Shown here one piece after another: positions 1-64,000 of a DNA stretch of 64,000 nucleotides. Source of the stretch: Centroscyllium fabricii (taxonomy: Eukaryota). Each line of letters starts with the position of its first letter. Within the stretch, counting starts at the first letter, position 1. Under the pieces are notes generated by a model. The model was not told where the DNA came from, did not search any database, and worked only from the letters and a program-made list of their open reading frames with translations. The translations under genes were made by a program, and so were the position numbers. The DNA lies in assembly GCA_051313645.2 (NCBI GenBank), contig JBNRSN020000005.1:123008001-123072000 (forward strand), read 5' to 3'.

Positions 1-1429
1 TTTACATCTCCCTCGCGGCGGCGGTTGGCTCTGCTCGGGCTGGCCCCGGGCAGGTTTCTCAAGATGCTGGACACGCCAGCAGTCGGTATAACTCAAAGAG
101 GAGTCTTCCTTCTCTGTCTACCCCTCTTCAACGCTCAACTGCCTGCCGTACGGTGCGCTGGACCGTGCTGTCTTCCTTGCTAGACCGGGCCCTGTGGTGA
201 GCCGGCCTGCACTTTCGAGCCGATCTGTGACTGTCTGCCTTTCCTTCGTCTGCTAGATTGTCTCGCCGGGCTACGCTGCTCGTTCTGAACTCAGCTTAAC
301 CGCCGAACTGTGTCTCCGTGCTCGTTTAGTTCCTTCAGCACCTCCAGTACATTCGGTAATACTCTGCGATACTCTGCAGATTGCTCAGCAGATTCCGCAT
401 ACAACAGCCCCCTCCGATCCAGCACTACTCAGCTTCAGCAGACTGCAACCGATGCTCAGCAGATTGTGTGGACTCTGTAGTCTTGTTATATTTTGAAACT
501 ATGGGCTTATCTCCCGCCCAAATCGTGATAAGTCTTTTGTACGAATAAATGGCTCGGAAGCCTCTGTTGTCTTGTTAACCTGTTCCGGGATTGCCCGAGA
601 ACGGGCCCAACTATCTGTGAAGTGTTTTTCTTTGTCAGGCAATTATGTTAATGGCGTACCGATGGTTTTGCTGTTAACAAATAATGAAATCTTAAGTCTG
701 GCTAACCGGGTCAGTCGATCGGTTTCTGGCAGTGTCATATTTAAACTTGTTAAAAGGTGTTCCTTATTGTCTGGCTAAACGGGCCAGTCAATCGGTTTCG
801 GGGAGGGCTTGCTTAATCTCACAAGAAGTGTCATTCCTCAGCACCTCCATGTCTGGGCGCTGGCAAGTTTTCGCGGGCTTTTACAAAGCCAATACATAAT
901 GTTGTCTGGTCGGCAGTTAAGTTTATTCAGGAGATGTACTGGAAAGTTCTGGTCGGTTGGTCACAGGGTCTGGTGGCCATCTTAGAGGCCCCTCTCTCTC
1001 TCTTTCAAGAAGCCGCAGCCCTTTTCTGTGTTGCAGCCATTTTGTCTAATAAAATGTTCAAATTAAACTGACTTTTCTCCTGTCGTTCTTGAATCGCGGT
1101 AATTGCGAACTTTTACAAGGATAGTCATTATTGATAAAGTAAGAGATGGGTTCGGGGCCGTAGAGGCAAGTGTGGTGTGCGCGCTGGGGCCCTTGTGCAA
1201 TGCAGGGTCCGCGGTTGATGGCGACGCCCGTGATTCACACGCGGCGGGCCGCGGTGGTGTTTCGGACCGTTGGGTGAGTCTCCGAGAAAGCCCTTGGGAA
1301 GACCGAAGGGCTCTTGGCGCACCAGCGCCCGAATGCTGAAGTGGCCTGGAGTAGTCTGTTGCAGCTGCCAGGACCGCAGAGGTTGATTTTAAGTTGCTAG
1401 TTGCTGCAGCAGCCTGTACGTTTAAAATT

Positions 1430-1895
1430 TTCCTGCACAAAGATGGCGTCGTCACGTGATGGGGCGGGACCACAGCTGCCTGGTTGCGATTTCTCCTATA
1501 CCAAGATGGTGGTGTCATGTGATGGGGCTGGGCCGCTGTTGCCGGGATGCGATTTGCCCCACACAAAGATGGCGGTGTCACGTGATGGGGCGGGGCCATT
1601 GCTGCCGGGATGATCGACGGTGGTGGCATCACGTGATAGGGTGGGGCCTCTGCCGTGGTGATCGACATTGATGATGTCACGTGATGGGGCGGGGCCTCTG
1701 CCGGGCTGCGAGTTGCCCGCATCAAAGATGGCGGCGCCCTGTGTGCCGCTGCTGCCAGGAGGCCCGACGGCGCCCGCGTTTCGCGCCGAAACGCCGAAGA
1801 AGAAGGCCGCGCCTCCAAAAATGGCGGAGCGCGGGGAACGACCGTGATGGGAGACGCCCGCGCCCCCAAAGTTGGCGGAGCGTGGGAAACGACGA
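1430..1895. repeat. Degenerate tandem repeat (about 50-64 bp unit) with AAGATGGCG / GTCACGTGAT / GGGGCGGGG motifs
   Basis: Units visible at about 1439, 1503, 1566, 1628, 1676 and 1725, with partial units at 1818 and 1868. Confidence 0.8.
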
Positions 1896-2803
1896 GGCAA
1901 GGTAGGTCTCAATTGTTCTGAGGACCGCTGTTGGGGGGCGCTAAGTACCTGAGGCCTCTCTGTGGCATGGAAATCACAGGCTGCTGCCGTTTTCCTTGCT
2001 GATTCTGGAGCCGATCGGCAGACCTTCGCAAAATGGCCCTTCTTGCCACATTTGGAGCAGGATGACGACTTTGTTGGGCAGGAGCTTCGTGGATGGCGTT
2101 TTTGGCCACAAAAATGGCATTTAAGAGGCGCTGGCTGTCCAGATGGCGCCGTGGCCGCCGTCGAGGGCACCGAACGCGAGTCCCAAGGCCCAGGGGAAAC
2201 CGTGTGGGAGCCGTGCCCCGTGTACGAATCCAGGCTGCGGAGGGCCCCATCCACTGCATTGGAGAGCTTCACCACCTGATTCAGGGACAAATGATCCTGC
2301 TCGAGCAGGCGGGTGCGAGCTGGGGCCGATCGGATTCCTGCCACGTAGGCATCGCGGACGAGGAGGTCCATATGCTCCTGGGCGTTAACAGGTGCACATT
2401 CACAGCGCAGAGCGAGAGCTTGAAGAGCCTCCAGGTACTCCTCATTCGACTCACCATGCTGTTGACTCCGCGTGGCAAGTAGATGGCGAGCGTAGACGGC
2501 GTTGACTGGCTGGAGGTATCGATCCCTCAGCAGCTCCAACGCTGCATCGTAGTCAGTGGCATTCTTGATGATCGAATATACCCTACCACTGACGCAGGAG
2601 ATCAGGACCCGTCTCCTATGCGCATCGCTGACTCCGGCCACCACCAGAAACGATTCGAAGCAGCTCAGCCAGTGCTCAAAATCGTTCGAAGCGTTCGGTG
2701 CCTGGGGGTGGAGGTCGAGAGTTTTCAGTTTAAGGATCGATTTCCAGTTATCTGATGCAACTGGTTGGTGGCTCTGTTCTTGCTCATCCTCGTGCTGGCT
2801 CAT
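1496..2803 (-). CDS. gag: Gypsy Gag-like protein with two CCHC zinc knuckles, running into a repeat-derived tail
   Basis: ATG at 2803 (MSQHEDEQ). Knuckles CHFCGQKRHPRSSC and CSKCGKKGHFAKVC. The YARHLLATRSQ/LVRDAYVAGIRS segments align by eye with the Gag of the 34537-38571 polyprotein. Confidence 0.8.
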   Translation of the reverse strand: MSQHEDEQEQSHQPVASDNWKSILKLKTLDLHPQAPNASNDFEHWLSCFESFLVVAGVSDAHRRRVLISCVSGRVYSIIKNATDYDAALELLRDRYLQPVNAVYARHLLATRSQQHGESNEEYLEALQALALRCECAPVNAQEHMDLLVRDAYVAGIRSAPARTRLLEQDHLSLNQVVKLSNAVDGALRSLDSYTGHGSHTVSPGPWDSRSVPSTAATAPSGQPAPLKCHFCGQKRHPRSSCPTKSSSCSKCGKKGHFAKVCRSAPESARKTAAACDFHATERPQVLSAPQQRSSEQLRPTLPRRFPRSANFGGAGVSHHGRSPRSAIFGGAAFFFGVSARNAGAVGPPGSSGTQGAAIFDAGNSQPGRGPAPSRDIINVDHHGRGPTLSRDATTVDHPGSNGPAPSRDTAIFVWGKSHPGNSGPAPSHDTTILV

Positions 2804-2827
2804 TGTAAAAATCTTAGCTAATAAAAT

Positions 2828-3057
2828 TGATGCGCAAATCAATTACGCCAGTCTTTGGTGAAGAGTAATTGATGGCTTTTATTAGCTAAGAACTAGACCT
2901 GGTCCGCGATGAGTCCGCCCGGAATGAGAGTCAGGTGGGCGGAGCATCCTCCTTTATACTCATACCTGGAGGCGGGGTCAGCTGGTCCAGGTCCTTACAG
3001 AAAGGAACAGATTTATTAGCACAAACTATATACAATAATAACACAGTGTGAACCACA
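2828..3057 (-). repeat. 5' LTR of element A
   Basis: Plus strand tgatgcgc...gaaccaca. On the minus strand there is TATAAA near 2958 and AATAAA near 2883. Confidence 0.8.
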
Positions 3058-3061
3058 CTAA

Positions 3062-4130
3062 ATGGTTCACCACACACGTCATCACTGGAGATACCCCCAA
3101 AACAGGATTTACAGACAGTGGATGAGCTACCTCAATGTGACTGAGCATCAGTGCCAAAGGAGGCCCAGACTTTTGCGAGAGGCAGTGTGTGAGATCTGCA
3201 CAATGCTGCAGCAAGACCTGGAGCCCAGAGGAGCAGGTGGACACCTCTTACCAGTGGCTGTTAAAGTCACCACCACACTCAACTTTTTTGCTTCAGGCTC
3301 ATTCCAGGGATCAACAGCAGACATCAGTGGCATCTCCCAGGTGGCTGCACACACTTGCATTATGCAGGTAACTGATGCCCTCTTTGCCATCATGCGCAAT
3401 CACATCAACTTCTCCAAGGATCAAGCAAGTGTAACCACACGTGCAGTTGGATTTGCTAATCTGGCAGACTTTCCAAGGGTGCAGGGAGTTGTTGACTGCA
3501 CACATGTGGCCCTTAAGGCACCCCATCACAATTCAGATCTTTTTGTCAACTGCAAGGGCTTCCACTCCCTTAACATGCAGCTGGTGTGTAACCACAATAA
3601 TTAAATTTTGCATGATTGCGCCAAGTACCCTGGCAGTTGCCATAACTCCTTCATCCTGCACCAGTCTAGTGTGCCTCTGCTCTTCAGTCCACCGGACCAA
3701 CATTGCAGATGGTTACTTGGAGACAAGTGCTATCCCCTGAAGATATGACTAATGCCGCCATTGAGGAGGCCAGCCAATGCAGCTGAGGAGCGCTACAACT
3801 CCAGCCACATTTCCACCAGATCCATCATCAAGCAAACCATCGCTTGCTGAAGATGTGATTCAGATGCCTTGATAGATCAGGTGGTGCCCTGCAGTACTCA
3901 GCAGCCAGGGTCTCCAAAATCGTCGTGGTCTGCTGTGCACTTCACAACATGGCACAGCATCGTGGCTTGCAGCTGCCTGGGGTACAAGTGGCTCATCGCA
4001 TAGCCTCCTTAGATGAGGATGAGGAGGAGAAGGAGGAGGAGGAGAGCGACAATGAACAGCTTGTGGAGGCGCATCAACCAGCAGCAGCAGGACGCGAGCC
4101 CGGAATGCAAAGGATGCACTCACCTTGGGC
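3062..4130 (+). pseudogene. Harbinger DDE transposase pseudogene
   Basis: Motifs [35 protein letters not shown] and VVCCALHNMA, plus an acidic tail. Stops and frameshifts are present. Confidence 0.85.
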
Positions 4131-4398
4131 AGATTTGCTTAGCCTGCCCAATCAAACACATTTGCCTCGCACCGTCTTACCACACCATCGACAATGGGCA
4201 ATAACCTATGGCTTCTTATCACTCTGACCACCATACTGACAATTCCACGCTGCCTTGAGCCCTCAAAGTGGAAGTCCCATTTGTGAAATGACAGCCCACA
4301 ACTTCAACAGTTTGCCATCAAGTTATTTTATCACATAAATGCATGGATGGCTTTTCAAAAATAAACACAGCAGCACACCCAAGTGACTACCCTTGTGA

Positions 4399-6399
4399 CT
4401 ACTTGTGCTTTATCTTCCTCTTACGTGTGCTCCTACGTGGTGCTTCCTCTGTGGCTTCAGCAGATGTGGATGCTCCTTGCTCACTTTCTTGCTGCTCCTG
4501 CCTCAACACCTTTGGTGGGTGTCCTCTGGGATTGCAAGCTTTTGAGGGCTCATCAACAGTCTGCTGCTCTTGCGGCTGTGCAGGGGATGAGATGCCCATC
4601 TCAGTTGGGTGAGGTCCCTGGTGGGGCTCTGACCGAGGGCTCTGCAGTGGCATGGTCGTGTGAGTGCTTGGAAAGGAGCCCCCACTTCCTTGTTCTCTGC
4701 CACCAACATCCCTCTCATGGGTCAGCCACACTTCAGAGCTAGCAAGTGGCTTGACAGCACCTTGCTGCACTTCAGGGGGGCCATGTGGACCCGTTTCTGC
4801 ACTGGATGTCCTACTCCAGTGGACATCCATGAAGGTCTGGTTTCTCTGCTAAATAGCTGACCATCGCTCCTCAAGAGATGTCAGTCTATTCTGAACAATG
4901 ACCATATTTTCAACACTCTGGCGACTTAGCTCCTCCATTGCCATAGCCATCCTCTCCTCTACCATAGTCATCCTCTCCTCTACTATAGCCATCCTCTCCT
5001 CTACGGTAGCCAGCCTTACCACGGAGGTTGCCATCCTTTCCGTGTTGATGCGTTCATACACTAATGCCTCCACAAAGGCTCTGCTCATGTTAGCGATGGA
5101 CTCCTCCATTCGTTCCACACTGACAGCGACCCTGGAGACAAAACCAGCCAGAGACCCCTGCACCTGTTCCTAGAGTTCCAGCACCGCTCTCCTTCTGGAT
5201 GGACCTGAAGGCACAGAGTCGACATGCAGCTGGGCCGAACTGGGAAAGTCCTGCGCCCTCCAACGAGGACTCTCCACTGCTGTCGCTGTCTCCACCATCT
5301 ACTGATGCTCACTTGTGAGCTGTGATACACCAGGTGCCAACACTACTCTATGTCCCGAAGGACCCACCGAGGTGTGAGTATCTGCGCTGGTGCTGGATGC
5401 ACTTAATTCTGCTGACGCTGCACCCTCAGAAGTTGCAGCTTCCTCTGGGGAGTCTTCTGGTTCAGGCTGTACCTCCTGGACAGTGGAGAGGGGCTGTCGA
5501 TGGTCCCGTGGGGAAGTAAAGGAAAGAGTTAGGCATGTGAGATAAACATTGCATACACATTGAGGTGTGCAGATTATCAAAAGTCTATCTGTTACAGCAT
5601 TAGAATCAAGATCAGTCACTCATGCAATGTCAATGAGAGAGATGAAAAACTATTGTCACCAGCTTGCTCTGATGCGCCCGACTATCCGTCCCTCACTTGC
5701 ACATCCTCCTCCACTCCCATGATCTCCAGGGCCACCTCCTCTGCAGTGGTGAGCTGGGCTATTGAGGGTGGCCCTCCTCCTGTCCTTGCCCTTTCCCTCT
5801 TATTGTGCGCTCTCTTTTCCTGCAATAAGGGACACAAGTGGAGTCTGAGTGAGAATGAAGGAGTCTAGAGACTCTATAGCATAGATGCTTCGACGGACAC
5901 AAAGATTGAGTGAGGTCCCAAGACAAAGGGCCCTCCCTGTGTGTTGTAAGTTATTGTCATAGCATCACATTGATAGGGAGTGTGAGGGCTACATAGTCGA
6001 ATAGTTAAGTGAATGTGAACATACAGAGAGAGGGAATGGTTAAGGGTGCAAGGACGTAAGTGTCAAGTGGGATGTGGAGGAGGATGTTGACAAAGCGGAG
6101 TGCAGGTGATGAGAGGCGATGGGGGAGTAGATTGAGGGTCATGGTGCTGTAATATTCACTTTTCCTGTGTGGAAAAGGTCATGAAACCTCTTTCTGCACT
6201 GCAGCCAGGTTCTGCTGCACATTGAAATGGCATTCACCTCCTGTATCACTTGCAGCCACACAACTTTCATCTGTTGGGGAGGACCTTTCCTCCCAGAAGA
6301 AAGAAACAGCACTTCCTTATTGGCTCTTGCTCCCTCTGCCAGAGCTTGGAGGGAGTCCTCATCAAAACAGGGTGCACACTTTGGTCTGGAGCTTGCCAT
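4399..6399 (-). pseudogene. Harbinger ORF2 (Myb/SANT-like DNA-binding protein), multi-exon, degenerate
   Basis: Exon 6399-6160 (APCF..SLQAL...W..VNA...RTWLQCRKRFHDL) ends at a GTGAAT donor. Exon about 5819-5660 reads EKRAHNKRERARTGGGPP. Later exons include a 21-bp-repeat coiled coil (VEERMAI/VEERMTM) and a basic C-terminus RRSTRKRKIK. Confidence 0.75.
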
Positions 6400-6743
6400 G
6401 GTTGGAGCCCTAATTGCTCATAAGTGTAATCAAAAAGTTTTGACAGAAAAGGAACCAAGGCTGCTTGCAGGCCTTAAATGCAGCTGCATAGATGACATCA
6501 TCAGAGGCGAGTTTCAGGGCCAAAGGAATCATTGGGCGAGGGGTTCCCACATGCTGGGAATCAAGTGCCCAATTAGGGCAAAATCGCTCAATTGTCTCGC
6601 CTCACAGCGGACCCGCCGAACACCTGACCCGACCTCAACCCGCCCCCAATGAAAAAATCTAGCCCCATGAATTACTTTGGAAGTGAGACGCTTGTTGTTT
6701 GAATAAACACCTACACATTTTACTTAAACATTCTAATGATACG

Positions 6744-7110
6744 ACACGGTGGCGCAGTGGTTAGCACTGCTGCCTCGCAATAAGGAGCTCCTGGGTTTGA
6801 ATCCTGATTAGCCCGGGACCTCTCTGCATGGAGTTTGCATGTTCTCCCTGTGTTTGTGTGAGTTTTCTCCGGGTACTCCGGTTTCTTCCCACCACCCAAA
6901 GACATGCAGGTTAGGTGAATTGGAGATACTAAAAATTGCCCATGAGTATGTGTGTGAGATATAGTTCTTAGAGTTGGGGGTGTCAGGGGATATGGGGAGA
7001 GGGTAGGAGGGGGGTGCTGGGTTTGGATGATCAGCCATGATCTCATCAAAAATGGCGGAGCAGGCTCGAAGGGCCGAATGGCCTACTCCTGCTCCTAGTT
7101 TCTGTGTATT
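6744..7110 (+). mobile_element. tRNA-derived V-SINE (HE1-like) with CR1-type 3' tail
   Basis: A-box ggtggcgcagtggttagc, V-domain tggagtttgcatgttctccc, and tail ggagcaggctcgaagggccgaatggcctactcctgctcct. Confidence 0.85.
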
Positions 7111-8274
7111 CTTGTCTTAATGACCCTGTGAATATGCTAAAACATAAGGAATTCCAATGCAATATTTAATGAAATCATTGAGCTGTTTTCAATTGTCATT
7201 GCTAATGTCAAGGAGACTTACATCCAGAAATTAAAATGGGCCAGGATGGTTTGGGATGCTTGTCTTGTTGCACAGGGTACTTACAGAATTAGTTCTTCAT
7301 TTTTCTGTAAGATTTCCACAGTTGGCTTCTTTCAAAGGCTGTTGGAACTTGTGAGGTTATGAAAAAACTTTAAGTGCCTGGTTGTGCAGACCTTCTGCCA
7401 CACGCTCCCAGGCCAGCCTGTTACTAGTGCAAATAAGTTTATTTTTGTTCTTGTTGCTGAGCCATGCTGCCACTGCCTTCTGCCTTGCTACCATTCCTCC
7501 ACTTTGCCACCTCGCCTGCTGTCACCACCTGCATTATGAGTTGGCTCCTTTGCCAGGGCTTTCCAACAGAAGCAAGGTGGGCAGGTACTGGCCCTCGTAT
7601 GTTATGCTTCTGGTGTCATTACCATACCAGAGGTGGGCTCACTGGCCTTTGTGGGTCTCAGTGGAGGTAGAAACGTGCAGCTGGAGGCCCCAGTGTCCTG
7701 ATGCTGCAGCCGCCTTCTTCTTAGACAGTCCCTCGGAACCGAGGATGACTGAATCTGCAGCCAAATGAGGTGGTCAATATTTTTTTTAAATTAAGCAGCA
7801 TTTCCCCTTATCTGATAGGACCTGTGCAGGACTGCACTCTTAGAGCCCTGGCACAAGAAATTTGGCCTACTTTAATCACTCTTCCAGGTCAGCCCAAGTA
7901 CCCCCTCCACCAACTTCTAAATGTTGGATATCACAGAAGTAGACATGTCTGGAGGCGACAAAAGCATAGCTGAAGGTTTTAGGGGCAGAAGGGCTGAGGT
8001 AGAGGGTGGAGGCGGATGATGCTACAGAGGTAGAAGTATGCATTCTTTACGGTGAAGAGAATATAGCGTTGGAAGCTCAGCTTGGGGTCAATAAAACACT
8101 GAAGTTGTGAACAGCCTGGTTTAGCCTGAGATAGTGGCTGGGAGGGGGAATAGAGTTGGTGGCAAGGGTATGAAGGGGCTCAAAGATAATGGTTTTGGTC
8201 TTCCCAATGTATAGGTGGAGGAATGTGCGGCTCATTATTAACCAGATGGTGGGCAAGCAGTCTAACAACACAGA

Positions 8275-8442
8275 CTGCTTGCCCAACATAATGTTGGAGA
8301 GATTAGACTGCTCTCTCCCTTGTATATATGCTGTCTTCATATTAACTTCTCTTTCACCTGAGGAAGGAGCAGTGCGCCGAAAGCTTGTGATTTCAAATAA
8401 AACTGTTGGACTATAATCTGGTGTTGTGTGACTTCTTGCATT
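8275..8442 (+). mobile_element. Penelope-like element terminal fragment with 12-bp TSD
   Basis: TSD taacaacacaga at 8263-8274 and 8443-8454. Shares sequence with the copies at 13139, 15428 and 55329. Confidence 0.75.
8354..8390 (+). ncRNA. Minimal type I hammerhead ribozyme motif
   Basis: tcac-CTGAGGA-a-ggagca/tgcgcc-GAAA-gctt-gtga: core boxes, stem II and stem I (tcac/gtga). Confidence 0.65.
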
Positions 8443-11224
8443 TAACAACACAGAGACAGTGGAGGGGTCAAGAGGCATAATGGAGAGGTAGAGCTGAGTG
8501 CCATCAGCTGCGTGGAAGCTGACCCTATGTTTGTGGATGAAGTCACCGGGGCAGCATGGGCAGATTCTTGGGGGCATCCTGAAGCAACAGTGTGCCGGTG
8601 GGATTGGTAGAAATGCTTGGATATTGTTTTAAGATTTTTTTAAATATGTTTATATCAAGAAAGGAAATGGAAAATTCAGAGAAATGAGTGTTTGAAATAA
8701 TTGGACAATTAACAGTCCAATTCCTCAGGCCTGCCTTATCTGGTGCGCACATTGATTGTGGTGGTCATTTCACACCCGTAATCGGGTGCTAATGATTTTA
8801 GGCTTGATTAAGATTAAGATCTGAGTCTTGATTGAGATTACAACTGTGTCAGCTGCATAAATCAGGACATGTGTCATCAGTCCAGTGAGTTCAGATGAAA
8901 GCACGGTATTGTTGCAATACTGAAGCATTTTTAAGTAATAAAAAATCTTTAATTTAATTAAACCAAATCATTCAGTTCTGGCATATGGAGGAGAAAATCC
9001 TCACTTCTTGCACCTAACTGGTAACCTTGTAAGATGCATTTGAAAGCTTTGTCCCTTACAACGCCCCCTGGCAATTTTCAGCGCAAGGGGAAACCCAGCA
9101 AAACTGGGTTCCAGTCGATCTTCCAGCCCTTCTGCCACGCTCATGCCAGAATTACAGCGGGTGTATGCTGGGTGGGCTTTGGAATTTCGGCTCCTCGGTG
9201 ACCTCGCACTGACTTTGCATAGTCCAGTGGAGTCAGCAGCATTCATCACTGGCGAGCCCAGTCCGGGAGTCATTGCCAGGATTAAGCTCCTGAGGATTTC
9301 AGGCAAAATGTTTATTATTCCTTTGCATTGGAAATTATCCAATAGAGTGCTGAAAAAAAACAATTCTCTTTGCAATTGAAATTCCACATGGTGGTGCATG
9401 TGCCAACCTTGTTCAAAAACTCAATGGTCTCTTCGTTGCCCAATCAGTTTCTGCTTCTAAGGTTTTAATCCGTATCGAATGCCTTGATTATACAATGTAT
9501 CACGTATCAGATTGGCTCTGAACTCAGTCCCATTCCAACTCCGATTTGTTGTATAATTCTAGTCATGGACCTCAGGTGGTGTGTTTCACAGCAATGTCAG
9601 TTTGAACTCATGCCCATATAGCTTGACAGTAGACTCCATGCCACACTGCCTCATTTCTTATTGCCTAACTTGCCCTGCCAGCGCTATCCCTTTCACCATC
9701 CCTTCGCTGTACGGCACAGCTCAGGTCCTGCTTTATACCTGTTGTGCAGGGTGTTCTTGCTATGTTTTAAACTTTAAAGTATTTGCCAACGTGGGTGTAC
9801 GCTGCCTCTGTGACTGGAAAGAGAAAGACTGATATCGCAACGTGGCACTACCCCTCTGAGGGCATGAATTGGCGCTGGCAGATGCCTTCTAATGATCGTG
9901 GTTTATAACCAGAGCAATGCATTGCCTCAGTGAGCTGGCAATGAAATTAGTTGCACGATCCAAATACTTTTCAAGTTAGAAATGGTTACAAATGAACATT
10001 TTGTCTGATTTGTCTATTGACATGTTTGAGGAATAATAAGAAAGGAATATGACCACCCATCAGGGAGTCGGCAGCAAAAAGGTTAATGCTCACTTTTAAG
10101 TGAATAGGGCTGTTACACGTGCAGAATTTTTTTTCTCCAGTTTCAGACACTGCTTGGTAAACCAACCAAATGAGATAAAGCAGCTTTAATAGTCCATAAA
10201 ATTGCAATCACTTCATCTTGTGACCCACAAACAGTCAAAATCATCATTTAAAGTGCTGATTAATGAACAACATACTTAAATCATACTTAAAAGCAGGACA
10301 GCGCCACTCCTTTCTAATTGCAAGGCTGAATTAAAAAGTCACAAGTTAAAAACTGCGCAAAGTGGATGTTATCTTTAGAAGGTGTCACTGCATAAATGGT
10401 CTAAAGGAATGACAGTTTCTGTACTTCAGCTGCCAATTCATTGAGGTCAAGTGAGTCCTGTATTATATTTTATTAAAATAACATATACCACCTACGGAAT
10501 CTCCTGGAGACTACTGTAAATTGTTTTCTGGTAAATCTGCTCTAATGATGGAGAGTAACACTGTCTGTGAACATCTTCTGACACTGCAGCAAGACTGGAA
10601 CACTCTAGAAAAGAGGAAACAACCCTGGCACTGTAACACAAATGACAACATTCTTTAACTTAAGGTTCCCTACCGAGTTGCTATTAGTTAAAATAACTGT
10701 TCAAAGGTTAGTATCAATCAGAATTAGAGCTTCTCTCTTCTTTACGATACAGTTTGCACTCTAAATAAGGCTACAGGCAGAACAAAGCTGGCTGCCTCTC
10801 TGAGGAGCTGAGCCAAGCCAGTGTGCTCGATGGAAGGGAGAAGGGGCATTCGCAGATTAGCTTCATTCAGATGAATCTAAATTTGGAGTTTGGGTTAATT
10901 GAGATTTCAGATTCATCTTCTAATACCGAGGAATTGATATTTGGATCCTCTGAATACAAACTCAAATCTAAATGTCAAAAAAGTATGTAAATCAAAATGG
11001 TCCTAAATTGAAATAAAACTGCTATACTAAAGATCATGGCTAGTAAACACCATAATTTTGAGTCGTATACTGTGGATTGGGTAGGAGCATAACCACAAGG
11101 CTATTTCTCTCTACCCATGAGACTATGGGGGTTTCCAATGAACATATCACAATTAAAAGGTAAGTGGTCACATATAAGAACAAAAAGAATTGCCTTTATA
11201 AAGCTGTAATTTTTTTATTTTGTA

Positions 11225-12360
11225 TTTATCCATTGATGGGATGTGGGCGTCGCTGGCTGGCTAGGCCTGCATTTAGTGCCCATCCCTAATTGCCCTTGAG
11301 AAGATGGTGATGAGCCACCTTCTTGAACCGCTGCAGTCCATATGGTGTAGGTACACCCACAATGTTGTTAGGAAGGGAGTTCCAGAATTTTGGCCCAGCG
11401 ACAGTGAAGGAGCGGCGATACAGGTCCAAGTCAGGATGGTGTGTGGCTTGGAGGGGAACTTGTAGGTGGTGCTGTTCCCATGCGTCTGTTGCCCTTGTCC
11501 TTCTAAGTGATAGAGGTCGCGGGTTTGGAAGGTGCTGTTGAACGAGCTTTGGCGAGTTGCTGCAGTGCATCTTGTAGATGGTACACACTGCAGCCACAGT
11601 GCGCCGGTGGTGGAGGGAGTGAATGTTGAAGGTGGTGGATGGAGTGCCAATCAAGCGGCCTGCTTTATCCTGAATGGTGTCGAGCTTCTTGAGTGTTGTT
11701 GGAGCTGCACTCATCCAGGCAAATGGAGAGTATTCCATCACACTCCTGACTTGTGCCTTGTAGATGGTGGAAAGGCTTTGGGGAGTCAGGAGGTGAGACA
11801 CTCGCCGCAGAATTCCCAGCCTCTGGCCTGTGCTTGTAGCCACAGTATTTATATGGCTGGTCCAGTTCAGTTTCCGATCAATGGTAACCCCCAGGATGGT
11901 GATAGTGGGGGATTCAGCGATGATAATGCCATTGAATGTCAAGGGGAGATGGTTAGAGTCTCGCTTGTTGGAGATGGTCATTGCCGGGCACTTGTGTGGT
12001 GCAAATGTTACTTGCTATTTGTCAGCCCAAGTCTGAATGTTGTCCAGGTCTTGCTGCATATGGACACGGACTGCGTCAGTATCGGACGAGTCTCGAATGG
12101 TGCTGAACAGTGTGCAATCATCAGCGAACATCCCCACTTCTGACCTTATGATGGAGGGAAGGTCATTGATGAAACAGCTGAAGATGGTTGGGCCTAGGAC
12201 ACTGCCCTGAGGAACTCCTGCAGTGATGTCCTGTGGTTGAGATGAATGAACTTCAACAACCACAGCCAACTTCCTTTGTGCTAGGTATGATTCCAACCAA
12301 TGGAGAGTTTTCCCCTTGATTCCCATTGACTTCAGCTTTGCCAGGGCTCCTTGATGCTTT
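11225..12360 (-). mobile_element. 5'-truncated non-LTR retrotransposon (CR1/L2 group) RT C-terminus and 3' UTR
   Basis: GVPQGSVLGPTIFSCFINDL..MFADD, LGVTIDRKLNW and YKAQVRSVMEYS. Confidence 0.85.
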
Positions 12361-13138
12361 CAATGAATAGTTCATCAATTCCAATAGCTGCTTAGGGCAA
12401 ATAAGCTAAACTCATTGGCTGGCACAATAACTGTGGAGTGACGCAGCCCTCAAAGAACTGCTGTATGAGATGGGCACAAGGGGGCGCCCGGGTTTGTCAC
12501 TCCAGGGTATGATAGCCAGGCTCACCGCTGTGTCCTCTACCCATGACATAGAAAAAGAATACATACCTGAAGGAAGCTACCAAGGTAAGCCTGCCCATTA
12601 GTTCCATTTGCCAGGTACATAGCCTGTGTATGCATATCACAAACTGTTACCAGATAATCGCTTGCACATTCACTACTGGCACATGCCAACCTCTTCCACC
12701 ACCTTACAACCCTTTCATTGCTATGCAGGTATACCCATAGGGCACAATTCCAGCTGTAGCTTACAATTCAAATTCTTAGTACACTCACACCTTCAAAGGG
12801 CTTCACATGTAAAAGCAGATAAACATAACCAAGCAGCATGATGCACAGTCACTTAATAACACTCAGGATAGACTGTAGCTTCAGCATATGTCTGTCATTG
12901 TCTTTCAACCTACAGCATGATATGACCTGTTCGCTATCTGCATAACAGGATGGTACCTAATGCAAGGAAAGCGACTGGAACTGGAGGAGGATTCAGAAAT
13001 GACAAGCCCCTTGAAATCATTGGAGGAGGTCACCCTGAACAGCCCTGCCTGTCAGAGCACTAAGGTCGAAGGGATGGTGAAGCTGCATGCCCCCACACCC
13101 CACTCCCAAACTATGGATTAGTGTCATATAAAATTTAT

Positions 13139-13355
13139 AATGTGGAGGTGCCGGTGTTGGACTGGGGTGGACAATTGCAAGAAGTCACACAACACCAGAT
13201 TATAGTCCAACAGTTTTATTTTAAATCACAAGCTTTCGGAGCGTTCGCCCCTTCGTCAGGTCTCTTTCCACCTGACGAAGGGGCGAACGCTCCGAAAGCT
13301 TGTGATTTAAAATAAAACTGTTGGACTATAATCTGGTGTTGTGTGACTTCTTGCA
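13139..13355. mobile_element. Penelope-like mini-insertion: two inverted hammerhead-containing terminal repeats, 13-bp TSD
   Basis: About 88-bp inverted arms at 13174-13261 and 13270-13357. TSD atataaaatttat at 13126-13138 and 13356-13368. Confidence 0.85.
13267..13305 (+). ncRNA. Minimal hammerhead ribozyme motif (mirror copy on - strand at about 13226-13261)
   Basis: cac-CTGACGA-a-ggggcg-aa-cgctcc-GAAA-gctt-gtg. Confidence 0.7.
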
Positions 13356-13597
13356 ATATAAAATTTATGTCGTGTCTCCTCCTCACTCACTCCCACACAG
13401 GTATAAACACAAGCATAGAAAAGGAATACAGAACCAATGCCGTGCAATGTGACCTCCTTTGGAAGATGCCTTTTAGAGACAACACTTGGCAGCACACTGT
13501 GCTACTCACACCAAGCTTTCCAAGCCCAGTACAACAACACATATTCTGGAGGATGCTGTTAGTGACATTGACAGGGTCGCACTGGATGAGTCGCTGC

Positions 13598-14372
13598 GCA
13601 CAGGTGAGTCGCAGAGCACAGGTGAGGAGCAGAGCACAGGTGAGGTGCAGCGCACAGGTGAGGCGCAGAGCACAGGTGAGGAGCAGAGCACAGGTGAGGA
13701 GCAGCGCACAGGTGAGGAGCAGCGCACAGGTGAGGAGCAGCGCACAGGTGAGGAGCAGAGCACAGGTGAGGAGCAGCGCACAGGTGAGGAGCAGCGCACA
13801 GGTGATGAGAAGCGCACAGGTGAGGAGCACAGGTGAGGAACAGCACACAGGTGAGGAGCACAGGTGAGGAACAGCACACAGGTGAGGAGCACAGGTGTAG
13901 TGCAGAGCACAGGTGAGGACCAGAGCACAGGTGAGGAACAGCACACAGGTGAGGAGCAGTGCACAGCTGAGGAACAGAGCACAGGTGAGGAGCACAGGTG
14001 AGGAGCACAGGTGAGAAGCACAGGTGAGGAGCACAGGTGTAGTGCAGAGCACAGGTGAGGAGCACAGGTGTAGTGCAGAGCACAGTTGAGGAGCACAGGT
14101 GTAGTGCAGAGCACAGGTGAGGACCAGAGCACAGGTGAGGAGCACAGGTGTAGTGCAGAGCACAGGTGAGGCCCAGAGCACAGGTGAGGAGCACAGGTGT
14201 AGTGCAGAGCACAGGTGAGGAGCACAGGTGTAGTGCAGAGCACAGGTGAGGACCAGAGCACAGGTGAGGAGCACAGGTGTAGTGCAGAGCACAGGTGAGG
14301 AGCACAGGTGTAGTGCAGAGCACAGGTGAGGACCAGAGCACAGGTGAGGACCAGAGCACAGGTGAGGAACAG
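13598..14372. repeat. Minisatellite of 13-18 bp variant units with core CACAGGTGAGGAG
   Basis: Dozens of caggtgag/caggtgtag units. It lies within what looks like a degenerate Harbinger ORF2 region (RTGGG-like remnant near 12960-13040). Confidence 0.9.
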
Positions 14373-15427
14373 CAAGTGCTGTTGCCAGAAGAGATGTGGA
14401 AACCTGTCGATCAGCATCAAGGACCCTGCCCTTTGAGAAATGCAGCAGTGCAATGATACCAGCAGAGTTGGCACACACCTATTGCTAGTCAATAGTAAAG
14501 GAGATGAAATAGCTGGCCTTGCTGAGGTTTCATACATCAGTAGGCATTTTGCTGACAGTGTAGATGAGGCCTATGCTAGATCGGAAGGAGGCACAGCCAA
14601 AAATATGAAGTAACCCTGTTTGACACCAACAACACCAACCCTCTGGTGCAGGTTGTCTGTAGGTCAGCAGTTGGCTTTCTACTGGCCTGCAGCCATGGAG
14701 CCAGTTCCCCATTGGTAGTTCCCAAGTAGGTGTGCCAGGGTTGCAGATATGACATTAAGACAGGTGCGGCCAATTTAGCTGTAGTGCGTGTTAATCTCCC
14801 TATCCTGCTTTTTGTGCCACTTAAACCTTGAAATACTGTGATTAGGGTAACAATGACTTGTCAAAGGGCACAGCGTTTGGCATAGTTTCCAGTTCGATGC
14901 TGGTCGGCCCCCAAGAGGCGGCATGAACGTTGATATTCTGGGAAACACTTTACAGATGCCTTTTCCTTGAAAGATCTTCATGTTCTGCTAAACTCTTGCA
15001 AAGGATTTCTATGCAATCAGTTGCTCTGCAATATTGGTGACAGTGATTCTGCTCTTTCTTTCATTACATTAACATTTCCAGCAAAATCTGGTTCAGAAAA
15101 CAAAGGAAAAGAATCAGGAATCACTGGCTGAAAATAAAAATGAAATCCATAAATGTAACAGCTGCAGAATAAATAAGCTCTTATATTTATGCACTAAACA
15201 TATGTTGCAATCTTAAAAAACAAATATCCATTAGCTGCAAAATAAAAAAAAACACAATGCATTAAATGGCTAAACATCAGCTAAACAATTTGAAAAATAA
15301 TCATTAAAAACATGTTTCCTCCTGTCCTTTTAAACTGGAACTTAGAGCAGTTTCACCTGGATTTCGTGGGCAGAAGACCTCCTGGGAGGAGTGTGCTGCA
15401 TGCATCCTTCACTCAGCTCCCATTCAT

Positions 15428-15525
15428 CTGCAAGAAGTCACACAACACCAGATTATAGTCCAACAGTTTTATTTTAAATCACAAGCTTTCGGAGCTTCTG
15501 CCCCTTCGTCAGGTGAAAGAGAGAC
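15428..15525 (-). mobile_element. Penelope-like end with hammerhead motif (15479-15516)
   Basis: Minus strand reads tcac-CTGACGA-a-ggggc-agaa-gctcc-GAAA-gctt-gtga. Confidence 0.7.
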
Positions 15526-15735
15526 CCTAACACTAAGGGTCAATTTATCCTGGCCAATCAACCTAACCCGCATATCTTTGGACTGTGGGAGCAAACCAGA
15601 GCACCCGGCGGAAACCCACGCAGACACGGGGAGAATGTGCAAACTCCACACAGATAGTCACCCGAGGCCGGATTTGAATCCGGGTCTCTAGCGCTGTGAG
15701 GCTACAGTGCTAACCACTATGCCACCGTGCCACCC
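15526..15735 (-). mobile_element. HE1/V-SINE, 5' part
   Basis: Reverse complement of the tRNA-like head and V-domain (gtgtggagtttgcacattctcccc). Confidence 0.85.
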
Positions 15736-15759
15736 ATGGTTCATTCCTATTTAATTCCT

Positions 15760-16057
15760 ATCTTTCCAGCCGTAACCATAGAATCACCTGCAATGGCTTC
15801 TCTTCCGCTCCTGCAACGTTACCTCTGGTGTCCTCCAAGGATTGGTCCTTGGCCCTCTCCTATATGCTGTCCCTCAGTGACACCTCTCAGCAACACAGCA
15901 TGAGTTTTCACATGTCCACTGATGATACCCAGCTCTATCTCTCCTCCATCTCTCTCGAACCCTCCACCATCTTTATACTGTCAGACTGCTTGTCCAGAAT
16001 CCAGCACTGGATGAGTAGAAATTTCTTCCAATTAGATATCAGGAAGTCTGAAGCTAA
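15760..16057 (+). mobile_element. L2-like fragment, continuing at about 20808-20925 after the nested insertions
   Basis: SFHMSTDDTQLYLS..LSDCLSRIQHWMSRNFFQLDIRKSEA, resuming as attgtctttagt after 20807. Confidence 0.7.
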
Positions 16058-16341
16058 TGGCCCAGAAATTAGGATTGGAGGCTTGCTGCGAGTGCAAGCC
16101 TCCAGAGTCTATTTACGGAGTGCACAGGCCTTTTTCAATTTTACTTACCTGAAATCCCGATTCTCTGGCCTGCTGCAAGCCCCACACGCCACGCTTGGGC
16201 AAATGAAAGGCACAGATAGTGGGAAGCTTCCCGCGGCATCACATGGTCCGCGGGGAGCCAATCGGAGCAAAGAATGTACATTATTTCCTTTGTACATTAT
16301 TTCCTGTGAATTTGTGAAGGGATGGTAAAGAAAACGGGAAA

Positions 16342-17316
16342 ATGCTCCTCCTGCAACATGCTTCAGCAGGGGGTGGGGGGTAAAGGGGAGCCAGGCTGGA
16401 TTCACCTGTGAAAAGTGCATCCAGCTACAGCTCCTTAAAGCCAGAGTAAAGGAGCTGGAACGGGCCCTGGAGGAACTCAGGGTCCTGAGGGAGGCAGAGG
16501 AGGTCCATGATGGGGAAATGGAAAGGAACCTGGAGGAACTTGAAATCCTTAAGGAGGCGGAGGAAGACACAAAGCAACCAGGGGGGACTGTAGATACACC
16601 CGTGCAGAATGGCGGTTGGGAGACGGCGAAAAGGAAGGGGAAGGGGAAGGATGGGTCAAGTCCCTCAGGGGACATTCCCCTCGGCAACAGGTATTCAGCC
16701 CTGAATGGTGAAGAGGGGGGAGAACTAACAGGGGGAGACCGAGGGGACGGGAACTTTGATACCAGGCCGGAAGAGGCGGTACAGAAAGGAGGGGGGGGGA
16801 AGGCAGAGAGCCATAGTTATTGGCGACTCAATGGTGAGAGGGATGGATAGGAGGTTTTGTGGGAGCAGAAGGGACTCGAGGATGGTCTGTTGCTTCCCAG
16901 GTGCCAGGGTCCAAGACATCTCGGACTGTGTTTACAGCACTCTAAAAGGGGAGAGTAAACAAATGCAAGTCGTGGTACACATAGGTACGAACGACATAGG
17001 GAGGAAAAAGGAAGAAGACATCAAACAGGAATTTAGCGAACTAGGAAGGAAACTGAGAGACAAAACTAATAATGCCACAATTTCTGGGATCCTACCAGTG
17101 CCACGAGATAGGGAGTGGAAAAACAAAAAGAGAATGCAAATAAACGCGTGGCTACAGGGTTGGTGCAGAAGGGCGGGCATAAGTTTTGTGGACAATTGGG
17201 GCTCTTTCTGGGGAAGGTGGGATCTGTATGAGAGGGACGGCTTGCACCTGAACCGAAGGGGCACCAACATTCTGGGTGGGAAACTCGCTTCGGCCATAAA
17301 GGGGGATTTAAACTAA
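16342..17316 (+). pseudogene. CR1 ORF1 (zf/coiled-coil + SGNH/GDSL esterase), frameshifted
   Basis: FTCEKC and LKARVKELERALEEL, followed by IVIGDSMVRG, CFPGA, VHIGTND and DGLHLN. Confidence 0.85.
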
Positions 17317-17396
17317 TTGGCCAGAGGGATGGGGAAACGGGCAGGGAAACAGAGGGGAGACCAGGGAACAACGAGGAACAGGGGGGAGAACCAAAG

Positions 17397-20182
17397 ATGC
17401 AGGGAAGTGACAGGGGACTGAAATGCGCCTACTTCAATGCAAGAAGTATACAAAACAAGGTAGGAGAGCTAGGGGCATGGATGGCGACATGGGACTTCGA
17501 TGTGGTGGCCATTACAGAGACATGGTTGGAGCAGGGACAGGATTGGATGCTTGGGGTTCAGGGCTACAGAAGCTTCTGTAGGAGCAGGGAGGGAGGAAAA
17601 TGCGGGGGGGGAGTAGCACTGCTGGTCAAGGACAGCGTGACAGCTACAGAAAAACACTTTGAGGGGGACACACGTACGGAGGTAGTATGGGCGGAGCTTA
17701 GAAATAGGAAAGGGGCGGTAACGTTAGTGGGAGTCTTTTATAGACCACCAAATAGTAACAGGGAGGTGGAGGAGGAAATTGCGCGACAAATAATGGATAG
17801 ATGTGGGGGACATAGGGTAGTTATCATGGGAGATTTCAATTTCCCTAATATAGACTGGAATCTAGGTAGGTCAAATAGTGCAGATGGAGAGATTTTCATA
17901 CAATGCATGCAGGAAGGTTTCCTGACACAATACGTGGAGGAACCAACAAGGGGTGGGGCAACGTTGGACCTGGTTCTGGGAAATGAACCAGGCCAAGTGG
18001 TAGAACTGGGGGTAAGGGAGCACTTTGGGGACAGTGACCACAACTCGGTGACGTTCACAATAGTAATGGAGAAGGATAGGAGCATGAGGCAGGGTAAGGT
18101 ATACAGCTGGGGGAGGGGAAATTATGACAGGGTTAGGCAGGATTTAGCTGACCTCAATTGGGAATGGGAACTTGCTGGGAGGCGAACGGAAGAAAAATGG
18201 AGAGTGTTCAGGGAGCAAATTATGAAAGCCCTGGATAAGCATGTCCCGAGTAGGATGGGAAACAAGGGAAAGATGCGAGAACCGTGGATCACGAAAGAGG
18301 TAGAACATTTAGTAAAGAAGAAGAAGGAGGCATATGATAGAATGAGAAAGCAGTGTACAGCATGGGCGGGAAAGGAGTACAAAGAAGCCAGGAAAGAACT
18401 GAAGAATGGGCTAAGGAAGGCAAAGGGAGGGCATGAGAAGGCATTAGCGGGAAGGATAAAGGAGAACCCTAAGGCTTTCCATGCTTACGTAAGAAATAAA
18501 AGGATGACTAGGATAAGAGTAGGGCCGATCAAAGACGACAAGGGAGAAATGTGCACGGAGTCAGAGGAAATTGGGGAAGCACTAAATGAATATTTTGCGT
18601 CCGTGTTCACAAGGGAGAGGGAACTAAAAGTAGAGGAGGAGTGCAAGATATAAGGGGAAAGGATGGGGGAAGTAAATATTCAGAGAGAGGAGGTATTAGA
18701 TATTTTGGAGAAACTGAAGGTAGACAAATCTCCTGGGCCGGACGGGTTTTATCCAAGGATTATCTGGGAAGCGAGGAACGAAATTGCAGAGCCACTGACC
18801 TCTATCTTTAGTTCCTCGCTATCCTCGGGGATAGTCCCTGAGGACTGGAGAGAGGCGAATGTGGTTCCCATATTTAAAAAGGGGAGCAGGGACGTGCCAG
18901 GGAACTACAGACCAGTCAGCCTTACCTCGGTGGTCGGAAAGGTGATGGAAAGGGTCCTGAGGGACAGGATCTACGACCATCTAGAAAGGGGCAAATTAAT
19001 CAGGAGCAGTCAGCACGGATTCGTTAAGGGCAAATCGTGCCTGACCAACCTGATAGAATTCTTTGAAGAGGTGACCAAGTGTGTGGACGAGGGAAAGGCG
19101 GTTGATGTCATATATATGGACTTCAGCAAGGCGTTCGACAAGGTACCGCACGGTCGACTCATGAAGAAAGTAAGGAGTTGTGGGGTAAACAAAGAAGTAG
19201 TGGGATGGATTGAGAACTGGCTGGCTCAGAGAAAGCAAAGGGTAGTGGTAGAGGGCCAATACTCGGGTTGGAGACCGGTCACCAGTGGGGTGCCACAGGG
19301 GTCGGTGTTGGGGCCACTACTATTTGTAATCTTTATCAATGACTTGGAGGAGGGGACTGAGGGGTGGGTCAGCAAATTTGCAGATGACACAAAGATTGGG
19401 GGAGTAGTGGATGAGGAGGAAGGAAGTAGAAGGCTTCAGAGGGATATAGATAGGATGCAGAGCTGGGCTGAAGAATGGCAAATGGAGTTCAACACGGGGA
19501 AATGCGAGGTGATACACTTCGGTAGAGCAAATAGGAATAGGGAATATAGGGTCAACGGCAGGGTCCTGAGCGAAGCAGAGGAGCAAAGGGATCTGGGAGT
19601 ATATGTACACAGATCATTGAAGGCTGCCACCCAGGTGGATAAGGCAGTAAAAAAGGCCTATGGTGTATTGGCCTTCATCAACAGGGGAATAGAGTTTAAG
19701 AACCGGAGGTCATGCTACAGCTGTACAGGTCACTGGTGAGACCACACTTGGAGTACTGTGTGCAGTTCTGGGCACCGTACTACAGGAGGGATGTGGAGGC
19801 GTTGGAGAGGGTACAGAGGAGATTCACCAGGATGCTGCCGGGAATGGGGGGAAAGTCGTACGAGGAGAGGTTGAGGGAGCTGGGACTCTTCTCCCTGGAG
19901 CGGAGAAGGAAGAGGGGGGACTTAATAGAGATGTTTAAGATGATGAAGGGGATCGATAGAGTAAACGTGCAGAGACTGTTTCCCCGGGTGGGAAGAATGA
20001 CAACAAGAGGGCACGAGCACAAGATTCAAGGAGGAAGATTCAGAAGGGATGGCAGGGGCAAGTTCTTTACACAGAGAGTGGTCGGGGAGTAGAATAGGCT
20101 ACCATCTGAAATAGTGGATGCGGACAGTCTGGGAGCTTTTAAAAGGATGATAGATAGGTACATGGAGGGGAAGGAAGAGTAG
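17397..20182 (+). pseudogene. CR1 ORF2 (AP endonuclease + reverse transcriptase) with few lesions
   Basis: YFNARS, ITETW, GDFNFP, SDHN, YMDFSKAFDKV, GVPQGSVLGP and KFADD. There is a stop at 18651, a frameshift near 19710 and a stop at 20090. Confidence 0.95.
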
Positions 20183-20928
20183 GGGGGACAGGAAAAATCA
20201 GAGATGGACTAAGCGCGGCACTACATTGAGGGCCCAAGGGCCTGTACAGTGCTGCATGTTCTATGTTCTATGTTCTAATGCTCCATTCATAAGTTTGACA
20301 GAAAGATCTGTCAAACTTACGAAAAGCTAGACCCCCAAAAACACACTAAACATTAAAATAAATGTAAAAAAACACCACATTTTTTAACATTACTATCACT
20401 AACATAAATTAGCTATTTTAAACAAAAAATAAAAATTTTGAAAAAATATTTTAAGTTTTTAAGTGGTCTAAAAAACTACTTACCTTTGTTTAAATTATTT
20501 AAAAATAAAAAACCTGTGAAAAAAATACATTAAATTGAATAAAATAAGAGACTTACCTGATGAAAATGGATCGTTACGGCTGATATTTTCATCCGTAACT
20601 TTCCCGATACTTACCCTGATAAAAAACTTGGAAAAAAATCGGGATTTCACTGCCAACTCGCTCCGGCTCCTGACCCCTCCAGACCCAGCATCGGAAGTAC
20701 TGGTTCTGTGCGCATGCTCGGTGTACGCACCGATTCAGCACTTCTGAGGGCCGCACGCGTGAATACACCGTCTGTACTCGCGCGTTGCGGCCCTAATTTC
20801 TGGGCCATTGTCTTTAGTTTACACCACAAAATCTGTTTCCTTTCCACTCAATCGATCTCTCTACCCGGCAACTACATAAGGCTGACCAAGTCTGTTTGCA
20901 CCTTGATGTCATATTTGATCACGATTTG

Positions 20929-23900
20929 CAGGTAGATACAGTGGGACAAGAGGTAACTAAATACAGCACAGTATAACAGTGGGGGTAAACAGTATTACAG
21001 GTTTACCACATTCACCCCTTGTTTTAAAATTGAGTCCAGCGGGGTGAAGTGGTTTTTGAAACATAGAAGATAGGAGCAGGAGTAGGCCATTCGGCCCTTC
21101 GCGCCTGCTCCGCCATTTTTTTGATGAGATCCTGGCTGATCATCTAAACCAAGCACCCTGTCCCTGCCTTGTCCCCATATCCCTCAATCCCTATCGAGCC
21201 TGCACCGACACATATCCCACCCTATCCCCGTAACCCCACATATTCAATCCCCCTAACACTAAGGGTGAATTTATCCTGGCCAATCAACCTAACCCGCACA
21301 TCTTTGGACTGTGAGAGGAAACCGGAGCACCCGGAGGAAACCCACGCAGACACAGGGAGAATGTGCAAACTCCACACAGTTAGTCACCCGAGGCTGGATT
21401 TGAACTCGGGTCTCCAGTGCTGTGAGGCAACAGTGCTAACCACTATGCCACTCTGCCGGGAGTAGCATAAGAAAGTCTATTGGGCGGTCTGGTCTCCCTC
21501 CGCGACCGGCTGTTGTGCGGGATACTCAGGCAAGATGGTCTTCATCATCGGTGGCATGACAACAGTCTCCTGGTGGTCATGCATCGAAGGATCCCGGGAC
21601 GCCGGCATACCATCTACAGGGGCTAGAGAAAGGGAGGGTAACACAGGTGCATCGAGAGTAACGGTGGGGGGGAGGTGGGATAGGTGGTGGGAAATGGTGG
21701 TCTCAGGGGCACCTGAGGGTGCAAAGTCTCGAATGGAGACCGTGTCCTCCCGCCTGTCGGGGAATGCCATGTAGGCGTGGAGGAGCAGTACCCTGTCGAC
21801 CAGGGGGTCCGGCTTATGGCTCCTCACGTGCCTCCGAAGTAGGATGGCCCCTGGTGACATCAGCCATGGTGGTAGCGAGGTCCCCAAGGTGGACTTCCTA
21901 GGGAAGGCAAACATCTTCTTGTGAAGAGTAGCGTTAGTTGCAGTACAAAGCAGCGACCTAATGGAATGGAGTGCATCAGGGAGGACCTCCTGCCAGCGGG
22001 AGATTGGGAGGCCCCTAGACCTCAGGGCCAGTAGAACGGCCTTCCAGACTGTCCCGTTCTCCCTCTCAACCTGCCCATTCCCCCGGGCGTTGTAGGTGGT
22101 GGTCCTGCTCATTGCAACTCCTTTCGCAAGCAGGTACTGGCGCAGCTCATCACTCATGAACGAGGAGCCCCGATCACTATGTATGTAGTTGGGGAAGCCG
22201 AACATGGTGAAGATGCTGTGCAGGCACTTGATGACCGTGGCCGAGGTCATGTCTGGGCAAGGGATGGCAAAGGGGAAACGTGAGTACTCACCAATGATGG
22301 TGAAAAAGTACACGTTGCGGTCGGTGGAGGGGAGGGGCCCTTTGAAGTCGACACTCAGGCGCTCAAAGGGGCGGGCGGCCTTTATCAGGTTAGCTTTGTC
22401 TGGCCTGTAGAAGTGCGGTTTGCACTCGGCGCAGACTTGGCAGTTCCTGGTAACGGTCCGGACATCCCCAACGGAGTAAGGCAGGTGGCGGGACTTGACA
22501 AAGTGGAACAACCTGGTGACTCCTGGGTGACAGAGGTCATTGTGGAGAGATTGTAGTCTATCCACTTGTGCGTTGGCACAGGTTCCACGGGATAGAGCAT
22601 CCGGAGGCTCATTGAGTTTACCGGGCCGGTACAAGATGTCGTAATTGTAGGTGGACAGTTCGATCCTCCACCTCAGGATCTTGTCATTTTTAATCTTGCC
22701 CCGCTGTTTATTATTAAACATAAAAGCCACTGAACACTGGTCAGTGAGCAGAGTGAATCTTCTACCAGCCAGGTAATGCCTCCAGTGCTGCATCGCTTCC
22801 ACGAAGGCCTGGGCTTCTTTTTCCACAGAGGAATATCTGATTTCAGGGCCTTGAAGGGTACAGGAATAGAAGGCCACCGGTCTCCCCGCCTGATTAAGGG
22901 TAGCAGCCAGAGCGAAGTCAGAGGCATCGCTTTCCACCTGGAACGGGGTGGATTCATCCACGGGCTTGCATGGTTGCCTTCGCAATGTCTGACATAATTC
23001 GATCGAAGGCTACGCGAGCCTCATCCGCCAGGGGGAAAGAGGTACTTTTGATGAGGGGGCGAGCTTTGTCTGCATAATTAGGGACCCACTGGGCGTAATA
23101 CGAGAAAAAGCCCAGGCATCTTTTCAGGGCCTTGAGACTGTGGGGGAGGGGAAGTTCACTGAGGGGGCGCATGCGTTCAGGGTCTGGACCGATGACCCCA
23201 TTTTCCATGACACATCCCAGGTTAGCGAGGCGGGTTGTGCGGAAAACGCATTTCTCCTTGTTGTATGTGAGGTTAAGGAGCTGGGCTGTTTGGAGAAATT
23301 TAGCCAAATTGGCATCATGGTCCTGCAGGCCATGGCTGCAGATAGTGACATTGTCTAAGTAGGGAAAAGTAGCCAGCAGCTCATTTTGATCCACCATTCG
23401 GTCCATCTCCCGCTGGAAGACTGATACCCCATTGGTGACGCCGAAGGGGACCCTGAGGAAATGGTAAAGACGGCCGTTTGCTTCAACGGCAGTGTACTGG
23501 CGGTCTTCGGGGTGAATGGGGAGCTGGTGATACAGAGACTTTAAGTCGATCATGGAGAATACCCGGTACTACGCAATCTAGTTGACCATGTCAGATATGC
23601 AAGGAAGTGGGTATGCGTCCAGCTGCATATACCGGTTTATGGTTTGGCTGTAGTCAATGACCAGGTGGTGTTTCTCACCAGTCTTAATGACTACAACTTG
23701 GGCTCTCCAGGGGCTGTTATTAGCCTCAATGATCCCCTCCCTCAGGAGCCGCTGAACCTCAGATTTAATGAAAAATCTATCCCCCGCACTGTAGCGCCTG
23801 CTTTTAATAGCTATGGGCTTGCAGTCCAGGGTGAGATTAGCGAACAGCGGGGGAGGGGCGACCTTAAGAATCGAGAGGCTGCAAACGGTGCGTGGCGGGT

Positions 23901-25509
23901 GGCTTAAAACTGCTGGCTGCAAACAATGAGGGGGGGAGGGCTAGCCCGAGCAGAACGGCAGCGCAGAGGTTGTGGAAGGACAAAGAGTTTAAAATTACTA
24001 TAAACCGTGCCCCGCACTAACAATGTAACGATGCAGTAGCCACCGACATCCACTGTTTGAGACTTAGAGTCCAGGGAGATCCGCTGGCGTGCCGGAAGGA
24101 ACGAGGGTGAAAGCCTCCATACATGTGTCGGGGTGAATAAAGCTTTCAGTGCTCCCTGAGTCAAAAAGGCAGTTTGTGTTGTGTCCGTTTACCTGGATGT
24201 CCATCGTGGACCTGGCGAGCTGGTGAGGCCTGGACTGATCCAGGGTAATGGAGGCCAGTTGAGGCAGTAAAAAATCGGGGTCCTCAGGTGTGGAAGCGGG
24301 GGAAGCGGGCGCGGACGCGGACGCGGTCGGCGAATTCCATGAATCACACGCGTCTGGGGGAGATCCAATATGGCCGCCCCCTAGATCCCCATGCAGCCGT
24401 CCAAGATGGCCGCTCGACCGGACCACATGCGGCGTTGCTGGGGCTAGGGGAGGGTTCTGCATTGCAAACACTGGCATAGTGCCCCTTCTTTTTGCAGCTA
24501 GAGCACGTTGCATCTTTCGCCGGGCAGCACTGCATGGGGTGCTTAGGTTGGCCACAGAAATAGCACTTCTGCGCATGGGACACCGCTGCAGACGTTAGCG
24601 GGGGCAGCGCGCCGCTGGGGGGCGATCCTACCATTCAAGATGACTGCGCCCGCGCCATCCATGAGGTGGCCGCCTGGTCCGATGAGTAGGACTCCATATT
24701 CCTGTGCGCCACGTCCAGCGAGAGCGCGAGGGCTGAGGCTTTTTTTTAAATCGAGGTCACTCTGCTCGAGCAGCCTCTGACGGGTGTTGCTCGATTTGAT
24801 ACCCACAATGAAGGCATCGCGTATCAGGTCCTCCACGCACTCCTGGGCTGTTACCGGCATGCCGCTGCAGGCTCGTCCGAGTATTCGCAACGCCTGAAGG
24901 TAGTCCGCTGTAGATTTACCGGTCTGTTGTCTGCGGCATAGCAGGAGGTGTCTAGTGTAGACCTCGTTAACCGGGGTAGCGAACTGATCTTTAAGGAGTC
25001 TAAGGGCGTCCTCGTAAGAGGTCTTGTCTTCGATCAGCGTGTAGATATGATGGCTTACCCGGGATTGCAGGACCGTCAGCTTCTGTTCATCCGAGGCAAC
25101 GGTGGCACTGGAGGCTGCTAAAAAGAGTTCAAAGCACTTCAGCCAGTGCGCAAACCTTCGCGGTGCATCCACCGCCTGCGGGTCTAACTCCAGGCGATCG
25201 GGTCTTAATATTTTATCCATCGCTAAAACAATTTTTGTTAATAAAATTGATGCACAATCAATTACAGCTAATCGACAGAATTAGGTAATCAAGGCTTTTA
25301 TTAACAAAAGAACTGAAGTACAGGTCTCAACACTATCTGGTCCTGGAATGTCAAGGGTCAGCAGGGCTGCCACCTTTATACCACAGCCTGTGGGTGGAGC
25401 CTGGGGGTGGAGCCGCCAGAGACATCCCAGGTAGATACAGTGGGACAAGAGGTAACTATATACAGCACAGTATAACAGTGGTGGTAAACAGTATTACTGG
25501 TTTACCACA
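20929..25509 (-). mobile_element. Gypsy element B: degenerate gag-pol with 5' LTR 25248-25509 and truncated 3' LTR 20929-21010
   Basis: Gag starts at 25220. Protease LFDSGS, RT FPYLDNV, RNase H ESDASD, and integrase HNDLCH..CQVC / VDFKG / HSDRG / QVERE. PPT aaggggtgaa at 21011-21020. Multiple frameshifts. Confidence 0.95.
21060..21460 (-). mobile_element. Full-length HE1/V-SINE inserted in the 3' region of element B
   Basis: tRNA head, V-domain and CR1-type tail in reverse orientation. Confidence 0.85.
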
Positions 25510-25609
25510 CCCTTATCTGTGCCTTTATCACCTCCAGACTGGCCTGGGGTCAAATATCATAAGTGCTAATAAGTGAGCCGGTACTGCCAATGGACGCATG
25601 CCTCAGCAT

Positions 25610-28005
25610 GAACATAGGAACATAAGAAATAGGAACAGGAGTAGGCCACTTGGCCCCTCGAGCCTGCTGCGCCATTCAATAGGATTATGGCCGATCATCA
25701 ACCTCAACTCCACTTTCCTGCCTGATCTCCATATCCCTTGATTCCACTAGAGTCCAAAAATCTATCTATCTCAGCCTTGAATATACTCAAAGGCCCAGCA
25801 TTCACAGCCCTCTGGAGCAGAGAATTCCAAAGATTCACAGCCCTCTTAGTGAAGAAATTCCTCCTCATCTCGGTCTTAAATGGCCTACCCCTTATCCTGA
25901 GACTATGCCCCCTAGTTCTAGACACTCCAGCCAGGGGAAACAACCTCTCGGCATCTACCCTGTCAATCCCCTTCAGAATCGTGTATGTTTCAATGAGATC
26001 ACCTCTCATTCTTCTAAACTCCAGAGAGTATAGGCCCATTCTACACAATCTCTCATCATAGGACAGCCCTCTCATCCCAGGAATCAATCCAGTGAACCTT
26101 TGTTGCACCGCCTCCAAGGCAGGTACAGGTTGAGCACCAAAAATCCGTGACCCGAAACGCCGGCAGCTTCAGTCTGCCGGAACAAATTGCCCCGACTGCA
26201 CTGCGCATGCGCAAAATGTCAGCCGCGATCGCGGCTTCGGCGAATGATCTGCGCATGCGCCGCCGAACGGCGAGCGCATGCGCAGATCATTTAAAATGGC
26301 AGCCGGGTGTTTTGAATGATCTGCGCATGCGTCGCCGGACGGCTAGCGCATGCGCAGATCATTCAAAACGGCCACCGGACGAGCCGGGCCTTCCGTGGCG
26401 TCAGGGCGCGGCAGCTCGCGCCGCGTTTTGAATGTATGAGTCCCGAGCGCCCGCCAAGGTGAAGCGCGCGGTTTCCCGGAGCAGCCTGCAGGCCGTCATC
26501 AGGAGGCAGCTGAGACTCCACGAAGACGTTCGGCGGCCATTTTCAAGGTTGTGCGCATGCGCGCGGCCATTTTGCATGGTGCGCGCATGCGCACTGACCA
26601 ACTTCATTCTGCCGGTTTTTTCACTTTCCCGGCACGGGCCTGGTCCTGCCCATGCCGGATTTCCAGGGCTCAACCTGTATATCCTTTGGAGACCAAAACT
26701 GTGCACAGTACTCCAGGTGTGGTCTCACCAAGGCCCTGTACAATTGTAGCAAGACTTCCTTACTCTTATATTCCAATCCCTTTGCAATAAAGGCCATCAT
26801 GCCATTTGCCTTCCTTATTGCTCGCTGTACCTGCATGCTAGCTTTCTGTGTATCTTGCACAAGGACACCAACATTTCTCTGAACACCAACATTTGAAAGT
26901 TTCTCACCATTTATAAAATATTCTGTTTTTCTATTCTTCCTAACAAGGTGAATAACCTCACATTCCCCTACATTATACTCCATCTGCCACCTTACTGCCC
27001 ACTCTCTTAGTCTATCTATATCCCTTTGTAGACTCGAGGGGCACTGATCCTTGCGGCACCCCAGCAGTTACAGCCTGCCAAACTGAAAAAAACCTGTTTA
27101 TCCCTACTCTCTGTTTTCTGTCCATGAACCAATTCTCTATCCATGCTATTATATTACCCCCAACCCCATGAGCCCTAATCTTGTGCAATAACCTTTTATG
27201 TGGCACCTTGTCGAATGCCTTTTGGAAATCCAACTGGTTCCCCTTTATCTACAATTCTAGTTACATCCTCAAAGAACTCTAATAAATTTGTCAAACATGA
27301 TTCCCCTTTCATAACACCATGTTGTCTCTGCCTAACCATGTTATGATTTTCTAAGTGCACTGATAGCCACTTCTTTAACAATGGATTCTAGCATTTTCCT
27401 AATGACAGATGTCAGCCTAACTGGCCTGTAGTTCCCTGTTTTCTCTCTCCCTCCTTTTTCAATAGCAGGGTTACATTTGCGACTTTCCAATCTGCTGGGA
27501 CCATTCTGGAATCTAGGACATTTTGGAAGATCAAAACCAATGCATCCACTATCACTTCAGCCACCTCTTTTAGAATCTTAGCATGTAGACTGTCAGATCC
27601 AGGGGAATTGTTGGCTTTTAGTCCCATTAGTTTCACTAGTTCTTTTTCTCCAATTATATTAATTACATTAAGTTCCTCACCCTCATTAGACCCTTGGTTC
27701 CCCACCATTTTTGATATGCTTTTTGTGTCTTCTTCAAAATATTTGCTTAGCGTTTCTGCCATTTCCTTATTCCCCATAATCATTTCTCCTGTCTCACTCT
27801 CTAAGGGACTAACGTTTACTTTTGCTACTCTTCTACATACTTGTAGAAACTCTTACAATCTGCATTTATATTTCTTGCTAGATTTTTCTCATATTCTATT
27901 TTTCCCCTTTTTATCAATTTTTAGTCAACCTTTGCTGGTTTGTGAAACTCTCCCAATCCTCGGGCTTACTATTATTCTTCAGAACATTATAAGCTTCTTC
28001 TTTTA
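25610..28005 (-). mobile_element. 5'-truncated CR1 LINE
   Basis: DFQKAFDKVPH, GVPQGSV, LYRALVRPHLEYC and RRMRGDLIETY, with a 3' tail near 25610. Confidence 0.9.
26126..26677. mobile_element. pogo/Tigger-like MITE with TA TSD
   Basis: TA-caggttgagc ... gctcaacctg-TA. It interrupts a CR1. Confidence 0.85.
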
Positions 28006-30122
28006 ATTAAGAGGGGGGATATAGAGTATGAGAGTAAGCTTGCAGGGAGCATAAATACTGACTGTAAAAGCTTTTATAGATATGTGAAGAGAAAAAGATT
28101 GGTGAAGTCAAGTGTAGGTCCCTTTCAATCAGAATCAGAGGAATTTATAATGGGTAACAAAGAAATGGTTCTGTCTTCACAAAGGAGGACACAAACAACC
28201 TCCCGGAGATGTCAAGGAACATGGAGTCTAATGAGAGGGAGGAACTGATGGAAATCAGTATTTGTAGGGAAATGGTGTTAGAGAAATTGACGGGATTGAA
28301 GGCCGATAAATCCCCAGGGCCTGATAATCTACATCCTAGGGTACTTAAGGAAGTGGCCCTAGAAATAGTAGATGCATTGCTGGACATCTTCCAAAATTCT
28401 ATAGACTCTGGAACACTACCCATGGATTGGAGGGTAGCTAATGTTACCCCACTATTCAAAAAAGCTGGTAGAGAGAAAACTGGGAATTAAAGACCGGTAA
28501 GACTGATATCGGTAGGCAGACAGAAAGCAAAGAGTTGGAATAAACGGCTCTTTTTCTGAATGGCAGGCAATATATATTAATGATCTAGATGAGGGAACTA
28601 GATGTAATATCTTCAAGTTTGCAGATGACACAAAACTGGGTGGGCGTGTATGCTGTGAGGAGGATGCTGAGAAACTCCAGTGTGATTTGGACAGGTAAGG
28701 TGATTGGGCAGAAGCATGGCAGATGCAATATAATGTGGATAAATGCAAGGTTATCTACTTTGGTGTCAAAAACAAGAAGGCAGATTATTATCTGAATGGC
28801 AATAGATTAGGAGAAGGGGAGTGTAATGAGACCTTGGCATCCTTGTGCACCAGTCGCTGAAGGTAAGCATGCAGGTGCAGCAGGCGGTGAAGAAGGCAAA
28901 TGGTATGTTGACCTTCGTAGCGAGAGGGTTTGAGTACAAGAACAAGGATGTCTTGCTGCAGTTGTACAGGGCCTTGGTGAGACCACATCTTGAGTATTGT
29001 GTACAGTTTTGGTCACCTTATCTAAGGAAGGATGTTTTTGCCATGGAAGGAGTGCAGCGAAGATTAACCAGGCTGATACCTGGGATGGCAGGAATGATGT
29101 ATGAGGAGAGATTGGGTCGATTGGGCTTGTACTCATTGGAGTTTAGAAGAATGAGAGGGGATCTCATTGAAACTTATAAAATTCTAGCAGGACTGGACAG
29201 ACTAGATTCAGGAAGGATGTTCCCAATGGTGGGGGAGTCCAGAACCAGAGGTCACAGTCTAAGGATAAGGGGTAAGCCATTTAGAACAGAGATGAGGAGG
29301 AATTTCTTCTCCCATAGAGTGGTGAACCTGTGGAATTCTCTACCATAGAAGGCAGTAGAGGCCAATTCATTAAATATATTCAAGAAGGAGTTGGATATGA
29401 GGAGAGGTTGAGTAGATTGGGACTCTACTCATTGGAGTAAAGAAGAATGAGGGGAGATCTTATTGAAACATATAAGATTGTGAAGGGGTTGGATCAGGTG
29501 GATGCGGGGAAGATGTTCCCAATGATGGGTGAAACTGGAACTAGGGGGCATAAACATAGAATAAGGGGCTGCTCTTTCAAAACTGAGATGAGGAGAAACT
29601 ACTTCACTCAGAGGGTAGTAGGTCCATGGAACATGCTGCCCCAAAAAGCTGTAGAAGCTACTTCATTACATAAATTTAAAACAGAAATAGACAGTTTCCT
29701 AGTAGTAAAAGGGATTAAAGGTTACGGGGAGCGGGCAGGAACTTGGATATGAGTCTAAGTTCAGATCGGTCATTGCCCTGTGGGTAGTGGAGTGGGCCTG
29801 GTCCTGCTCCTATTTCCTGTGTCAAATTCTGTTAGATGCAGGTGATGCTTCTGTGATAGTAGGTTGGTTGTTAGGATCAGATCAGCCATGGTCTTATTGA
29901 ATGGCGGGGCAGGCTCGAAGGGCCGATTGGCCTACTCCTGCTCCTATTTCTGATGTTCTTATATATTTCTTAAGGCTAAAGGTTTCAAGGGATATGGGGA
30001 GAAGGCAGGGACAGGGTACTAAAATTGAATGATCAGCCATGATCGCATTGAATGGCAGAGCAGGCTCGAGGGGCCGAATGGCCTACTCTTGCTCCTATCT
30101 TCTATGTTTCTATTGTTTCTAT
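28006..30122 (+). mobile_element. CR1 fragment with a second CR1 3' end nested at about 29400-29960
   Basis: KSPGPDNLHPRVLKE, KFADD and LYRALVRPHLEYC. Two consecutive CR1 3' tails. Confidence 0.85.
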
Positions 30123-30124
30123 GA

Positions 30125-30770
30125 TGCCATGATCGATTTTCCCATCCTCCCTGCAGTCCTACTCCTCATCCATACAGGTAGCAAGTACCTCGTACTTGTT
30201 GGACGAGTTCCAGGGCTGAGGCTCCTCCATCAGTACATCCTGGGTCCCTATACCTTCCTGACTCGCAGTCACACCCGCCTGTCCCTGACCACTGACGAAC
30301 TCTAAAGCGCTACTTAACCTAAAGGGTGTAACTGCCTCCTGGAACAAAGTGTCCAGGTAACTCTCCCCTCCCTGATGCCTCGCAATGTCTGCAGCTCGTA
30401 TTCCAGCTCAACAATTCTGAGCCGAAGTTCCTCACGTTGCAGAGACTTACTACAGATGTGGTTGCTCGGGATCACGATGCTCTCCACAGACTCCCACATG
30501 CTGCAGTTACGACACACCACCTGCCCTGCCATCTCTAACCTGGTTTGATTTATTAATTAATTAGTTAAAGCTTTTATTCAATCGATATTTTAGTTTTATT
30601 GTTAGATTATTTTATCTAGTTTAAGTTATTAATTTAATAAGTACAAAAAGTTAGTTTCTCAACTATTAATGTAACCCTCTTCCCTAACTTAGAGAGCAAA
30701 AAAAATTGTAATACTCACCAACCAATCACCTACCTGCTCCCCTGTGACATCACTCTGATGTTTGTTGTTG
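30125..30770 (-). mobile_element. CR1 5' region (5' UTR and ORF1 N-terminus)
   Basis: MAGQVVCRNCSMWE...HICSK..LRLRIVELEYELQTL, a zinc finger plus coiled coil, followed by SNKYEVL. Confidence 0.75.
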
Positions 30771-30789
30771 TTTTTGCCTCAGATCCTCA

Positions 30790-33700
30790 CCACTACCGCT
30801 GCTTTAATTCAGGTCCGCTCTCGGGCCGCTCTCTATCCTCTCTCCACTGCCACTGCTTTAATTCGGGTCTGCTCTTGGGCTGTTCTTTATCCTCTCGCCG
30901 CTGCCGCTGCTTTAATTCAGGTCCGCTCTTGGGCAGCACTTTATACTTTCATTGCTGCCGCTGCTTTAATTCAGGTCTGCTCTCGGGCCGCTCTTTATCC
31001 TCTCGCTGCTGTCGCTGCTTTAATTCAGGTCTACTCTCGGGCCGCTCTTTATCCTCTCGCTGCTGTCGCTGCTTTAATTCAGGTCCGCTCTTGGGCCGCT
31101 CTTTATCCTCTCTCCACTGTTGCTGCTTTAATTCAGGTCCGCTCTCGGGCCACTCTTTATCCTCTCTCCACTGTCGCTGCTTTAATTCAAGTCCGCTCTC
31201 GGGCCGCTCATTATCCTCTCTCCACTGTCGCTGCTTTAATTCAGGTCTACTCTCGGGCCGCTCTTTATCCTTTCTCCACTGTCGCTGCTTTAATTCAAGT
31301 CTACTCTCGGGCTGCTCTTTAGCCTCTCGCCACTGCTTTAATTCAGGTCCACTCTTGGGCCGCTCTTTATCCTCTCGCCGCTGCCGCTGCTTTAATTTAG
31401 GTCCGCTCTCAGGCCGCTCTTTATCCTCTCTCCACTCTCACTGCTTTAATTAAGGTCCACTCTCGGGCCGCTCTTTATCCTCTTGCCGCTGCCACTGCTT
31501 TAATTCAGGTCCGCTCTAGGACCGCTCTTTATCGTCTCTCTGCTGTCACTGCTTTAATTCAGGTCCGCTGTTAGGCCGCTCTTTATCCTCTCGCCGCTAC
31601 CGCTGCTTTAATTTAGGTCCGCTCTCAGGCCGCTCTTTATCGTCTCTCCACTATCACTGCTTTAATTAAGGTCCGCTCTCGGGCCGCTCTTTATCCTCTC
31701 GCCGCTGCCGCTGCTTTAATTCAGGTCCGCTCTAGGACCGCTCTTTATCTTCTCTCTGCTGTCACTGTTTTAATTCAGGTCTACTCTCGGGCCGCTCTTT
31801 ATCCTCTCGCCGCTGCCGCTGCTTTAATTCAGGTCAACTCTCGGGCCGCTCTTTATCCTCTCGCCGCTGCCGCTGCTTTAATTCAGGTCTACTCTCGGGC
31901 CGCTCTTTATCCTCTCGTCACTGCCGTTGCTTTAATTCAGGTCCGCTCTTGGGCCGCTCTTTATCCTCTCGCCGCTGCTTTAATTCAGGTCCACTCTCGG
32001 GCCACTCTTTATCCTCTCGCCGCTGCCGCTGCTTTAATTCAGGTCCGCTCTAGGACCGCCCTTTATCCTCTCTCCACTGCCGCTGCTTTAATTCAAGTCC
32101 GCTCTCGGGCTACTCTTTATCCTCTCGCCGCTGCCGCTGCTTTAATTCAAGTCCACTCTCGGGCTGCTCTTTATCCTCTCGCCGCTGCTTTAATTCAGGT
32201 CCGCTCTTTATCCTCTCGCCGCTGCCACTGCCGCTGCTTTAATTCAGGTCCGCTCTTTAACCTCTCGCCGCTGCCGCTGCCGCTGCTTTAATTCAGGTCC
32301 ACTCTTTATCCTCTCGCTGCTGCCGCTGCCGCTGCTTTAATTCAGGTCCGCTCTCGGGCCGCTCTTTATCCTCTCGCTGCTGCCGCTGCCGCTGCTTTAA
32401 TTCAGGTCCACTCTTGGGCCGCTCTTTATCCTCTCGCCGCTGCCGCTGCTTTAATTCAGGTCCACTCTTTATCCTCTCGCTGCTGCCGCTGCCGCTGCTT
32501 TAATTCAGGTCCGCTCTCGGGCCGCTCTTTATCCTCTCGCCGCTGCTTTAATTCAGGTCCACTCTCGGATCACTCTTTATCCTCTCGCCGCTGCCGCTGC
32601 TGCTGCTTTAATTCAGGTCCACTCTCGGGCCACTCTTTATCCTCTCTCCGCTGCCGCTGCTTTAATTCAGGTCCACTCTCGGGCCGCTCTTTATCCTCTC
32701 GCCGCTGCCGCTGCTTTAATTCAGGTCCACTCTCGGACCACTCTTTATCCTCTCGCCGCTGCCGCTGCTTTAATTCAGGTCCACTCTCGGGCCACTCTTT
32801 ATCCTCTCTCCGCTGCCGCTGCTTTAATTCAGGTCCGCTCTCAGGCCGCTCTTTAGCCTCTCGCCGCTGCTTTAATTCAGGTCTACTCTCGGGCCGCTCT
32901 TTATCCTCTCGCCGCTGCCGCTGCTTTAATTCAGGTCCACTCTTGGGCCGCTCTTTATCCTCTTGCCGCTGCCGCTGCTTTAATTCAGGTCCGCTCTAGG
33001 ACCGCTCTTTATCGTCTCTCTGCTGTCACTGCTTTAATTCAGGTCCGCTCTCAGGCTACTCTTTATCCTCTCGCCGCTGCCGCTGCTTTAATTCAAGTCC
33101 ACTCTCGGGCCGCTCTTTATCCTCTTGCCACTGCCGCTGCTTTAATTCAGGTCCGCTCTCAGGCTACTCTTTATCCTCTCGCCGCTGCCGCTGCTTTAAT
33201 TTAGGTCCACTCTCGGGCCACTCTTTATCCACTCTCCGCTGCCGCTGCTTTAATTCAAGTTCACTCTCGGACCGCTCTTTATCCACTCTCCGCTGCCGCT
33301 GCTTTAATTCAGGTCCACTCTCGGGCCGCTCTTTATCCTCTCGCTGCTGCCGCTGCCGCTGCTTTAATTCAGGTCCACTCTTGGGCCGCTCTTTATCCTC
33401 TCGCCGCTGCCGCTGCTTTAATTCAGGTCCACTCTTTATCCTCTCGCTGCTGCCGCTGCCGCTGCCACTGCTTTAATTCAGGTCCGCTCTCGGGCCGCTC
33501 TTCATCCTCTCGCCGCTGCTTTAATTCAGGTCCGCTCTCGGGCCGCTCTTTATCCTCTCGCCGCTGCCGCTGCTGCTGCTGCTGCTTTAATTCAGGTCCA
33601 CTCTCGGGCCACTCTTTATCCTCTCTCCGCTGCCGCTGCTTTAATTCAGGTCCACTCTCGGGCCGCTCTTTATCCTCTCGCTGCTGCCGCTGCCGCTGCT

Positions 33701-34158
33701 TTAATTCAGGTCCACTCTTGGGCCGCTCTTTATTCTCTCGCCGCTGCCGCTGCTTTAATTCAGGTCCACTCTTGGGCCGCTCTTTACCCTCTCGCCACTG
33801 CCGCTGCTTTAATTCAGGTCCACTCTTTATCCTCTCGCTGCTGCCGCTGCCGCTGCTTTAATTCAGGTCCGCTCTCGGGCCGCTCTTCATCCTCTCGCCG
33901 CTGCTTTAATTCAGGTCCGCTCTCGGGCTGCTCTTTATCCTCTCTCCGCTGCCGCTGCTGCTGCTTTAATTCAGGTCCACTCTCGGGCCACTCTTTATCC
34001 TCTCTCCACTGCCGCTGCTTTAATTCAGGTCCACTCTCGGACCACTCTTTATCCTCTCTCCACTGTCACTGCTTTAATTCAGGTCCGCTCTCGGGCCGCT
34101 CTTTAGCCTCTCGCCGCTGCTTTAATTCAGGTCTACTCTCAGACCGCTCTTTATCCTC
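30790..34158. repeat. Satellite array, about 54-bp unit (gctttaattcaggtccgctctcgggccgctctttatcctctcgccgctgccgct), left part
   Basis: About 60 tandem units with +/-6-bp gccgct slippage variants. Confidence 0.95.
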
Positions 34159-37100
34159 TGTAACCGTCAATAACGTCTTCGGAGTCGAATAGTAGGTTAT
34201 AATAATCAGGCTTTTATTAACTTCGTTGGAGATACACAACCGAGCTGACTGTCCCCAGAATGGCGCGGGGGATGGGGACAGTCCTTTATGTACCTCCTCC
34301 GGCGGGGGAGGAGTCATGGGCGGTGCCAGGTATCATACAGGTGTTACATGGTATTACAGTGCTATACAGGTGTTACATGGTATTACAGTGATATACAGTT
34401 TATCACATTCACCCCTTCTTTAAAAACTAAAGTACGGTGGGGTGAACAACTCGCGGGGGGGTACAAAAAGGGAAAAGAAAAACAACTAATTACACTGTGC
34501 TAAATAACGAAATATATACAATTAACGTTCTTTTGACTATATGTTCAGTCTTTCAGGCGGTTTCGTCGTCCGCGCTGATCTTCGTAGCGCTGGTGGTGCC
34601 TGTGGTGTTCGTTGTCGTTGAGTGGCTCGCCGTGCTGGCAGTGCCTGTGGTGTTCGTTGTCGTGGGGTGGCTGGTTGCGTCGTTTGTTCCTTTTCTGCTG
34701 GTTGGCCGGTGGTGGTTATGTCACTTCCGGGTGGCGGTGATGCCCTTATTTCGACAGCAGGGGGCGCGCTCTCTCTTTCGTCCTCTGGCTCTGGGGGGAG
34801 CGCATTGTGGATCCAGGCTTGGGGCTGGGTCGTGCTGCGCGCAGGTGCCTTGTGGACATACTGGGGTACTGGGCCCACGTGGCGGAGCTCGTACTTCGGC
34901 TTCGGTGGCTCGGGGGGGGTCACTGGGGTTTTTGGGAGCTCGGGCTGCCTGGCTGGGCTGGTTTTGGGGATCCCTGCTGGGGCTAGGTCCTTTATGGACA
35001 CGGTGTCCTCCCTCCCGTTGGGGTACGCTATGTACGCGTACTGGGGATTGGCGTGCAGGAGGTGGACCCGTTCGACTAGGGGGTCTGCTTTGTGTCCCCT
35101 CACATGCTTCCGCAGCAGAACCGGTCCCGGAGATAGCAGCCACGATGGTAGCGAGGTCCCGGAAGCTGACTTCCTGGGGAAGGCAAAAAGTCTTTCGTGA
35201 GGGGTGGTGTTAGTGGCAGTACACAATAGGGACCGGATAGAGTGGAGTGCTTCAGGGAGAACGTCCTGCCATCGGGTGACTGGGAGGTCTTTTGACTTTA
35301 GGGCTAACTGGATGGCCTTCCAAACCGTGGCGTTCTCTCTCTCTACCTGCCCGTTCCCCCGGGGGTTGTAGCTGGTGGTCCTGCTGGTTGCAATACCTTT
35401 CGCCAGCAGGTACTGACGCAGCTCGTCGCTCATAAAAGAGGCCCCCCGGTCACTGTGGATATAGTTCGGGTACCCGAACAGGGAGAAGATGCTACCGAGG
35501 GCTTTGATAACAGTGGCGGAGGTCATGTCCTGGCAGGGGATGGCGAAAGGGAAACGGGAGTACTCATCTATAACGTTGAGGAAATAGACGTTCCTGTTGG
35601 CTGAGGGAAGGGGCCCTTTAAAATCGACACTGAGTCGTTCAAAGGGGCGAGTGGCCTTGATTAGGTGCGCCCGGTCTGGCCGGTAGAAGTGCGGCTTGCA
35701 CTCCGCGCAGACCTGGCAGTTGCTAGTCATGGTCTTGACTTCTTCGATGGAGTAGGGGAGGTTGCGGGACTTCACGAAGTGAACCAACCTAGTGACCCCC
35801 GGGTGGCAGAGGTCGTTGTGAAGGGTTTGGAGACGGTCAGCCTGTGCGCTGGCACAGGTACCGCGGGATAGGGCATCTGGGGGTTCGTTAAATTTCCCGG
35901 GCCGATACAAAATATCATAATTGAACGCTGATAGTTCAATTCTCCACCTTAATATTTTGTCGTTCTTAATCTTACCCCGCTCTTTGTTGTTGAACATAAA
36001 AGCGACTGAGCGTTGGTCAGTCAACAGGGTAAAACGCTTTCCGGCCAGGTAGTGCTTCCAGTGCCGCACTGCTTCAACAATTGCTTGGGCCTCCTTTTCG
36101 ATTGAGGAATGGCGGGTTTCTGGGCCTTGGAGGGTACGTGAAAAGAAGGCCACGGGTCTGCCCGCCTGGTTAAGGGTGGCGGCCAGTGCAAAGTCAGATG
36201 CATCACTTTCCACTTGGAATGGGACGGACTCATCCACAGCGTGCATCGTGGCTTTGGCTATGTCCTTTTTTATTCCGCAGAATGCCGAGTTGGCTTCTGC
36301 AGAAAGTGGGAAAGAGGTTGATTTTAATAGTGGGCGAGCTTTGTCCGCATAATTGGGGACCCACTGGGCATAATAAGCAAAAAATCCCAAAATCCGTTTA
36401 AGAGATTTGGGGGAGTGGGGGAGGGGAAGCTCCATGAGGGGGCGCATGCGGTCCGGGTCTGGACCGATGACTCCATTTTCCACCACGTTGCCGAGGATGG
36501 CGAGGCGACCGGTGTTAAACACACATTTCTCCTTATTATACGTGAGGTTCAGGGTTTTGGCGGTGTGGAGAAATTTTTGGAGATTGGCGTCATGGTCCTG
36601 CTGGTCATGGCCGCAGATGGTCACATTATCGAGGTACGGGAAGGTCGCTCGCAGCCTGTACCGATCGACCATTCGGTCCATCTCCCTTTGGAAGACCGAG
36701 ACCCCGTTCGTGACTCCGAACGGCACCCTAAGGAAGTGGTAGAGGCGGCCGTCAGCCTCGAAAGCAGTATAGAGACGGTCCTGTGAGCGGATGGGGAGCT
36801 GGTGATAAGCAGATTTTAAATCGATGGTTGAGAACACTTTAAATTGGGCGATTTGGTTTACCATGTCCGCTATCCGGGGGAGGGGGTAGGCATCTAGTTG
36901 GGTGAACCGGTTTATGGTCTGGCTGTAATCCACTACCATCCTATTCTTTTCCCCGGTTTTCACCACGACTACCTGTGCTCTCCAGGGGCTGTTGCTAGCC
37001 TCTATGACCCCTTCTTTTAGGAGGCGCTGCACCTCAGATTTTATAAATGCCCTGTCCCCAGCACTGTAGCGCCTACTCTTGGTGGCGACGGGCTTACAGT

Positions 37101-38839
37101 CTGGGGTGAGGTTAGCAAAAAGGGATGGAGGGGTAACCTTAAGGGTTGAGAGACCGCAGGTAGTATACTGGGGGTTCCGCTTTGAGTCGCGGTTTGTGAC
37201 CGTGAGGGGAGGGAGGGGTCCACCGAAAGCCATCGTAACGCTCTGAAGGTGGCACTGGAAATCCAGTCCCAGGAGTAGGGGGGCGCAGAGCTGCGGCAGC
37301 ACGTAAAAACTAAACTTGTTAAAGATAGCCCCCTTTACGTTTAGCGTTACACTACAGCGCCCGGTGACATCAGCGGATTCCGATTTTGACGCCATAGATA
37401 TTCTCTGGCGCGCAGGGATTACTTTAAGGGAGAGGCGCTTAACAGTATTCTGATGTACAAAACTTACTGTGCTCCCGCTGTCGAACAGGCACACCACCTC
37501 TTCACCGTTAACTTCCACCGGCATCATTGATCTCCCCAGTGGCTGGATTGTCTTCTGATCTAGGCTCATAGATGCTAGTACTGGGTCCTCCCCAAAATCT
37601 TGATCCGGAGAGTAGTTATCTCGGTCTGGATAGTAGTGATTTTGATCCGGGGAGTAGTCCTCCAGGTCAGTTTCCTGGGATGGCTGCCTCCATGTGCTCT
37701 GCTGTTGGGTGGGGGATGGGTGCTGCTGCAGCCTTGAGCTTGAGTGCTGCTGGTTGGGGGATGGGCGAGGCCGATTTTGCAGCTCCCTTGTTCCACAGGC
37801 AGCACTGTCCAGTCTTGGTTTAACATATGGGCCTTTGCAGACCTTTGCATAGTGCCCCTTTTTGTCGCACTTGGAGCAGATTGCTTCTCTGGCGGGGCAG
37901 CTACGTCTTTGATGCTGTGGTTGTCCACAGAAGTAACATTTCGCTTTAGCGTGGGCCGCTGTGAGAAGTTCCTCTGACGGTCTCTGCCCCCGCACTGTCC
38001 AAGATTGCGGGGCTGGGCCCGTATAGTTAGTAGAATACGATGATAAATCTGTAGAGGCGCTGTCTAGCGCGTGTCCCAAATCGACAGTGGCCTGTAAGTC
38101 CTGGCCATTTTGTTCTAATAGTCTTTGCCTAGCATAGTCCGATTTTAGGCCTGTTACATAGGCATCCCTGATGAGACTCTCCATATGTACTAGGGCCGTT
38201 TGTGCTCTGCAGTCACAGTCCCGTGCCAGGGTTCTGAGGGCTCTTAGGAACTGCACACTTGATTCGTTGTCCTGCTGTTTTCGGGTGGCCAGTATGTGTC
38301 TCGCGTGGACTCTGTTTGGCGCCCGATTGTATTCCCCGTCGAGGGTCCTGAGGGCTTCGTTAAATGATGAGGCGTCCACGATCATCGAGTATACTTGCGG
38401 GCCCACCCGGGCGTGGAGGAGCCGTCGTTTTTGCTCCTCGGTCATTATGTCCGTTGCGTTGGCTCTAATGTATCCTTCCAATACATTTCGCCAGTGTGAG
38501 AAGGCATTGGATGCTCCAGGAGATCGGGGGTCAACCTCGAACACTGATGGTTTCAACATTGCAGTATCCATTTCAAGAAGTTAATAAAATTGTAACCGTC
38601 AATAACGTCTTCGGAGTCGAATAGTAGGTTATAATAATCAGGCTTTTATTAACTTCGTTGGAGATACACAACCGAGCTGACTGTCCCCAGAATGGCGCGG
38701 GGGATGGGGACAGTCCTTTATGTACCTCCTCCGGCGGGGGAGGAGTCATGGGCGGTGCCAGGTATCATACAGGTGTTACATGGTATTACAGTGCTATACA
38801 GGTGTTACATGGTATTACAGTGATATACAGTTTATCACA
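34159..38839 (-). mobile_element. Intact Gypsy LTR retrotransposon C
   Basis: 249-bp LTRs (34159-34407 and 38591-38839) are identical by eye, with TG..CA ends and a TCCTC TSD (34154-34158, 38840-38844). PPT gaaggggtgaa and a single ORF. Confidence 0.97.
34537..38571 (-). CDS. gag-pol: Gag-Pol polyprotein, 1344 aa (Gag with two CCHC knuckles, PR, RT, RNase H, IN)
   Basis: CYFCGQPQHQRRSC/CSKCDKKGHYAKVC, LFDSGS, FPYLDNV, ESDASD, HNDLCH..CQVC, VDFKG, HSDRG and QVERE. No stops. Confidence 0.97.
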   Translation of the reverse strand: MDTAMLKPSVFEVDPRSPGASNAFSHWRNVLEGYIRANATDIMTEEQKRRLLHARVGPQVYSMIVDASSFNEALRTLDGEYNRAPNRVHARHILATRKQQDNESSVQFLRALRTLARDCDCRAQTALVHMESLIRDAYVTGLKSDYARQRLLEQNGQDLQATVDLGHALDSASTDLSSYSTNYTGPAPQSWTVRGQRPSEELLTAAHAKAKCYFCGQPQHQRRSCPAREAICSKCDKKGHYAKVCKGPYVKPRLDSAACGTRELQNRPRPSPNQQHSSSRLQQHPSPTQQQSTWRQPSQETDLEDYSPDQNHYYPDRDNYSPDQDFGEDPVLASMSLDQKTIQPLGRSMMPVEVNGEEVVCLFDSGSTVSFVHQNTVKRLSLKVIPARQRISMASKSESADVTGRCSVTLNVKGAIFNKFSFYVLPQLCAPLLLGLDFQCHLQSVTMAFGGPLPPLTVTNRDSKRNPQYTTCGLSTLKVTPPSLFANLTPDCKPVATKSRRYSAGDRAFIKSEVQRLLKEGVIEASNSPWRAQVVVVKTGEKNRMVVDYSQTINRFTQLDAYPLPRIADMVNQIAQFKVFSTIDLKSAYHQLPIRSQDRLYTAFEADGRLYHFLRVPFGVTNGVSVFQREMDRMVDRYRLRATFPYLDNVTICGHDQQDHDANLQKFLHTAKTLNLTYNKEKCVFNTGRLAILGNVVENGVIGPDPDRMRPLMELPLPHSPKSLKRILGFFAYYAQWVPNYADKARPLLKSTSFPLSAEANSAFCGIKKDIAKATMHAVDESVPFQVESDASDFALAATLNQAGRPVAFFSRTLQGPETRHSSIEKEAQAIVEAVRHWKHYLAGKRFTLLTDQRSVAFMFNNKERGKIKNDKILRWRIELSAFNYDILYRPGKFNEPPDALSRGTCASAQADRLQTLHNDLCHPGVTRLVHFVKSRNLPYSIEEVKTMTSNCQVCAECKPHFYRPDRAHLIKATRPFERLSVDFKGPLPSANRNVYFLNVIDEYSRFPFAIPCQDMTSATVIKALGSIFSLFGYPNYIHSDRGASFMSDELRQYLLAKGIATSRTTSYNPRGNGQVERENATVWKAIQLALKSKDLPVTRWQDVLPEALHSIRSLLCTATNTTPHERLFAFPRKSASGTSLPSWLLSPGPVLLRKHVRGHKADPLVERVHLLHANPQYAYIAYPNGREDTVSIKDLAPAGIPKTSPARQPELPKTPVTPPEPPKPKYELRHVGPVPQYVHKAPARSTTQPQAWIHNALPPEPEDERESAPPAVEIRASPPPGSDITTTGQPAEKEQTTQPATPRQRTPQALPARRATQRQRTPQAPPALRRSARTTKPPERLNI

Positions 38840-39610
38840 TCCTCTCTCCACTGTCGCTGCTTTAATTCAAGTCCGCTCTCGGGCCGCTCTTTATCCTCTC
38901 GCCGCTGCCGCTGCTTTAATTCAGGTCCACTCTTGGGCCGCTCTTTATCCTCTTGCCGCTGCCGCTGCTTTAATTCAGGTCCGCTCTAGGACCGCTCTTT
39001 ATCGTCTCTCTGCTGTCACTGCTTTAATTCAGGTCCGCTCTCAGGCTACTCTTTATCCTCTCGCCGCTGCCGCTGCTTTAATTCAAGTCCACTCTCGGGC
39101 CGTTCTTTATCCTCTTGCCACTGCCGCTGCTTTAATTCAGGTCCGCTCTCGGGCCGCTCTTTATCCACTCTCCGCTGCCGCTGCTTTAATTCAAGTCCAC
39201 TTTCGGACCGCTCTTTATCGACTCTCCGCTGCCGCTGCTTTAATTCAGGTCCACTCTCGGGCCGCTCTTTATCCACTCTCCGCTGCCGCTGCCGCTGCTT
39301 TAATTCAGGTCCGCTCTCGGGCCGCTCTTTATCCTCTCGCCACTGCCGCTGCTTTAATTCAGGTCCGTTCTCGGGCCACTCTTTATCCTCTCGCCGCTGC
39401 TTTAATTCAGGTCCGCTCTTGGGCCGCTCTTTATCCTCTCGCCGCTGCTTTAATTCAGGTCCACTCTCGGGCCGCTCTTTATCCTCTCGCCACTGCCGCT
39501 GCTTTAATTCAGGTCCACTCTCTGGCCGCTCTTTATCCTCTCTCCACTGCCACTGCTTTAATTCAGGTCCGCTCTCGGGCCGCTCTTTATCCTCTCGCCG
39601 CTGCCGCTTC
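38840..39610. repeat. Satellite array, right part (same 54-bp unit)
   Basis: The array resumes in register after the TSD. Confidence 0.95.
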
Positions 39611-42600
39611 CTTCATGACTCACAGTCTTCAGAAAAGGAGGGTAAAGGGAAATAATTATGCAGAAATATATGTTACCGAAGCATACTTACTTCTGCATTG
39701 GGTTTTGCCATGTGTGCAGAGTCATGGAGTCATGTCTGTATGAACTAAATGTAATGGCTCCAAAACCAACCTGTGCCTTTAAAGCACACCCACAAACCAT
39801 CCATCCATTGTTCTATATTTTATTTGTTTGTGGTTTATGCCCAGGAGTATGCCTTCATGACTCAATTTCGGCACTTGGTTTTGGAAGCTCTCGAGCCCTG
39901 ATATTAACGTCTTCGAGTCACCTTAATCTTATGCTGACTGCAGCTCCCTTGTTCAAAACTATACCTGTCATAAGCTGGAGTAGCCCTTTTATCAATCTGT
40001 ACTTATTTGTCATAAATTTTAATATGGAAGTAATACACTGCAGCAGTATGTTCATACAATCACTGTCAGCAGAGCACTGCTAGTATAGCACAGGCAAGAG
40101 CATTTCAGCTTAGTGTTTCTACTGTTATTGGCATTTTTCATCATATTCAAGTGGTAGTGGTCAATTTTCTTCAAAAGATGCACTTCCCCAACTTACCGAG
40201 GAGACAGGCAGTAATAAATTCTAGTTGCGCAGTCATTTTCCTTCATAGCCAGAAGCTACAATAAAAGCAATGAGCTGGGTGTCGCTAAGTAACTTGGGTT
40301 TACACAGTATTCTGCTTTATTGAAAACCAAGGAATATGAATATTATTAATAAATATACAAGCATTCTTTGCAAGGGGTAAAATCAATTTACTTTGCATTC
40401 AAGCAACGTGTGCCTACATGGTGCAATTCCATCATATTACAGGCAGGCATCGCTTGTTAGGCTTTGGCCTAAAGAAAATGCAGGGATCATATACCAACAC
40501 CTTGACGTAGATGTACAGCTGCTCTCACTGTGGCTGTCTCACCTTTAGCCCTGTCTGTCTGCTGCTGGCTTTCATTTTCTGCATTCATACATCAATAAGC
40601 TTTGCATGCTGACACCTAATTTTGCAGGGTACTTCGGTTATGGAGTCCGTGTTTTGCATATCACTCAACACCAACAGCACCCCCCCCCACCCCCACCGAC
40701 TTCCCATTTTCTATACACACACACACTCTCTCTTTTTCTGTAAGTAGTGAGCCTGTCAGCTTTGTGTTTGCAAGAAGAGAATGAGTGTGAATGTCACTTT
40801 CATGTGCAGCTCTGTGCTCTTTTTAATGAGGAATCGGGTCTCCTTTGGAGGCAGCAGAGGGGATGAGGAGGAGATGTCACCCCCTGTAGCCCATGTCCTC
40901 GGAGGAGCTGACAATTCCAGATAAATCAGCTTGTGTACTTCCTCCCCTCCAAACACCACCTGCAGTGGGAGGAGAGGACTAATTTCCCTTGGAGAGCCAT
41001 GCAGGCAGGACATATTGATCCGTTAGAATAAAATTAACAAAACAGGGACCAATGTTCCAAACAAATAACGAACCAACCCCATTTCTTTTTTTTTTTAATT
41101 ATAAAATTCCCATCTTTTGTTTTTAGAAATTAGCTGCTTTTGAAAAAGCGAGAGTAGATCTCAAGCCAGATGCTTTGATAAAGTCGGGGGTGGGGTGGGG
41201 TGGGGGGGGGGGGGGGAAGTGCCCTGAAATTCAACCCACAAGAACAAAAAAAAACTGCTTGCATTCTTGCTTTTATTATCTTGCTACTGTCATTTCTTGA
41301 GCTTTGTATCTTGCGACAAAGAAAAAGGAAAAAGCCTGTGAAATTAATCTTTTGTGCATGGCCTGATACAGAGGAGACATGCTCAGACAAAAGATAGACT
41401 GAGCGAAGGTACAGTGATTGATGACTAAAGTAAAGGTGTCAGAGGAGTATTATGTAAATTACTGGAGGCGCAGACCATTTCAGAGAGAGAGGAAGAGAGA
41501 GAGAGAGAGAGCGAGGACTGTGGTGCCGATGTCATCAAGACACCAGTCCCCAAACACCAATTTCTTGCCATCTTTCATCTATCCAGACAACCTTTGGTCA
41601 GAATCTATTTGAGTTGCACTCTACAAAAAATATATGAGAATCGAGCAACATTTAGGCTTGAGAAAACAAATAAATAAAGGCAGAGTTCACATTTTTCAAT
41701 TGCTCAAAGGAGAAAGCTGTTTTACCTGAATGTGCACAGAGATGTCACCATTTAATAAAATGACAAAAACAATCTATCACATATGCATGAACACAGAACA
41801 ATATAAAGAGGTTAACAGAAATTGATGACATCCACACTTTAATTTTACACCAAATCAGAGTATTTTGTGATTGAAATAGACAAAGATGTATAGGGTTATC
41901 TGGTTGAAGAGGCTGTGCTAATTACTGGCACTTGTCATTTCTTCATAGCTTCATCTAAGTCACGGAGGCTAACTAGCAATTTTTCCTCCGTGTGCGTTGT
42001 TTGTTTAGTGGGCTTTGTGCTGAGGAAGCTGTTCTGCAACAGCACCCCATTATTAACTGTTTCATTATTAAATGGCTCCTAATATTTTTATTGGTCAGTG
42101 CCATGATGAGAACAATTGGACTGCAATGAAGTATTGCTGTTTTTAATAAACTAGTCACTTGTAATTTAAGTCGAGAAAGCCTGCTGATGAGGTACAGTTG
42201 TCAAGTCATACATTTTCCAACATAAAATACTCTTCTTGTAATCGTGACTGCTAATCCTTAGCTGTAAGGACAGGAGAAGCTGATACGTATTAAGCGTTAA
42301 CCCTTTCAGTAGTACAAGTGTTTATTTAAGTCAGAATAAAATATTCCCTGAATTAACATTAGCTTTCATATTAACTGAAGTCTTGGTTTAATTTGCACTG
42401 ATACCTGGTTACTATTGCTGGATCAATGAAATGCAGCATTTTGGTGGCATTGTGTGTTTGAAGTACATGGGAGGGAAACATCCAAATTCAGTATTTATAT
42501 AAACAACATTCTGAATGCCATAAGTAACAATTGTGACCTAAAACAAACTTCTCCACAAGCAGCTCCAGTACTAATAATTAGCACAATGGGGCATCAAAGG

Positions 42601-44459
42601 GGTTCTATTAAAAGTACAGGTATTATGTCACCTGCAATTATTGTCAAGCAAAACAAATTCCCACTCATAAACAACGATTGAAATCGATAATACTAAAGGT
42701 TCAGTCAGAGACGGGACAGCTTTTAAGATTTGAAAGACATGCAAATTCTGTACTTTAAGAAGAATCAAAATGTTTTACTTTTATAAAGTTTATAGGATAA
42801 TCAGATTTCTGCAACCATCTTTGATGTTTCTGATCTGATCTGATGACAGCTTAGTCTACTTTCAGCTGTCATCCTCAAACTCCTGTCTTTCTGCTTCCCC
42901 AGTGAGATGTCATATTGGCTTTAAAATAAAGAAAGATTTGAAACTGTTAAAAGAGCCATTCTTGACTAGTAAGTTGCCTTGCAAGACAACTAATGAGACG
43001 GTGAACAGAAGATGAGTGAGGCAATGTGACTGGCAATGGGATGGCATCATTGCATTTAATGTGTGTGGGATTGAATACATACTCTGCCACTATAGTACCA
43101 ATTGAATGTCTCCACTAGACCACCAAGAATCAGACCCTCATGCTCATTAGGCTACTGTAGTTAATGTGGCATCAGTCACTGATGATAGATGCCTAACTAC
43201 CAACAGTCATGATAGCAGAGAACTTGTAATAGGAAACAGAAAATGGAAAACTGCAAATGGATAAAGGAATATTTTTACCAATGCACACAGTGCCATTTCT
43301 CTCAAAGGATGAACACACCAGAACCCGAACTGTTCAAATTGGACTACTTTTGTGGTTCTCTTCTCCATCCAGAAAACAAAGATAGAGGGGAATTATACAT
43401 GGGAAAACAAATTGTTCCCTCTTTGCAATTGGGGAAAGGGGTAAATAGCAGCACCACAGCAAAAGTTACAAAGCTAGATCATTAAGCAGTTGTCAGAAGC
43501 GAAAATCATCAAAATCACACAACAAATGAGAGGGCCAATTTTCCTGACCAGGTTACTTACCCACCCTGGAGCCACCTGGAGCTGATCTGCCAGTATTTTA
43601 ATCTGCTCCACTGAGCGGGAAGCAGTAATGAGTTTCCCTCCAAGCCAACACATCAAGGAATTGGATTGTGGCCAGAATAGGTCAAAATGCTAAGTTTAAA
43701 ATGTTTTTAATATTCCTTCTTGTGCAGGAGAGCTCCTCCGGGCCCCAGAAGGAAAGTTTAAGCCTCCCCCTGATATGATTCTCCCCACCCCGCCGGTCAT
43801 GTGGATGGTTCAGCAGCTGATCCCGCCACTTATTTAGTCTCAGCGAGCGGCATCTGGGCCGTGCAACCCTCCGCTGTTGCCCACCAACTTCCTGCCTGGA
43901 ATAGGAGAGAAGCCGGCCAGTGGCATTTAAATGAGGACCGGGAGTTAAAATACCTCAGACCTTTTTTCTTTGCTGCAGCAGGTGAGTTTTGAACTGACAC
44001 CAAAACCTACCCACCAAAAACTGGGCTCCAATTAAAATCGGGGCCATAGAACTACTGAAATAGAATTAGCAGTACAGACCTTAGAGCTCTTTCATAATGT
44101 TTGGGGGTGAGGGAATAATGTAGGCCCATGTATTGCTTATCTGATCAAGCCTTGATTAGATAATTTTGAATAGATACTGACTACCTCCACGAATCTAGCC
44201 ACCACAGTGTTAGTTATTCATTAGCTTGCATTTATATTTCTTTATCTTCCAAGCTTTAGGTTCCCCACATACATGTAAATAAAGCAACCACTGTCATTTT
44301 TTTATATTTGAATTGGGAAAATATTAATTTTTATAATAATTTGAACTGGCGGAGAAACTCATTGCTACTTCCCGCTCAGGCCTCCTAGTAAGAATTTAAA
44401 TGATTAATTATTTACTTGTATATTTCTGTTCGCTCATTGCTGGTGATTGGTTCCTTGAG

Positions 44460-44775
44460 TGCCAGGTGCCCGCTGCTACTTTGCCCAAGTGGCCATTATT
44501 TATGTGTGAGCCTTTTCAGCGAATGTCGAATGCAAGGCATCGCAGCAGAGCCCGATCCTATCCTCACCCAACTTCAATGCACACTCAATTCCAGCAAGAG
44601 TTGCTAGAGAGTGATCAGCTGTCAAAACTCTCCCCAACCCATGGGCACTGAGGACAATTATAGCACTGCCCTACTGCTACCCCAGCTGGAGATCAACAAA
44701 CTCAGCACAGACTGGGGAATCAAGCCTTAGACCTTCTTTCTACCCACTGGGTAAACTCACTAAGCCATCAGGGGA
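44460..44775 (-). mobile_element. Old tRNA-derived SINE remnant (LF-SINE-like)
   Basis: A reverse-oriented head (ctcagcacagactggggaatcaagcc) and body resemble ancient vertebrate SINEs. The family assignment is tentative. Confidence 0.4.
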
Positions 44776-47700
44776 CTTGAGGGTAATTATTTATATATGC
44801 TATTACAAAATGATTGGTTATTTAAAAAATATTACCATTCTATAATGAAATAATGCATTTCTGTCCAGACACTCTTAACTTCTATGGGCCAATTCCAGTG
44901 CTCTGCCACTCTCTGTGCCCTCGCTTCCTCCTCACCTCACCACACCCAACCCATACTCAATCGGGTAAATTTAATCCCTTCAACCAATTGGTTATCAGCT
45001 CCTTACTCAGATGCTATTGACCAATAACTCACCAGGAATTAAAAGAAAGTAGAAATATTGATCAGGACCAACCAAGAGCAGGGGAATGGAGTAAAACAAG
45101 CTATTGATTATAACAGTGATTTACCCAACCAATGAGTGAATATAGTGCAGCTCGTTGCTGGTTTACCACAGTCTTAAATTATTATCAGTCGATTTAGTCC
45201 TACCCCAAATGCAATTTCACACACTTGCTTTCTAATTTTTTTATATATTTCTGTTAATCAGTTTATGCATTACTCTCCAGCATAAATAAATCTCAGTAAT
45301 TGTTTTACTTCATCTGTCTCCATCCTTGTTTTTATTTACAAACAAAATGGCCTTCTCTTCTGATGAGAAAAATGATTAGAACTTCCCAACAAAAGTTCAA
45401 GTGTTTCAAAAATTAGTGCTGCAGTAATCAATCAATACAAGAAAGGAACTGATTGATTTTGTTGGTGAGGACAAGAGGCTTAATGTAACATTTTGCTGTT
45501 CCTGGTTAAATTGGGTCTGCCACTATGAGCCAAGATGGTTACCAGAGAGGCTAATGTGTAAAATAGCTGGAGATTATAAAGCAAGTTGTGTCATCATACA
45601 GATATTATTCTCAGTTTCATTGTTTTCTGTTTGACAGGTCTGGGTCATATTATAAGGCTAGAAATTGCTGTTGCCTACATTAGCAGACACGTTGATATGA
45701 CATTCCACTGATCACTGTTTTAGTGAAGGTATGAACTCATTTAAAATAAATGGGATAATGCCAGAATTAAAATACCAGACAAAAGAATATTGTATAAATG
45801 TGTTAAGCTTTCATTCACTAATATCACTAGCAATAATTTCGGCTATAGTTACCAAAAATTACTAAAACAAAGGACAAAAATTAATTTTACAAATGTTCTG
45901 GACACCAAAATAATTTCCCCACCTTTTCATTTAATTTGTAATGCAGATAATGATAGTTGATATATTAAGGGAGCCAATATACAATCTATTGATAAAAGGT
46001 AAGATATATTCCTCCAGTCATCTTACAAGTTGTGAAGCATAATCAGTGAAAATCCAAGGGGACTAATCTTGAATGTATCATAATGACATGCAAATTCAAT
46101 CACTGACATACAATCAGGATCTGTAGCTCAAAATTAATATTCCCTCCTTTCAAAAAAAACAGTCAACACAATATTTGATTAATTCATCAATGAACCTAAC
46201 AATTAAAATGTACAGAGGTAGCAATCTAAGCTGTGTCTTTGAGGGAATAACAATACACATTTCCTTCATATTACTTTGTCCAAAGTCACATCTTTAATTG
46301 CATTGCTAAGATATTAAATTCAGCTCAATGTTGGGGGAAAAAATCAGCATAATCCAAGTTTATCAAAAAATTGTAAATTTGAATTTATCTACTGATTTCC
46401 ATGTAAAGGTATGCTGCAAACTACTGTGTAAAAGCACCATATGACTGAAACACTTCACAAGTATTGGATGTTGCTAGGTTACCAGAAAATTGAATGGACC
46501 ATTGCCAATGATGAATTAACTGATGAGGCTGGGTGACAGTAATCTTTGTCACTGGATGCAGCAGTTGTATAAGCCCTGTCATATCAGCTGGCTCACGTAA
46601 ACCAGATGTAGCTAAACTGGAATGTCAACCAGACACATAAAAAGTTCAAAACAAGGCTGATAACTTTCAGATATATGTTCTAAAGATGACTCCCAAGAAC
46701 TGAAAGAGAATCGTTTGGATGGCAGTGATTATTACTTGTGGGGCTTAAAAGAAAGTCTGATTTCTCTGCCTTCACTGCCACAATGTTTTAAATGAGGCAC
46801 AGAGATCTGCTGGGCACGTAAAGAGAAAGTATTTAGTTTGCATTGTACTCTATTATAATTTGATCAATTTAACACTGGTGATGAAATCACAGTCTCACAG
46901 AATATATACCACATGGTTGGGATGAGCAAGGGAGTTATGATCCGACAGCTCCCCTCTCATAGTGAAACCTCTCATGTAGACATATATCATTATGCATACC
47001 ACATGGATTACATTTAAGCAAAATATATGAGCATATTAACCACACAAGAGTTTTGCATGTTAAAAGATTGTGTGCAATCATTTTCGAGCATGACCAAATA
47101 CTACTATTTAAAATGCTCAGTACTTATCTTTTAACTTGTCTACATTTGAAATATTATTTTTCTCCACTTTGTTACATAATATTGATGTTTTCTAGTCTTA
47201 TTTGGATGTCCCTGCATGCCTAAAAATTAGCAGCGCTACCTCTCCCTTGTAATGTCACTGGACTCAGTGAAGAAGCTGGGAAGCAGGCAACAAAGTGTTG
47301 CTGTATTGCAAAGGCGGTCTGCCAACATGAGGTTCTTTGCCTGACCTTTGAAAGGTTTCTTAGATATGATTCTCAAGGGTGTTAACTTCCCCTTCAATGA
47401 AGCTGCTGTGAGGTCCAAGTAACATCAGTTGCAATTAGAGTAACACTCCATTAATCTCCATAAGTACGCTTTAGAATTTAACCTGCAGAGCAATATGACA
47501 AGAGAAAGTAGAATGATCATAAACTCTTTTAAAATGCTTGTGTTGGCTTTTTCTCTTCCAATTTGAGACAATTCCTGGCACAATTTCCACCCACATTAGC
47601 CCCGCCCACCCTAATAATGCCCCAATGCATCATAGACCCTAAGGAAATTTGAGCCTACTGTGTCTCTGCTCAACGTTTCCCCTGATGGCTCATCCAATAT

Positions 47701-48824
47701 CTGGAACCCGCCATTTGTAATTGCGGGTGGTAATCTTCCCTTTACCTCCTAGCAGTAAATGTGCTTAAGGCTTAATTCACACATGAGCCCCTTCATGAGA
47801 GGAGGGGAGAAAATTAGAATAAAAAATGCATTTCTCTAGGCATTGCTGCAGTGATTTGGTTTTAATGAGATTTTGCCTCTACGTAGTCATGTTAGAAATT
47901 CTGTCAGTTTAGCTGTATCTGTAGTCAATCCCTTCAAATATATTTGCTGCTAAAGACTGAATCATGATTTTATCAGATGCTGTTTAAGAATATGATAGTG
48001 CTGGTTTGTAGAGCTTAAGGCTCTCATTCAGCAGGCCCTGTTTTATTGTACCCAATGGCAGATGTGCATTTCTCCCTCCATTCACTCCACTCCTTAGTGT
48101 AAATGACCTGACATTCAGCCATCATAGGTCCATTAAGCATAGGATTACAAAGCTGTCATTCAGTTCAGGATGTCTGTTCCAGTACACACATGGCTCTGGT
48201 CCCCTTTGTTTGCACTCCAGAGGTGCGGCTTTAACTTGCTGAAATTGGGTAGGTAGGCAGCAGGTTGCAGAAACTTGGTTTGTATTGCCTCTAGTTTAGA
48301 AGGTTGTGGGGTGATCTAATTGAGGTCTTTAAGATGGACTTGAGGTACAGATTAGCCCTGATCTAATTGAATGACACAGCAGACTCGGGGGCTGAATGGC
48401 CTCCTCCTGTTCCTATCTGAGCAACCATGATCTTATTGAATGGCGGAGCAGGCTTGAGGGGTCAAATGACCTACTCCTGCTCCTACATCTTATGTTATTA
48501 TGTTCTTATGAAACATCACGTGGCCCACAGAGCATTTGCCAAGACCAGATCAGTGGCAGGATTGATTGTCGGGGCCAGCTCCTCCTGGCCCCACAAGGAA
48601 AGTAAATAAAAATTAAAATCTCACCTTAATAAGCCTCTTCTGGCCTTGATCCACGCTGTTGGGTTGGTCTGGCAGTGAACTTATTGTGCTTCCCATTTAG
48701 CCCACCAAGTTAAAACTGCAGACAAGTCCCAATGGCGTCATTGTGTCAATGCTGGATCTTTGCTGGGGCAATCCAAAGCCAATCCCACTACACTGCTATC
48801 TTCCCTTAACCCAAAATCTTCTTC

Positions 48825-49230
48825 CACGTGTCAGGTGAGGCTCAGTAGTAGCATTCTCACCTCTGAATCAGCAGGTTATGGGTTCAAATACCACCCCGGG
48901 GACATGAGCACAAAATCTAGACGAACACTCAAGGGCAGTACTGAGGAAGAGCTGTACTGTCGAGGTGCTGTCCTTCATGTGGATGGAAACGATCCCATGG
49001 CACTATTTCGAAGAGCAGGGGAGTTCTCCTCGGTTTGCTGACCAATATTTATCTCTCAATCCAACATCACTAAAACAGATTATCTGGTCATCACCACATT
49101 GCTGTTTGTGGGAGCTTGCTGTGCACAAATTGGCTGCCACGTTTCCTACATTACAACAGTGACTGCACTTTAATTGGCTGTAAAGTGCTTTGGGACATCC
49201 TAAGGTCATGAGAGGCAAGTCTTCCTTTTC
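48825..49230 (+). mobile_element. SacSINE/Deu-domain SINE with L2-type tail
   Basis: tRNA-like head ggctcagtagtagc..ggttcaaat, Deu core cccatggcactatttcgaagagcaggggagttctcc..cattgctgtttgtgggagcttgctgtgc, and tail tgtaaagtgctttggga. Confidence 0.75.
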
Positions 49231-49834
49231 CTCTTTTAATGTTTATCGACTCTTTTGTTATAAATGCCTCAACTGCTCCCTGTGGCAAGGCATTCCAGGA
49301 TCTGAGGAAATGACATTTCTTCTAATCTCGCTCCTCACTCCCTTTGTGATAATTTAAAACTCATGGCCCCTTATCACTGGCTCCTCAACCAAATAAAATA
49401 GTCTGTCCCTATTCACCCTGATACATCTCTTCATCTATTTTAGAAACCTCTATTAAATCTCCTCTTAATCTTCTCTGCTTCCGTGGAAGTAGTGCCAGTA
49501 TCTCAAATCTCTCCCAATATGATTCCTGGTGTCATCCTGGTGAATCTTATTGTACACTCTCTGTGACTTTCATGTCCTTTCTATAATTGGGCACGCCAAA
49601 ATTGTTAACTTTGGTCTATCCATTACTTTGAACAAATTTATCATTACCTCTTTGCTCTTGTTCTGTATGCCCCTATTTGTAAAATCTTTGATGCTGTTAT
49701 CAGTTTATGGTCTTATCTACCTGCATTTGCACTTTCAGGGAATGATGTATTTGAATGCCTAGGTCTCTCTGTTCATCCAATCCCTTCAGCATCTTACCAT
49801 TGAGTGTATACCATGTTCTCTGTTTTTCCTGCCA

Positions 49835-50670
49835 GCAACTTGTATTTATATAGCGCCTTTAATACTGTTAAACGTCCCAAGGCGATTCACAGGAGTGTTA
49901 TAAGATAAAAATTTGACACCGAGCCACATAAGGATAAATTAGGGCAGGTGAGCAAAAGCTTGGTCAAAGAGATAGGTTTTAAGGAGCGTCTTAAAGGAGG
50001 AAACAGAGGTGGAGAGGTTTAGGCAGGGAATTCCAGAGCTTAGGGCCGAGGCAACAGAAGGCACGGCCACCAATGGCTGAGCGATTATAGTCAGGGATCC
50101 TCAAGGGCAGAATTAGAGGGGGGGGGGCTGGCTGGAGGAGATTACAGAGATAGGGAGGGGCAAGGCCATGGAGAGATTTGAAAACAAGGATGAGATTTTT
50201 GAAATCGAGGCTTAACCAAGAACCAATGTAGGTCAACGAGCACAAGGGTGATGGGCAAACGGGACTTGGTGCGAGTTAGGACATGGACAGCTGATTCTTG
50301 GATGAACTCAAGTTTACGTAGGGTGGAATGTGGGAGGCCAGCCAGAAGTGTGTTGGAATCGTCAAGTCTAGAGGTAACAAAGGCATGGATGAGGGTTTCC
50401 GCAGCAGATGAGCTGAGGCAAGGGTGGAGACGGGCAATGTTACGGAGGTGGAAATTGGTGTCCTTAGTTATGCTGCGGATATGTGGTCGGAAGATAATTT
50501 CAGGGTCAAATATGATACAAAGGTTGCGAACAGTGTGGTTCAGCCTCAGACAGATGTTAGGGAGAGGGATGGAGGCTGTGGCTAGGGAATGGAGTTTGTG
50601 GCAGGGACCAAAAACAATGGCTTCGGTTTTCCCAAAAATTTAATTGGAGAAAATTTCTGCTCATCCAGTA
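49835..50670 (-). mobile_element. L2 LINE 3' fragment
   Basis: DFKNLILVFKSLHGLAPPYL..GGRAFC..GPKLWNSLP, with tail ttgtatttatatagcgcctt. Confidence 0.85.
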
Positions 50671-51649
50671 ACGAAGGATCGTGGTCAGCCTCAGGATCAT
50701 CGATGGGTAGGGGATCTGGGAAGGTGATTGGAGGTCTCGTGAGGGGGATCGCTGATCACGATGAGTGGGCTAGGCAGGGTCCCTGGATCCAGGAGGTAGG
50801 TGTAAAGGGACATACTTCCTGGATGCAGCAGTCCCCACCTTGCTATAACTGCTGGGTTTTATGAGATTTGTAAAACCTGACCAGCTACAGTTAAAAACAA
50901 AATGGAGGTAAAAGAAGATGCCTCATTCAAATATTTAAATCAATGTCCCCACCACCTGGCACCGGGTTGGCTGCCCATTCTGTCTTGCACCCACCGCCTC
51001 ACCCCGCCCGCCCGCCCTATCACACCTCTGTTAAAACCAGAAGTGGGCGGGTTGGAGGCGGGTTGAGGTCGGGATTCCGATTTTTAACAATTTAACTAAC
51101 CCCCTCGCTCCAAAGCCACCCATTTCTTTCAGTTAAAATTCCTCCCATAGAAATAGACTTTATAAATAAGTGCCCCCAACCTAGAGCTTTGTGTGATGGG
51201 GCATACTGCAGGAATTTGGAGGCAGAGATCAGGGTGTTCCAGTAAATGAATGGACAGAACCTGATGCAGGGCCTGTTAAACTCCACACCTAAATTCCCTA
51301 TCCACTCCCACACAGAAATCTGCACACTGGAAGTGCAAATTTATAAAACTTAATCCATATTATAAATGAGAATAATAAGCGAGGATCTAAACACCTCCCC
51401 ATGATATTCAATGGCATTACCATTGCCAAATCCCTCACCATCAACATCCTGGGGGTCACTATTGACCAGAAACTTAACTGCACCAGTCACATAAATACTG
51501 TGACAGCAAGAGCAGGTCAGAGGCTGGGTATTCTGTGGCAAGTGTCTTGCCTCCTGACTCCCCAAAACCTTTCCACCATCTACGAGGTACAAGGAGTGTG
51601 ATGGGATACTCTCCACTTGCCTCAATGAGTGCAATTGCAACAACATTCA

Positions 51650-51927
51650 GGGACAGGGACACTGGTAAGGCTTGGAAGCTAAGCAGAGCCAGGCCTGGTT
51701 AGTACTTGGATGGGTGACCACCAGGGAATACCAGGTGCAGAAGGTCATGAAAGGAGCCCCGGGGAGGGGCGGTTGGCTGAAGATTGTCGGAATGATTGGA
51801 AAGATGGAATGGCGGCGCGCACAGACGCAGCGGCTTTGCTGGACTCTTGGGAGCTTACAAGATCACATTTCGTTGTTCATGTACTTGTACATTGTATAAT
51901 GACAATAAACTTGAATTATTATTATTA
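51650..51927 (+). mobile_element. 5S rRNA-derived SINE-like insertion with (ATT)n tail
   Basis: A 5S segment is followed by a unique body, tgacaataaa and attattattatt. The host LINE resumes in register (attca on both sides). Confidence 0.7.
51671..51745 (+). pseudogene. Partial 5S rRNA sequence (3' two-thirds, internal control region)
   Basis: ggaagctaagcag...gcctggttagtacttggatggg..gacc..gggaatacc.ggtgc matches vertebrate 5S rRNA with several substitutions. Confidence 0.9.
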
Positions 51928-52482
51928 TTCAAGAAGCTCAACACCATCCAGCAGCCCACTTGATTGGCATCCCATCCACCACCTTAATCATTCACTCCCT
52001 CCACCACTGGCATACCGTGGCTGCAGTGTGTACCATCTATAAGATGAACTGCAACAACTCACCAACGCTTCTTCGGCAGCACCTCCTAAACCCACGACCT
52101 CTACCACCTTGAAGAATAAGGGCAGCAGGCACATGGGAACACCACCACCTCCAAGTTCCCCTCCAAGTCACACGCCATCTTGGCTTAGAAGTATATCGCC
52201 AATCCTTCATCGTCACTGAATCAAAATCCTGGAATACCCTCCTTAACAGCACTGTGGGAGTACCATCACCACACGGACTGCAGCGGTTCAGGAAGGTGGC
52301 TCACCACCACCTTCTCAAGGGAAATTAGGGATTGGCATTAAATGCTGGCCTTGCCAATGACACCCACATCCCATGAATGAGTAAAACAATAAATAAAAGC
52401 ATCAGGAAGTTTGGGGTTAATTGAAATTGTACTGAATTATACAAATAGTATTTTACCAAAAAAGTGCAACATATCACTTTAA

Positions 52483-53230
52483 GGGGGAAAAATTGGGTGG
52501 CACCCCTTTTGGGGTGCTAATGTCGCTGGGGCGTTAATTTTAGCACCATGAAAAAGTTAGCACCCCTCCGCCAGAAATTCATTAGTAGCACCCTGAACAG
52601 TAGGTGGGGCGCGACTGGAAGCACTCCCCCTCCTTCTTGGGGCGCTATTGCTGAATATCACGGCACTACATGCAACAGCGCCACATGCGTCGGCACGTAA
52701 TGCTGCATCATTGCAGGCCTCCTCCCCTGATTAAAGGGTAAGGGCCTAGCACTGCGCACACCAGGGCCCTGCCGGACCACCGGGGAGCGGGATGCATTGA
52801 ATACAACCCGGCACTCAAGAGGAGTGCTGGCTGAGCAATCGCAGCTGGCAGCCCGAGAAAAAAGGGGAAGGGGGCAGGTGCTGGTCATCAGCCAAAAGAA
52901 ACTGGCCGCCCGACACCTGCCCCTTTTAATAACACTACCACCGCTGTGAAAACGCCCCCATGACCCTGTCAGACATATCGTCCGACAATAGGTCAGAGGG
53001 AACAAGGGAAGTTTGTGGCCAGAGTGCAAGTGGGGCGCTGTGCAGGACAATGATGTCATCACCGGTGGTGCAGCACCACAGGGCGCTACCGGCTACCGCT
53101 GCCACTAACCTCCCACTACATCCCACGGGAGGCGTTAGCGGTGCCACGCCCAGGTGTCCGGGGATTTGCACCCCGTTAGTGCCTCCCGGGAGCACTAACG
53201 AGAGGCACAAATCAACCCAACTTTTTCCCC
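52483..53230. mobile_element. Harbinger/PIF-type MITE with TAA TSD
   Basis: TAA-gggggaaaaattgggt ... acccaactttttcccc-TAA. Confidence 0.75.
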
Positions 53231-54232
53231 TAAATATTTCAAATCTCCTCAGACAGTTATGCTTCTGATATACAATTGAAGGGTGGTGGAATCTCACCTC
53301 TAGTGTTGCAGCAGCAGGTGTGAAACAGAAAACTATGTACATAAACATTCAATATTTAAAAAAATGTAAATAAGATTTCTATCCTGATGCTGTACTGCAG
53401 GCTAAATAATAAAACCTACTCTAATTAATGCAGTGTTATCTGTTTAACTGTAACGGACGCCAATCAGACTTTGTGGCAGCTTTACTGAAGTAAAAATTAA
53501 CACCATTGAGAAACAAACAGGAGACACCTTTGGAAGGTCAGCTAAACAGCCTCATATTGAATTGATGTGCCATTCAACGTTTTCGAAAGACACTTTTATA
53601 TTAAGGAGTGGAGCCAAATGGGAGACACACAGGTCTCTGCATTGTCAGCTGCATTCCATAGTATAAAGTGCCCGATAATCAGAGAACCAACAGCATTCGC
53701 CACCCATAATTTACTCAAGCAATGCAAGACCAGTCTCCATGCTTACACTTAAATAAGCAATTAGATATTCACACTACACAGTGGAGCCCAGAACATTTGG
53801 AAAGGGTTAAAAATAAAAGGGGAGAGCATGTAGGTCACTCTCCCTAAATAGTTACACTGGGAAATAGGCACCATAACATTTATTGCCAGCACTTCTTGCC
53901 ATTTCCTGCTACCTTCCTGTCTCAATGGATCAGTGACATTACCCACCAGGAGAACAGCGCTGCTGTATGATCTTTGAGTCGTATGTGATTTTCACATATG
54001 GTTCAGAAATTATCTTAAAACAGTGGATGTATTTTAATCGGAATTCTCTCACCCTTCATCCTATCCTAATGGCAGTGACTGGTTGTAGAGAAAGCTCCAT
54101 AGCCAACAATTTGTTGGTACTTCACTCAAGTACTCTTTCTTCATATGTGAGTCTAAACAGGCTATTCAGCAAAGTGAGCTATCCAAACACAGACCAATCT
54201 TAATTGATCACAGTTAAACCTTTTTTTAGTAC

Positions 54233-54501
54233 TGATGCACTATCAATAACTTTAGAAAGACTAGAAGTTACGCAAGTAATAGATAGGCTTTTATTCGCTA
54301 AAGAACAGGAACATACCTCTGCTGATCGACTGGTCCAGGACTGAAGGGGGGTTGGGAGACGGTCACCTTTATACCTGGGTCTGAGGGAGGAGCCACAGGC
54401 GGAGTCAGTAGTGGCATGTCCAGCCAGGTTACATGCAACAGGTAGAGTGAACTATAATACAGTACAGAGTGAACTATGATACAATACAGTGGTTTACCAC
54501 A
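54233..54501 (-). mobile_element. Solo LTR of the A/B/C Gypsy group
   Basis: tgatgcac...tttaccaca with an AGTAC TSD and the ggcttttatt motif shared with LTRs A, B and C. Confidence 0.9.
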
Positions 54502-54673
54502 AGTACAGTGCATAAAATGGCAACTGTCACTATTCGATGAGATTGAAAACTTTTCCTGCCTCTCGGAACTTTGGGCTATTTTGCTCCTTTTCATTTCTCC
54601 TGCATTTCACGTCTTACTGCAGCTAGCCACCAAATTAAAACGGCCATTTAGCAGTGTTCACTGTTCTGTGTTA

Positions 54674-56553
54674 TGCCCTAGTTTCACTGGAGGCTACGAA
54701 TTGCCGAATCGTGCCGATTGTGAAATTTGCCCGATTCGTGGGTCATTCTTGCAATTCGTAGTGGATTCGTAGTGGATTCGTAGTGGATTCGTAGTGGATT
54801 CGTAGCGGATTCGTAGAGTTCGCGGTAGTTCGCGGGAGTTCTTTGAGTTTTCAAGAAAGTTTTTGTTTGTCAAAAAATTTCGTGGGAGGGTTCACGAATG
54901 TCCAATTCGTGATAGATTCGTAAACAATTCGTGACCCATTCTTACCGTTCGTGACCCTTTCTTACCATTCGTAACTGATTCGTAGTGGATTCGTAGTGCA
55001 TTCTTGGCTATTCTTGGGCATTCTTGATTTTTTCAAAATTATTTCCAAAAAGTTGTGTTTATAAAAATAGTTGTAAAAATGAGTGGTTAAATGTTTTAGT
55101 TATAAAAGTTTTTGTATATAATATTAGTTATAAAAAGTTATGGTTATGTTATAAAATTTTGTGGTTATAGTAATAGTTTTAACAAAATTGTGGTTATATG
55201 TTATTTATTATAAAAATTACCATTATACCTTGCTTGCTGTTTAAATCCTGGTTTTCTTTTGTTGCATAACACTTTATTTTTTTCCCACAATAAAAATAAC
55301 TTTCAGATAAAATTTGTCTCAATTTATCCAAGAAGTCACACAACACCAGTTTCTTAGTCCAACGGTTTTATTTAAAATCACAAGCTTTCGGAGCTTCTGC
55401 CCCTTCGTCAGGTAACACAGACAGACTGAAGTCAAACATCACACATGGGGGAGGGGAGAAATCTGAACTTATACATAGGCAAATTAGCATAGTTTAACAC
55501 CTCAGTATATTAACCATTTTTATCCATTTATCATCAAATTAAACAACATCACTGGTAATGTCAAATCACTGAAATTCACACACGCTTGCTCAGTCCTGCC
55601 ATTCTGTCCTGCCACGGAACAGATCCAGCAGCACTGTTGAAGTATGCTGTGAGGTAGTCCCTCTGGATCTTGCCCATCTGGTGGTCTATGTTACGTGCAG
55701 AGGGGTGTGTAACCGCGTGCATCTGCATGCCGTCCCTCCAGGCTCCAGGGATGATGCTGTGGTTGTCATCCTCGTGGTCCACCTCTGTGTTTCCAATTGC
55801 GGGGAACCTGATCCTCATGAGGTTGTGAAGCAGGACAGCTGTTTCCACCATGGTGCACACCATTTCTGGATGTTGTTCCAGGGTTCCAAGGAAGCATCTC
55901 CATCTGTTGGCCATTATTCCAAAGGCATTCTCCACCACGCGTCTGCCCCTTGAGATTCGGTAGTTGGCCACCATCATCTCATCACTGAGACCCCTCCTGG
56001 AGTAGGGTTTGCAGCAGTCTGTGGTAGTGCCCAAACTCTAGCCTTCTAGCCGGTGTCATCCATGGTCGAACCCACCAGCGCTTGCGTCTTCTCTGTCTTC
56101 TTGGGGGTTCCAAGAACAGCAGGTCGTGATAGTGCTCCAACTCCGCAGCCAGAGCCACACATGCTTTCCATCGAACACCCATTGTACAAATGACAGGTTC
56201 AGCAGGGGTTCAGGGTTTTTTTATATGCTGGAATATGCCGGAATATCAACAGAAATGCCAACTATCAAAATCAATTCTTAGATGATTCTTAGAATTCGTA
56301 ACTAATTCGTGGAGTTCGTAGTGGATTCTTAATTAATTCTTGCAATTCGTGGTGGATTCGTGAGTGATTCGTACCTCATTCGTAAAATAATTCGTGATAG
56401 ATTCGTAACCTTGTCCAGAATCGCCAAGAATTCACCAAGAATCGCCAAGAATCAACCAAGAATTTTAGCATTTCTTGAAGAATCGCCAAGAATTTCGATT
56501 CTTGACGATTCTTGGGATTCTTGGCATTCTTAGCCTCCAGTGAAACTAGGGCA
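54674..56553 (-). mobile_element. Internally deleted Harbinger transposon
   Basis: About 23-bp TIR tgccctagtttcactggaggcta, subterminal (gtagtggattc)n repeats, and a transposase C-terminus NYRISRGRRVVENAFGIMANRWR..LLHNLMR at 55576-56034. Confidence 0.85.
55329..55413 (-). mobile_element. Penelope-like end with hammerhead core
   Basis: Near-identical to 15432-15514. Confidence 0.7.
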
Positions 56554-56669
56554 TAAGACAGAATTGTGGCCACTGCCAAAGGTCTAAGTGGGCCTTGATA
56601 ATAATGAATGAAAAGCTTTGCCACTCTACCAAGGTTAGATGTCCACCTATGTCCAGTAGATTTTTTTGT

Positions 56670-56765
56670 GTGTTATGATGAAGGATCCGTACCTGAAAGG
56701 TCAACCCTTCTGTTCTCTCCACAGATGGTGCCTGACCTGCTGTGTGTATCCAGCACATTCTATCT
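56670..56765 (+). mobile_element. Second Penelope-type terminal fragment with a degenerate hammerhead core
   Basis: tgatgaagg..cctgaaa followed by tctccacagatggtgcctgacctgctg. The core C is mutated. Confidence 0.45.
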
Positions 56766-58265
56766 TTCTTTGAAACTTGTTTTTGGTTGTTTTGTTTTGT
56801 TCTAATGGTTGGTGTACTTGGCTTTATCTCTGCTATTATTTACAAAATAGGAAAACAGTTGATGCATTAGTAATTCTACCAGCTCACCATCCCCCACTTG
56901 CCCTATTCAATCCCATTAGCAATAACTGATTACTGCTGGAGTTAACAGCAGTGGGACAATTATTTTAGCTGCCAGTAGCCTTAACAGCAAGATGAAAATA
57001 TAGGTCAATGCTGAAGGGGGAAAAAACGAGTGAATTTCAGAAGGAAATATAACTGTGAATAAATACCAATACTAATGGATCAAAATTACCCCTAAATATG
57101 ATTCTGCAAATGAATACATTTCATCCATTGCATTTTTACACATGTGTGTACAACTCATGACAGACTCTGCACACCCAGTCAAAAGTCCACCAAAAATCAT
57201 TAAAACAAGCAAACTGTTAAAAGGTACTGGACAGATAAAAGTGAGAAACTACATAGGCCTTGGATTTCATCTAACATCTATTAGAAATATTAACTAAAAG
57301 ATGAGAAACCTTCAAATTTTCTTCCAAGCAGAATGCACTTCATGCCAAATACAGTCTCTGATAGGAAGTTTTAACAAAAATCCATTAATGTTAGATGTTC
57401 CATTTTCCTCTTGTCCAAGTTCGGAAGAAAGTAGAAGCAAAGATGGATGCAAACATCCATAATTTGCATCTACAATATTCCAGTTTTGCTTGCAGGCGCT
57501 GGAATGGAAACATTTCTGTTTAATTGGTGTAGTGATGGCCCGAGGGTATTTTCCATGATATATTTTATAGGAGAGACCTATATATGATGGCAGATTGTGC
57601 TCTTCCTGTATCATAATCTTTCTTCAATCTTTTTTAAAGATTAATTTTTGGAATCCTGTTTTGATAGTGATAGTAGCCCATTTTTATTTCTTCATTCTCC
57701 TTTCTCCTGCTGTGTATCCAAAATAGTAAAACAGAAGCAGAGATACACAAATCCTGATTGAGGTTATCAGGTCCACTACTGACTATTTCAAACATCATCT
57801 AGCCTGGCTCTTTGCTGTACAATCTGTACCTGTAAACTCCAAAAGCTAGCTTCCTAATTCCAGTATTAGAGGAATAAAACAATAGTGAATAAAATAAAAT
57901 CCTGCTTGGTTCCCAGTACGATCTAATCTATCACAGGTTCTACCCACTGATGTAATCCCCTGAGGAAACTCTCTCCCTCCTTCCCAAAGGTATTCAAGTG
58001 ATAATCCAGACTATCTATCCATCGCCACACCTGCACTATGCAACACAGGATCGTTGCGTTCCACAGACAATGTTCCCTTGATCACAACAGCGCAGTAACC
58101 AGCATATTTGATACAGTACTTGATTATTCTTTATAATCCTAAAAGTGGGCCATTACTATCAAAACAGGAGTCCAAAAAGTAATCTTTAAAAGATTGAAGA
58201 AAGATGGTGATATGCAGTGGCCCACAGCAGTGTAACAATGGGTCCAAAACACTACTGTGCTCCAC

Positions 58266-58870
58266 TTCAAATTCAAATTCAAAATTTTATTTGTCACATG
58301 TACTAAAGTACAACAAGTGCAATCTAGACAGTGAAATGCTTTTTTTATGAGCCGAATGCACCGCGCAACAAAGAGCACTAAGCTGCCCGACACGCCCAGA
58401 GCCCACAAGACGGCAGCCACCTCACCGGCGCCATCATCTTGAATCATAGGTCCCGTTCTCGCAATGCTCCGGCTTCTCCTGCTCTCAAAGTCCAATGTTC
58501 AATGTTCTTCAACCAACCGTAGCCCATCCGCTTGTCAGTCACTAACATGACGAGGTCACCGCTGAAGCAAAAGCTGCCAGTTCCAACCGCAGAGCCCGTC
58601 TTAAACAAAGCGAGCTGCTTCCCGTTCCACAGTCCCAAAGTCTACACGAGTCATCTGCAGAACTGATCAACACCCGTCCTGTGTCCCAGCCAACGCCCAC
58701 GCACCACACCACTCCGGTGCGTCCACTGTAAGCGCCGGACAAGATGGATTTCATGGCGGCTGCTGGTGGTGGCCGCCCGGCCGGCTGGTGGCCTCTCACT
58801 CGCGACCTGGCGCCCCAGCACCTCACTCGCCCCGCCGCAGCATGGACAGCAGGAGAAGCCGAAAGTACAT
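58266..58870 (-). mobile_element. Non-autonomous retroposon with Rex1/Babar-like 3' end
   Basis: The minus strand ends aagcatttcactg..tacatgtgacaaataaa(atttga)n. The 5' boundary is uncertain. Confidence 0.5.
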
Positions 58871-58982
58871 CCTGGTCTCTCACCAGCGAAAGTGAGGTGG
58901 AACAAGCACTAGTGACCTCTGCTCCTAGTGACCACATGAGAGAATCTGGGATCAGAGCAAGGTCACTTTATCATAATGTCAG

Positions 58983-59260
58983 TGCGGTAAACCACTCTTT
59001 TGTACATATATATATATTGTTGTAATCGTACTTTCACTATGTTGTATTATAGTTCTCTGTATGCGATTACCTGGACATGCCCATGCTGGCCCCGCCTGCG
59101 ACTCCTCCCTTCCGGGACCAGGTATATGAGCGGCCGTCTCCCTTCCCCCAGCCATTCCTGGGGACGGTCGACTAGCTGGTGCATGTCCACCTTTAATAAA
59201 TAAAAGCCTATAGTTTTCTCCTCTTAACTACTCGTCTCCGAGGTCGTTAATTCGGTAACA
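58983..59260 (+). mobile_element. Solo LTR of the A/B/C Gypsy group
   Basis: tgcggtaaaccac...ggtaaca with a GTCAG TSD and the aataaaagcc motif. Confidence 0.9.
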
Positions 59261-59499
59261 GTCAGCAAAGAGCAGGTATGTTAATATGGCGGGGGTCGAG
59301 TAAAGCAATGCTGGCAAACCATTAATGCTGCAACCAGCCATGAAAATGTTTTAAATTTCCCTTAATGCTGTTGAGATTTTGACTGGGATCCAGGCCTGGA
59401 AAGAGACCTTTTACGGTGGTATTGGGTGGACCATGCATGGTCCCGTAAAGAGGAGCCGACAGGTAATCTTCCGTTTATCTTTGTGGGGCCGGAAAGAGC

Positions 59500-61249
59500 A
59501 GAAATGTCGAGGAACATAGGGTCTAATGAGGGAGAAGAATTGAAAGAGATCAGTATTTGTAGGGAAATGGTGTTAGAGAAATTGACGGGATTGAAGGCCG
59601 ATGAATCCCCAGGGCCTGATAATCTACATCCTAGGGTATTTAAGGAAGTGGCCCTAGAAATAGTGGATGCATTGCTGGTCATCTTCCAAAATTCGACAGA
59701 CTCTGGAATAGTTCCCATCGATTGGAGGGTAGCTAATGTTACCCCACTGTTCAAAAAATGTGGTAGAGAGAAAACAGGGAATTACAGACCGGTAAGCCTG
59801 ACATTGGTAGTGGGAAAAATGCTAGATTCCATTATAAAAGGTGGAATAGCAGAGCACTTGGAAAACAGTGACAGGATCGGACAAAGTCAACATGGATTTG
59901 CAAAAGGTAAATCGTGCTTGATTAATATAGTGTAATTTTTTGAGGATATAACAGGTAAAATAGATAAGGGAAAACCAGTGGATGTGGTGTATTTGGATTT
60001 TCAAAAGGCGTTCGATTACATCCCGCATAAGAGATTAGAGTGTAAAATTAAGGCACATGGAATTAGGGGCAAAGTATTGACTTGGATAGAGAACTGGTTG
60101 GCAGACAGAAAGCAAAGACTTGGACTAAACGGGTCTTTTTCCGAGTGGCAGGCAGTGACTAGTGGGGTACCGCAGGGATTGGTCCTAGGACCCCAGCTAT
60201 TCACAATATACATAAATGATCTAGATGAGGGAACTAGATGTAATATCTCCAAGTTTGTAGATGGCACAAAGCTGGGTGGGCATGTGTGCTGTGAGGAGGA
60301 TGCAGAGAAACCCCAGTATGATTTGGACAGGTTGGGTGATTGGGCAGAAGCATGGCAGATGCAATATAATGTGGATAAATGTGAGGTTATCCACTTTGGT
60401 GTCAAAAACAGGGAGTTAGATTATTATCTGAATGGCAATAGATTGGGAGAAGGGTGTAGTGTATGTCCCATTAAGGCTTATACTGGGCACTACTTTATGT
60501 AGTGCCAGGATATTGCAGTACCACGGTTCACCACTGCTGTATATAAGTTCGAGCGAGGAGCGATATAGTCAGTTCCAGACTCTGTAATGCAAAATAAACA
60601 TCTCTTTGGTTTCGTACCTTCGAGTCTAGTCCGCAGTTATTATCACTTGATAGCGCGGACTTAACAAAGGGGAAGTGCAACGAGACCTGGGTGTCCTTGT
60701 GTACCAGTCGTTGAAGGTAAGCATGCAGGTGCAGCAGGTGGTTAAGAAGGCAAATGGTATGTTGGCCTTCGTAGCGAGAGGGTTTTTATACAGGAACAAG
60801 GATGTCTTGCTGCAGTTGTACAGGGCCTTGGTGAGACCATACCTTGAGTAGTGTGTGCAGTTTTGGTCACCTTATCTAAGGAAGGATGTTTTTGCCATGG
60901 AGGGAGTGCAGCGAAGATTCACCAGGCTGATACCTGGGATGGCAGGAATAACGTATGAGGAGAGATTGGGTTGATTGGGCTTGTACTCGCTGGAGTTTAG
61001 AAGAATGAGAGAGGATCTCATTGAAACTTATAAAATTCTAAAAGGACTGGACAGACTGGATGCAGGAAGGATGTTCCTGATGGTCGGGAAGTCCAGAACC
61101 AGGGGTCACAGTCTAAGGATAAGGAGTAAGCCACTTAGGACAGAGATGAGGAGGAATTTCTTCACCCAGAGAGTGGTGAACCTATGGAATTCTCTGCCAC
61201 AGAAGGCCATAGAGGCCAACTCATGAAATATATTCAAGAAGGAGTTAGA
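59500..61249 (+). mobile_element. CR1 ORF2 fragment, interrupted by a solo LTR and by Gypsy element D
   Basis: SPGPDNLHPRV, NYRPVSLT, YLDFQKAFD, GVPQG and RRMREDLIETY. Confidence 0.9.
60455..60666 (+). mobile_element. Solo LTR (212 bp)
   Basis: tgtagtg...ttaaca with an AAGGG TSD, TATATAA and AATAAA. Confidence 0.85.
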
Positions 61250-61486
61250 TGTGGCGGCACACCAGACTAACGAATCCACCTCGGGAGTGCTGCGGGGCAT
61301 AGCCCCGCCCACCGGGTGACGCGATGACGTCACCACGTCTCTCGGCTTGATGAGGTCACTAAGTGGGCAGTTTAAATAAGCCTGCTCCTCGTGGTTCAGT
61401 CTCTTTCTTGCTAAGTAATGTAATTAAACAAGTGTTATCTGTCTCTCCGGCTCCTGTGTGGTTCTTGGGTCCTGCAAGCGCTACAG

Positions 61487-61499
61487 TGGTGACCCCGAC
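61487..61499 (+). promoter_or_regulatory. Primer-binding site complementary to the tRNA-Trp 3' end
   Basis: TGGTGACCCCGAC immediately after the LTR. Confidence 0.9.
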
Positions 61500-61576
61500 T
61501 TGGAACGTCTTCCAAGGAGAAAACAGCAGCTACAGGACTAAAAACCAAGCAGCCTCAGAACACTTTAAAAAGCAAC

Positions 61577-64000
61577 ATGTCTTCAAGAAACCAAGCTTCT
61601 CGATCACAAGGACTTGGCCAGAACTGCAGGCACAGACTAACTCTACCGGAGTTCTGGGAGCAACGCCCGGCAGCGTGGTTCATGTGTATAGAGACCAGCT
61701 GCCGCACACATGGCATCCAGGGGGATGACTGCTACGACCTGGTCTTCTCAGCTCTACCGCAATCTACGATAGATCGGATGTGGTCGAAGCTTCAGCGCGT
61801 GCCCGCGGCAGGCAGGTATGAGTTCCTCAAGGCCGCGCTACTTAAAAAATTTACCCCCTCCCAATTCGAGCGCGACTGCCAGCTCCTTAACCTCCCCGAA
61901 CTCGGGGACGCAGACCCATCGGAACTTTGGGACCAAATGCAAGCGCTCACCACCGATCCCGCCTCCCTGTTCCGCACCATATTCCTCCTTAAACTACCCC
62001 GCTCCATCAGACCGGCCCTGGCGGCCCTCTGCCACCGGAGCGGGGACGAGCTAGCCGAGGAAGCCGACAGGCTCATGGCGGCCGAGCGCACCTGCTCCAC
62101 CACGTGCGACCTCACTGCCGCAGCAATCGAGCACAACCACTCGCCCCCCAGGTCCAACCCAACGCCTGAACCCAGGCCCCCGCGCCCTCCCAGGCTACCG
62201 CGTCCACCAAGCACCGGCTGGTGCTACTACCACACGCGGTTCGACACTAAAGCGCACCGCTGCGTACAGCCACGGGCCGGCTCAGCCCCCACTATGTCTG
62301 TAGGACACACCGGAGCACTGCTCTACGTCACAGACAGCGGCACAGGCCTCCGGTTCCTCTGCGACACAGGCGCACAGCACAGCATCGTGCCGGCCTCCCC
62401 AGCAGAAGCCAAAAAAGGCACCCGGGGCCCGCCACTCGCAGCGGCCAACGGCTCAGATATTAAAACGTATGGCACCCGCAAGCTCACAATCGAGCTTGCC
62501 GGCCACACGTACCACTGGGAGTTTGTCACGGCCCAGGTCACTTCACCCCTCCTCGGGGCAGATTTCCTCTGCGCCCACGGCCTCCTGGTCGACATGACCC
62601 GGCGCCGCCTGGTCGACATTCACAACATGTCGACCATCCCATGCTCCACAGGGCCCGCACTCCTGGCCCACGCGGCGGCACAATGCCGCGCCCAGAACTC
62701 TGACGCATACGGCACGCTCCTCGCTGAGTTCCCAACCCTTACCAATACCACCTTCACCGCCCGCACGGCCAAACACGGGGTGGAACACTTTATCACCACC
62801 TCCGGCCCTCCCATGCATGCCCACGGCCGCAGACTGGACCCGGCCAAGCTGGAGATTGCGCGCACTGAGTTCCGCACCATGGAACAACTCGGCATAATCC
62901 GCCGCTCCAACAGGCCCTGGGCCTCTCCCCTCCACATCGCTCCCAAGCCGGGCGGAGGCTGGCGCCCCTGCGGCGACTACCGCCACCTCAACAACGCCAC
63001 TACCCCGGATAGGTACCCCGTACCCCACATCCAGGATTTCTCCGCCAGGCTAGCGGGCTGCACGATCTTCTCCAAGATCGACCTGGTGCGTGGCTACCAC
63101 CAGGTCCCGGTGCACCCGGCGGATGTCCCCAAGACAGCCGTAATTACCCCCTTCGGCCTCTTCGAGTTCCTCAGGATGCCCTTTGGACTCAAAAACGCGG
63201 CCCAGGCCTTTCAGCGCCTAATGGACTCGGTCCTACGGGACTTGCAGTTCATTTTTGTCTACTTAGACGACATCCTCGTGGCCAGCGCCTCACCCCAGGA
63301 GCACCTCCTGCACCTCAGGACCCTGTTCCAGCGCCTCACCGAACACGGCCTCATATTAAGCCCCTCCAAATGCAAATTCGGCCTCGAGACCATAGACTTC
63401 CTCGGGCACCGCATTTCCAAAACCGGGGCCATACCCCTGCCCTCCAAGGTGCAGGCAGTTCAGGAATTCCCCCGCCCGCACTCCATTAAGGGCCTGCAGG
63501 AATTCCTCGGGATGGTTAATTTCTATAACCGCTTCATCCCAGGTGCAGCCGCTCTCATGGCTCCCCTATACCAGGCCACACGCGGGCAGTCTGGCAAAAC
63601 TGCGGTCGAGTGGACAGCCGACGCCGCCACCACCTTTACTGCAACCAAAACCGCCCTGGCCAACGCCACCCTCCTAGCCCACCCCAGGCCCAACGCCAGA
63701 GTGGCCCTCACCACTGACGCCTCCGACCACGCTGTCAGGGCCGTTTTCGAACAGTGGACCGGCAACTCTTTGCAGCCCCTAGCCTTTTTCAGCCGGCAAC
63801 TTCGGCCCCCGGAGGTTAAGTACAGCGCCTTCGACAGGGAGCTCCTCGCTCTCTACCTCGCAGTGTGCCATTTTCGCTTCCTCCTGGAGGGCCGTCCCTT
63901 CACAGCTTTCGTCGATCATAAGCCGCTCATTTTTGCAATGGCTAAGATCGCCGAACCCTGGTCGGCCAGGCAGCAGCGCCAACTCGCAGCCGTGTCGGAG
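61577..64000 (+). CDS. gag-pol: Gag-Pol, 3'-incomplete (Gag, PR, RT, RNase H)
   Basis: My translation from ATG 61577 gives [56 protein letters not shown] and [10 protein letters not shown]. It is absent from the ORF track, presumably because there is no stop in the window. Confidence 0.85.

Follow-up and report, generated by a model that had tools for sequence, protein, structure and literature searches.

Analysis of a 64,000-nt stretch of the Centroscyllium fabricii genome (hereafter the window) raised the question of how the retrotransposon designated element A primes its reverse transcription. The element lies on the minus strand and runs from the 5′ LTR (3074 to 2828) through one base (2827) and the primer-binding site (2826 to 2812) to the gag start codon at 2803. 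The ends of the LTR were set by the 5′/3′ LTR pairs of 10 other copies of the family. Neither hallmark of tRNA priming, a TGG start and a match to a tRNA 3′ end (the latter sought with one pattern, see below), is found: as the first-pass annotation had stated, no TGG follows the LTR in the sequence. The single base 2827 and the end of the arm at 2812 likewise bear out its placement of the arm one nucleotide outside the LTR and of the gag ATG shortly after the arm. The copy breaks off near 1119, so that pol and the 3′ LTR are missing, and an LTR match is absent over the next 10 kb beyond the break (L061). We regard element A with high confidence as a truncated Ty3/Gypsy element whose primer-binding site pairs with its own LTR over 15 nt, and its clade as likely to prime with a capped 5′ RNA fragment of 48–50 nt; this reading is drawn from sequence comparison. 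The features are collected in Table 1. The LTR is adjoined by the remnant of a broken DDE_Tnp_4 transposase (window 3062–3900, plus strand; Pfam E 1.5e-5), which we take to be of Harbinger type.

Table 1. Observed and predicted features of element A (window coordinates)
Feature	Position	Strand	Basis
5′ LTR, 247 bp, TG...CA	2828..3074	-	5′/3′ LTR pairs of 10 family copies
TATA-like box	2953..2958	-	Sequence; equal spacing to initiator in other families
Initiator-like CATTC	2922..2926	-	Motif 33 nt downstream of TATA; clustering of read-through ends
Probable transcript start and primer 5′ end	2925-2926	-	Initiator motif, read-through ends
Putative primer, about 48 nt from the capped RNA 5′ end	2878..2925	-	Bounded by two junction footprints
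LTR arm; AATAAA at 2883-2878, invariant G at 2886	2877..2891	-	Sequence, pairing
Probable cut site between 2878 and 2877, then conserved (A/G)CC	2874..2878	-	Peak of junction starts at 2877
Inner R/U5 hairpin, 2865-2873 paired with 2838-2846; stem mostly 8 bp	2838..2873	-	Folding, copies
Putative 2-nt overhang after the CA of the LTR	2826..2827	-	11/11 fold-back products read both nt; one leaves right after
Primer-binding site complementary to LTR arm	2812..2826	-	Exact 15-bp match
gag and linker	1119..2803	-	Copy breaks off near 1119

The primer-binding site is, as first reported, the exact reverse complement of the LTR arm; the pairing ends at 2811/2892 on one side and at 2827/2876 on the other. 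The inner repeat, described as a hairpin of nine pairs, is exact over 9 bp in this copy, but the ninth pair is nearly private to it. Because T is present at 2873 in 27 of the 29 printed family copies (read from the listing), the inner stem of the family is 8 bp. RNA folding of the leader gave −37.5 kcal/mol (z −3.3), a value equalled by none of 200 shuffles, and the fold predicted by a pseudoknot-free method is a nested hairpin. Chance and a quirk specific to this copy were considered as sources of the duplex and were rejected on the basis of the shuffled folds and the genome-wide pattern count. A comparison with Rfam yielded three weak matches to miRNA hairpins, far below threshold.

A tRNA primer was sought with two patterns. 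The 3′-end pattern (T-arm plus site) gave 15 matches, and none of the 12 that were fetched is a tRNA. The anticodon-arm pattern with the 8-nt core retrieved tRNA-Ile(AAT) genes, four of which match the site over 8–9 nt. In the part of the tRNA set covered by these patterns, the match to a host tRNA or tRNA fragment that would have refuted the first-pass reading did not turn up: no tRNA 3′ end matched, and among tRNAs sharing the 8-nt core tRNA-Ile(AAT) matches over 8–9 nt only. Priming by one half of tRNA-Ile has a precedent in the proposal made for the Bianca copia elements, and the anticodon loop of the host tRNA-Ile(AAT) does resemble the primer-binding site over 8 nt, or 9 nt in one variant gene. 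The match to the own LTR, however, is longer (15 nt) and covaries, so that, with the tRNAs sharing the 8-nt core as comparison, the best match is not the 5′ half of a tRNA. In the relatives, too, the primer sites track the own LTR and not one tRNA, and none of the 11 fold-back products described below reads into a tRNA. We consider priming by a half tRNA-Ile highly improbable. A variant tRNA-Ile(AAT) was observed at L380:1470-1543, in which the anticodon loop and the following GCC resemble the end of the arm over 9 nt, in these families only. A tandem array of tRNA-Ile-like units, one every 2.57 kb and with more than 70 listed, is located at G000:C823:25.67-25.92 Mb.

The complementarity extends far beyond this copy. 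The pattern of the 8-bp core has 77,861 matches in the C. fabricii genome, compared with 31 for the control, and at all 30 loci found by this core the pairing reaches at least 11 bp with letters that are specific to the family. An arm variant with G in place of T has 10,674 matches; among 30 of its loci, 26 have C as the partner base, three have T and one has A. A search by Pol alone gave 80 metagenome loci, of which 32 include sequence ahead of gag. The leaders of 23 of these 32 pair over 11–18 bp, with shuffle means of about 6, and the remaining nine, some of them decayed and some poorly anchored, have no long arm. In 16 leaders chosen from those that have arms, the own partners pair over 13.4 bp on average and swapped partners over 4.5 bp. 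The arms are thus complementary and change together. Two near-identical copies in another host (L114 and L115) differ by one compensated pair between their arms, as would follow from a primer site that is copied anew from the primer in each cycle. The fixed features of 30 leaders include the distance to CA, two A-U pairs close to the end of the LTR and, in most cases, the (A/G)CC that follows the arm. The G-C pair at duplex position 10 (window 2886 and 2817) is invariant in all 30, whereas its neighbours vary, and possibly determines the cut.

The polyadenylation hexamer, which the first-pass annotation had stressed as the key feature, turned out not to be conserved. AATAAA lies within the arm in the families of the window, and AATAAA or ATTAAA overlaps the arm in nine of the 16 picked metagenome leaders; such overlap would be expected if the duplex served only to mask the 5′ poly(A) signal or to control translation while another primer was used. 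The other seven leaders have no hexamer in the arm, however, and two of them carry it in the loop. The arm also keeps a fixed distance from the LTR end, and masking leaves unexplained both the DNA ends at the arm edge and the read-through into R that are described below. A duplex with such a regulatory role alone appears very improbable to us.

Element A had been presented as an independent instance of the structure seen in element C. This cannot be maintained: elements A, B and C represent related families of one clade, and A is for this reason not phylogenetically independent of C. Gag of family A is 39% identical to that of element C and Pol 75–80%; family A copies match the element C polyprotein along Pol. 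This polyprotein, encoded in the window, contains protease, reverse transcriptase, RNase H and integrase in the Ty3/Gypsy order, and the best solved relative is Ty3. The Ty3/Gypsy hallmarks TG...CA LTRs, polypurine tract and 5-bp target duplications are present. Named homologues occur in sharks and rays (about 80%), in a sea anemone (65%) and in Trichuris (60%); no relative was found in the viral contigs searched. Of 122 stored proteins, 95 have the reverse transcriptase motif YxDN and 24 have YxDD; in P0001 (window 34537–38580, minus strand) and homologues it reads YLDN. Element C itself (34159–38840) has identical LTRs and a 5-bp duplication, sits within a tandem repeat, and its arms pair over 13 bp. 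Element B (20929–25511) is a broken copy with arms pairing over 14 bp. The gag of family A starts about 20 codons earlier than in most sister families (window 2740–2803), and this extension is common to all printed copies. The window further contains a more distant reverse transcriptase-like stretch (62792–63934, 30% identical to element C) and long minisatellite arrays of 54-bp and 18-bp units at 30678–34000 and 13600–14400.

If the LTR transcript supplies the primer, its 5′ end should be traceable. A class of aberrant junctions was found in which the LTR end is followed by the primer site and then by the reverse complement of the upstream R. In family A there are 116 such read-through junctions compared with 1,317 normal leaders, and three other pattern groups contain 69, 124 and 167; all sets were picked by patterns that contain the arm. 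The position of the initiator was fixed from its motif in normal copies and lies 49 nt before the arm end in family A and 51–54 nt elsewhere. Of the 116 family A junctions, 90 were fetched and seven duplicates dropped, which left 83 distinct ones: 47 extend no further than the initiator, 14 stop within U3 and 22 reach the LTR start or pass it. Around the initiator, 12 ends fall at −1 to +1, 31 at −25 to −2 and five at +2 to +25 (p 0.002); the corresponding numbers for 203 junctions pooled from four groups are 25, 61 and 14 (p 5e-6). In fam1 (62 junctions) no peak is seen at the initiator, only the drop past it (p 0.03). Since genomic DNA has no end at the initiator, the template of the junctions ending there was most likely an RNA whose 5′ end lies at this point. 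The base after the initiator ends is C in 13 of 20 cases, compared with 23 of 61 elsewhere, a modest excess (p 0.03). Other reverse transcriptases are established to add C when copying a cap, and the excess is what such cap copying would give. A start at the arm with a primer of about 15 nt, identical to the situation in Tf1, is compatible with the data at hand, in which the start site is read indirectly. It is nevertheless highly improbable, as the TATA-like box of element A lies 67 nt before the arm and the read-through ends extend up to the initiator and peak there. A search for polyadenylated retrocopies of family A returned no match, and four contig runs compared with the leader gave neither start nor end.

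The 3′ end of the putative primer is marked by a second footprint. At several loci the minus-strand U5 stops at the 3′ edge of the arm, folds back and continues with U5, two bases and the arm. A search made without the primer side recovered 11 such products, which share one junction and may represent fewer events, with at least four sequence variants distinguished by eye. In all 11 the minus-strand U5 ends at the arm edge and both extra bases are then read; 10 continue into the own arm and R, and one leaves after the two bases. The nine products examined have 5-bp target duplications; lone LTRs of 255–272 bp with an inverted U5 piece at the putative cut site and a 5-bp target duplication each were observed at L320, L323, L326, L342, L346, L349, L368, L369 and L371. 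A windowed search aimed at truncated LTRs yielded 22 hits in family A, from which 14 junctions were counted. Five of them, including two neighbours that may stem from a single event, start at −1, two at −2, two at −3, none at −4 and five over +1 to +7. Given chance matches of A, these starts fit a cut at AAUAAA^AGCC together with a 2-nt overhang. The overhang would be mirrored at the 3′ ends of the elements, where two nucleotides lie between the polypurine tract and TG, and the relative L126 is without exactly the first pair of the duplex. At 30 fam1 loci the junction starts spread over −1 to +7 with no true junction before −1, and landing sites are concentrated between −1 and the LTR end, 19 to 4 (hand count, p 0.002). 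At L448, L451, L452, L459 and L475 an LTR-like CCACA end is joined into R/U5 of another copy, possibly through autointegration. Two further pattern counts (963 matches; 245 compared with 37 for the control) were left out, the second as too loose.

Both footprints fit a capped 5′ fragment of 48–50 nt as the primer, at the level of sequence comparison. They also bear on a reading in which the 3′ copy of R primes itself, the RNA 3′ end being trimmed at the arm and extended on the primer site while the 5′ end stays intact. Equal complementarity and covariation would be expected in that case, and in 11 of 69 fam1 junctions the sequence crosses U3 and the polypurine tract and enters the internal region (hand count). 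Junctions that reach the LTR start or the internal region can also be explained by annealing to an existing LTR, a process described for Tf1. Under priming from the 3′ R, minus strong-stop DNA should extend to the cap and the initiator should form no boundary, whereas the observed DNA ends at the arm edge and the read-through ends fall sharply past the initiator. This reading is therefore very unlikely.

The suggestion that an LTR segment primes independently of tRNA is supported by the covariation and the junction footprints, and we propose the following course of events for the 5′ fragment. Transcription would begin at the initiator, some 49 nt ahead of the arm end, as the motifs and junction ends suggest. 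The RNA would then be cut at the 3′ edge of the arm, most likely at AAUAAA^AGCC judging from the junction starts; by analogy with Tf1, the RNase H domain of the element itself is the likely cutter. Reverse transcriptase would extend the cut end over the two nucleotides and U5 and halt at the cut about 52 nt on. The strong-stop DNA would be transferred to the 3′ R via the short stretch between the cut and the poly(A) site only. Plus-strand synthesis would copy the primer and so remake the primer site. Because there is no modified base to stop synthesis, the plus strand would often continue towards the cap and leave the read-through junctions that were found. In the families with the hexamer in the arm, the duplex may bring a second benefit by masking the 5′ poly(A) signal.

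No description of priming in this clade was found in the literature searched, which excluded most subscription papers, Repbase and GyDB. The complementarity is real and clade-wide, and the form of self-priming that it points to is probably new. About 78,000 leaders of the clade can be recognised in one vertebrate genome, and it has relatives in rays, a sea anemone and a nematode; tRNA-free priming may therefore be common in animals, and annotation tools that seek a tRNA match may miss it. The aberrant insertions can be used as fossils of reverse-transcription intermediates, from which start site, primer and cut site are read without bench work, and this reading yields base-level predictions that are easily tested.

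The clade may be Cigr-1, an animal Ty3/Gypsy clade likened here by description only: the layout of Cigr-1, with an LTR of about 245 bp and one ORF, fits. Cigr-1 is placed under Mag in the supplement of PMC6238403. The available text of PMC6317226 predicts self-priming for the plant TAR copia elements (Houba, Osr-1) and for Tcn1 from LTR complementarity of at least 10 bp located 0–5 bp after the LTR; the logic is the same as in element A, but the lineages and hosts are others and the case is one of prediction only. The comparison also drew on PMC3601003 and PMC6934838. The closest likeness is to Tf1/Tf2 of Schizosaccharomyces pombe, Tj1 and the Tf1/sushi group, in which, according to the accessible text of PMC7175516, PMC4600332, PMC11042837 and bioRxiv 2022.12.06.519325, a primer site adjoining the LTR base-pairs with RNA of the element itself, the primer is released by a cut and the primer site is copied into the cDNA at its 3′ end. 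Among the systems compared in these sources, self-priming has experimental proof in Tf1 only. There the primer site is paired to the first 11 nt, and the cut by RNase H falls between bases 11 and 12 (PMC7175516), about half of the cDNA retains a single-stranded copy of the primer site (PMC11042837), and elements of the group fold into a pretzel and usually carry a chromodomain (bioRxiv 2022.12.06.519325). Element A shares the primer site complementary to its own LTR transcript, and its clade probably the cut. It differs in two features of the Tf1/sushi group: the paired segment is probably not the very 5′ end of the RNA, since the probable start lies about 35 nt before the arm, inside R, and no chromodomain was found at the integrase end, with no Pfam match in element C or three relatives and none listed for 120 homologues. 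Tf1 uses the first 11 nt in a pretzel of three duplexes; the clade would have a primer of 48–50 nt, and the fold predicted for it by the pseudoknot-free method is a nested hairpin. Element A appears to work like Tf1 but to lack these two features of its group. On balance we favour, with moderate confidence, a widespread chromodomain-free clade of animal Gypsy elements that evolved self-priming apart from Tf1/sushi, using a capped RNA of about 50 nt that would be cut at the conserved AAA^AGCC, stay attached, and be recopied so often that about 8% of the family A leaders are read-through products; with recopying that frequent, the genome itself would record the start site and the cut site.

Follow-up and report, generated by a model that had tools for sequence, protein, structure and literature searches.

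Putative self-priming by a capped 5′ RNA segment in an abundant non-chromoviral Gypsy lineage of Centroscyllium fabricii

How reverse transcription was primed in a decayed Ty3/Gypsy LTR retrotransposon, which we term element B, is the question raised by a 64-kb stretch of DNA from Centroscyllium fabricii (hereinafter the window, meaning the whole stretch analysed). The PBS of this element lacks the TGG start expected of a tRNA-primed Gypsy PBS, as do those of two related elements in the window, A and C, and is instead complementary to a segment of its own 5′ LTR (hereinafter the arm; Table 1); an ARAGORN search of the 64 kb recovered no tRNA gene. The sequence-only reading of this locus was made on the plus strand, but it is the minus strand that carries element B and gives its RNA. 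The assignment to Ty3/Gypsy is based on TG...CA LTRs, a polypurine tract and the domain order PR-RT-RH-IN, of which the LTRs and the tract were seen in B, and the domain order was obtained by Pfam analysis of C. Element C is intact and has an intact ORF, whose polyprotein recovered Ty3 Gag-Pol as the best PDB match (E 4e-59); two knuckle-like Cys/His arrays are present in its Gag, and a chromodomain is absent from the 7 Pfam families detected on the ORF. The RT motif of C reads YLDN.

Table 1. Positions of the retroelement features within the window
Feature	Position	Strand	Remarks
5′ LTR of element B, TG...CA, 262 bp	25248..25509	-	terminus CATCA; flanks of 30 family loci diverge at 25509/25510
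Predicted TATA box, element B	25375..25380	-	TATA-to-initiator spacing 31 nt in B
Initiator, element B	25345..25350	-	predicted first RNA nucleotide 25349; CATTC conserved in A, B and C
Putative capped self-primer, 54 nt in B	25296..25349	-	49-56 nt in relatives
LTR arm of element B, 14 nt	25296..25309	-	includes poly(A) hexamer 25302-25297; 3′ end would be the priming end
Inner stem-loop inside the 49-nt loop	25258..25292	-	8-bp outer stem with two G·U pairs, including the 5-bp stem of the sequence-only reading; weak by energy
PBS of element B, 14 nt	25233..25246	-	1 nt past LTR end (CA); no TGG; exact complement of arm
gag start (ATG 25221) to premature stop, element B	24543..25221	-	33% identity to C, residues 1-236
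pol remnant PR-RT-RH-IN, element B	21477..24264	-	several frames, with frameshifts and stops; 63-76% identity to C
Polypurine tract, element B	21011..21029	-	SINE-like insertions (about 21050-21460) between tract and pol
Truncated 3′ LTR of element B, 82 bp	20929..21010	-	96% identity to 5′ LTR
Arm/PBS unit of element A, 15 bp, loop 50	2812..2891	-	
Arm/PBS unit of element C, 13 bp, loop 54	38577..38656	-	
Element C	34159..38840	-	identical 250-bp LTRs; 5-bp target duplication; inside 54-bp tandem array
Different Gypsy element	61250..64000	+	TGG-type PBS ~61488-61500; about 30% identity to C in pol
Solo-LTR-like copy	~59000..59262	+	about 70% identity to C's LTR

The different Gypsy element at the end of the window has no LTR/PBS inverted repeat, and its PBS resembles the tRNA-Trp site of CsRn1 elements. 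Elsewhere in the window we observed a perfect 88-bp inverted repeat with an 8-nt spacer (13174-13357), built of a dispersed repeat that also occurs at 8348-8443, 15429-15526 and 55326-55421, and a GC-rich insert with several short palindromes (26100-26660) within a CR1-like repeat.

The LTR/PBS pairing of element B

The arm and the PBS form a perfect 14-bp complement across a 49-nt loop, exactly where the sequence-only reading had placed them. When the 118-nt stretch was subjected to 20,000 dinucleotide shuffles, a perfect inverted repeat of 13 bp arose once and one of 14 bp never, while block-shuffled windows yielded 0.03 repeats of at least 14 bp per 64 kb. The arm of B had also been said to differ from those of A and C and still to pair fully, which we confirmed: the three arms have an invariant 8-nt core in common, and three paired outer positions in B differ from each of the other two elements. 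Absence of the pairing from the family of B, which that reading named as the refuting case, was not what we found. Scoring copy by copy, in place of a family consensus, we observed all 14 pairs in 21 of 30 family loci (including the window copy), 13 pairs in seven, 12 in one and 11 in one.

An inner hairpin had likewise been proposed within the loop. It is present as one of several possible folds in B. Read on the sense strand, its 5-bp stem becomes an 8-bp stem that includes G·U pairs. Across 14 related families, 65 of the 84 cells in six of its columns are paired, 14 of them as G·U, vs 54 of 84 for a reading of the opposite strand and 18-40 when slid. Folding energy by itself, however, does not single it out. 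The whole-stretch folding z-score is -1.63 on the plus strand and -1.15 on the sense strand, the minimum-energy fold on the sense strand uses other pairs, and the loop alone averages -1.36 (sense) and -0.86 (antisense) over 19 clusters; RNAalifold recovered only the outer helix and not the inner stem.

Co-variation of arm and PBS across families

A genome-wide search with a pattern for the LTR/PBS core, which fixes only the 8-bp core and leaves pairs 9-13 unconstrained, retrieved 80,895 matches in the 7.2-Gb genome, as against none for the reversed control. From these we assembled 53 unique loci, comprising the first 30 matches, 20 with differing loops and elements A, B and C (two duplicates were dropped from 55 rows, where L047 and L048 overlap). 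Pairs 9 to 13 are Watson-Crick in 52, 51, 52, 50 and 47 of the 53 loci, respectively, and the pairing fades at positions 14-15. With one representative taken from each of 19 clusters, 87 of the 95 outer pairs are Watson-Crick, a count reached in 0 of 100,000 permutations (mean 57.6, maximum 74). On a tree built from the part of the LTR that precedes the arm (51 loci, omitting L056 and L074, in which the upstream LTR has been replaced), pair 9 changes seven times, at least six of these changes being forced by well-supported branches; hence, there are at least six to seven independent double switches at this pair.

The pairing also extends to loci retrieved by other means. Among 30 loci picked by an aphid gag query alone, which have a different core, 22 pair at 12-13 of 13 positions, with the best register searched, and they include a hexamer variant that is matched on both the arm and the PBS. 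Of 8 distant loci from genome contigs, 4 were usable (L215, L217 and L218 have no gag start and L220 spans only 270 bp), and all four of these distant relatives, which retain DNA upstream, show pairing of 13-17 bp in the register seen here, 1 nt past the LTR. Every family that we examined in this genome has an arm terminating in AATAAA or ATTAAA, as do three of the four distant relatives; one relative, L216, has a 17-bp pairing with a non-canonical hexamer. TTTT opens the PBS of B and of all pattern-selected loci, TTTA that of the gag-picked family. The related LTRs have conserved TATA and initiator motifs, spaced by 29 nt in 61 of 65; the distance from the initiator down to the arm end is 51-53 nt in 67 of 72 LTRs (54 nt in B). 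As the PBS co-varies with each family's own LTR, a single host RNA is unlikely to have served as primer, judging from sequence. The closest named proteins are from sharks and rays, and relatives were recovered from cartilaginous fishes, an aphid, nematodes, a damselfly and a sea anemone. A metagenome scan with the C gag returned four loci, matched in mid-protein only and with no LTR/PBS unit, and the viral contigs searched contained no relative. Complete or partial elements also occur in contigs filed as bacterial MAGs (L213, L214, L216, L219), which are probably animal-host DNA.

The sequence-only reading interpreted the differences between arms as compensatory change. The co-variation is real and far wider than A, B and C, but the changes in the PBS look templated, that is, copied from the arm, rather than classically compensatory, and G·U intermediates are not favoured. 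Genome-wide, at the one pair position covered by this test (pair 9), 99.2% of 70,422 copies are Watson-Crick, and U·G (267 copies) is no commoner than C·A (280; p=0.61); the 0.78% of odd copies would be about what decay after insertion is expected to leave. G·U pairs, which the inner stem does contain, should be acceptable in a helix maintained purely as a structure, but would not have to be in a PBS rewritten from the primer in plus-strand synthesis; the pair-9 data thus fit a templated PBS. Not all retrotransposons inherit their PBS from the primer, as Ty1 illustrates.

Over-long PBS copies in relatives

A small fraction of junctions preserves a PBS that runs on beyond its usual length. In L071, it is prolonged into a 54-nt stretch complementary to the LTR with one mismatch, which halts at the initiator and there joins gag. 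We collected such over-long copies in two sets. In the dominant family group (set 1), the pattern gave 343 matches (about 0.5% of junctions), of which 98 were examined from the first 100 after dropping two tandem duplicates; L221 represents the same place as L071, and L126 and L151 the same junction as L121. For the A/B-like families (set 2), 30 of 181 matches were examined, 28 of them distinct (L226 and L227 are in tandem with L225). In set 1, the complement reaches the LTR start in 49 of 98 copies; in the other 49, it ends short of the initiator in 18, within 0-2 nt of it in 13 and beyond it in 18. Eleven of the 13 copies in the initiator peak are independent (p about 6e-6 vs the density just short of the initiator). 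In set 2, seven ends lie at most 3 nt from the initiator, eight fall short of it and seven are at the LTR start, with three beyond the LTR, two in U3 and one continuing after a deletion. Of 77 ends that fail to reach the LTR start, about 20 are in U3 beyond the initiator.

An untemplated C comes directly after 14 of 21 near-initiator ends, compared with 5 of the 37 other ends (Fisher p=6e-5; for 14 of 21 against an expectation of 1/3, p=0.002), where the template predicts G or A, not C. The control set omits ends at or near the LTR start, five loci of unsure alignment (L148, L159, L193, L211, L212), and L224 and L246. Reverse transcriptase is known to copy a cap as C. The C that follows initiator-proximal ends therefore points to a capped RNA starting at the initiator as the template. 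We predicted the start base of B (25349) from the conserved CATTC and from the over-long copies of related families that end at the equivalent base. In the family of B itself, the over-long pattern had no match among 136 exact junctions, where fewer than one was expected; the primer evidence for B is thus borrowed from its relatives.

We considered and rejected the notion that all over-long copies are primer copies: in half of them the complement traverses U3 and reaches the LTR start, for which DNA snap-back is the better account. Two U3 ends are seen in eleven of the set-1 loci that reach the LTR start, with exact 5-bp target duplications in six of ten distinct ones. These six are palindromic inserts of 435-545 bp with U3 at both sides (L122, L130, L141, L196, L199/L200, L208); in L164, the target duplication has one mismatch. 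Such palindromic two-U3 inserts are likely snap-back cDNA inserted by integrase. In 7 of 98 copies of set 1 (L115, L136, L143, L144, L148, L187, L195) and 3 of 28 of set 2 (L235, L243, L245), the complement extends past the LTR and covers the polypurine tract and internal DNA as well; the seven cases from set 1 have similar internal 3′ sequence. Separately, L121, L126 and L151 have one common junction, at which a 52-nt primer copy is joined to gag ~185 nt past the PBS, and which reflects either one deletion lineage that was amplified or an event that recurred. Truncated sense-side ends cluster near the arm end in 17 of 51 cases; we set this cluster aside as proof of an RNA cut, given that opening of a DNA hairpin yields the same pattern.

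A self-priming model, its rivals and known systems

Taken with the fixed register, the Watson-Crick co-variation and the PBS run-on that halts at the initiator, which support self-priming, we consider it probable that element B primed reverse transcription with its own capped 5′ segment of ~52-54 nt, folded back and cut after the hexamer. Transcription would start at the initiator about 30 nt past the TATA box, placing the arm 40 nt inside R, and the arm would base-pair with the PBS across the ~50-nt structured loop. A 3′-OH would then be generated by nuclease cleavage 3′ of the arm, with the RNase H of RT as the candidate enzyme if Tf1 is a guide. RT would extend it through U5 and the last part of R, and the short segment separating the hexamer from the poly(A) site would serve for the jump to the 3′ LTR. 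Plus-strand synthesis would copy the primer back into the PBS, which would then track mutations of the arm. In about 0.5% of copies, copying of the primer would overshoot as far as the cap, or the plus strand would snap back on its own arm and copy U3.

The ends in U3 beyond the initiator (about 20 of 77) weigh against this model, and two observations are left unexplained by it: the run-ons into the polypurine tract and internal DNA are not accounted for by a 5′ primer alone, nor does a 52-nt primer explain why the normal PBS is limited to 13-15 nt. Both would follow from priming by the 3′ end, wherein the arm of the 3′ LTR pairs with the PBS (in a circular genome or with a dimer partner) and the whole RNA, its poly(A) tail cut off after the hexamer, is the primer. 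The run-ons (7/98 and 3/28) fit it, the PBS would be short as the rest of the primer is hybridised to cDNA and degraded, and the same co-variation is predicted. We nevertheless regard priming by the 3′ end as unlikely. It predicts minus-strand copies reaching the cap, but none of the 51 sense-side ends is at the initiator (the nearest are at -7 and +30), and it does not predict an initiator peak with an extra C on the primer side. Moreover, the arm in the 5′ LTR is only ~50 nt from the PBS, and internal run-ons could also come from plus-strand DNA annealed to a second packaged RNA. A second RNA bears on the 5′ primer too: the initiator ends map the cap without proving the cut, and they could stem from an uncut second RNA annealed to plus-strand DNA.

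Alternatively, the pairing might serve only to hide the poly(A) signal of the 5′ LTR, with something else as the primer. A hairpin that hides this signal is known from HIV-1; here, the arm ends in the hexamer in all families of this genome and in three of four distant relatives, and the helix can form in the 5′ LTR only, where alone the PBS arm is found. Against this, a structural helix should accept G·U, but wobble is no commoner than mismatch in the outer helix and the inner stem does use it; hiding a signal needs no fixed register 1 nt after the LTR end; L216 keeps 17 bp with a non-canonical hexamer; there is no TGG or other primer site; and the over-long PBS copies require a plus strand ending in the complement of the arm. 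Hiding of the signal as the sole function is hence quite improbable, although under self-priming it would be a by-product of the helix and may serve as a second function. The arms are very AT-rich, their folding z-scores are weak and DNA snap-back does occur in the group (49/98 over-long copies), any of which might suggest a chance inverted repeat or a DNA-level inversion or fold-back artefact. The shuffles (0/20,000), the 80,895 matches vs none for the reversed control, the co-variation and the identical register in distant relatives are at odds with such an origin, which we count as refuted.

The best-studied comparison for self-priming by the 5′ segment is Tf1 of Schizosaccharomyces pombe, which self-primes after an RNase H cut (PMC7175516, PMC4600332), made between bases 11 and 12 (PMC7175516). 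Like Tf1/Tf2 and Tj1 of S. japonicus as presented there, the elements reported here have no tRNA PBS and a PBS that complements their own 5′ RNA, and their primer would be released by cleavage 3′ of the paired segment. Whereas the Tf1 primer is the first 11 bases, here a segment of 13-15 nt is paired, located ~40 nt into R and terminating in the poly(A) signal; the predicted primer would be ~52 nt long and capped, and the R overlap for strand transfer short. The group also stands apart from Tf1/sushi in that its primer would not be the first ~11 nt counted from the predicted start and in that C has no chromodomain. By the sequence criterion of PMC6317226 (at least 10 bp of 5′ LTR/PBS complementarity, with the PBS 0-5 bp after the LTR), element B, with 14 bp at 1 nt after the LTR, falls among self-primers. 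That paper predicts self-priming, from the same kind of PBS complementarity to the 5′ LTR, in the vertebrate Tf1/sushi chromoviruses, the moss Tcn1 clade and the plant TAR/Houba/Osr-1 copia elements; these are different lineages, and the portions consulted derive no primer length or cap trace from genomic copies (PMC6317226). The double Cys/His knuckle in the Gag of element C is a feature that PMC2577118 links to Mag and Micropia/Mdg3 and not to chromoviruses. Mag A/B/C and Cigr-1 are also similar in having a single gag-pol ORF of 1,200-1,350 aa and short LTRs, and the available sections of their descriptions are silent on priming (PMC6238403, PMC3601003). The Mag clade is a lead for placing these elements. 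Our literature search, with Repbase Reports outside its scope, found no account of self-priming in such a non-chromoviral animal lineage. Repbase entries reportedly mention self-primed Gypsy families in invertebrates, and this group may be noted there.

More broadly, a very abundant, animal-wide, non-chromoviral Gypsy lineage may have acquired self-priming independently of Tf1/sushi, with a capped primer of ~52 nt ending in the poly(A) signal, a PBS continually rewritten from that primer and mis-copied insertions as its fossil record; we see the case for this wider reading as evenly balanced. If it is true, one helix would both prime and silence 5′ polyadenylation, and hundreds of mis-copied insertions, among them cap-marked primer copies and palindromic two-U3 mini-elements with target duplications, would record replication intermediates. 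Since the PBS complements the element's own LTR and not a tRNA, tRNA-based PBS finders miss the group. The reading yields exact predictions of start base, cut site and primer length, and over-long PBS copies as a readout of primer length, start site and cap could be used in any genome rich in such elements. Element B itself is a dead copy; its value is in the family-wide evidence for a long capped self-primer. Self-priming has so far been worked out mainly in fission-yeast Tf1 with its 11-nt primer, to which a capped long primer coupled to the poly(A) signal would add a second design, in a lineage with about 81,000 LTR/PBS junctions in a single vertebrate genome.
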